NCBI GenBank assembly: GCA_000708835.1
Contig: DF237330.1
Span: 1-64,000 of the forward strand
Origin: Klebsormidium nitens
Taxonomy: Eukaryota; Plantae; Klebsormidiophyceae
Length of the DNA stretch: 64,000 nt
Reading direction: 5' to 3'
Of the stretch, positions 1 through 64,000 are shown piece by piece. Every line of letters starts with the position of its first letter. Position 1 is the stretch's first letter. The notes beneath the pieces were generated by a model. It made no database searches. It was not told the DNA's origin and saw only the letters and a list, made by a program, of their open reading frames with translations. The position numbers and the translations under genes are program-made.

Positions 1-660
1 ACTAATGGTGAACCCAACCCACAGATCCATCCGCTCCATTAACACCCTCCCTGAACCCGCGGCAGATTGACCTTACCCATCCCATGCTCACTGGCCGTCA
101 TGCACATTACTTTGCTAGACTCAGGCTTGCTTCTGCTTGAATTGATAAGCCGACGTTCATGGCAGGGGCCTCCATGATGGTGGGTTCTGATTGAGGTCCA
201 ACTCCCAGACTGACAGACTGATAAAAACACTGGTCACTCATGCCGGACCTCATGCCGGAAAGAATCAGAATAAGCAGAGCAATCAGAGTAGATACTGTCA
301 GAATGTTGGCGATAACTGAGTACGTCCTGCCAAAATAAACAGCCGGCGCCAATTAGCCAGCTGGGCGTCAAGCTCAAACGTGCAGAATTCAGATTCATCC
401 CAGTGCCCACTGAGGCTTGTCGGCGCGATGCCCGGACGAAATAACGTCGGGAGTCCGGACTCAAGGCGACCGCGACGTGGCCCGGGGTCTTACATCGGGT
501 GTCATTTCTCTCATCTGAGTCGTCTTTTAATGTAATACCGGGCAGCAGGCAAGTGCATGGGGACTCGGGAGCCGGGCCGGCCCGGTTCCGCCGAAGGGGG
601 GCGGTTGTCGTATGCCGACATCTCAGCGATTTGGAATCAGGATTCAGGACTCTGGTCACC

Positions 661-1219
661 GTACCGTACGGACCACGCGCTCAGCGAAATAGTCGCCGAC
701 GCAGATCCATGACGACATTGAAATGTCGATACTGGTCAGTACTCGCATGCAACCTAAGGCCTAAGTAGTAAGTAGGTAGGTACTGGTATTACTGCACGTA
801 GTCACCGCAATTGAGCAGACTATTGATTGTACCTACTTTCTGTACCAGATAAAGTACGGTACGTATTTCTGGATCTAGTGAACAGTAAGCAATTTGGGGT
901 TACTAAAAAACCTAACCCAATAGATCACCCGCTCCGCACCCGTACCCACCCTAACCACCTAGCTAACCCTACCCGTCTCCGTTACTGTTCACTGGCTGTT
1001 GTTGTTCACTACATCGACCGGGTTATAAAGTACGGTCAGTACCTACTTGCGAATATACGGTACCGGTAATACAGGTACAGACTCCAGAGGTTTTGATATT
1101 GTCATCTTGAATGAGAAGGGTTGGTCATGATCTGCACGTGCCAGTCCAGTAGCAGACGGTACCCCTGGGGCCTGTAGTATGTACATCCAAGGTTCTGTGA
1201 CGTATAGGTACGTACGTAC
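661..1219. promoter_or_regulatory. GTAC-dense intergenic tract upstream of the multicopper oxidase (candidate SBP/SPL-type element cluster)
   Basis: I counted 18 GTAC tetramers in about 560 bp (e.g. 661, 666, 739, 780, 829, 842, 854, 859, 1030, 1039, 1060, 1075, 1208, 1212, 1216); about 2 are expected by chance. A regulatory role is inferred only. Confidence 0.4.
926..980 (+). repeat. Dispersed C-rich element of about 55 bp (copy 1 of about 6)
   Basis: gctccgcacccgtacccaccctaaccacctagctaaccctacccgt. Related copies at about 4998-5044, 5590-5630 and 7547-7590 (+) and about 32940-32990 and 38372-38430 (-). Confidence 0.55.
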
Positions 1220-2244
1220 TCGCCGAATCACAGTCCACAGAACGCGGAGGTTCTGTCTCGAAAACAGACGCTCGATTTAAATAGATCTCCATCTCGTGCA
1301 AGCCGGACACGACCTGGGTGTCCTTGCGATTCCTAGGTCGTGGCACCTGTATAGTACTGCGAAACATTCGACTTGACTAAAGTAAGAAAACTCTAATGAT
1401 CGCACGGCGAGTCTTTCTCCAGCTATCGGAAGAAATGAGGGGATTGAGCACAGCTCTGTACACTCGACCGTCTCAGCTTTCCAGGCTCATCAATACTTGG
1501 CGACTTGAACTTAGAGCTACCTAAGATACCTTTCAAGCACTGAAGTAATGTGATGCGGGTTTGTTATGGAGCTTTCAGAAGCTTGCAGTCAGCTTGTGGC
1601 ACCGCTTATTGCACGTAGCTCATTCTTTATTCGGACGATATACTAGCTCAATAGCTAGCTGCGGTAACTCACAACAAAGCAAAGCTGCCACCGCAAGCTG
1701 CAAGGCAATTACAAATGCTAACATGCAAGTAGGTTTGATGGCGTTGTGTGTATGCATGTAAAAGACTAGGGAAGCTAGGACTGCGGAAAGCCCCCAGTAC
1801 TGCCCTACAAAACATCAAATTGCACTTCTCTACTTTTGCTTATTTTCAGCTCGTCCAGCTCTCCTTCAAGACAGGCCGCTCGTGATCAGGAGCCTCAAAA
1901 CAACGCAGGCAACCACTCTGCATTTCACAACAAAGCATTCTCAGCTTCTCAGCCAGAGGTCTCGAAACTCGGAAAGTAGGAAAGAAGTCATACTGCGTTT
2001 GTGAAAGCGGCGCAACCCGCTGTCAGCCTAGGACTACTCCGCGAGTGGAACTCATTAATGCAGGCTCCATTGCTGAGCTGCCCATTGTAGCTAGTGTAAA
2101 TTCTCCGCCAGCACTAATATACAGTCCAGCTCCAGAAAAGCCTAGCTGTTCAGCCCCTGACAGACCACATTCCGCATCGCCTTCAACTTTCTCTCCTTTT
2201 ACTTGAACGTGTGATAGGCGCTTGAAGTACAGCCAAACGTTGCT

Positions 2245-5200
2245 ATGGATTCCGCTCCGAGCAAGAAGACGCGGAAGCTAAGATTTGAGAATTTTCCGAG
2301 CTCCCAGTCTTGGTATCTCCTCACATTCATCCAGGTTCTGTTCATATTCCAGCTGTCCTGCGCAGACAAGGCCTCCGCAGCTCCCCTTCCGCATTTCCCC
2401 GTCGGGCGACGAGCGCTTATGGCGGAAAGCGAATCCTCTGCGGTGGCGAGGCGTCTCGCGGCAACAGCCCCGTTCCCACCCCCCGCGCGAGCTCCGCCCC
2501 CGCCAAGTCCCACCGTGACGTCACCCACTCCTACCGTGACATCAAGGTCCATGTCACCAAGCCCCCCGCCGGCAACGAGCCCACCAAAATTGCCGGTCCC
2601 GGCCATGGCACCAGCTCCGAGCTCCAGCCCAACTACACCCCCGTTGGCTAAGCCGGTGTCAAACCTACCCGCGCCGGCATTGGCACCAGCGCCGAGCTCC
2701 ACCCCATCTCCGACTCCGACCGCCTCGTTAGTGTCATCCGCACAAGGGGTCCTCCCAAACTTATTCTCACTGTCAAGGAAAAAGGAGTCGGGGCCAGCCC
2801 CCGGGGACTTGGCGTGCGTGTCGCAGGGCGTGAAAAGTCTGTGTCCGTTTGTGGATCCGCTGCCGCGCCCCGCGACGGTTGCGGCGCAAGGGTCTATCAA
2901 AATTGGGATCTATGAGATTACGCAGGTAGGCATTGTGACCAAACATTTCAACAAAATTCGACTTTCTCAACTTTAGGAGGGTCCTGATATCACGCAAGCG
3001 GGTTGGGGAGAAGGGAATTCTTCTGGCTGACGGGTTGAAGAGTTGCAGTCCTGAGATGCGCAGGTAAGGTTGATGGTTAGATGCATCATCTAACTTTCAT
3101 TGAAGGGCGTTCTACGTTGGGGATGTAAATGAATGTGCACGTAAGCTTGATGCTTAGATGCATCATTTAACTTTCATTGAAGGGCGTTCTACGTTGGGGA
3201 TGTAGAAGGGAAAGGACCCGGCTTTCGTGATACACCTTTGCAGCGTTTCAGTATTGCTGTGTTCAAGGTTGGGACTCTGCGGTAAGGCAGCTGGGTTGGG
3301 CTCCTAAATTCTCAGTAAAGATTACAGAACGAAGCTTCTCAGCTTCACATATATGGTAGGAAACGCAGATGGGTCTGGTCGTTTGAGCGTTCAGGAAAGG
3401 TTTGAACATAATTGATTTGTACTTTGGCTGTTGCTGAGGCTCCATGGGTGTGGTTCATGTTCCAAGTTCCCTGTAATGACCCCAAAAGCAGCCTTCTCAA
3501 GTTTGATGGAAAATCGATAGCAGAGCACGGGATTGTCAAAATGCACAAGGCTCTCAAGTTGCTTCGTAATCAGTTGCTCCTCTGGTTTCCGTCCGCTATT
3601 TTCCAAACGTCCTGATCTCAATCCTCGTTGTTTTTCCTCTTTTCTGAGACTCAGATGCCTTGCTTTCTCTCTAGTCTCTACAAGATCCCACGCCGCATAC
3701 GACCTTTGAGCTCATTTTCCAAGCCTCACGAACCTCATCTTTGCGACAACCTTTCTTTCCTTCTGACGTTCACTCGTTTCGCCAGCTTTTCCTGCAAATT
3801 CACTCCCCCTTCCCCCCAACAGATTCATAGCAACATGCCGAAGAACCCCCGGCCTGTTTCGACGTTCAGTCTTTTGACCACTTCCTCCACGAATCTGACC
3901 CAATAGCCTCCTTTCCCCGCCCCCCCTTGAGCAAATGCATCGCGACGTACATACGTACAGAGAACCCCATGTTCTGACTTTTCTTCCTTTCGACCACTCC
4001 CTCTACCAATTCAATCCAACAGTCCCCTCTCCTTTCCCCGCAGCAAATGCATCGCGACCTGCCAGAGCCCCCCCTGTTCTGACGTTCTTTCCTTTCTCCA
4101 GTACGTTTCTTCTACAAAACTGACCCAATACCCCCTTGTTCCCCCCCTCCAGCAAACACATCGCGACATGCCGGAGACCCCCCTATTTTGACGTTCTTAC
4201 CTTTCGATCGCCCACTTCCTCTACAAAACTGACCCAATACCCCCCCTGCAGCAAATGCACCGCGACCTCCCAGAGACCCCCCTGTTCGCATACGGCCTTT
4301 CCCAGGCCGCCGCCACTGTGCCGGGCCCGACTCTTGAAGCCAAATGGGGCTCCCCGGTTCAGATCACGTGGGAGAACCAGATCGGGGCGGCCAAGCACCC
4401 CCTCCCCGTAGACGACACGATCATGCGCGCCAAACCCGTTTCGGGGGTACCGACCGTGGTGCATTTGCACGGGGGGGAAGTGTCGTCTTTGTACGACGGG
4501 CATCCTGATGCGTGGTTCACGAAAGGGGGGGAGAAGGGGGCGGCATATACCACCAACGTGTATACGTATGGGAACCGGCAGGATCCGGCGACGCTTTGGT
4601 GAGTGAGCTGTTTCATTTTGCCCTTGAATCAATACACCGTTTGACATAACCCAGTATTTTGCTGCAAGCTTCATCCGTTTTACGTTCGTCATGCACTTCT
4701 TTGGAAAGAGCTAGCTTCACTACCCGGTTCAAGAATATGCTCTCATTTGGCAGACTATGCCAGCACGACTTACACCAAGTTTAAAGTCGCAGGTTCGGAA
4801 GCATCCGAATGTCTATTCACAGGATCAAAAGTGTTCAGATGTCAACTTTTGGAGGTCATCTCGGAGCCTATATTCTCGACCGGCGTTCAGGGCGAAAGCA
4901 GCAAGTCCCTTTCTATGAAACTCAAGAAAGATATTCTTTGAAACAGAATTGATAGTAAGCTCCGCTTAACAATGATAACCGTAACCCCAGAAGGTACCTG
5001 CTCCGCGCCCCTACCCACCCTAATCACCACTCTAACCCAACCCGTTTCAGTGCGGTAAAATCTCTATAATCTCGGCTTACTGTCGTTTTTCTTGACCCAC
5101 TTTCTCTTTCTTCCCCAGGTACCACGACCATACTTTGGGCTTCACCCGCCTCAACGTGCAAATGGGCTTGGCCGGATTCTATATCCTGCGTAACCCATCC

Positions 5201-8200
5201 GTTGATAACCAGTTCAAGCTGCCCCGCCGCGGGTTCGAGATTCCGCTCGTCATCAAGGACTTCTCGTTCCGTTCCGACGGAAGCGTGGACTACCCGGGCG
5301 GCGGAAGCGGAAGCCACCCCGTGTGGGAGCCGGAGTTTTTCGGGGACGCGATCACTGTCAACGGAATCGTGAGTGCCCAACTGAGCTTAAGAACTGTCTG
5401 TTCAGTGTTGGTCATTTGCTTGAAGGCAGATTCCTCGACGATACCGTTGTTTCGGCACTCAATCAAGAAACTGAAAACCAACACTGAGCTGCGGAGCTGG
5501 CAAGACATATGTTGCGACAATTTAGAAATAGTAAGCTTTGGGAATAGTAAGCTCAAATCAAACACTACAATAGGAACCTATGGAAACTACCTGCTCCGCA
5601 CCCGCCCCGCACCCGTAACCACCCTCGACCCCCAAAATGCCCCCTCGTCCCAGGCTGACGAGCTTCCTATTCCTAAAGCTTACTGTTCCCAGAGTGTCAT
5701 GGCTCGCAAGACATGCAGGGCTCTTAACGGAAAACGCAGCAAGCAAAGTTACACTAATCCCAGCCTCACGTTTCCTGCTCAGGCGTGGCCTTACCTGGAG
5801 GTGCTACCCCGCAAGTACCGCTTCCGCCTCCTCAACGCGTGCAACGCGCGCTTTCTTGACGTCGGCTTCAGCGCCCCTGACGTCACCTTCAAGCAGATCG
5901 GCACCGACGGGGGCTACCTCAGCGCGCCGGTGGTGCGCGCGCGCATCCTGATTGCGCCCGGGGAGCGCGCTGACGTCATCGTGGACTTCAGGGGCCAGGC
6001 GCCGGGCACAGAGATCGTGCTCACGAACCGCGCGGCCGCGCCGTTCCCCGACGGCGACGCGCCCGGGGATAACGGCCAGTTCGGTGGAACGGCAGAGGTG
6101 ACGTCAACGAATTTGCTGTTTTGAAGTGTAGAGAGGGGGAATGTTCTGTTTCGTAGCACGACTCTTCAAGTTTATAAGGGGCCACATCTACCCTCGAATT
6201 GAGCGTTGAATTCAGAAATGAACCACGAATTTGCCCGAAGTCTGCATCCGAGGTGAAATTGAAGAGCAGTGTGCGGAATGCTTTTGGCACGGCTCATATG
6301 CTTCTTCGTTGCTGTGATTGCAAAACCTGCGAGGTTTCGTTCGCATGTTTCCCCCCCATGATTGATCTTGAGTGCAAAAGGTGTAAAGAAGCTAGGGAAA
6401 CGAGAAGGACAGGGCTTCACGAAAAGCCGGGAAACTTAAGTACGTCAAAACCGCGACGAACTAGGAACTCGCACCTTGGATTAAATCCTGGACTGACCTT
6501 CGGACAAGCACGTGCGTGTGGAAGAATGGGTGAATTTCTGCTGATGTCATTGCCGGCGGCGGCCGTTTGGGCACTGCCAATTCGCGCCAACACATTCCGA
6601 CCGGGCCTCGCGGGAAACACTCAGACCACTTTCTAATCCGATTCTTGTTCCGAGATACGGATCCGCTTAGCACAGTCCGTTCTCCGCTTTGCGCAGCTCA
6701 TGAAGTTCATCGTGCGGAAGAAGGTCGCCAAGAGCGAGCGGCCGCGCAAAGGCCTTTTCGCGCTCACCAAATTCGAGCCCGCGGCCGACGCGGCCGCGCC
6801 GGAAGACGCCGCGTCGGACGACGCGCAAGTCCCAGGGTTTATGCAAACCCTCCCTAACCTCAGGGGTTTGGCCCCGGTTGTCGTCGAGCGCTGGCTGACG
6901 CTCAGTGAGAGCGAAGTGAACGGAGGCCCGGATGCGGTGCGGCTGGGGATTCTCGACGGAGAGAAAAACGTGAGCTCTTTTTCGTTCGCTGTAAAACCCT
7001 AAAAGTCCTGAAAACCTTAGAACCCTGATTATCTACTCGATTCCATCCAGTGTTGCTTGAGAACATTCTTCTCGATGAGTCATCACCTCTGCTTCTTGGA
7101 GGATCGTGTAAGCATTCTGCAGGATAGAAGACAAGACATTACAATGGTGATTACAATGGCTCTTGAAGTAGTACTAGCTACCTTGGATGGTAGCAACACA
7201 CAGGTGTGTTGGGGCAAATCATTGAACAGAGACAGTGGGGTCGAAGTTGTCTCGAAAGCGACTTTAGGACGCCCAGGTTCTACGTCGTCCCTAGTGCAGC
7301 ATGTTTTCCAGCTTACCAGCTTCATTTCTCCCCATGGCGGTTGATTTCTTCTAAGCAGAGTCCGTCCGAATTCGTCCAAACCCACCCACAGCCCAGTAAG
7401 AAGAGAACAGGGGGAAAGAATCAGCTTGGATATTGCAATCGATCGTACTACCTGAATTAGATTCGATGGAACTCAAGAAAAATGATAATTAGCCAGGATA
7501 AGAATAAACTCCGACTTGCACTAAAAGCCTGACCCAAAATGAACGTGCTCCGCACCCCACCCAAACCTCCAGAGAAACCCTATCCGTCCCTGTACGGTTC
7601 CCTTAAGTCATCTAGCTTGTTAATACTGCTGCTCTTGAGTTGGATCGAGGTTCGTCTTTCGAAATTGATACAATTAATCCCGTTTTAAGTTCTGGGCCGC
7701 AGGTTCCCATGGGGTGGATGGACCGCGTCACAGAGACCCCCCGGAACGGGGCCACCGAGCTGTGGCACGTCATCAATTTCAGCGGTGACGCACACCCCAT
7801 CCACGTGCACCTGGTCAAGTTTCGCCTGGTCAGCCGGTACGCCTTTGACGACGAGCGGTACGGTACCGGGCAGTGCAAGTTCAACACCGCAGACGCGACG
7901 TCATCGTGCGTACAGGTAAGGCAGGGGGGGTATAAGGCCGCAAAGCGGAACGGAGGTTAATCCACCCCATCGCTATACTCTCCCCCGTAAGCATTACGGT
8001 TTGGCACAATCGACTGCCTCCACCATGCTCAGAGCAATCTTAGGTCTGACCCGTTCGATCTGCTGAGTGGCGCCCTCCGAAAGGCACGGTTTGTGCCTGG
8101 CTACCGAATAAAGGGTGGCGAAACGTTAAGGCGTTACGAAGCAGTTCAATACGTGATAAACAACGGACAAGCATTAAGCTTTGCCTGCCGCCTCCGTTTA

Positions 8201-9407
8201 CCTCTGAGGCGTGTACGAGATCCGCTCTCGAATGCAGCACCTTCCGGGCTGCTTCTCAGAGCGTGGCGCCGCTCCCGCCCCGATCAACGACAACGAAGCC
8301 GGTTGGAAGGGGGTGGGAACGAGAGCGTGCGTAATTGTTTACATGCAAATCTGAGTCAAGTGAAGAATCACCGATTGCTCTAAACGCATCTACCGGGCAC
8401 TTTTTGCAGACCGGTACGCCCCTTCCCATCGACGATAACGAGGCCGGTTGGAAGGACACCGTGCGCATGTACCCGGGGCACGTGACCACGATCGTGCTTC
8501 GCTTCACGAGTCAGAGCGGCGCGGGTTTCGGGTTTGACCCGACCAAGGGACCGGGTTACGTGTGGCACTGCCACATCCTGTGAGTTCCGTCCGCTGCGTC
8601 CCCTTTCCGGCGTTCCGCCTTGTTCGGGTCCGGCGGAATGACAGCTTCGTCGCCGTGAATCATCAGCTGCTGACTAAATGACTTTTCGCTTGGGCGACGG
8701 AGGGCTTCGGAAAGCAGTTAACCGGTTGGCTTTTGGGGCGTGACTTGTGTATCGCTTCTCTAATATAAGCTGACTTCGTAGGCTGTTTCCTGACATCTTC
8801 GAATTCGTCGGATCGGCCGTGATTTCGTTTGGTTCCCGAACTGAAGATTCGACCGTTGGATCGGCCACTGAAAGCTTTCTATTCCGAAAGACCGCCGTGG
8901 ATCATGCTTGATGAATCCTGTTGATCCGCTTTTCGCTTCCTTCACAACGGCATCGTTCGTTTGATTGAACAGCCGAATCCCCTCCTGGCCGAGGTTTCCA
9001 CTCTCTATCTGTCTATTTTCACTTGAAACAGATCCCGAGTTACGAATTCCTCCGTTGCAAAATGATGCGAGTTTTGCCTCCGGACGCTCGTTCCCCGCTC
9101 GTCGTGGCACATGGCCAATTTGTTGAGAGGGGATCCAAGAACTGTCCCAAGACGTGTTTTCCGTGCCACGTTTTCCCCGTGAGGAAACACCAAAGTTCCG
9201 TCCAACCTCTCAAGGCTAAGACCGAGCCACAATCCATCGAGGCGCTTCTCTGAAAGTTTTGTGGCTCGCCAAGCGGATCCTAGATGCAGATTTCTTTCAA
9301 GATCCTTCAAGCGCTGAAGTCATTTTCAACGTGCTCGATCTCTCTTCCGCGCGTGCAGCGATCACGAAGACAATGAGATGATGCGCCCGTACAAAGTACA
9401 GAACTGA
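2245..9407 (+). CDS. LPR1: LPR1/CotA-type three-domain multicopper oxidase (putative ferroxidase) with an N-terminal hydrophobic segment and Pro-rich stalk, about 765 aa
   Basis: Exons 2245-2925, 4252-4598, 5119-5368, 5783-6097, 6697-6969, 7703-7915, 8410-8579, 9359-9407, all GT-AG and phase-compatible. All four Cu motifs are present: VVHLHG, WYHDH (split across intron 2), HPIHVHL, and HCHIL|[10 protein letters not shown]. The last exon is too short for the ORF track. [14 protein letters not shown] and WEPEFFGD match the LPR1/CotA family. Confidence 0.93.
2985..3205 (+). repeat. Decayed copies of the exon-1 donor region of the oxidase, including a 77-bp-period tandem duplication
   Basis: Real junction GAGATTACGCAG|gtaggc (2925); echo GAGATGCGCAG|gtaagg (3063). 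A roughly 64-bp block (gtaag..tgat..ttagatgcatcat.taactttcattgaagggcgttctacgttggggatgta) occurs at 3064-3127 and 3141-3204. Confidence 0.8.
3820..4290 (+). repeat. Tandem array (about 105-110 bp period) of the intron-1 acceptor plus start of exon 2 of the oxidase
   Basis: (c)agCAAATGCATCGCGAC.. recurs at about 3930, 4041 and 4150 and at the true acceptor (4251), with a more decayed copy near 3830. Most copies are preceded by ctgacccaata..cccc. Confidence 0.85.
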
Positions 9408-11201
9408 AGCGACCAAATGGCGGCAGTCAGCCAGGGCTGGGTCGCCCATTCCAAGGTTCAGTAGGAGGGCGTGATAACGAGGAGCACATGGGTCTTGACA
9501 ACTAGCTAACGCACGATAGTCGAATTGATTTGTCTCACAGACCGATCGAATGATTCCGCAAACCTTCAGTTGTGAAACACGAGCAAGAGGTTTCCGTCGG
9601 GTTAGTGATCATCTGGTGTGTTAAGTATATGCTCACTCGGATGACTAAGTACTTGATTAATGCTCAACGTTGAGCATTATTGATGTCAGGTAAGTACAAA
9701 ACTTAAATTCAAATCGCAGGTAACTGATCGACTTACCGGACAAAACTTCCAACATTTAAGGACGCATAGTCCCTGCGCGTTACTTTTGAACGTTGGTTCG
9801 AGGTACAAACGATAGTACCAAAAAAGAACGTACTAACCGTCTATAATGAATGATATTTTTAATTTGACCATGCCACCGTCAACATTGAATGATGTACGTA
9901 CCTTGATTGGGATGCAGCCAGCCTGTAGGTCACCCGGTATACGTCACATGCGTAATCTGACGTATTGAGCGGATCATCGATATAAAGATAGGTTGGCCCG
10001 ACAAAGCCGGTTATAAACTTTATGCTTCAGTGACCATTGAATGCTGGCGCCTTCGTGACGGTCATGGCTATAGCCATATGGCACTGCAAACGGACACAGA
10101 TCAAACGCCACATACAGAGTTTCACATGATTCAATGTTGAACCGCCGGCCGCGGCCATCCGCCCAATCTGGCACTGGCATGGTACGGTTTGTGATTGAGC
10201 TTGTATATTACATACCATGCAAAAGTTGAAACTTGCATGAAACTTCGGCCCCGCGCCAGCCGATAGGTACAAATAAGTTCTGTGTTTAGTATCTCATGAT
10301 ATACGTCTCTCGGGCTCGATCACTTGAATTGTGCATGCATATAGTATGGATAACTTCAAAATAAAGCAATTTGAAACGGGAGATTGTTTGCCAGCTTAGT
10401 CATTGGGCACGCAATGGGTCGGACAAGACTGAGATGCATGCAGGCCCGAACCGGTATTGACCGGCGGACTTAGATCGAAATCCAGGCTATAAGTTCCGCA
10501 CCATGCAAACCTACTACTAAGCTACAAGGAATGATGACCATGGCATGGGCTCAATGATATGATAAGTATCATGCAAAATTCTGCCAGCTGGCCAGCCGGT
10601 GTACGTCGGTATTATAACCAGGCTCTTGAATCAATGCAGCACTCAGTAAGGTTGATTGATACCGGCCCTGCCCTTGGTTACAATAGATCCAAATGTCGGA
10701 TGATCTAGGCTAGCTTAAGTAAGACATCGAGGTCATTCCGATGGGCCGCGACCGGACTGGACCACAGATTCAGTGATTGGGCCGGTCTAACAAGGCAGCA
10801 GCTTTATTGGGCCGCGAGCATGACTGCTTTTCGAAATCACCACGCCCGGCCCATACTGCCAGACTTCGAATTTGAGATACCGTACTGGCGAACCAGCGTG
10901 ACTCGCTCAGACGGGAAACGGGGCTTGAACGTACATCAAGTCCAGTCGCACTGATTCAAGAACATGATTCAAGAACATGCAGGAACTATTGAAACATTAT
11001 GTAGCCTAGAGCCCCAACACTTGCGATCAACCCTTGTCGGCTGGTTCAAGGAAGCAGGCCGATGTCCTGTTCAGCAGTAACCGAAGTTCTTTACGAGCTT
11101 CATAATGAACCTACCGCAGCAGTGATGATACTAGATGCTAACACGAAACACAGTTCGGCAACCTCTAGACTACTTGACGTTACCAGTACCAACCATAAAC
11201 A

Positions 11202-14200
11202 TTACCGTGCCGCTTTGGCGCTCGCAACCTTTTGCACCTTCGCACTCGAACCACCGCTCGGCCCAAACTTTGACTTCGTCACCTCCCGCCGCCGTTTCCG
11301 CGCCTCGGCCGCCGTTACCGCGTCTACAACTGGGAGTGGCCCGATGTGGAGCGACACAGATCCACGCCGTCCGCTCCCCCGGTATACATTATACATGCCC
11401 GTTTCAGGCTTCACCGTTCGGGGGGGTGCGCTCGGCTGTAAACTCAGCGACATGTCGACCCCCTGGTTTGGGAACACGCCGCTCGGGTTACCCTCCGGAA
11501 TCCACGACATCGCGCCCCTACTCGCGCTATCGCCCCATAGGGGGTTTGGCACGCCATGCGACCCGAGCAGGTTCTGTGAACCTCCACTTTGTAAGGGCAC
11601 AAACGTCTGTCCGGGGATCCCCCCAAAGCGAGATTTCCCCGAAACCGATTCAAAAGCGGGGTTGGGATGGTGCAGCCCCTCTTGTTGCCACGTAGAGCCA
11701 AGCGACAAGTCAGCTCCGATGGGGGGTTGCCTGCTGGTTAACCGCGGGTTGAAAGGGTCCTGGTTAAGCCCGTCTTTTGCAAACGGGCTCCCTTTGAGAA
11801 GAGCCTCCGAGCTTGAGTGTTGGATCAACCCGGACCCTGGGTTAGCGGTCACGTTTTGAGAGTTAGCGGTCTGGTTTTGGACCGGGTTAGCTTGCTTCGG
11901 GGGAGGGAGGGCAGTCAAGTTGAAAAACTCGAGACCGGACGGTTGGGGGGGCAACACAACCTGCATCGGTGCGGAAAGATTTCGTTGCAGGCTCTGCGGG
12001 CGTAGCGATAACCAGGGGTTTAGCGGAAGCGATCGCGCGGTCGTCAACGCAGGCGGGCCGGCCCCATTCACACCACCCCGAGGCACACCGTCCCCATTCA
12101 CACCGTCCCGCCCCGACATGTCCCTTTTCACCCCCCCGTCGTCTGCGCCTTTGTTGGACCCCCCCTTTCCAATCTCGCTCGCCTTCACCCCCCCCTCTGA
12201 ACTCAAGAAGTCCTTCTTCCCCTCATCCTGCTTTATCTGCTGCCTTTTCTCGCGCGCCGCAACTGGGGGTTCAGAGCACAGCTCTGTGGCGATCGTATGC
12301 AGCAGACTAAGGGATAACGGCAGTGGCGGACTGGCAGATGTCTTTCCCCCGCCATTTCCCCCTCCAGGTAACGCTTCCAGATCCGGGCCGCTTCCCTTTC
12401 CCCCAGTCGAGAGCACCGAACTCAGCCCCCGGGCATTCGGAGACAAACCCCCCCTCGGAATCTGCTCAGTCGGGGCCCCCCCAAGCGACATGCTGACGTC
12501 AGGCAGGTTCCCAGAGGGTGTTCCGTTGCTCAGGACCGGTGTTGATGCGACGGGCTCCGCTTCTGCCCCCCCCTTGTCTGCCCCCCTGTTCAACGGACCC
12601 CCCGTTTGGGAAGTGGTCTTTTCCAGCAGCCCAGTCTTTGTAGGCCGTTCTGCATTCTCCGTTTTGGGGGGGTACGAAAGACTGGAGGGTCGAGCAGGAG
12701 AGGGACCCCCGGCCAACGCCCGCAGGAACGCGCTTTCGCTTAGCGCCTTTCCGGGGGGTTGCTCCGGCTTGGCCGTGACCGACTCGTTCGACCCCCGTTT
12801 TGAGAGAGGCTCTGGAGGAGGGCTCTTCTCGGTTCCAAAGACTGTTTCCGTTTTAGACGCCGCCAGAGGGTTTGCCGAATCTGGTTCCATGCTGCTCCCC
12901 TCCCCAGACCTTGCAGCGGAAGGGTTACTGCTAATCCCGTCCCCTGACCCTTTTCCCTCTCCGTCTGTAGACCTAACCTGAGCGGTTTGCAACTCGTCAC
13001 TTTTCCGGTCACCCAACTTCTCCTCTTCGGAACCACCGGCCATTAGCCCCAGGTTGGCAGAACCTTCCCCGCGAATATCCAAACCCTCCTTTGACCCACT
13101 CTTAGCAGTTTCACCCAACGCCAATCCTGCCGCGTCTTGCTCCGGAACCGAGTCCAGGTCAGGGGAGAGGTTTTCCAAACCCGGGGCAGGTTCGGGTAAC
13201 TCATCGTCGGGTTTGGGTAAGCCGTCGTTGGACTTGCGGTCGTCGCTAAGATCCGGAAGAAGAGGGGCGGACGTCGATGGATGCACGTCCAAAGGCTCTT
13301 CTGCCTCTGTTTGAGCGGCCATCAACTGCAATCCAAAAGAGATTTAGATTCTGCAAGCTCCTCTACCGGTTTTCGAATCCATCTTTGTTAAAAGCCAGAA
13401 GAGAGGGCACTCGATTGGATGCAAATCGCTGCATCATTTAAAGGCCCGGTGTTTCGAGCAATGTACGAGACAACAAATTGCGAGCTTTGTACAGAAGCCG
13501 GAGCAAAGGTTTCAAGAGTCCAAAGCATCCATGCAGAATCGACGCGTCTGCAGCTTTTTACACGATATGCAAATCTCCCCTTCCATCGACGAACAACAGG
13601 CGTCTCTCTTGAGCACTGACTCCAGCGATAGTGGTGATCTTGAAACAGGGCAAAGTTCCTTCGAAGGGCGCCTCACATCTTTTGAAAACTCGAAATCGGA
13701 GTGAGACGGGACTTCGTGGCGTGAGTTAGCTGCAAGCTTACGAAAACAACGTGTCTGCCGAACTGGCTCTGAAACGAGCAGAGCTCTCATATGGAGAGGC
13801 CAGAGAACCTAACAGGCTAAATAAGCAATAATGCTTCTCTCAAAAGGATCTGACGAGCATCCCGAGTCCAGACAAATTCGCACCCAAAACCTTCGACAAA
13901 AATGCTGACATAAGGACCCACCGACGTTTAAGATGTCAGTGCAAGAGTATCGGAAGTCGACAGTAGCAGCTTGGAAAGCGCACAAGTCAAAGCAAAAGCC
14001 CGCCACCGCCAAACAAGATTCCGTGGCTCCACGAATGCCAAACTGCGGTATGAGGTTGAACAGCAAACAGCGAACAGCGAATCTTACCTGCTCCTTGAGC
14101 TTTGCTTGCTCCGTGATCAGTCGATGAAGCTCCCTTTGAGCCGCCTCGACTTTCTGCATTGCACGCAAGAATCAGAGTTTTGCACCTCGTTTGCTTTTGA

Positions 14201-17200
14201 GGTGACACCTGGCGTTTTCAAGTCCGTCAGTCGAGGCTAGCCAGCTTTAAATTCCCATCACTAGCCGCAGTGCAATCGATCTGACAGAAAGCAGAGAACC
14301 ACTTGACTCTGAACCTGACGGTTCTGGGTGTTGCGAAGTCAGTGACTTTCGTCCAGTTGTTGACACAGCATCCAGATTGTGGAGCACGAGTCAGCAAACC
14401 CGTAACGTGTAAACAACCAAAGTATTCTTCTAGTTTTCGTGCTGTAACGAACGGGGCATCGACTTACGCTTCGGAGGTCCAGGTTCTCGTCCCCTAGCTC
14501 CTGCGCTTCCGTAGCCAGCTTCTTACACACCGCCTGGAAACAGAAACGCATTTAGAAACTGCATCCGAATCCCGGCTCAGCGTCATCTGAGATAAAACTT
14601 CTGTTCGACCACGAAGGAAGGCTCTCTGACAAGTTCTCTACAGCTTTCTCCGAATTCCATCATCGCTTAAACAGAGCCTGCAAGGATATGGAATGAGTAA
14701 AGGAGCCTGCCACAGCGACGCTCTGAAACCGCTGACATCCTCTTCAGACTTTGATTGCGTGCTCCATGATTCAATAAAACGACTTAACACAAAAGCTTGA
14801 AGACGTAAAACTGCAAGGTACGGTAAAAGAGACTTTGCAAACAAGTGAAGAGTCTTCTAGCAAGTAGATAAGCCCATGACAAAAACTACATGGACATCTT
14901 TCAGACAGGCCCCGGGGTTGATGTTTCACGATGGTCAAGAGACCCTACACAAGCAGATGGACAGCAAGTACTAATGCTCGAAACAAAAACAAGAACCGAC
15001 ACTGAGCTGCGGCGTGGTGCGAGAGTACCTCATCCAGCAAAGCCACAGAAGTACTGTATGCAACTGAATAACCACTTCCAACAAAAACCACCATCGAGAT
15101 AGATCCCATTCTCCCCTCACTACAATTTCTCCATCAAGTTTTTTACCAAAACCTTGGATGGTTTAGCTTGTAGCACTAAAACAGACCCACTTGTAGAGTA
15201 GTAGCCCTTCTCTTCTCCAACTCCGACATTCATTCTGTGGCCATGATGACGGTTGTGTCTCTCACCTGTTTCCTCATGATGGTCTTGCGCGCCGACTCCC
15301 GGTTTGCTTGGATCCTCCGCAGCCTCTGCGCCTCTTTCGCGGGGTCCGGGTCCTCAAGACCAACAGGCTGAAAAAACTAAACGGCATAACATCAGCATCA
15401 AAGTTGTGCGGGCGGCAGAATTACGAGACTCAACCAACGTAGCACAAAGCAGACTGCTCAGTAAGCGCAGCAAGCTTTGGGGGCTACACTGGTGTTATGC
15501 CTTACCAGCAAGAGATTTCTGGTTTACAAAGCAGGCAGATTGTTGAGAACCCTGATCAGCCCAAAGCACGTCAAAACACTTGCGGTTGTAACAGCTGCAC
15601 TGATGTTTCTCCAACACTGAACACCTAATGCAGCATATGAAATCAAGCAGTGGGGAAATCAACGCGACAAATCGTCCCTCAACAACAAGTCCCGTCAGCA
15701 CCGGACTTCGACCAGACTTCGACCGAGTGCCTGTACACCTTTTAGCGTCCACTTCCATTTTCCCAAGCAACAAGGGTATTGAGGAACAAAACTACTAAGA
15801 GGGCGTCCAATGGCTTCTTTATCAGTATCTACGAGAGGATCAAAGAAAGGTGCTGCTCGCAGACCTCCAGATTCATCGGACTCGTTCTGCTCTCTTGCCC
15901 TCGAGAGAGTGCAGCTTTGGAAACACAACTGGCAGAAACAAATCCCAATCCAGAATTCCTCAAACTAGTGCTGAAATACACCGACAATGTTTAACCAAGC
16001 TGCACGGAGTGCCCCACAATCATGGACGTCAGACTTTCCTCTCAAGTAAGCACCCAATCCTCAGCACCGCTCGGCATGCATGCGCAGGTAGAGATTTCGT
16101 GGAGCGCTGCATACCAAGTTGGTGAAACTCAGGACAATGTTCCAGAACAAAGACCAGCTGTTATGGAGGTCCTTCAAACAACAGATTGGCCCACAATCAT
16201 TTTAGGGTTTCCGGAGCATTTTAGGGTTTGGGACGAGGCCACTCACAACTGCCTTCCTACGCCTAGCCCGCGCTAACCGCTTTCTGCTTCCGCCCGCGAA
16301 CCCTAACCCCGGCTCGTCCTCCCTTTCCCCCCCCTCGAGCAGCTCCTCTTTCAGCCCCCCTAGCTCCGAATCTCTCTGCTCCACCCCGTCCCGTTCCGAA
16401 AATTGATTGGCTGGGGAAAGAAAATCCACCAGCTTCGGAGACGGCAGCTCCAGTCCGCTCTTAGCGGGAGCGCGCTCCTCGAACTGGAACTCTGTGATGC
16501 TTTGGGCGCGGGCAATTGGGTTTGATACCGGGTTAGAAAGCGGGTTAGCAAGCGTCGGGAATGCCGGCCACGGCTGGCTGGCGGACGGGGGCAGAGACGC
16601 TGCAATTGCAGCTAAGAAAGCGGACGGCGCCGAGAGTTGTGATTGCAGCTCGCCGCCGACGGAGCGCTGCGACTGGAGCCCGAGCGACGGCTGGCTTTGC
16701 AGGCCCCCCCCCAGAGAGTCCCTCGGCAGGCACCCCCCAAACGACGACTGCGAGGCCATTGAGAGCTGCGGTAAAAGAGTGTTTACACTGAGCTGGGGAG
16801 GAAAAGACGGAGCGCGGATCAAGGGGGGTCGCTCATCCTTCAGCAGCGCTGCGATCCCCTCGAGGCCCTGCTCAAACGCCTGGTCCACTTTTGCCTGTGC
16901 AACACCTGGGATGAGGCTCGAAACCCTAGCATCCGCAGGGCCCTTCGGTGCCTCCCCCTCCCCCCCCGCCCTCGACACGTCGCTACCCCCCGCGTCAGCT
17001 TCTGACAGGCCGCTCTGTGAGAGTTCAGCAGAGGAACCCCCCCTGTTTCCTGCACCCCCTCGTCGCTGCCGATCCTCCCACTCCTGCATCTTTGCAAGCT
17101 TGCTTGAGAGCTCGGTCATCGGACTCCCCTTCTCGTTCACCACAATTACCGAACCAGAGCGGCGCCTCCTAAGCGTCCACGAGATGCCGTCCAACCTCTG

Positions 17201-17341
17201 CTCTGCATCACTCCCCCGCCTTCCCAAAGAGTCCTCGCGCCATAGGGAACCCCGTTCCGGAACACCCCCTCCGACAAGTGCGGCGAGGGCCATCGCAGCA
17301 TCGAGCTCCTCGTCATTGCTGGGGAGCTGCGTCCCAGGCAT
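11202..17341 (-). CDS. bZIP62: Group-J bZIP transcription factor (AtbZIP62-like), about 1150 aa
   Basis: Exons 17341-16247, 15367-15266, 14533-14468, 14153-14088, 13325-11202, all phase 0 and GT-AG. Basic region RLRRIQANRESARKTIMRKQ with Ile in the N-x7-R/K position, followed by a zipper AVCKKLATEAQELGDENLDLRS|KVEAAQRELHRLITEQAKLKEQL. N-terminal ELDAAMALAAL and C-terminal AAEARKRRREVT resemble group-J motifs. An extra exon within 15368-16246 cannot be excluded. Confidence 0.85.
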
Positions 17342-17820
17342 CTCGCCCAACCAACTCCTTAACCCACTGCTTAACCTACTTCCTACTCCTCCAACAGCTT
17401 ATGCTGCTCTTTCCGCTGTTTGCTGATCAGCAGCATTTGCAACTGTCCTTATCGACGCTGTCTACAGGGCCAACTGAATGTCAATGTCAGATTCAAGTGC
17501 GGAACAAAGTCCAAGTCTGCTCCCGAGGGGGTCTTGATGCAGACGGCAATCAACATCGTCTGCTGCGTCAATGCTGCCCCATTTCAGCACTTCCTCCTCC
17601 CCTGACAGAAGGAGAAGAGGCCTGCAGACATCGCCATCAATTCTGCCACGCTCACAAGCCCGGGCGCTCCCCTAGAAGAAACTGTTTCAACTCTTTGGAG
17701 TCTTTGGATGGCCGGCGGCTCTGGCAGCCATATTGCGGCCTATAGCTCAAACTAGAACGAGACCATCGTGTTAGTTGTCACTTCCAGCCTAGGCCCAGGG
17801 CGAGTCTTTGTGTGAACAGA

Positions 17821-18185
17821 ACCGGTACCGGGCTGAGTCCAGGCAACGCGCTTAGGTAGGTACCGTCGGGACTGTGTACAAGTTGGGTTACCTGCTTCAA
17901 AACTTCGTTACAACTTACAACCGGGAACCTCGAAACGGCTGCACGTGAGCGTTGGAGCCTGCCAGTAGGTTAAAAATCCTGTACAGTTTCGCCAAACCTG
18001 TCGGTAGGTACCGTGCATTGGAGATTAGGTAAACAATTCAACTACATACCTAGCCTAACTTAACATAAACAAGCGGTACATGTTTAATACCTACCTTAAA
18101 CCTGTACCGGTACATGCCATGGTCTGGCCGCCCGGCCGCCGTCTGTCCAGGGTACCGTAAACGACAAAAGGTACAGTACCAGTAC
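17821..18185. promoter_or_regulatory. GTAC-dense divergent promoter region between the bZIP and RSH2/3 genes
   Basis: 12 GTAC in about 360 bp (17825, 17860, 17876, 17981, 18008, 18076, 18104, 18110, 18152, 18171, 18176, 18182), lying between two head-to-head start codons. Confidence 0.4.
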
Positions 18186-18626
18186 CATACCGTTTGCGGA
18201 ACGACCGCGATCGAACGGTTCAAAAGTCAACGAGTGAAAAGATCCCATCTGGCACATTCTGGCGGGCTTCGCCACCTCAGCAAACCAGGTGGGCGGCACG
18301 CAACCGTCTTGCGATTTGAAGAGTCGTCTCTCCAAAGTCAACCAGGCAACCTGCATGAAACACATGAAAGTTTGTGCTTGCGCCATGGCGGTAGATTCGT
18401 GAATGCAGAAGGACGTCGTGAGCAGCAGGTGCAAGGAACGGAAAGGGCCAGGGAGGGGAGCGCTCTGTGGTTCAAAGTGTAGAACTTGGAGTCACGGGGC
18501 AGGCTCTCCAGGAACTTGTATATCTTTAAATTGAGGACCAGCGTGCTTTGCATGGTGATTGAAAGCTTTGCGAAGACGAGGTAGCATAGGAATCAACCCT
18601 GGCCGGGGGTGCGGGCGCGTTTTGGA

Positions 18627-21600
18627 ATGTACAGCGCCAGTATGACCATGTACAGCAGCTCGCCCCCTAGCAGCACGTTTGTGTCCACGACTGTCACTGG
18701 CTTCCAGCCAGCGAGTGTGGGTCATAGCAGGGCAGGAAGCAGTGGGGGTCAGTCTAGGTCCGCTGTGGAGTTGGACTTCAGCAGTCGCACTTCTTCTAGC
18801 AAGGGCCATGTCAAGGGTGGTCTCACGACTTTGTTCGCGGGGCAAAAGTCAACAAAGGTTGTGAACTTGAGTTCATCTGTGGACTCTGTGGAGTCATCTG
18901 TACATATCAAGAGGCTCAGTGGGAGTGATTTTGGCAGCCTGGGGCGTGACAGTCCTCTTGGACGGAGTCTTCCTGTGAGCGTCCCGCAGAATTCACGAGG
19001 GAAGAGCCCTGTCTCAGTGCTTTTTGGGGGTTCGCCTGTTGCGTCTCTCTTGTCGCATGATGGGAGTCAAGGCCTCCCGCCTCTAGACCGCAGCCATCAG
19101 GCAGATAGGCAGCAGCGGAAAAGCTCAGGCACGCTATCTGAGGTTAGAAGGAGGTCGCTAAGGGGTCACGAAGATGACGGGACCGTCATTCTGTCCCGGC
19201 GGGTGTTGGAAGATGACCCTGAATCGCCCCCAGAGTTCAGTTTACGAGCAGGGCTTCTGGATATCACTTTGGATCTAGACCATGTAGACGAAGAGTCGCT
19301 CGCTTCGCCTTCCGCGCAGTCCCTCCCAGCGTTCCTATCCCCAGCAACTCTTCAGCGCAACACGTCAATGGGCCGCTCCTTTGGTCTGGACAGCCCTGAT
19401 GTAAGGCCTCAGCAGTCCGGTGCTTTCAGCCCTTATCCAGCCAGGAGGGAGCTGGAGCCTCGGTCACCGAGACCGTTAAGAAAGCTGACGGCAGAGGAGC
19501 ATCTTCTGAAGGCTCAGGAGCTGCATGGTCTCTTCAGCGATCCGCTGGTCGTGCTCGCTTTTAGGATAGCAGCAGATGCACATGAGGGCCGGGTAAGTTG
19601 AATGACTATGAAGCCTTTCCGCTTTCATGCATGTATGTATGCTTCTCTGCCAGTTTAGCTGCCTGTGCAAGCAGTCATAGAAGAGAAGGCTGCCTTGAAT
19701 GAGCAGGTTGGCATGTGGTCAGTGCTATGCTTTTTGCTTCATGTTTGCAAAGATGTACCGGCTTTCAAGAAAACAAGCTGGCAGAATTTGCGGACGGGCT
19801 GGCTTAGCTCAACTATTGCATTCTGCACCTTCAACTTAGGCATCGACAGTTGAGAGTTCATTCGTATTAAAAATGGAGGAGGTCGTTGCTGGAAGCCTGT
19901 GTTGCAAGGCAGTGAGACGTGACATTAGTCCGCCAGCAAACAAGTTCTCAAGCATACATGAAATAGTAGTTGGAAGGAACAGTGGTTTTGATGCAACTTG
20001 CCTTAGAAACATGGTCTAGAATGCCTTTGGTGGAAGTTCTTTCAATGGATACATGTGGACGAAAGACTAGGGTTCTGTACTGGAAAGCTGCATACCGCAG
20101 AAGGTTGCGTCTTCTGATGCTTGCTCCTAAGGTGCACGCCTGAAAGTCACTGTTGACTACTTGGATCTGCTTTGAGTTATCTCTTAACACTCGCGGCTGC
20201 TGTACTTGGTGAATGGTTGGCAGTGTCCTAGGTAATTGGGTTCGATCTGGTCAGACAAGGCCGAAAATACATGTAGGCAAACACCAGTAATCACATCTGT
20301 CTTACTTTTCAGGTACGTCGGAACGGGGAGCTGAACATTGTACATTGCTTAGAAGCGGCCAAGATCCTAGCAGAAAGCACGCGGGACAGGGTTATGGTTG
20401 CAGCAGGGCTCCTACATGACGTTCTAGACGATACGCTGATGTCAGAGGCCGATCTGTTCAGGCAGATTGGCCCGGAAGTCACAGCTCTAGTTGCTGGCGT
20501 CACCAAGATGGGGAACATCTCGCAGATTGTGCGGGACACGGCGGAGTCCAGCGGGTTGATGAACGTGGACAACTTGCGGACTCTCATTTTGGCCATGTCG
20601 GATCCGAGAGCAGTGATTGTGAAGCTAGCAGACAGACTGCATAACCTACGCACGCTAGATGCGCTCCCGCGCCATAAGCAGCTGGGGATTGCTCGGGAGA
20701 CGCTGGATGTGTTTGCGAACCTGGCGCGGCGACTAGGCGTTTGGAACATCAAGACCGAGATGGAGGACATCTGCTTCAAGTACCTGATGCCTGTGGAGTA
20801 TGGCAACCTGAAGGCTAGGCTGGCAGAGGGCTACGATCTGCACGAGTCAGTCGAGGCGGCTGTGCGAGAGGTCGATGCGGCGCTCAGGGCAAAGGGGATC
20901 GGGTACCTGGACCTCTCAGGAAGGCCAAAGAACCTGTACAGCATCCATTCAAAGATGAAGCAGTAAGCACAATCCTACATGGTCGCAGATTGTTTTCTTC
21001 ATCTGATCAGCTTTCCTGCTTTCACGCTTGCCCTTTACCTTTTGCAACAGGCTGCTCGGTCTACTCCGCAGAGCAGGTATGCCAGAGAGTATTGAAACCA
21101 TACTTGCACTGGCTTCTGAAGAGAAAAAACGCTCGGGCACAGGAGGTCTGCACCTGCCGGGGGTCACGCTTTGGTTGCAGCTTGTGAAGTGGCTTTTCCT
21201 CAGACCATTTTCTGTCCAAGCAAGATATCCGCTGATTGAGAGCTGACAGGTTTTCTATACGTGTGCTGATTGAAGGATTTGGTTGATCACTAATTGCCGA
21301 ACTTGTGACAAAGGTAATCTGTGCATGACGCTTGCCCTGTCAAGTTTCCTAAGCATCTTTGTTTTCCAGAGGATAAGTGTGGCAGCTATTATTGCAACTC
21401 TCTCGTGTTGGTAAAATCGGTGACCTGCTTTTGTCATGCTAGCCTGAAGGCAGGGATTAGTTTTGCATCTTGTTGAAGCCGGGTCCTGTTTTAGGGTTTG
21501 TCCCTGGAACCTTATCTCCTATCCCTCTTCTCAAGTATTGTCCACACCAATAGCAGGTCCTTTCATTGCTTCCGACTCGGACCAAATTTTGACGGATGCG

Positions 21601-23536
21601 GAGCTCCGTCGCCCCATCCTTTTCTTGCAAATGCAGCTTTCCCCCCCTTTTTGCCCTCTTTCACTCAAGCTTGCTGGCCCCCTCCTGGGGTGACCCGATC
21701 CATTTCCACCCATATTCATCTATCTTCTGCCTCCAATGTGTCAAAGCTCGCCTCTTAATCCTCTTAATGTCCATTTCACCTTTCCCCTGCGTTCAAGAAC
21801 CTTGGATATTCCCCCAAGAAACCCACATACCTTCCCAATAAATTCCTCCATGAAGCTTATATATCCGCCCGCCCCCTTTTGCAGAAAGGGCCGCAACAGC
21901 CTGGAGGACATTTACGACGTGCGTGGAATCCGCATCATCGTCAACTCGGTCGCCGACTGCTACGCTGCGCTCGAGGTCGTGCAGACGCTCTGGCACCAGA
22001 TCCCCTCCAAATTCAAGGACTACATCAAGTCGCCCAAGAACAACGGCTACCAATCGCTGCACACGGTGTTGCGAGACAGGGACGGGTACCCGATTGAGGT
22101 GCAGCTGCGCACGGAGAGCATGCATGTCGCGGCGGAGTATGGCGTGGCGGCGCATTGGCGCTACAAGGAGTGCGTGGTGGGGGGTGAGGCGTCAACTCAC
22201 TGGCTTCCTTTGAGGCTTCAAGAACAAACAAGTGCACCATGAGTGTAGCCGATGAGCTGTTGAATGTTGCATCTGCAGATAAAAGGAGCTGTCTTTGCTT
22301 TTTCCAAGGACTTGGGACTCGCATAGCTTCTACAAAAAGCACCCGTACTCGGGTGAGCAGGTAATGATGCACGATTTCAAACTCTGGTCGTCAACCCTCC
22401 ACTCAACTGCTCATTGCTGAGCTTCTCTTTTTTTCAACTCTGCTTTTCTGAGAGTCCACTAATCTCTTTCCCAACCCTGGCAGGTAACAAGGCGAGCTAC
22501 TCCAGTCAAGTGGTCGCCTGGGCGCGCTACATCATCTCGTTCCTAGTAGAGGCGTCCGACAACAAGGTCCGAGTGGCTGGCCACGACAGCCGCCCTCCCC
22601 CCTGCCCCTTCCCCGAGCACGAGGCGAGCTGTGCGAATGCCCCCCTCGCGGCGGGGCTGTGCCTGGACGGTATTGATGGGGCGCCTGTGCTCGTGATTGA
22701 GCGGGAAAATGATGTGGTACGTGGCTAATAGTTGTTGCTTGTGGATTACTAGTCGCTCTGGTTGCACTAAATCTGAAGACAGGTGCAATCCTGAGCTGCA
22801 GTCTCTTCCAGTCTGCTTGGAAAAGGGGTTGTGTGTTTCGAATGCTTGTGTTTGTTTTAGGAAACTGTCTTCTCCTTTAGTGATCGGAGAACGCCATTTT
22901 GAACAGACGTCTTGTTTCTCTGCAATGCTTCAGCACTTTCCTTTGTTGGAAGGATTGCCCAGGTTCATTGGTTCGTTTTTATTGATGTAAAGATCATAGC
23001 TTCTCAGTGATTTCCAGTCTTTCCTTGCGCCATTTCATTGGTTTGTCTGCTACAGAGCAATTATGGCTGTTCCACCAGAGCTTGACAACAATTCTCACCC
23101 GGATTGAATCTCTCACTTACTCACCCAATCTGCTCCTCTGCAGCTGACCGTCCGGGAGCTGCCAGCTGGCACCACCGCAGGCGACCTCATCAACGATCGC
23201 ATCAAGCGCGGGCTCCCTGCCAACGCCTCCGCTGCACTCCCCGTCATCAACGACCACGAGGCCGAGTCCGCAGCGCAGCGTCTGCACACTGGTGATGTGG
23301 TCGAGATTGTGCTCACGTGCCCCCCACCCCTAGTTGCTCCCGAGCTCGTGGGCGAGGAAGGGCTGCTGCCGCTGCATGTTCCGGATGCGTCCCAGATTCA
23401 GCAACTGGACGATGCGGTGTCGGTGGAGCTGAATGAGAAGCTGCGGTCGATGCGCTCGGGGGAGGCGTTGTCGGACGGGTGGGTTGAGGTGGGAGTGGAG
23501 CAGAGCGCGAGCCGCATGCAGGTTGCGCGGGGCTAG
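18627..23536 (+). CDS. RSH3: RelA/SpoT homologue of the RSH2/RSH3 clade (plastid ppGpp synthetase), about 846 aa
   Basis: Exons 18627-19592, 20313-20962, 21885-22183, 22484-22716, 23144-23536, phase-consistent. Ser-rich N-terminus MYSASMTMYSSSPPSS..GGLTTLF. HD domain AAGLLHDVLDD and KLADRLHNLRTL. Synthetase motifs SGRPKNLYSIHSKM, DVRGIRII, KFKDYIKSPKNNGYQSLHT, EVQLRTESMHVAAEYGVAAHWRYKE. RSH2/3-type tail WARYII..PPCPFPEH, then a TGS-like segment. Confidence 0.92.
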
Positions 23537-24832
23537 AGGAGAGCCTTGAAAAGTAGGGAGATGAAGTAGATATGTAGAGCTAGAAGGTGGCATAGTTATC
23601 AAAGCGCACTCATCGAGCCGGTCTTCGAAAGGGTGCTTGCATACCAAGGTTACTTTGCATATTGGCGACTCGTTGGCAACTTAGATTGGTCAAAATCGCG
23701 GTATAGTGCGTGTTACATCAAGATCGTTAGGGACCTGGTGATTGTAGAGTGTTCGACAAGCGGGTGGTTGTTTGAAGAGTATTTGTACATATTGTAGAAC
23801 CATGTAAACTGTACATAAACCAATGTAGTTCAATCAGCCAGGTTAATTTGTCTCATAGCTTGGTTACAAAGCCTGCAAGAACATAATAACACGGATGATT
23901 CATTGTGGCCACTTGTCTCCGACATTGTGTTTGTGCATCAAATTACCAGGTTATTCCTAATGTGACCCGATCGACGGAGCTTATTTTGGATGCCCTAGTG
24001 CATTTACTACCTAGGTCCAGAAGTCTACCCAATCACGTACTTTCCTCAGGCTAGCGGCTCAATTGGTGGCGCCCAGTTGATTAAAAGTCACATGCATGGT
24101 CCGAAGTTCAAGTCAAGCCTCTGACTTGCTCATTCAACAACGCATGACAGCTGTTGGCCGGGCGGTGCCATACAAGACTGCATCATCAGTGACCCGGCCC
24201 AGCACACTGAGTGTGTGATGACTAGCCTGGCCAGGGGCCGCGGCACGGCCGGCCATCCACATGAGCTGCGCCACGCTTATATGTTAATGATTCGAGTGGG
24301 CAGCATCGTCGATCGATCAACTTACTATAAAAAAACCGTCCTGCAGGCTAGTGAATATATAGACGATTCGAAATTTTGCATCCAAACTGAGCGCTGCATG
24401 CCATGAATGCATATGGACTTGGTCGACTCAGTATGTGAGCACGAGTGATTTGTGGGCCCACAAGATCGTCGAGCTAATGCTGAAAGGAGATTGAATCATC
24501 CATGATCAACCGTTTGCGCATGCAGACTCATCCGCGACTGCCAACTTTGATATGTATGTCCAACTTGATTATGATAGTGAAAGTGACAGTATAGCGGAGG
24601 CCGGGCAGCCTTATAGAAGCGACCTAAGTTTGCTGCCAGCCGCCACAAAGTGTGAAAATCACGGCATGCAGTGCGCATGCATGATCGACCGTCTATAAGT
24701 AATCAAAATTAAGCAACTATATATGATATGCATCCGGCCGACGGTTCGCATCACTACTAACTTTGTAATAGTGGGCAACTTATAGTGGCGCATGGCGTCC
24801 CTGATACATCCCTTGGCGGATCCTTTGGTGCG

Positions 24833-25492
24833 NNNNNNNNNNNNNNNNNNNNNNNNNNNNNNNNNNNNNNNNNNNNNNNNNNNNNNNNNNNNNNNNNNNN
24901 NNNNNNNNNNNNNNNNNNNNNNNNNNNNNNNNNNNNNNNNNNNNNNNNNNNNNNNNNNNNNNNNNNNNNNNNNNNNNNNNNNNNNNNNNNNNNNNNNNNN
25001 NNNNNNNNNNNNNNNNNNNNNNNNNNNNNNNNNNNNNNNNNNNNNNNNNNNNNNNNNNNNNNNNNNNNNNNNNNNNNNNNNNNNNNNNNNNNNNNNNNNN
25101 NNNNNNNNNNNNNNNNNNNNNNNNNNNNNNNNNNNNNNNNNNNNNNNNNNNNNNNNNNNNNNNNNNNNNNNNNNNNNNNNNNNNNNNNNNNNNNNNNNNN
25201 NNNNNNNNNNNNNNNNNNNNNNNNNNNNNNNNNNNNNNNNNNNNNNNNNNNNNNNNNNNNNNNNNNNNNNNNNNNNNNNNNNNNNNNNNNNNNNNNNNNN
25301 NNNNNNNNNNNNNNNNNNNNNNNNNNNNNNNNNNNNNNNNNNNNNNNNNNNNNNNNNNNNNNNNNNNNNNNNNNNNNNNNNNNNNNNNNNNNNNNNNNNN
25401 NNNNNNNNNNNNNNNNNNNNNNNNNNNNNNNNNNNNNNNNNNNNNNNNNNNNNNNNNNNNNNNNNNNNNNNNNNNNNNNNNNNNNNNNNNNN
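24833..25492. other. Assembly gap (660 N)
   Basis: Run of N. Both flanks carry the same 14-mer ggatcctttggtgc. The long X-filled ORFs in the track are artefacts of this gap. Confidence 0.99.
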
Positions 25493-26644
25493 GGATCCTT
25501 TGGTGCCGGCACCAAATTCGATCCGCATTGCGCGGCCGCGCAATGCAATACATACAACCCTAGCTACTCTAGCTTGACAGGTTATATTTCAATGCCATAT
25601 ATGTGTGGCACTGAGCGGCCACCGTACTTAGTGGGACTGAGTGGGTGGCTAATCATTGAATGCAGCATGCATGATAAGCCCGCCAGCGTTCATGGTAACT
25701 CTAGCTAGCTACAGTAGCTCTTTAGTAGGGCGCGTGCCGCTGCCAGTATAAGCATCCATACTTGATCGACCGGACTCACCGTACATACTAGTCATTTGCA
25801 GCAGCTTACGCGATTGCGTATATCCAGACTTGTGAGCCGGCGGCGCGGAAGCACTTGATCCGGTAAGTTGAAGTTGCCGAGTTGCATGGCACAACGATCA
25901 CGATGCATCCTAACCGGCCCAATCTTGTCGAGTTGGTATTCGGCACAGGCTATCTGTCCCGTACCAATCTTGCCAAGTTGGTCACGTGTTAGTAGAGCGA
26001 GCTTGTATGTTCGGTGCCATGTATACATGCAAAGGGGGTGTTCATTGAGATGATCTTTTGCTGCCGGCCGCCCTGCGGGTTCCGGTACTTCGCTTCACTG
26101 GCCCAGGCTTTCCGAGTTGACTCTAAGCTTATCCTTGGACTCGTCGATCCAGATACTCAATCTGAGCTTCGAGATTGTCACTTCAGACCTTGAAGAAGTA
26201 TTGAGGGTTAGCCTTGCAAAGGCCTGTGCTATTACCACGGCATGCTGCTGGAAACAACGCCATGCCCATGCGGCCACAGCGGGCTCATTGGATAGTCAGA
26301 TTCACATCCGGAGACCGTTGGAAGCAAGCCCGCCTCTCAAAACACAGGGTACTAACGTACGGTGGGTATTTCCAGATCAGAAAAAATCGCATACGTCAAA
26401 TCCAAGCGCAAACGTTGGACACCCAGACTCAGGTAAGTAGGCAGATTCTGGGCAACGAGATGGCTGCGCAAGAGGGACCAAAAAGCAACCGTTATAGGGG
26501 TTGCCGTGCACATCTTTTCTCCAGCTTCACACGCAAGCTGAGCAGCGGGATTTTATCCAAAAGACGACAAACTCTAATCAATCCAATACATATCATTGGG
26601 TCATGCATGTGCCGTCTTCTATTGAAGTGAGCAATCCGGTGACG

Positions 26645-39622
<12,978 letters not shown>

Positions 39623-40581
39623 TTTGCTGGCCGGTGGAATATGCAAATAAGCAGGTGCTTGCGGAAGATTCTGAAAGAAAGTGCTTGGTGTTCTCGAGCA
39701 ACCTCTATTTGATCCTCTGCCAAGGAAGGAAGAGCAGAGACGTATGGAGCTGGGAAGATACTGTCCGGTGATCACAAAGTCTCGGTGCAAGATGCAATGC
39801 TGCCAAACCGTGGAAGTAGAGCACCTTGTGCAACGCGTCGTGATTGCTGCAAACTCAAAAAGCTGCGCCGCAACCTTCATGGGGTCATCATAAGGCACCA
39901 GATTTGCAAAGGATCTGTGCGGTCTTGACAACCAATTCTTCGCTATTGGCCTGCTGTAGGCTTTCTAAGATACACAGACACGACTGGACCTCGAACAAGA
40001 GTCAATGGATGGGGACTGCCGCCATTGCACAGGGAGGCCGCCTAGGAGCTTACAACAGGCATCAGAACCAGCACTTCTCAAGCGCTTTCAAAAACTTGCC
40101 GAGCTTTTCTACATGTCCACCCAAGCTGCGCACACCTGCACTCACTGCCTCAGGAGTCAGGCTACGTACAGGGTTTGGAATTTAAAGGAAAGCATTCAAA
40201 ACGCATGGCGCGAAAAGTTGATCTGGCAAAGCCAGCCTCAAAAGCCAGCGCGCGCGTGACACGAGGCATTGGACTAGGAGAATCGCGTTCCGGTCCAGAT
40301 CGCGGATCCTGTTCTCAACCGGAATGATCTTCCTCTTGAGCCTCGACTCGAGAGCTCAAGAGCTACCTAGGTCCTGGGTAGATGGAGGAGGAGAGCGCCT
40401 GGCGCACTGTCTGGTGCAATAAGAATGGCGGACTCTGCAGCCTTTCGAAACAGCAAGTACGGGAGGGATGAATGTGAGCAGCAAAGGTGTAATATGATGG
40501 ATGTGCCCGGCATTCGGGGCGCCCCTTGATTATCGCGCCCGGTTGTGCTTAGGAACATAGATTATTGCACGAAACTTAACC

Positions 40582-43500
40582 ATGGCCAACTCTAGCATGT
40601 TGGGATGCCTCCGCTCGACTGGTGAAAGTAAGTTGTTTGCTTTTCCAAATTAATTCTCCTTGTTGTGTAGTGATGTTTCTAACCATTTTGAGACAGCAGC
40701 TCAGGTTGTGTCCATCCCTGCGTTTGAATATAGCTTCTCATATCAAGTCCTCGCTACCATGCTTAGAAACACATGCCCACAGTCACATTCTGTTTGGCAT
40801 GGATGCCTTCTGGTGCTACCTCTTCCTCCCGCAAGCAGGCGGAAAGACTCTGTGGCCTGCATCAGAATGATCCTGCTGTGATCGGCTCGCTTGGGTTGTC
40901 TACATTGGTAGCTGATTACCACTTGCTGTTTTTCGTAAAAAGGCTGCTGTTGATCATGCAACTGCAGAGCGGTGTCATCATGGAGAGCCGGATTCCAGTT
41001 GTCAGTAGCTCTCAAGGCGGCTTGGACTCTCAAGCCGCAGCTTAAGTGTTGTTCACAAATAAAGCACCCCGGCAAAGCCAGGGATTCTGAGCTTATTCCG
41101 GGATCAAAAGTACTTGATCCCATCAAGTTGTGTCAACCCCGGATTTCGTTCGAGTTTGTCTTCATATACATGCCACAAACCTGATTGAAGATGGTCAACA
41201 ATCTGCTTCTAGGGCACATTGCAGTTCCACTCTATCGTTTGTAGGTTCTTGACACGTACGAGGTTCTTAAACACTTTGGGCTGGTCTCAGCAGTTTGTAT
41301 GTATTCCTCGGTTAGTGGCCTACCGTATTCAGGTCTTTCACACTTTGTGGTTTGGCGGAGCTCACCCGAACCAGCTCCTGGTTCCGAGCGTGTTGCTGAA
41401 AATCATAGCCGAACTCTCGCTCAACTCTGTGCTTGTTTCCGCAGATTTCCTGGGCAATGCCGTCTCTCCAGAGCCTCTAAGTGCCCCTTGGCAGCCACAC
41501 GTGTCCAGATTCATCAGGGCCCTCTGCAGGAACTCTGAACCGTCCACACGCAGATGGCAGAGGCAGGTCGTTGCAGCTGCTCAAAGCAAGCAGCAATGGG
41601 TAGAATCCCGCTTTTCCGGAGGCTTAGATTTGTTTGGAATCAGTAGAGAGGCTATCGGCAACAATGAGGGGGCGTTGGGGTTCAGAATAGGTCGGGGGCT
41701 GTTGGTCTGCAGCGCAGCCCGGGGGTCGGGGCTACAGGACGCTCCTCCGGCAGTCACTCCGCAAACGCTTTGGCAGGTGAGGGTTTTCATGGGGCGGTGA
41801 CCCCAAAGTCACGGATTGAAGCTACATGGTTATGTTCATCTGAACCTAGTTGGATCGAAAGTGTGGGTTTCTTGTTTTTCGGCTTCCCCTCAAGCGACCG
41901 GGCTGCATTCAGTCAGAAAATCATGAGGGGGGCTTTCCTGCAATGTGCTGGTGCAATGCGCAGGTGCACTGCGTTTGGGCGACACGTTTTGTTGACCGGC
42001 AAGCAATGGATCCAATGCCAAATTGCCTTTGAAACTTATGCATCCTCCAGTTGAACAGACACCTCAAAGGGTCTCAGCCATTTGGTGTCATCAAGCACGC
42101 ACGCTTGCGAACAGCATTCTGACCATCTGACTGATTCACATGCTTCATTATGGCGCTTTCAATCTGCAAGATGGCGCCTTCTCCCCACAACTCGTGAAAT
42201 AGCGATCCCCCCTGTCTCGCACAACCTCTTCTTACTTCCCCTCACTTCCTCCCACGCTGACATCACCACGGTTGGTCGGTGACATCATCCAAATGTCGCA
42301 ATGCTGCGCAGGGCCTGAAACCAACGGTCTCTTACCTTTCCGACTACGAGCTCGATAGAGTGGAGGAGGGGCTCAAGGTGCGCAAATCACCTGTCTACTT
42401 TCTGCTTGGGTTTCACCACTTGTCCTCCTTGTATCTGACTATACGGCTGGAAGATTTTGTTTCTGTATCTGCTGCAGTGAGGATTGAGTTTGTTTCATCC
42501 CACTGACGCCTTCTGTTTGTCATTGAACGGAGTCCACCTTGGTTGGGAACAGCAAACCTGCTCTTCGTTTCCTCAATATTTGACATATTTGTCAGTCTTG
42601 CTTCTAGTAGCCCATGCAACCTAACTTCGGGGTCCTTGTCTTTTCTCACTGTCCCTTATCACGTCTATCTGTGTGCGTACAAACAACAATCTGGCCCGCG
42701 TGCTTTTGGATCAGTTGTGCCAGCTTTGGCTGCTTTCCCTACCTTCCGTACGATTCATATTTGTCCATGGCATGCCCGTGACATGGCAGGAAGTGTGTTG
42801 CAGGTTGCTTTTGACGCCCACGACGGGCAGCGGAGAAAGAGCGGCGAGCCGTACATCATCCACCCTGTTGCCGTTGCGGAGATCCTAGGACAAATGGTAA
42901 GCTCGCCATGTGTGCTTGGATTGCAACTTCAGTAGATTGATTTGGAGGAAGGAATTTACGCACATTTGCAGCATGAGCCCTCTTGAAGATCTCTGCGTCC
43001 CCTGGTTGTCAGCACTGTATGCCACAATGATGAGGGTTGGGGTTCAATGTTGAGGAAGTGAGTGTCGTGAGTACCTACGTTTTTGCGCTGAACATGTAAC
43101 TGTCAGTCTGCAAGGCCCCACCCAAATAAGTTGTATCCATAGGGTGCGAACCAGCCGAACATAACAAAGTTCGAGTGGAGGAAAGCTCCATCTCGGTCAC
43201 TGCTGAGTCTTACCACCCAGCACGAGGCGAGTCGATTTCGCACTTGTATAATGGGGTGGATTCTTTTGGTGTTGAGCTGGAAATCACTTTATCTCCCCCT
43301 CTTTTTCCGCAGCAAATGGACTGCGAAACGATTATTGCCGGCCTGCTCCACGACACCGTCGAAGACACCGACGCCGTCACTTTCGAGTCGATCGAGCGGC
43401 AGTTCGGGGCGGGGGTGCGGCGCATCGTGGAGGGGGAAACGAAGGTGTCGAAGCTGGGCAAGATTCAGCGGCCGAAGGAAGGAGCGCCCCCGCAGGACGT

Positions 43501-46500
43501 CAAGGCGGAGGACCTGCGCAGCCTCTTCTGCACGATGACCCAGGAGGTGGGGGCCTCTCTGGAGGTGTCTGTTTGACGAGAATTCTCGGTGGATACCTTT
43601 AGTGAGACGATTTGTGATGTTTCTTGTTTGTCCTTCGTGTCAATTGCTGCCACGGGCAGGGTCCTGCAGTCTGATACGATGTTGGTGAGGGAGGTTTAGA
43701 ATGGTGGGTTTTTGTGGGTAGCAATCTTGTCGCTTGGCCGGGGCTCGGGTGTTTGCCTGCTAAACTTCCAACTCCTCAAGTCCTGCCAGGATTGTCTAGG
43801 TCTGAGGTTCGTTTGCATCCATACCGGACTACCGTCTTGAAAATGTGCCAAGAGAAGGTCGGTGTTAAAAAGCCATTTATATAGGAGGGAAATCAAGGGC
43901 AAACTGCTGCGGAGGCTTCTTCAATTGTGTCAAGACACTTCTCCCGGACAATAACGGTCTCGTTTGACACAAGGTCTGATGCAGATTCCTGTTCCACACA
44001 GGTCCGCATCATCATCGTCAAACTAGCAGATAGATTGCACAACATGCGGACTCTGAGCCACATGCCTCCGCACAAACAGGTGGGTGCAATCCTCCACAAG
44101 CTTTTGATCTCATTGCCGGTGTTTGCCAAACAACGGCTCTCGAGGAACGTTTAGATTAAAGTCAGCCGGACTGACTAAGCTCAAGACATGTTTCGGGACT
44201 CTGTCTTTTTCAATACGCAACAGGGTTTAAAGCAGTAGTACAGGAGACAAGAAGTTGCCAAGGAGGTTTTGAAAGTCCCTCTTTCTTTGATGCAACCAGG
44301 GGGTGAGATCCACTTTCGGCTCAATGTTGAATGGATTAGCGCCAGTCAGCGATTCTCACCTGTTCTGTCCCCAACGCAGCACTACTTTGTGACGTAGGAT
44401 GTCTGCCCTGTGTGCTACAACGCATGCTGCAGACCCGCTCACTTTCCCTTGCAGCATCACATCGCCGACGAGACGCTGCGCGTGTTGGTTCCCCTGCTTT
44501 CGGTCATGCGGCGTCTGTTATATTCCTTTAAGAATGCTAACCCGCCTGGGATACAAAACACAGTACTCACCTAATGTTGGAGCGATACTCCTCTCAGCCC
44601 TTCCTATGACTGCTGCATCATTACAGTACGTTGCTTACACTCTCGCTCTATCCTGTAGCACTACATCGCCGACGAGACGCTGCGCGCTTTTGCCCCCCTC
44701 GCATGTCTTCCGGGCATGTACCGATCAGGAGCGAGTTGAAAAGGAGTTGTCATTCCTCAACACTAATTGTACGGGCATAAAGCAGGAACTGCTTGGATGT
44801 TCTCAAACTTTAACCTCCTCCGCAGCCATACATCGCCAACGAGGCGCTGCGCGTGTTTGCTTCGTCGCGCGCCTTCTGGGCATGTACCTCATCAAGAGCG
44901 AGCTGGAGGAGATGTCATTCCTCAGCACTAATTGTGACCTGCACAATCGCAGAAAAGACAATTGATGTATGTTCTAACATTCCAACTTTTTCCCACAGCA
45001 CTACATCGCCGACGAGACGCTGCGTGTGTTCGCCCCCCTGGCGCGGCTCCTGGGCATGTACCGCATATTGAGCGAGCTGCAGGAGCTGTCGTTCGTGAAT
45101 ACTAATAGTGACCTGCTGTTTACATGTTTTCACCTTATCGACTTTCCCCCGCAGCACTATATCGCCGACGAGACGCTGCGCGTGTTCGCCCCCCTGGCGC
45201 GGCTCCTGGGCATGTACCGCATCAAGAGCGAGCTGGAGGAGCTGTCGTTCATGTACAGCGCGCCGCAGCAGCACGCGCTCATCCGGCGCCGCATGGACGA
45301 GTTGCGCCGCCAGCAGGAGCCGGCCGTCGCCAAAGCCAAGCGGGATTTGGAGGACCGTCTCTCCAAGTGAGTCATTGAGCCTTTCTATTCTGCGCTTCCC
45401 TTTCTGGTGCATCCTGATTTGTTAATCCGCTCTTTCTTGCATAGAGTAGCAGTGCTACCAGCAGGAGTTGCTGGCGCCAAAGCCAAGCAGGGTCTGGAGG
45501 ACAGCCCCTCTTAGTCACTTTCCAAGCCTCAGTCAAATCAATGTCTAGCGGGCCGAATTTGTCGACCAATTAGTACAGGACTGTTCTGAGCCTTTCAATG
45601 TGGGATGGAATAGACCGTTCACCCCAAATGGAGGGTTGAAGTCTCTGGCGGGCTTGCTGGACTCTTCCATAAGGATGTCACGCTAGTCGTTTGAGGACTT
45701 GAAAGGTCGACGTTTGGGATATAGCGGCGTGGTGGGCTCCCGATGCTGGATCTTGGAATTGTTGGCAGTGACTGCACTGCTTTCTGGATCCGTTAGCTTC
45801 AAGGCAGGTTAGTTTCTCAGAAAAGGTTTCATACATCCGGCCAGTCCGAGCATTGCAGTTTGAACTTTCCGTCACCTTGCTTCAACTTTATTCTCGTTGA
45901 AACAGCCGGCCTGATACCTCTTCATTGCCTGCCGAAATTGTAAGCAAGTCGGTGGTTGACTGTGCTGTCGAATCGTTGCAGGGATGCGTGCCTGTGTTTG
46001 ACGCACAGCTTCCGGGTTGAAACGCTGTGCAAGGAAGCCTACAGCATCTACAAGAAAGTCAAAGCGAGCGGGTGCGAGATCGAGGACGTCTGCAACATTG
46101 CCCAGGTGAGGAAACAGTGATGACGGCCCCACCATCTGTTATGCACTGGCGTGATTATAGCGTAAGAATTGTAAGAATTGGAAGAATTGTAAGAGAATGC
46201 GCATGTTTGCATCTGTAGTGTAGTGTAGGAAAAAGGGCTTTTGTTGCAAACGCTATGCGGTGCCAAAAAGAATCGATGAGCGGCGGTATCCAGACACTGC
46301 TTACTTGGAGCCAAGGCCGTGGTCCGTTGACGTTTATTCCCACTCTGCGCGATTAAATGCGCTGATAGTCGCATTGTTCCTCCATGTATGAAGTCCTAAA
46401 AACCTCATAGACCGCATCACCTCTGGGTCCCATTCTGAGTCTGCAATAGGACTTTCGCAACTCAAGCGCTATTCCGTCCTGCAGTTGCGCATCATTCTGG

Positions 46501-49500
46501 AGCCCAAACCGGTAGCCAGCTGAGCCTCGCCCCACCTGGCGCGACGTTCATTGATCTGCATTCCTGCTGTGACTGAACTGCGAGAATTGGTGTTCTCGAA
46601 GTCTCGTCACTTCTCTTTCCAATTTCAGGCTTAGACCAATCGCTTCAATTTCATCCCGCAGTTGCGTATCATTCTGGAGCCCAAACCGATAGCTCAGCTG
46701 AGCCTCGCCCCACCGGGCGCAACGTTCACCGATCAGCAGCTGTGCTACCACGTGTTGGGACTGATCCACAAGATGTGGACACCTGTCCCTGGTGCGGTGA
46801 AGGATTACATCGCCACCGCGAAACCCAATGGGTACCGGAGCCTGCACACGACGCTCCTGCCGCTGGGGGCCAAGCCGTTGATTCCGCTAGAGGTGCAGGT
46901 AAGATTGTTCTGGTTGCTTACAAAATGCTCAGTTTTGTTGAAGCTCGCTGGTTTACGATAGTCTTCGGACGGGTTCCTGAGAGGGAGAATCCGACGGTTA
47001 CAAGGAGCCTGCACACAACGCTGCTGCCACGCCGTTGATTCCGCTGAAGGTGCAGGTAAGACTCTTCTGCTCCTTTCCTCCTGCCTGCCTGAAGTGTGAC
47101 TGGTTTAAGTCCGTCTAAAGACCCGAAGGACGCGAGGTTAGAGCTCAGAGGGTATGGGAGCTTAAACAGGATGCTCCTGCCGCTAGGGGCAACGCCGTTG
47201 ATTCCGCTTAAGGTGCAGGTAGGTTTCCTTTCACTGTCGTCAAGGTCGGCAAGTCTTTTAAAGTATTCTAAGGAAATTCTAAAAAATCACGATGTAGGAA
47301 AGGTCAACCGCTATTTGAGGGCTGCCGACCGGGCTGCTCATCAGCGCTGATTGTGTTCGCAGCTTCAAGTAAAAAACGCCACGACGTCCTTGATCTCCGT
47401 AAGCTTCCTTGAATGTGTTGCTACTGTTGGCAGTGTGCAAACCGAGAAGCTTTTGCAGGCTTAGGAAGCCTAATAGACACCAAACAGTGTACTTTGTGCT
47501 TTCGAGCCCGTGGTAACTTGTTTGGTCGGTCGGCCCTATGATATTCGTGCCACCATGCAGATCCGGACCGCCGATATGGACCGTGTTGCGGAGTGGGGCG
47601 ACCACTGTCGAGCGGGCGGCGGCGGCCTGGTGTATACGGAAGCCAGTACTTCAGAAAGCTCGGAGGACGGTGAGTCTTTTGAGTTCATTTTGCATCGTTC
47701 CTTCTCAGAATCTGCAGGTTTCCTTCGTTTTGGCTTGGGCTGCTATGAACGAATATGCTGGCTCACCGCAGGAGCCATGTTAATAGAGTGCAACACCTCC
47801 GTTGTTTGAAGGACTCTACTCTTGTGATGTCAATCTTCTAGCGGAGCTCGACCAGATCCGGCCAATCTCTTTGATGCTAAAGCGTCCAATCCTTACCTAA
47901 AAGATATCGTTCACGGCAATACCTCGTTCCGCCAAAGTTGTGCCCGGCTGGGGTCTCTGCCCTGCCATCGAATAATGTACCTTGCCTTTATTGAATCGAA
48001 CATCTTTGAGAAACTAGTTCGTGAAACACAGCAGGTGGGCACCACTCTGTGCCTCACCCAGTCTATCAAACAACGTTCTCACTCGCTCCAATGTCTCCCC
48101 CCATGCCTTCTTAAAATCCAGACATCTATGCAGGACCTCTTTGTGGTTTCCCGGGTATCTGCATCAGCAGTTTCCAAAATGGCCCGACTCTCCCACTGGC
48201 CGCCAAAAAAACCTCGGTTTCTCAGGGGCGATTATCCATTTAGTTTCTTTCTTCCTTTGTTTTGCACAGGTAACTGCAACGGAAACTCCCTCTACGGCCC
48301 CACTCTCCGCCTCGCCCGCAGCCGCGGTCCGGGTCTCGCGAACGAAGAAATAAAACGGCGTATGAAGTGGCTCGACTCGATCCGGGAGTGGCAAGAGGAG
48401 TTCGTCGGCAACATGACCGCGCGCGAGTTTGTGGATACCATTACTGGGGACCTGTTTAGCAGCCGCGTGTTTGTGTTTTCGACCAGCGGGGAGCCGCTGA
48501 ACCTGCCGAAGGGGGCGACGGTGATCGACTACGCATACCAGAAGGATACGCAGATGGCGAATAGGATGGTCGGAGCGAAGGTGAGGGCGTGCGATGTTCC
48601 TGTTCTCGCTTTGCTTCAATGCGGCAAAGCCAGCTTGGGCTGAGATATACCACAATTTTTGAAGTACCTGATAGGGGGGGTGACGAGGATTGACTACGCG
48701 CAAAAAGAGGATATGCAGAGGGCGAACCGGATGGTCGGCGTGAAGGTGAGGGCGTGCGTTTTTTTGGGTCTGTTCGCTCTGCTGTGCCATAGTCAACTGG
48801 GCTTGCTTATGTTGCATTTTCCAAATTGAGCATCGGCAAAAACTACACGTACCAAAAGCATACGCAGATGGCCAACAGGATGGTAGGCGCAACGGTGAGG
48901 ACGTGCATTGTGTCTATTCTCGCTTCGCTTCGCTGTGCCAAAGCCTGCTTGGGCTAGGGTATACCACGTTTTCCGGATTCCGGATAACCTGATAGTGGGA
49001 ATGAGGGAATGAATACGCGTGTTCAGAGAATACGCAGATGGCGAAGGGGATGGTGGGAGCAAAGGTGAGGGCATGCGATGTGTCCGGTTTGTTCCCGCTT
49101 TCAAGCTGCCCTGGCTTCTGTTGCATTTTCCGAGTCGAGGACCAGCGATAGTGGGGGCCACGCTGACTCACTTGGGCGTACTAAAACGATGAGCAGATTG
49201 CGAACAGGATGGTTGGAGCGAAGGTGAGGGCGTGTGTTGTCCGTTCTCGCTTCGACCTGCCGCAGTTTATGCTGCATTTCTCGAAGCCCAGACTGGCGGG
49301 TAGGGGGTGCTATTTGACGCATGTGGTGTTTGTTTTTCCCTAGGAAGTGTCACCGTAATCAACGCAGAAGTTGGTCCAGAGACGGTGGGATCACAAGTTC
49401 AGCGAGGAAGTGTTCTTGATGTACCGATCTTTCATTTGCTTCCGGAGTTTGAACAGCTTAGGAAACAGCAGATTCCACTTGACCCTTTGGGGTCTTCTGT

Positions 49501-52295
49501 CTAGTGGCCTGTACAATGAATGTTACGAAAGCTAAACCAACCAATCGCTTGTGACGCGAATTGAAAGCTCTTTTCAATAACGTACTTCTTTTCATCTTGC
49601 GAAGCTCGTACTTCTCGTTATAACTGGAGAATGAGTCCCCATGAGAACTTCTTAAGTCTAGGAAGCCCCTTTATGGAGCATACGGCACTATGAGAAGGAC
49701 CAGGTTGAAGCAAGTAACTCTTTATGCAGCGAAAAGCTTTTTGACCAACATGTCATCCCGTCTCCAGGTAAACGGGAACAGCGTCCCCGTAAAAACGGTC
49801 CTTTGCAATGCCGACGTCGTTGAGATCCTGGAGTACGAGGGCGACAAGCGAAAGGCCTTCCGCCGACATCAGCAGTGGCTAAAGGACGCCAGAACGCGCA
49901 GCGCCCGGCACAAGCTGACGAAATACCTGCGCGAGACGGGCGTCACGCTCGGGGAGGAGTTAACCGGGGACTTGGTTAAGGAGTTTGTGTTAGAAGACGG
50001 GGCGGGGTCGTGGTCCGAACTGGTCGAGAGCAGCTCGTCCGGGGAAGACTCGGACGGCGTCTCGGACGGTGTGAAAAGGCGCGGGGCCGGTGTGAACGGG
50101 CACGGGGTGGAGTCGTTCGACACGCAGATAGACGAGGAGGAGAAACGGCTGCTCGCGCAACGGATCGAAGAGGAGGAACGGCGGGTTAATGAACGGTTAG
50201 CGAGCAACGGGGCCGCATCCCCAAGCTCGAACGGGCGGGTTAAGGTAAACGGGTTTGCGCGGCCCGGGGGATCCCCCAAAGGAGAAAACGAAGCGGAAAA
50301 CGAGGCGGGGGTGGTGTTCCGGGGGCATCAGCACCGGCAGCTGACGCAGTGGCACGAAGAGGGGGAGGCGAGCGTGATGTGGTTGGACGTCCGGTGTATG
50401 GACCGAAAAGGTGAGCCGCCTGCTTTTATCTGGTCGGCGAACGAGACCCGGTTCACAAAGAAAGGACCCGTTAGCATTGTCGATTGGCGAGACTCGGTCT
50501 GAAAAGGAAGGACCCGAGATTGTCAAGTGAGCGCCCGCTTGCATTCGGCGGAGAGGTCGTACCGTAAGCTTGAATACCTGGATGTCAGGATTGCAGTTTT
50601 GTGTCTGCATGTAGTCCAGAAACTTAAAAGAAAGCTCAAGCGAGACCCGGGTGTCGGTGCTGAGAATAGAACCGCCGATCACGTATGAGCTTCTCAATGT
50701 GGACGTCTGCAAGCAAGACTGAAGCTTGCATGATTTTGTGTGTATGAAGTTCTGATGAACTTACTGAAAGGTGGACTTGTCTGTCCATATTTTTACGACA
50801 AAAGAAGCACGAGTTACCTGCCTTAAGATCTGGTTGGGAAACGGAGGCCTATACGCAGGGGTTTCTTCTGCTATTCGAAAGAGTCTTCTGCTGTGCAGTA
50901 ATTCTCCTCCCACCATCTTCCATTGTTTGCCCAAGTGCAAGCTTCGAACTCCGACCCCTTTTGATCCTTGCTCCCAGTCCCTAGTAGGATGAGCTTCACT
51001 TAAAGGGACGCGATAGTGGGTTCCCTCCCTGGCTGCAGCTCATCGAGCTTTTCTCTTTCTGAAAGATTGTCGTCAATGCAGTAGAGGCAGAACCATATCC
51101 AGGTTAAGTCTTCAAACCCTATCCATCACTCCGGAGGCCCTGAAATTGAAAGCCGCAATTCTCATCAATCACGACCGCAGTATTTGTCTGCGGCTCATGA
51201 AGGTTGACTTATTCTGGCCACAGGTCTTCTAGCGGACGTTTCTCAGATCCTGTCCGCATCCGGGTTCAGCATCAAATCCTACACCGGGCACACCGTCCGG
51301 GGGTACGGGATGATGCTGTTTGGGATCGAGCTGGAGGTCAGCCAGCAAACCAACGTGGACAAGATGGTAAGCGCTTCTGTTCTCTAGGGTTTTGCCCTCA
51401 GGAGGGGTCGTCGGGGCCCGATTTTGTAGCGACACTTTTGCAGCATTTAGTGTCTGGTTTTTTGCCGCTGACGTCCAATTTGTGTCAAAACCAAGCCGTT
51501 GCCCTCATGTCCCTAACGGAAGGGTTATGCATCACTGATGCCCCGTGAATAGCCAACACAGAACTCTGTTGCTTGGGTTTGAGGTGGAGGTTTACCGGCA
51601 CACCAACGTGACCACTATGGTTAGCGCTTGAGCGCTTGAGTCCTATTCTCAACACTTGTGTTTGTTTGGTCGCTAAGCCAGCGAATCTAGTACCCAACAG
51701 ACAACTCTAACGTGGCCAAACCGGTACGCGATCAAGGCTATCATTGATTGCATTAGTTGTCGTACCTTTAAGGACGCTGTCTGTTTTGAGCCCGGAGGGT
51801 ACCCACCGATGGTTCATTGGAAACGAAACGGTGAACGTCGAGTCCATTCCTGGACCCCGTTTTAGTTTCTGCGTTTGGGTTTGGGATGCAGCTTTGCCCG
51901 CAAAGTAATGGGAATCTCTGGTTTTGAATCTTGCTCTCTGCTTTTGCACTGGAGAGGAAAGTGCGAAACAGAAATAAGTGGTAAATCTCCACAAATCCCT
52001 CGTAGTTCCAGGTTGTACTGTATCTGCTTGATGGAATTTTTGGTAGGCATGCCCCCAAAGGGCTTAAGACGGTATGCTTGGTATGGTCAAAATGGTTGAA
52101 AGCACCTCATTGCTCGCAGTGGCCGGATTCGTGCAGAATTTTGCATCCTGGTTGGTCACCCGAAAGATCCTCACATTGTGGCAACTCCTTCCGCAGGCGA
52201 CTGTGCTACAAGAAGTTCTGAGGGTCCAAAATGTGACCGGTTGGTACATCGGTTGCACGCTACGGCAAGCCTCGTTGATGTCGAAGAGCAAGTAG
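40582..52295 (+). CDS. RSH1: RelA/SpoT homologue of the RSH1 clade (HD hydrolase, degenerate synthetase, TGS, ACT), about 908 aa
   Basis: Exons 40582-40627 (least certain), 41445-41776, 42312-42377, 42804-42896, 43313-43546, 44002-44079, 45155-45366, 45982-46105, 46662-46898, 47561-47669, 48270-48580, 49768-50410, 51224-51366, 52197-52295, phase-consistent. Motifs: VTPQTLWQGLKP, AHDGQRRKSGEPYIIHP, AGLLHDTVED, KLADRLHNMRTL, LCKEAYSIYK, KDYIATAKPNGYRSLHT, WLDSIREWQEEFVGNMTAREFVDTITGDL, LPKGATVIDYA, DRKGLLADVS, VTGWYIGC. Confidence 0.92.
44455..45154 (+). repeat. Four tandem copies of the RSH1 exon-7 acceptor plus the first about 100 nt of the exon
   Basis: ag|CACTACATCGCCGACGAGACGCTGCG.. copies begin at 44455, 44659, 44826 and 44999; the true exon begins at 45155. 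Similarity rises toward the true exon. Confidence 0.9.
46470..47225 (+). repeat. Echoes flanking RSH1 exon 9 (one acceptor copy, two donor copies)
   Basis: cag|ttgcgcatcattctggagcccaaacc at 46485 versus the true start at 46662. ccgttgattccgct.aaggtgcag|gta at about 47032-47060 and 47195-47222 versus the true donor at 46898. Confidence 0.85.
48660..49240 (+). repeat. Four decayed copies of the RSH1 exon-11 end plus donor
   Basis: cagatggcgaataggatggtcggagcgaag|gtgagggcgtg (true donor 48580) is echoed with donors near 48746, 48894, 49064 and 49223 (about 150-170 bp period). Confidence 0.85.
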
Positions 52296-54159
52296 AAAAA
52301 GCATAGGAAAACGTGTTGATTGGTCTTGGTATGGCTTCCCGCACGCACCGAGATGCAAACGTAATCCTCTGGTTGTACCTGTAAATATGAACGTGTTCAT
52401 TGCTTTTGAAGACAACCATTCTAGCTTATGTCGCACAAGAGCGGTGTGTGTGCGGTCTGGACCTGCTCATCCAGTGGATGAATTGGCGTCTCATCTCATC
52501 ATGCGCGAACTTGGGGTAGGATACTCACGACCGCTGGTAAATTTTCCTATGCAGTCGCCATGATCATTGCATGCCATGGATTGCCATGCAGTCAATGGAT
52601 GCCAGGACGATCTGAGCCAGGCAACTGAGTCCAACTAAAAACAAGTAATTTGCACATTGATTCGATCTCATGCAAGATGGCCTACATCAGCAGCAGCTGA
52701 GGGGAGTAGCATTAAATGTATCATATCATTCGCACTAATTACATATTGTCGGTCGTACTGAGTCTCTTAATTTTGGCAATGATTGTCGCGCTGCGCCATG
52801 CTTCTGGAGTGGGCCAGCGCATGCAGGCCGGCACTTGATTACGTCGTCCTTTTCGATCCAAGTGAAACACTTCGCCGTTACACTGCAAACTTTTATGCAG
52901 ACTGGGGCGGCAATACGTGACTTGACGTGTTGACAAGATGAATGCATGCCTTATAGCACTAGGAAGCGACTCGGAATCGAAAGGTCTTGGGGAACGCTGA
53001 AGAAAGTCACTTGCAAGTAATACCGTACAGGCTGCTGCATGAAATGTTCTCGTTCTGATTAAGTATAGTCTGCTCAATAAGTCAACATTGCAGAATGTTG
53101 AGTAGCCGCCTGAGTCGGAGGCAAAGGTGACTTCGCGGGCAACTACTTTCTGGTGGTGGTGCGCGCTAGCTAGATAGTATAGATAGTCGCCGGCCGATTT
53201 GCATGCGGATGCTGTATAAGCAGCTAGCCGCCTAGAGTACCTGAAGTCTGGTCAATTGAAGAATGATCAACTCGAGTCGAAGCAAAAAGCATCATAAGAC
53301 AGACCCATGTTTAAAGTCGATGCTTCTTCGAAACCCAAATCCAATGATCCTAGGAGCATCGGATGCTCGGATGCTAATTGGTTCAACACCTGGTGGACGA
53401 CGGAACATTTAAGCGCCTAAGTACGTAAGTATAGTCTAAGTTGTCAAAGATAGCCCTAAAAGGGACGAGTTCTAAAGCTTGATGACGAGATACGAAGAGC
53501 ATTCAGGATCCCAAATTGGGTACTAGGAATGAAGCGAAGAAAAGCGAAAAGAGGAAGCACAATCTTTCCGAGCATTGAGTCAAGTCAGAACGGTGTTATG
53601 AGTTCTCAATCAATCCCGTGTACGGTAGGGCCGAGTTTAACCCGCGTACGCGTGTCCTCTGGGAATGGCGTGTTCTTGTCGCGGTGCGCGCGCGCCATAT
53701 CATATCGCGCCTAAACCGTGACCGGTAGCGAGCAGTGCTTCGCCTTCTTATACCTGCGCGCAATATCGAGCTTAATCCATCAAATATTGCTATGAAGGGA
53801 ACCCGTGATGTCTGGCCGTTTTCCTCCTCTTAAGCCAGCATGCAATTAAAATCTGAGGCCTCGTATAAATCAATCTGAGGCCATAGAAATGCATTCGAAG
53901 CTGGCTACGTCGGGCATTAGCGTACTGGAATAAGCCAGCTAGCGCCTTTTCCCGCCTTTGTGTCATAGATTCACTAGATAGATTGTTCCTGCGGCCTTTA
54001 TCACATGCTGGTGAAAGTGAATCCTTATGGCAGAAGTTTCCAATGACGTACCTGCCAGTGGAGAGGGAGGAAAGATTGGGAATCGTAAGAAAATCTCGGT
54101 CAGGTCTTGGTCTTGTTGGCCGGGGTCTTCTGACTTGTGCCAGAGTCGCCGGACATAAC

Positions 54160-54620
54160 ATGCCAGGGTACCCGGTACGCGTATACCTGATGACCACTGA
54201 GGGAGGGGCGGTCACTCTCTTAGTGGTGGAATATAGCCGCGTCCGCTCCTTCGCAGCAAGGACCCTGAGCCTCGACTCGTCACGAAACTCCCCAAAGTGT
54301 GGATCCTGTACATTCACGTATCAAAACCGTACACACCGTGTTCGTGTACGCCTTGTGTACGAGGCTGATGCAGGGCCTGTGACACGTGTACGAGATCGGC
54401 ATGTCGTACCCGGCGTGCACAGGAGAGGCATGGTGCTGTCCGTATGCAGCTCATGTACCAGAATGACATGCGAATGATGCAAGCTGATGTGGCCGAGTCC
54501 CGGCCGTGCCGAACTTGTACACGTTTTGCACACAAAACGTGCAGTTCTGACGTGCCCACTGTCCGGGCTGACACGTTCGATAAATAGCTTCACGAGGAGT
54601 TCCTACGTTGTACGCTTACA
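54160..54620. promoter_or_regulatory. GTAC-dense tract with a small hairpin, downstream of the transposase
   Basis: 11 GTAC in about 445 bp. Perfect 9-bp stem cacgttttg (54520-54528), loop caca, caaaacgtg (54533-54541). Confidence 0.35.
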
Positions 54621-54947
54621 TCCTTTATCAGACAGTAAACAGACTTCGTTCTTTGTAAGCAATCGAGGGCTGGTTTTTGATAAGGTGGGCGGCACGGAAA
54701 CATCCATTCGATGCAACTCAGCTTGTACAAGGTGCAATGGTCCAGAATCCATTCACGCTTGAATCATTGATTCACTTTGATGTGGCACCTGACGCCGGGC
54801 TGAAACGGAGCCAAACCGGGACACATATCGAAAAACTTGCAGCATGATTTGAGAGAAGGGAGCGCCAGGAAGGTCCACGAACCGATTAATGTACAAAGGA
54901 GCCACCTTGCGAGCCTGCAACGTAGCTTCGTTGTCTTATGATTCTGA

Positions 54948-57900
54948 TCAGGACTCGACTTTGTACCACTTGAATCGACTCAAGTAGAAGCTTTCCCCTG
55001 AGTCGTCAGCGAAATCCGGAGCTATGTACACCATTCGCAGGATGCTATCCAACTCAATGACGTCGTAGAAGTCTTTTTGCTGTCCACCGGAGGTATACTT
55101 CTCCCACTTCAATTGCCTGCAAGTCCTTGCATCGAGTCTGTCCGAACCGTTTGCCCTCTTTTGTACCTTGTAGTATCGAACAAACGCAAGCTCTCTGGTC
55201 TTTCCGTGCTGATCGACCAGAGAAAACAAGAGTCGGAGTTGCCCGTAATACTCTGGCCCTTCCGGGTCATCTTCGGCCGCTTTGATTGCCACGTCGTTGT
55301 AGTACGGCCGCTCATCGCTGAATGAGACCGCCGCGCGGGCGTGCATCACCGTCGGCTGGAAGCGCGCTCCAATACCTGGAGCGATAGCGGCAGCGTTCGC
55401 CACGTGCACCTGGCAAATGGTTGTGAAGCGGTCAATGAGCAAAATGACCGGAATAGATCCAGGTTTACAAGAAACGGAACGAATCTTGGAAGCCAGACGT
55501 GTCAAACTCAGCTCTTTCATTCAAGGGTCATCGCTTTGGATTCGGTTGCAGCCTTCGCACTCAGCCTTCGCACTCAGTGATGTCCTAGAAGTCAGTTAGA
55601 AACACGGGAACGGACTTCGATTCGAACCGGTCGAAGATAGAGAGCGCCGCGGTTCAATCGAAGGAAAAGTCTATAGAGAAATCTGTAAAGTACTGCTTCA
55701 AGTCCACAAATGCAAGGAATTACACTACTTCATTTCCAGGCCAGATTTGCAACCAATTCTTTATGCCTTCTGTGACTGGTCATCAGCTTCTACCAAAAAA
55801 AACCTACCTCGGAATTCAGGCAATTGGGCTGGTTTACTAGCAAGGCACCACCTCCTCGCACGCCGTGAAGCCCGCCCGCCAAGAAGACACGTGTACGTCG
55901 CTCCAGCTGTCGCAGCTCCGGTTGCGCTGCAACCCGAGCAGCAACAATATCGCGCGTCTCTGTGGAGCGGGGCAGGTCGGTGGCGGTCTCCACTCCGCCT
56001 GGCTGCAGCCATGCCCATTTGAAGGTCGTTCGGGTACTTTGAAGTGTGTGTCCGACAGCCAAGGCCTGCAAACAAAACTAATCCAGTTACATGGTCACGA
56101 AACGGACGCCGGAAGACTGCCTATCAGGTTGTTACCTGTTTGCAGGAAGAAGCTGCCGCAAAATGCATCCAGCGCAAGACCCACATTGAAGGAGAAGTAG
56201 AGCCGTGCACCGGGCGACGTGTTCTTTCAACGCCCACGTGGCCAGCGACTTTAGTGACCGACAAAATGGGCTCCTTTGAAAAGGTTCAGGAATGTTCCGT
56301 CACAATCCTGGTCACTCGCAAGAATGGTCGTGAAATCAACGAGGCCAGACAAACAAAAGCAAAGAGGTTGATGGAATGAGGGGTTCTTGTCCAAAATCTC
56401 TGCATAAACTTCGCTCAGTTGATGCAAGCGTCTTGAAAGCATCTTCTCAGAAAGCCAGCCAGAAATAAAGTATACGGGTTCAAGGGAGGCTCACCTGCCG
56501 GGAAACCACGGTCTGGTGCCGAACTTTGGGAGGGTCCCGCACGAAACTGCCTCCGTAAAAGGAAATGCGGTCCGATATGTTTTCCCGTCGTTGATTGTGG
56601 CGAACAATCTGCAGAAGATGCGAAGTACTTCTTGAGACAGAATTGCAGAATCACAGAATCCCAGAATCACCGCCTCTGCACATGACATTTACGTTCTAGC
56701 TTCGAGTTCCCCAATAGCATTTTAAAGCGACAAAGCCCTCACAGCACGACTTAGTCCTGAGAAGATCGAAACCGACAACGGTAGGAGGAAGCGCAAACGA
56801 CCAAGCCTCACTGATGCGAGAGTGGAAGCAAAAGAAACGCTCAGCACGACTTCCCAGATGTAAAACTCCTACGGCGAAGCCGGTGATCTTGAGCGTGGGG
56901 AATCTGCTCACGTGTCAGCAAGCTCAATCAGACTGAGTTAAATGTCGAAGCACATCGTCGGAGGGATACGAAACTTACGGCTCAGAATCAGAATTTGTTC
57001 ACAGAGGAGTAGGCATGTTAGCAGAAAAGCGGAAAAGCGGAAAGAGGGAACAACGGACAGCGAGTAGTGGTCCTGAAAACGTGGCCGCAAGAGCAGCGAC
57101 TGAAAGGAAATTCCGTTTCTGCTCCGTTGCACATGGGATTCGCAGGACACCGGTGGCCGGAAGCTGAAAGGCCACAGCGAAAACTCCTCAAGATAGAGAC
57201 GGCTGGTGGCAACTTCACCAGCCATCTCGGATGGATTGAAGGGAGCTCCGTTACAAGAATAGAACTGACACTTGCGGCGAGACCGAATGTTACGGAAGAG
57301 GTTCATTGCCACGGTGACGGACTTACGTAGGATTGCGTTTTCTCGATCGCAATGGTGGGCGGGAAGTCCGATGAAAAACAAGATCTTGAATTAAAGAAGG
57401 ATCCAAGTTTACATAGTTACCTGTCCCTCTGCGTTTCTCTTGTTCGACATTCTGTACGGCTTTTTGGACGTTTGGCCGTGGAAGCTTTCTCCCGAATCCG
57501 TGTCCAGGTGCTTGAGCAAGCCGTTCTGCCAGATGTTGTCGGGATAGTGCGGGATCTGGTGGAACTTAATAAAGTTCCACTCGGACTTCTGGTATTCGCC
57601 GAAGGTATCAAGAGCGGATTGTCCGAATCTGAACGAGGAATTAAGTCCGCCCTTCAATTGAGGACATTAACAAAGCGTTTATGACCAGAAACTGATCATC
57701 AGATCAACGTTGGGGTCTCTCGGGAAGCTTCGAAAACTCGATCTCTAGGATGTCTTCGAAAGGAAGGCTGGGCACACAGAATGGCTGAGAATTTGCCGCC
57801 AAACATGCATTTTCAAATAGAGAAGCGTGTCTGGACGCACCAGTTTTGGCTTCCACACTGATCGGCCACTGATTGAGCAAGAGAGCAAGGAGCTCGGCAG

Positions 57901-60900
57901 GTCCTTAGCAATGATTGTTCAAGTAAAAGAGTGCTCAGAGAAGCGTTTTTAAGTTTCACCTGAGTCCCAGCTCTCGACACTCCTCCAGGCTCTTCTCGGT
58001 GTGGTACTGAGGGCGGTTGCGGCAGGTAAGCAGCATGTACCAGTCCAAGAAGCTGACGAAAACGTCGGTGACAGGATCACTGCCGTTGACTTCTTCGAAC
58101 AACCCATTGATGGCAAAGACGAAGACCTGCTCGTGTTGATTGTGCGAGAATCAGAAAAGACAAATGTGACGCTGAAATGGTGCAAGTCATGGAAGACATG
58201 TCACACCGGCCCCGACCTCCTCAAGATATTTTTGTTGTAGATATAAGTTTGAACGTTGAGATCGCTTGTTCGGACACAAAAACACAAAGCCTTGCTTTGT
58301 CACAAGCAATCAACCATTCAAAACTTTGTGACAGCAGAAGCAGTGATCACAGCTTTGAACCTTGTTACCGAGCTTTGCGATCGAGCCTGTTTTGGTTACA
58401 TGTACTTCTTGAAGAAGGGACTCTGCAACCTGATCATTTGCCCGCTTCTCTCCATCAAAACTTTTCGAGCTGAGACGACCATGAGAAAGATAAGAAATCA
58501 GTCAGGAGTCGGAGGTTCCAGCTTGTCCTAATAAAAGCTTCGCTAAAGTACCTATTGTAAACTCGAAGATGACTTGCCTGCATCACGTTGCGTTGCTCAA
58601 AAGCTTTAAATTTCTTCGTGCTTCGCACGTATCTTCCTCGGCCAGGGACACGGAAGCCTGGGAATCGTGGCATCGATCGAAGGCGGGAGTCGATAAGCCT
58701 GAGCTTGCGAGCGCCTTCTCGTGGGCTGTACTTGGCCTTCACGTACTCACGTAATGCGTTCAAAAGATGGACCCATAAGCCGAGATCGATGCCATGGAGT
58801 GTGTCGGGGGCGAACGCATTGAAGCTATTGCGAAGTTCAGATGGCACCTCTGGAACCAGATCCGTGAAGAAGTCCCAGAGAGGCCCCTGCCAGGTGAAAA
58901 GGTTTTCCAATCAACCCTTGCCGCGGTTTTGAATGTAACCACTCGCCGGTCGTCTTCCTCAACGACCCCTCCAAAAGTGAAAACTTCATCATTGGCTCCA
59001 ACCTAAGTAGAATTTTAATTTGCAGACGGATGCAAAGCCTGAAGAGCGGCAACAACAGTCGGACAAACGCTCTCGACGGCGAGAAGATTTCTTGCACTTT
59101 TGAACATTTGACTCGTTTTGCGCCGGGTACGCCTGCGTTGTCACATTGCCAGGCCTAGCTTTAGAGCTGTAGCCTGTGACTTTCAAACTTGACCTATAAA
59201 GTGTGGACACTTACCTTCATGGCAATCGGAACACCAGCGTCCTCTAGCAGCTTCTTTGCCCGAGCAATCTCTTGTCGGTTTCCGGCCAACTCGACGGACT
59301 TAAAATGCTCAATGACGCGCCTTGTGAAGACCTCAGTGCGCGCTTTAAAGTTCACATCCAAAGCATTCAGGCGGGACGGAGCAGCTAAGCATTGCAGGCA
59401 ACGCCCACTTCGCACAAAGGCAACGTAGTAATGTTCCTGAAGGTCGGCAACGTAGGAGTGCAGATATGGAAACACGCAGACACGCGCCCCATAGGGGTCG
59501 GTCATCCACACTCCCCTGCAGATGGGAGGAAACAAGACCGCTTCAGTACTGTGGACACAGAGTAGAGTCTCTCGATTGGCGCTTGAGAACACGGTAGACT
59601 GTCGGTCCCCCTCACACCCGTTCTGGTTACGTGTAGAACGCGCTTCACAGCCCCGTGAAACACCCGACAGAATTTTGATCAGCCCCAGGTCTTTTAGATG
59701 CCTCCAGCACTCCATTCAAGGTGCGCGCTGGAAGCATTGGATTTCTAGAGACTCTCTCCAGCCAATGTTGGACAGTCCCCGGGCTGTTGATCGAGGCTCT
59801 GGACAGCGCTCAAGTTTAGTGGCACGCTGGACGAGGCTCACAGCCCGGAGGAATTACCACTCTCCAATAGCCCCGGGCTATGAGTTGCTTACTAACTTGG
59901 CAGCGCGCGCTGGTCCGCTGGATCTGGACATTAGCAGCCCGGGGGAACAATCCTTCCTGCCGTGAATTGATCAGACATAATCTTTTTATGAGGAAACAGC
60001 CCCTCAGAACCTGCTCACCTTGAGCTTGCCTCCTTGAGAGGAGTTAACCAAAGTGTTAACTGTTGGTACATGAGGAACATCTTCCGGCTCGTCCAATTGA
60101 CGGTGTCTCGTATCAGCCCTGAAGAGACGAAGATGCCTTGCAAACAGTCAATGGCCAAGCTTTACGGTCTTTGAAAGATTGGGTGCCCAAGTTCTGCTTG
60201 AATTTGATGGCGTAACTGCATTTTTTTGAACAGTCGGATTCTATAAAAGACAAACCGTAAGAGGAGGCTTTCTCAAAGAACATTGACAAACCACAGTCCT
60301 TGCGAAAAAAGACAATTAACATCATTCTCCAATCTGCTGGATGACGAGCCGACTTCCAAATTTTAGCCGAATCCAATCAGAAGGAAAGCGCACCATGCCA
60401 AAGTAGCTAGCATAGCAAATTGACCTCAATGCTTACCATGCTCTGGCTGCTCTTTGAGCTGTGCAAAGTAAGCTGCCAGCTCGGACCCAACTCCGAGGCG
60501 CCGTTGCATCTCGAGATCAGCATTTTTGATGGCCAGGAGCCCGGCCCAGCCAGATGTGTGCAAGTCATTGGAGACAGCAGTCTTGTCGCTATACGGAGAG
60601 ACCGCGAGTAGCACCGCATCCTCTGGAATATACTTCTGAGACAAAAGACAAAACGCATAAGTTCGGTCTAGTGGACGCGAAGCTCATACCGCAGGATGGG
60701 CATTGACAGCCTAGCAGGATTGCGCTGAATCGAGGTCGACTCGGCTGAGATCTACAGCCTCCATCCAGACTAAGCACGCTACCAGATCACCAAGACATCG
60801 TACCATGGCCAACACCATGTTCCAAGTGACCCAGATGCTTCAGCAACAGCCTTCTGTTTGCAGATTACTTCAAAAGCTAGGCCATCGAAGTGCAAAAGAG

Positions 60901-62224
60901 GAGTTCATGAAGAAGGGAAGGACTTGTTTACCTGGAGGTTTATCATCTTCTCAGCGGACGAGGCATCTGTTATACAACGGTCTCCCGCATTGTTGAATTC
61001 TTTCCGCGCGCTGAGTTTTATATGGCCACGCAGTTCGGGATTAGCGAACATCCTTCGTAGCAGCTCAATAGGATCTTTGCGGCGGAACCAAAGGTCTTGG
61101 TGATCAGAAGGGAGCCTCATGTTTTCCACAATAAAGCCCTGCAACCAGGAACGGAATTATTCGAGCACCATGCCTCAACGATGAACAATATCAGCTGCGC
61201 AAAGGCTTGCTTTGGGAATCAGAGTGTCACAAAAGTGCCTCAACTTGAGGATTAAGTGCCCCTGCTTGTCAGAGAGACATTTTGCACAACTCTTGGTGTC
61301 TTTGCTAGAGGATGTAAAATAGAAAAAGGGGACTCTGAATCTGGTCCCAACACATCACTAAAAATAAAGAACAAGCTGGAGCTGACAACCTTGTGGAGTT
61401 TTTGAGCTGCAACATGAGCCAGTTCTGAGCAGCATGCGGTGCCATCAGAACAGACAGCTCAAAAGAAACAAAGACCTGCTCACCTCGCTGTCCACATGAG
61501 GGGTGTCCTGATACTTCCTCAATTCTCTTGAGTTTGAGAACGCTGCCCTCCACTCCTCTTGGTTAAAGTCTGGATGTAAAAGAATGCGCAAGAGCCAGTC
61601 TGCCTCGCTGTTGGAAGACCCGCTGCCCTGACCATTGTTTGTGAGGAAGTTTGCAACCTCCACTGAGGTTTTAAATCCCCGAGGCACAGCGTCATCATCT
61701 GGCTCAGGGTGCGGGCCGTTGCCGCCCCCACCACCAAGCCTATCATGGGACTTGAGCCACTCTTCTGGATCAAAAGGAAGCAAGGGTCTAGGAGCCTCAA
61801 AACCATCTTCAGCAGCAGAGAAGGGGTCTCTGTCCTCGTCCGAGCTGGATTCTGAAGCGGAGCTGCTAGATTCATCGTCGCTAAGCTCAAAATCATTGGC
61901 AGCTGCAGCCCCAGAGTTTTGTTCAGGCTCATGGTCTAGGGGGTCTGATCGGAAGCTTTGTTGATCTAAAGACTGGCTGGCTGCAGGAGGGGTGCCTAAG
62001 GGATGCACTGAACCAGCGGGCGCTTGACCCTGTTGGCGATCAGCAGCGATGCGAGCTGCCGCCTCCGGAACTTCTGGCCTATCTTGCACTAGCTGTTGTG
62101 GTGGGTGCCAGCCATCAGGCAATCCACCTTGTCCACATGCTCCAAGGCCCCGTCGATGGTTGCCGAGACTCTGAGAAGTGTCAAACTTTTTTCCACAAAT
62201 TGGGCAGGGGAAATTGCTGTCCAT
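54948..62224 (-). CDS. Plavaka-type (CMC/CACTA-related) DDE transposase with an N-terminal zinc finger and a C-terminal BAH-like domain, about 1021 aa, 11 exons, no stops or frameshifts after splicing
   Basis: Exons 62224-61484, 61138-60932, 60635-60437, 60118-60019, 59515-59215, 58886-58578 (GC donor gcaagt), 58126-57960, 57628-57421, 56608-56495, 56065-55808, 55409-54948; 3066 nt in total, in frame. Motifs: CPICGKKFDTSQSLGNH; WFRRKDPIELLRRMFANP; AVSPYSDKT; LTPLKEASSRGVWMTDPYG..VFPYLHSYVADLQE..RCLQC; PDTLHGIDLG; IDSRLRSMPRFPGFR; NFIKFHQIPHYPDNI..DTDSGESFH..KKPYRMSNKR; YYGQLRLLFS..VIELDSILRMVYIAPDF. Confidence 0.85.
54948..62224 (-). mobile_element. Putative Plavaka/CACTA-like DNA transposon (minimum span; termini not identified)
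   Basis: Intact transposase gene as above. I could not pair terminal inverted repeats or a target-site duplication inside the window, so it may be larger than shown or domesticated. Confidence 0.6.
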
Positions 62225-63784
62225 GGCAATTAGGTCCAACTTCGGTACAAAAATTTAGCTCACATGATCAGATTCGCTTCCCGTTAGCTCCTTTGAAGCG
62301 AAAGGTGATGCACTGTGGCGCAGCATGCGGCGCAGGCGCCGCTGCCAGCAGCCTGAGCTCCTTCCTTATTGGGTGCACCCTTAAGGGCCCTGCCCAAGAT
62401 AACAGTACTTAGCCCACTGCCAAGTCAGCCGGGACTCAGCCTGCTTGATTTTTCAGGTGTTCAAGCTTCAATCAACGCATCAGATTGGACGCATGGCGTC
62501 TGCTGATCTTCTAAGCTGCTCGAGCGCAGGGTGTTACTCATCCTTGGTAAAAGTTGAGTACCTAGTCTGAATGTCTGAAAGGAGAATGACAACCCAGGGC
62601 CAATGACAAGTGTACCTACAGTAACAGCTTCCTTCTGCTTCCACTAGCTGCTGCCACTGGTATCACTGGTTCAGTACGGCGTATAGGTACCTGTAGGCTG
62701 TAGTCTGAGGTAATGATCCGATAACACGAATTATTTTTCCCATTCGTAAAGTCATAGACCCGGATTCCACAGTCAAAAGTTGGGATTTCAAAATGGTTGA
62801 TTAATCATGAAATGGTCCTCAGGAGCCCCAGAATGGCCAAGCTCAGATCTAGATTCCCATTAAATTCCATTACAAATGGCAACATAGGGCATTTTGAGTT
62901 TTGTCAAAATCAGCATAAATAAAGCCGCTTTTCTGGTCGGATTGTCGGAATATAATATGTAATAATAAAAATGGTTCGGAATCACCACGCGTACTAGGTA
63001 GGTATTGTACATGCATGACTCTGTCCCATGATGTCAGGCCCGGTCGGACTGAATCTACCGTACCTAGGTCCTAGTCCGAGACTCCAAGATCTGCCAAATG
63101 TTGCCATTGGTACCGGCCACTCTGATTTCACGTGCGCGTCCATCTTCATGAACGCATGCAAGCCATAAGATCTTCAAGTGCTGCAACCATGGCCTTCCGA
63201 TCAAGTCTTGAGCCCAATCAGGCTGGCCACGTGTATCTCGTGGGACGTCTGAGTCACATGAGCGCACTCCCTCTCAGCCAATCGTGTGCTACTTTGAGGC
63301 AACTTGCATCTGCCGGGCATCTGCCAGGGCCGGTGCCGCTGCCTACCAGCTGTAAACAGGAAAGACTGAGCTGACGCAACATGCTGATCAATAGGGGATC
63401 AACGGCAGCTTTCGTTTCAAATCTTTCAGCCGTCAATGCAATGGCCGCCATGTTGCTAGCCGTCACAACGGCGGGGAAAAAGGGCGGGAGCTGGGCCTTT
63501 TTGAATCTAGGCGTGAGCGGCGTGAGTGAGCTGCCACTGCTTGCATTGGAAGTTGGAGGCTGCTTCTGGGAGTGACAGAGCAGGCTCTGTCAGCAAGCAG
63601 CTAGATTCTGATACCGGTACTGGGCATAAAGCTTTCTTTGGATCTTAAGCAGCCACTCAGAATTGCAGAAGCTTTCTTGAGGGGACAACGTCACCTACGG
63701 TCCAGCCCATCCCAACCTGAAGACATCGCTTCTTGATGGGGTTTTAGACAGCAGTGTTTTACTTTTTTCCTGCAGCCTCTCACA

Positions 63785-64000
63785 ATGAGCTCAGCCGATG
63801 ACGATAATCCCCGCATGATTAGGCGTTCTCAAAGGGAAAGGAAGGAGAATCGAGCGTGGACTCCTACTAAGCAAGTGCAGCGACACGACGTTCCCACTGT
63901 TGACCCTGATGCAGAGACATGTGAGGGATCTGAAGGGGACTCGCACACTCCGATCCGCAATGTGAACGCAAGACCTCGACGGGACTATGTTCCATCGCCG
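63785..64000 (+). CDS. 5' part of an unknown protein, open at the window edge
   Basis: ATG at 63785, 9 nt after a strong acceptor (ttttttcctgcag, 63775). MSSADDDNPRMIRRSQRERKENRAWTPTKQVQRHDVPTVDPDAETCEGSEGDSHTP.. runs 72 codons with no stop before 64000. Confidence 0.55.
   Translation, partial: MSSADDDNPRMIRRSQRERKENRAWTPTKQVQRHDVPTVDPDAETCEGSEGDSHTPIRNVNARPRRDYVPSP

Follow-up and report, generated by a model that had tools for sequence, protein, structure and literature searches.

The closest described systems to the locus reported here are the Plavaka DNA transposons of fungi (Iyer et al. 2014; PlavakaA and PlavakaB, Kojima 2025, PMC12730594), for which the motif order D, D, C(2)C, H(3)H, E was described by Kojima 2025 (PMC12730594). 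Plavaka termini read TGT..ACA or CATCA..TGATG, those of the wider clade CA..TG, and target-site duplications of 2-3 bp are formed (PMC12730594). Plavaka elements have also been reported from streptophyte and green algae, where some of them are potentially active (PMC13519894; bioRxiv 10.1101/2025.02.07.637104), and giant Plavaka elements are reported from the red alga Bostrychia moritziana (bioRxiv 10.1101/2025.02.11.637652). With the genome of Spirogyra pratensis, an old, vertical presence of Plavaka in Archaeplastida was concluded (PMC13519894). The initial annotation of the DNA studied here implied that an algal Plavaka is a surprise. This view is outdated, as publications place the family in streptophyte algae, chlorophytes, a moss and red algae (PMC13519894; bioRxiv 10.1101/2025.02.11.637652; 10.1101/2025.02.07.637104).

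Here we analysed a 64-kb stretch of Klebsormidium DNA, from now on called the window. The locus that we describe in it is probably the transposase gene of a cut-and-paste Plavaka DNA transposon, belonging to the CACTA/EnSpm-Mirage-Chapaev (CMC/CMCT) clade and residing in a Klebsormidium-type nuclear genome. With the fungal Plavaka transposases it shares the core with the motif order D...D...C(2)C...H(3)H...E, and in both cases the protein is long and has a conserved C-terminal region. However, the identity between the fungal proteins and the algal gene is low, with no fungal protein at E<=0.001 when exon 5 was the query. Unlike fungal Plavaka, the Klebsormidium gene contains ten spliceosomal introns, and in further contrast to the fungal elements the 64-kb window showed no TET/JBP gene.

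The Plavaka elements of Archaeplastida (Spirogyra, PMC13519894; the EnSpm-Plavaka of Auxenochlorella, bioRxiv 10.1101/2025.02.07.637104) resemble the locus in host group and transposase family. In the main text of these two papers we found no description of an element from Klebsormidium or of the structure of its gene. The old vertical presence put forward for the group (PMC13519894) agrees with the Klebsormidium locus. The giant elements of Bostrychia moritziana are of the same Plavaka/EnSpm lineage, whereas their accessory genes PAG1-3 (DNA methylase and SET protein, ParB-like 2OG oxygenase) were not found in that portion of the Klebsormidium element which the window covers, and nothing points to a massive proliferation of the latter. 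Canonical CACTA/EnSpm elements (Transposase_21 and others) have in common with it the clade, the DDE chemistry, an insertion with C(2)C and H(3-4)H, and short subterminal repeats. They differ in that the Pfam match of the present gene goes to Plavaka, while no exon matched an EnSpm-type family when the exons were searched one by one.

Structure, transcription and splicing of the gene

The Plavaka transposase gene is located on the minus strand, running from 62224 to 54948, and has 11 exons that were read from the sequence (Table 1). The coding sequence comprises 3066 nt, or 1021 codons, and contains a single terminal stop and zero internal ones, with phases and stops determined by script. Intron length ranges from 296 to 812 nt, and nine of the ten introns are GT-AG. 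Intron 6 is GC-AG, with the donor CAG|GCAAGT. Start, end, exon count, length (about 1021 aa) and GC-AG intron had all been given in the initial annotation and were reproduced from the sequence, and every motif that it had named was found in its place. Its description of an intact gene was upheld for the 11 exons, the open frame of 1021 codons and the ten introns alike. A frame this long, together with ten canonical junctions, the Pfam matches and the joints seen in RNA, goes far beyond chance.

Table 1. Positions of the exons and of the repeat cluster in the window.
Feature	Position	Strand	Description
Exon 1	61484..62224	-	247 codons; ATG 62224-62222; C2H2/C2HC-like zinc-finger motif CPICGKKF 62183-62206; acidic low-complexity linker
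Exon 2	60932..61138	-	69 codons; Plavaka core begins; PF18759 31.1 bits; exon 2/exon 3 joint in X6 RNA contig
Exon 3	60437..60635	-	putative first catalytic Asp, YSDKT 60579-60593; 74% identity to L003 over all 66 codons
Exon 4	60019..60118	-	phase 1 in, phase 2 out; exon 4/exon 5 RNA joint (X6); boundaries kept in L003
Exon 5	59215..59515	-	putative second catalytic Asp, YVADLQE 59434-59454; C(2)C, RCLQC 59389-59403; PF18759 37.4 bits
Exon 6	58578..58886	-	PDTLH 58794-58808; donor of the GC-AG intron; 74-79% identity in L001 and L002
Exon 7	57960..58126	-	boundaries kept in L001; match of X7 RNA contig 13 stops exactly at 57960
Exon 8	57421..57628	-	H(3)H, HQIPH 57547-57561; putative catalytic Glu, SGESFH 57478-57495; 93% identity to L001
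Exon 9	56495..56608	-	38 codons; X7 RNA contig covers 56494-56611, joined to 56064
Exon 10	55808..56065	-	86 codons; RNA joint 56064/56494; 74% identity to L004 over all 86, splice sites identical
Exon 11	54948..55409	-	153 codons (54951-55409) and TGA stop 54950-54948; conserved C-terminal domain
GTGTACG 7-mer cluster	54328..54392		four copies, three of them direct and one inverted; 556-620 bp past the stop codon

The gene is transcribed weakly and spliced as predicted. Spliced RNA contigs that are 100% identical to the window were found in two studies and support five of the ten introns (2, 4, 6, 8 and 9); throughout, the RNA evidence consists of assembled contigs of low depth. The contigs with zero mismatches come from runs that are labelled as the same species and belong to two independent studies. 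For instance, the GC-AG joint of intron 6 is present in contigs of runs X7 and X9, one from each of two studies. The support for intron 8 comes from an X7 contig with a loose end of 15 nt at 56611 that matches the end of exon 8. In this run, contig 13 carries six extra letters past 57960 that are unmatched by the genome there. In some RNA contigs unspliced read-through was observed, at 57745-58013 and 58518-58606. Of the ten junctions of the initial annotation, those of introns 2, 4, 6, 8 and 9 were confirmed by spliced contigs. For intron 1, the only one that lies outside both the RNA joints and the boundaries kept in relatives, the support consists of canonical splice signals (donor GAG|GTGAGC) and the open frame. 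An open reading frame at 56941-57390, a candidate for exon 9, was rejected because an RNA contig joins exon 8 to 56608.

Family assignment, relatives and selection

All Pfam, protein and structure searches were performed with single-exon queries. The assignment to Plavaka had originally been made from motifs, and it is now backed by two exons that separately exceed the gathering score of PF18759 Plavaka (26.3): a piece at exon 2 (60905-61144), which matches profile positions 41-101, and a piece at exon 5 (59194-59715), which matches positions 200-275 (scores in Table 1). Along the exons the motifs appear in the expected order, YSDKT, YVADLQE, RCLQC (C-x2-C), HQIPH (H-x3-H) and SGESFH. Exons 3, 4, 6, 7 and 8, searched singly against Pfam, had zero matches, so that the catalytic assignment rests on the motif order and on published descriptions. 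By these, the D of YSDKT, the D of YVADLQE and the E of SGESFH are the putative catalytic residues.

At the N-terminus, the putative zinc finger scored about 22 bits in Pfam, below the cut-offs of 25-27, and the pattern C-x2-C-x12-H is present. The finger is C2H2/C2HC-like, and its fourth ligand may be a C instead of an H. At the other end of the protein, a 'BAH-like' C-terminus had been proposed, for which we found no support: exons 10 and 11 have no Pfam match at E<=10 and no sequence match in the PDB. With pLDDT values of 38.6 and 36.6, the two AlphaFold models were of too low a quality to be compared with known folds.

Furthermore, we searched 1.84 billion representative proteins with exon 5 (100 residues) using HMMER. 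In total, two true relatives were found (P0002 and P0003), and both also exceed the PF18759 gathering score. No fungal protein was found in this set at E<=0.001. Two other matches to the same query, P0004 and P0005, were discarded as spurious low-complexity matches. In a word-index protein search with single exons, in which full-length proteins are filtered out, the exon 5 open reading frame found one fragment and exon 11 likewise one fragment. Exon 1 found zero relatives in this search, whose length filter hides full-length proteins, and a metagenome scan with the exon 5 alignment gave zero matches.

Relatives were also present as five contigs of 1.6-3.3 kb (L001-L005). The exons align to them at full length, and neither exon lengths nor splice sites nor phases differ. 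For six of the ten introns (3, 4, 5, 6, 7 and 10) the relatives thus retain the splice sites together with the phase, and L001 shares the GC donor of intron 6. Over its entire 153 codons, exon 11 has 70% identity with P0006, L004 and L005, and its acceptor is kept. The core motifs are conserved in the relatives, except for a replacement of D by N at the putative first catalytic Asp in L003. In alignment A2, the exon 5 residues D, L, Q and E as well as GRCL are invariant.

When compared to L001 over 313 codons, the gene has a dN of 0.109, a dN/dS of ~0.06 and a pS of 0.68. Compared to L002 and L003, pN is 0.18-0.19 and synonymous sites are saturated. Judged by these substitutions, the coding sequence is under strong purifying selection, and the introns have diverged beyond alignment. 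In addition, run X5, which is from a second organism, contains a copy with an identity of 91-97%. Of the 13 differences listed for its exon 6, 10 are at third codon positions. This bias towards third positions argues for recent selection.

Element ends, origin and alternative explanations

Within the 64-kb window we found one copy of the transposase. A search of the window for terminal inverted repeats yielded pairs at chance level only, and none of the window sequence pairs with the left flank as an inverted partner. Four of the eight matches to GTGTACG in the 64-kb window fall in the 65 bp of the cluster beyond the stop codon (Table 1), and this cluster is possibly a block of subterminal repeats close to the left end of a transposon. 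No nucleotide similarity to 54200-54950 was seen in the 3′ flanks of L004 and L005, so that these flanks do not help to locate the left end. In the element that we propose, the N-terminal zinc finger would bind the element ends or subterminal repeats, the RNase-H-like core (D, D, E) would cut and rejoin DNA, and the conserved 153-residue tail might have an accessory role. The left end would be situated near 54.2-54.4 kb, at the short repeat cluster, and the right end, possibly with a second gene, would be situated past base 64000.

The first Plavaka elements were described from basidiomycetes, and by language-model features the clusters closest to the C-terminal exon consist of fungal fragments, which we take as a lead only. 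An origin by fungal contamination, by an assembly mis-join or by very recent horizontal transfer from a fungus nevertheless has next to no probability. The transposase gene is about 3.4 kb away from a RelA/SpoT-TGS (RSH) gene, in which RelA_SpoT and TGS domains were found, and no N gap interrupts the stretch between them. GC content and CpG ratio of the locus match the rest of the window, the CpG ratio being one that does not distinguish the locus from host genes. This contiguity and the host-like base composition bear out the plant-lineage host assumed in the initial annotation and make contamination, which it had named as a possible refutation, very unlikely. Moreover, spliced transcripts identical to the window carry the same species label in two independent studies, and the true relatives share the algal intron positions. 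The lack of a fungal relative in the exon 5 search, the intron positions shared by the relatives and the dN/dS of ~0.06 argue for a long residence in algae and against a recent transfer from fungi, which is disfavoured by these comparisons.

We also considered that the locus is a domesticated host gene derived from Plavaka, single-copy and immobile, that has a cellular function and has lost its working ends. Several observations would suit this explanation: the dN/dS of ~0.06 with saturated synonymous sites, intron positions and phases that are identical in diverged relatives, the one copy in the window with a left flank that lacks an inverted-repeat partner there, the very few relatives in very large libraries, and the expression and splicing of the gene. 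L003, in addition, has N for the putative first catalytic D and is conserved well otherwise. On the other hand, purifying selection between lineages is also seen in transposases of surviving element lineages, the present copy retains all three putative catalytic residues, and beyond its stop codon there is a repeat cluster typical of subterminal regions. We regard domestication as rather unlikely. It is unlikely, too, that Klebsormidium-type algae have retained a Plavaka-derived gene that is not, or no longer, a selfish transposase, a reading under which all ten intron positions would be kept, with a dN/dS near 0.06, across lineages whose synonymous sites are saturated. If it is true, the replacement of the putative first catalytic Asp in L003 would be a sign of a host function that does not require DNA cleavage.

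The failure to find ends within the window would also be expected for an immobile relic of a transposon that has lost or mutated ends, or is silenced, and whose open frame has yet to decay, and the low RNA coverage with some unspliced contigs points in the same direction. However, the 1021 codons form an uninterrupted frame, the third-position bias against the 91-97% identical copy of the other organism indicates recent selection, and the right end is outside the window, so that the absence of ends covers the window only. Such a relic is improbable.

The intact frame, the core, the expression and the purifying selection make the locus a candidate autonomous element. The low dN/dS and the conserved intron positions suit a gene retained by the host equally well; of the two readings, active transposon or domesticated gene, we lean towards the transposon.

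Significance for Klebsormidium and the Plavaka family

The locus does not represent a new kind of system, as both the family and its presence in algae were already known. Klebsormidium serves as a model of the algae from which land plants arose, and an intact, transcribed and correctly spliced Plavaka transposase is a candidate active DNA transposon that could be used for tagging or for studies of transposon control. Finally, the conserved intron positions, together with the absence of close fungal relatives from the exon 5 search, support at the level of a single locus what has been published, namely that Plavaka has a long history in the plant lineage and did not arrive recently from fungi.

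Gene structure and splice junctions

In the ORF lists, minus-strand positions 54948 to 62239 are occupied by fragments only. We derived the exons by reading this strand, using a script solely to follow phases and stops across the junctions. This reproduced the 11-exon model of the initial annotation, in which one intron is GC-AG and the product has about 1021 aa: the spliced frame comprises 3066 nt (1021 codons) and ends in its single stop. Intron length ranges from 296 to 812 nt; nine introns are GT-AG, and the donor of intron 6 is GC in a classic CAG|GCAAGT context.

Coordinates of the transposase exons (E1-E11) and of the neighbouring RSH (RelA/SpoT-type) gene
Feature	Position	Strand	Remark
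E1	62224-61484	minus	
E2	61138-60932	minus	
E3	60635-60437	minus	
E4	60118-60019	minus	
E5	59515-59215	minus	
E6	58886-58578	minus	
E7	58126-57960	minus	
E8	57628-57421	minus	
E9	56608-56495	minus	
E10	56065-55808	minus	
E11	55409-54951	minus	then stop 54950-54948
RSH gene	44000-51600	plus	multi-exon; RelA_SpoT and TGS domains

Public runs labelled with the same species as the DNA source contain small parts of the window. Four runs were compared with 55300-61299; the resulting RNA evidence consists of assembled low-depth contigs, which inform on presence and splicing, not on expression level. Among the ten predicted junctions, introns 2, 4, 6 and 9 were precisely skipped by RNA contigs identical to the window, and for the GC-AG intron 6 this was seen in two runs, each belonging to a different study. 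An RNA contig ending at 56611 carries 15 extra letters that are the end of E8, which places intron 8 at 57420-56609. The ORF at 56941-57390, our first candidate for exon 9, was dropped, since an RNA contig joins the end of E8 to 56608. The match of another contig breaks off right at the E7 donor. Splice sites are crossed unspliced by two short contigs from the RNA runs, at 57745-58013 (E7 donor) and 58518-58606 (E6 donor); unspliced RNA or some DNA was therefore also present in those libraries, suggesting retained introns, pre-mRNA or carried-over DNA.

Alignment to five contigs with relatives of the gene (L001-L005) covers E3, E4, E5, E6, E7, E10 and E11 in full, exon by exon, with splice sites and phases kept. 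The GC donor of intron 6 (window 58576-58577) is present in L001 (~1484-1489), where synonymous sites are nearly saturated, and the reading of L002 at this position (...VMQ, then AS) suggests the same donor. Intron 1 is the sole intron without support from RNA or relatives.

Family assignment and domains

Homology searches were performed exon by exon. Two separate exon pieces each exceeded the gathering score of the Pfam Plavaka profile PF18759 (31.1 and 37.4 bits vs 26.3), which bears out the family call; the related protein fragments P0002 and P0003 match this profile as well. Taken singly, the remaining exons are too short, or have diverged too far, to score in Pfam. All six motifs quoted in the initial annotation were found at the expected places. 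Along the core, the motif order is YSDKT, YVADLQE, RCLQC, PDTLH, HQIPH and SGESFH. The N-terminal zinc finger scored ~22 bits in Pfam, under the threshold. Conservation extends to the C-terminal exon, which is 70% identical to the related fragment P0006. This exon had no match in Pfam or PDB and its predicted models are unusable (pLDDT 38.6 and 36.6), so that its description as 'BAH-like' is unsupported. A language-model search placed it nearest to fungal fragments of ~150 residues, one cluster partly with DUF6830, which we regard as a lead only.

Earlier publications document Plavaka in streptophyte algae, chlorophytes and red algae and in a moss (PMC13519894; bioRxiv 10.1101/2025.02.11.637652; 10.1101/2025.02.07.637104). 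The transposase described here is a well-supported addition to this known family.

Relatives, selection and origin

An HMMER search with the 100 residues of exon 5 as query covered 1.84 billion representative proteins. It recovered just two true relatives, both of them short ORF pieces of Logan contigs, and nothing fungal at E<=0.001. A query of this length is weak in so large a set, and distant fungal homologues are therefore expected to escape; a recent fungal donor would have been caught. Contamination or recent transfer is hardly credible to us, and contamination or a mis-join of the segment is very unlikely: GC content and CpG ratio of the gene are as elsewhere in the window, spliced transcripts that match the window perfectly come from independent studies of this organism, and the single assembly gap (660 N, 24833-25492) lies far from the transposase. 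The RSH gene named in the initial annotation was recovered from its domains on the plus-strand ORFs 46662-46961 and 47975-48643. It is an RSH-type (p)ppGpp synthetase/hydrolase homologue, with ~3.4 kb between its end and the stop codon of the transposase.

Identity of exon 5 to its relatives is 79%, 65% and 35%. Intron positions are common to the relatives of the transposase, the introns themselves being unalignable. Compared with L001 (313 codons), dN was 0.109 and pS 0.68, giving a dN/dS of ~0.06; for L002 and L003 (154 and 198 codons), pN was 0.18-0.19 and pS 0.77, which is saturated, and dN/dS was not computable. A large 2024 run from a second organism (X5) contains a DNA-like copy of 58518-61297, introns included, that is 91-97% identical; for exon 6, 13 differences are listed, of which 10 fall on third codon positions. 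This copy may represent an orthologue in a related alga, or else that alga may harbour the same transposon family. Parts of the introns of this copy are replaced by unlike sequence, e.g. before 60515 and before 58518. Judged from these comparisons, the transposase belongs to a long-established algal lineage on which selection has acted steadily, which agrees with the conclusion of PMC13519894 that Archaeplastida possessed Plavaka from an early stage.

Transposon or retained host gene

The putative catalytic residues are all intact, and GTGTACG/CGTACAC occurs in four copies within 65 bp (54328-54392, 556-620 bp past the stop), out of eight in the whole 64 kb. This cluster looks like subterminal repeats, as expected for the putative subterminal binding sites of the clade. 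Both observations were counted for a transposon, and the gene probably belongs to an autonomous or recently autonomous element; that it is instead an immobile relic seems improbable. Less in favour of a transposon, the window holds one transposase copy and no inverted-repeat partner. Upstream of the start, 62225-64000 has no ORF with a Pfam match and the lowest CpG ratio among the regions measured (0.69); a second gene of the element, if present, would lie beyond the window.

A domesticated gene retained by the host is unlikely, if somewhat less so than a relic. The very low dN/dS would also fit domestication, as would a change in L003:226-423 (sample SRR14092360), where YSNKT replaces YSDKT, with Asn in the place of the putative first catalytic Asp, in an exon that is otherwise open and 74% identical to the window. 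The L003 copy could be inactive or misassembled, or the change could hint at a role other than catalysis. The value of the gene in the window, probably that of a transposon, is twofold: it provides a model alga with a candidate for an active element, and it is evidence at the level of a single locus that Plavaka has long been resident.
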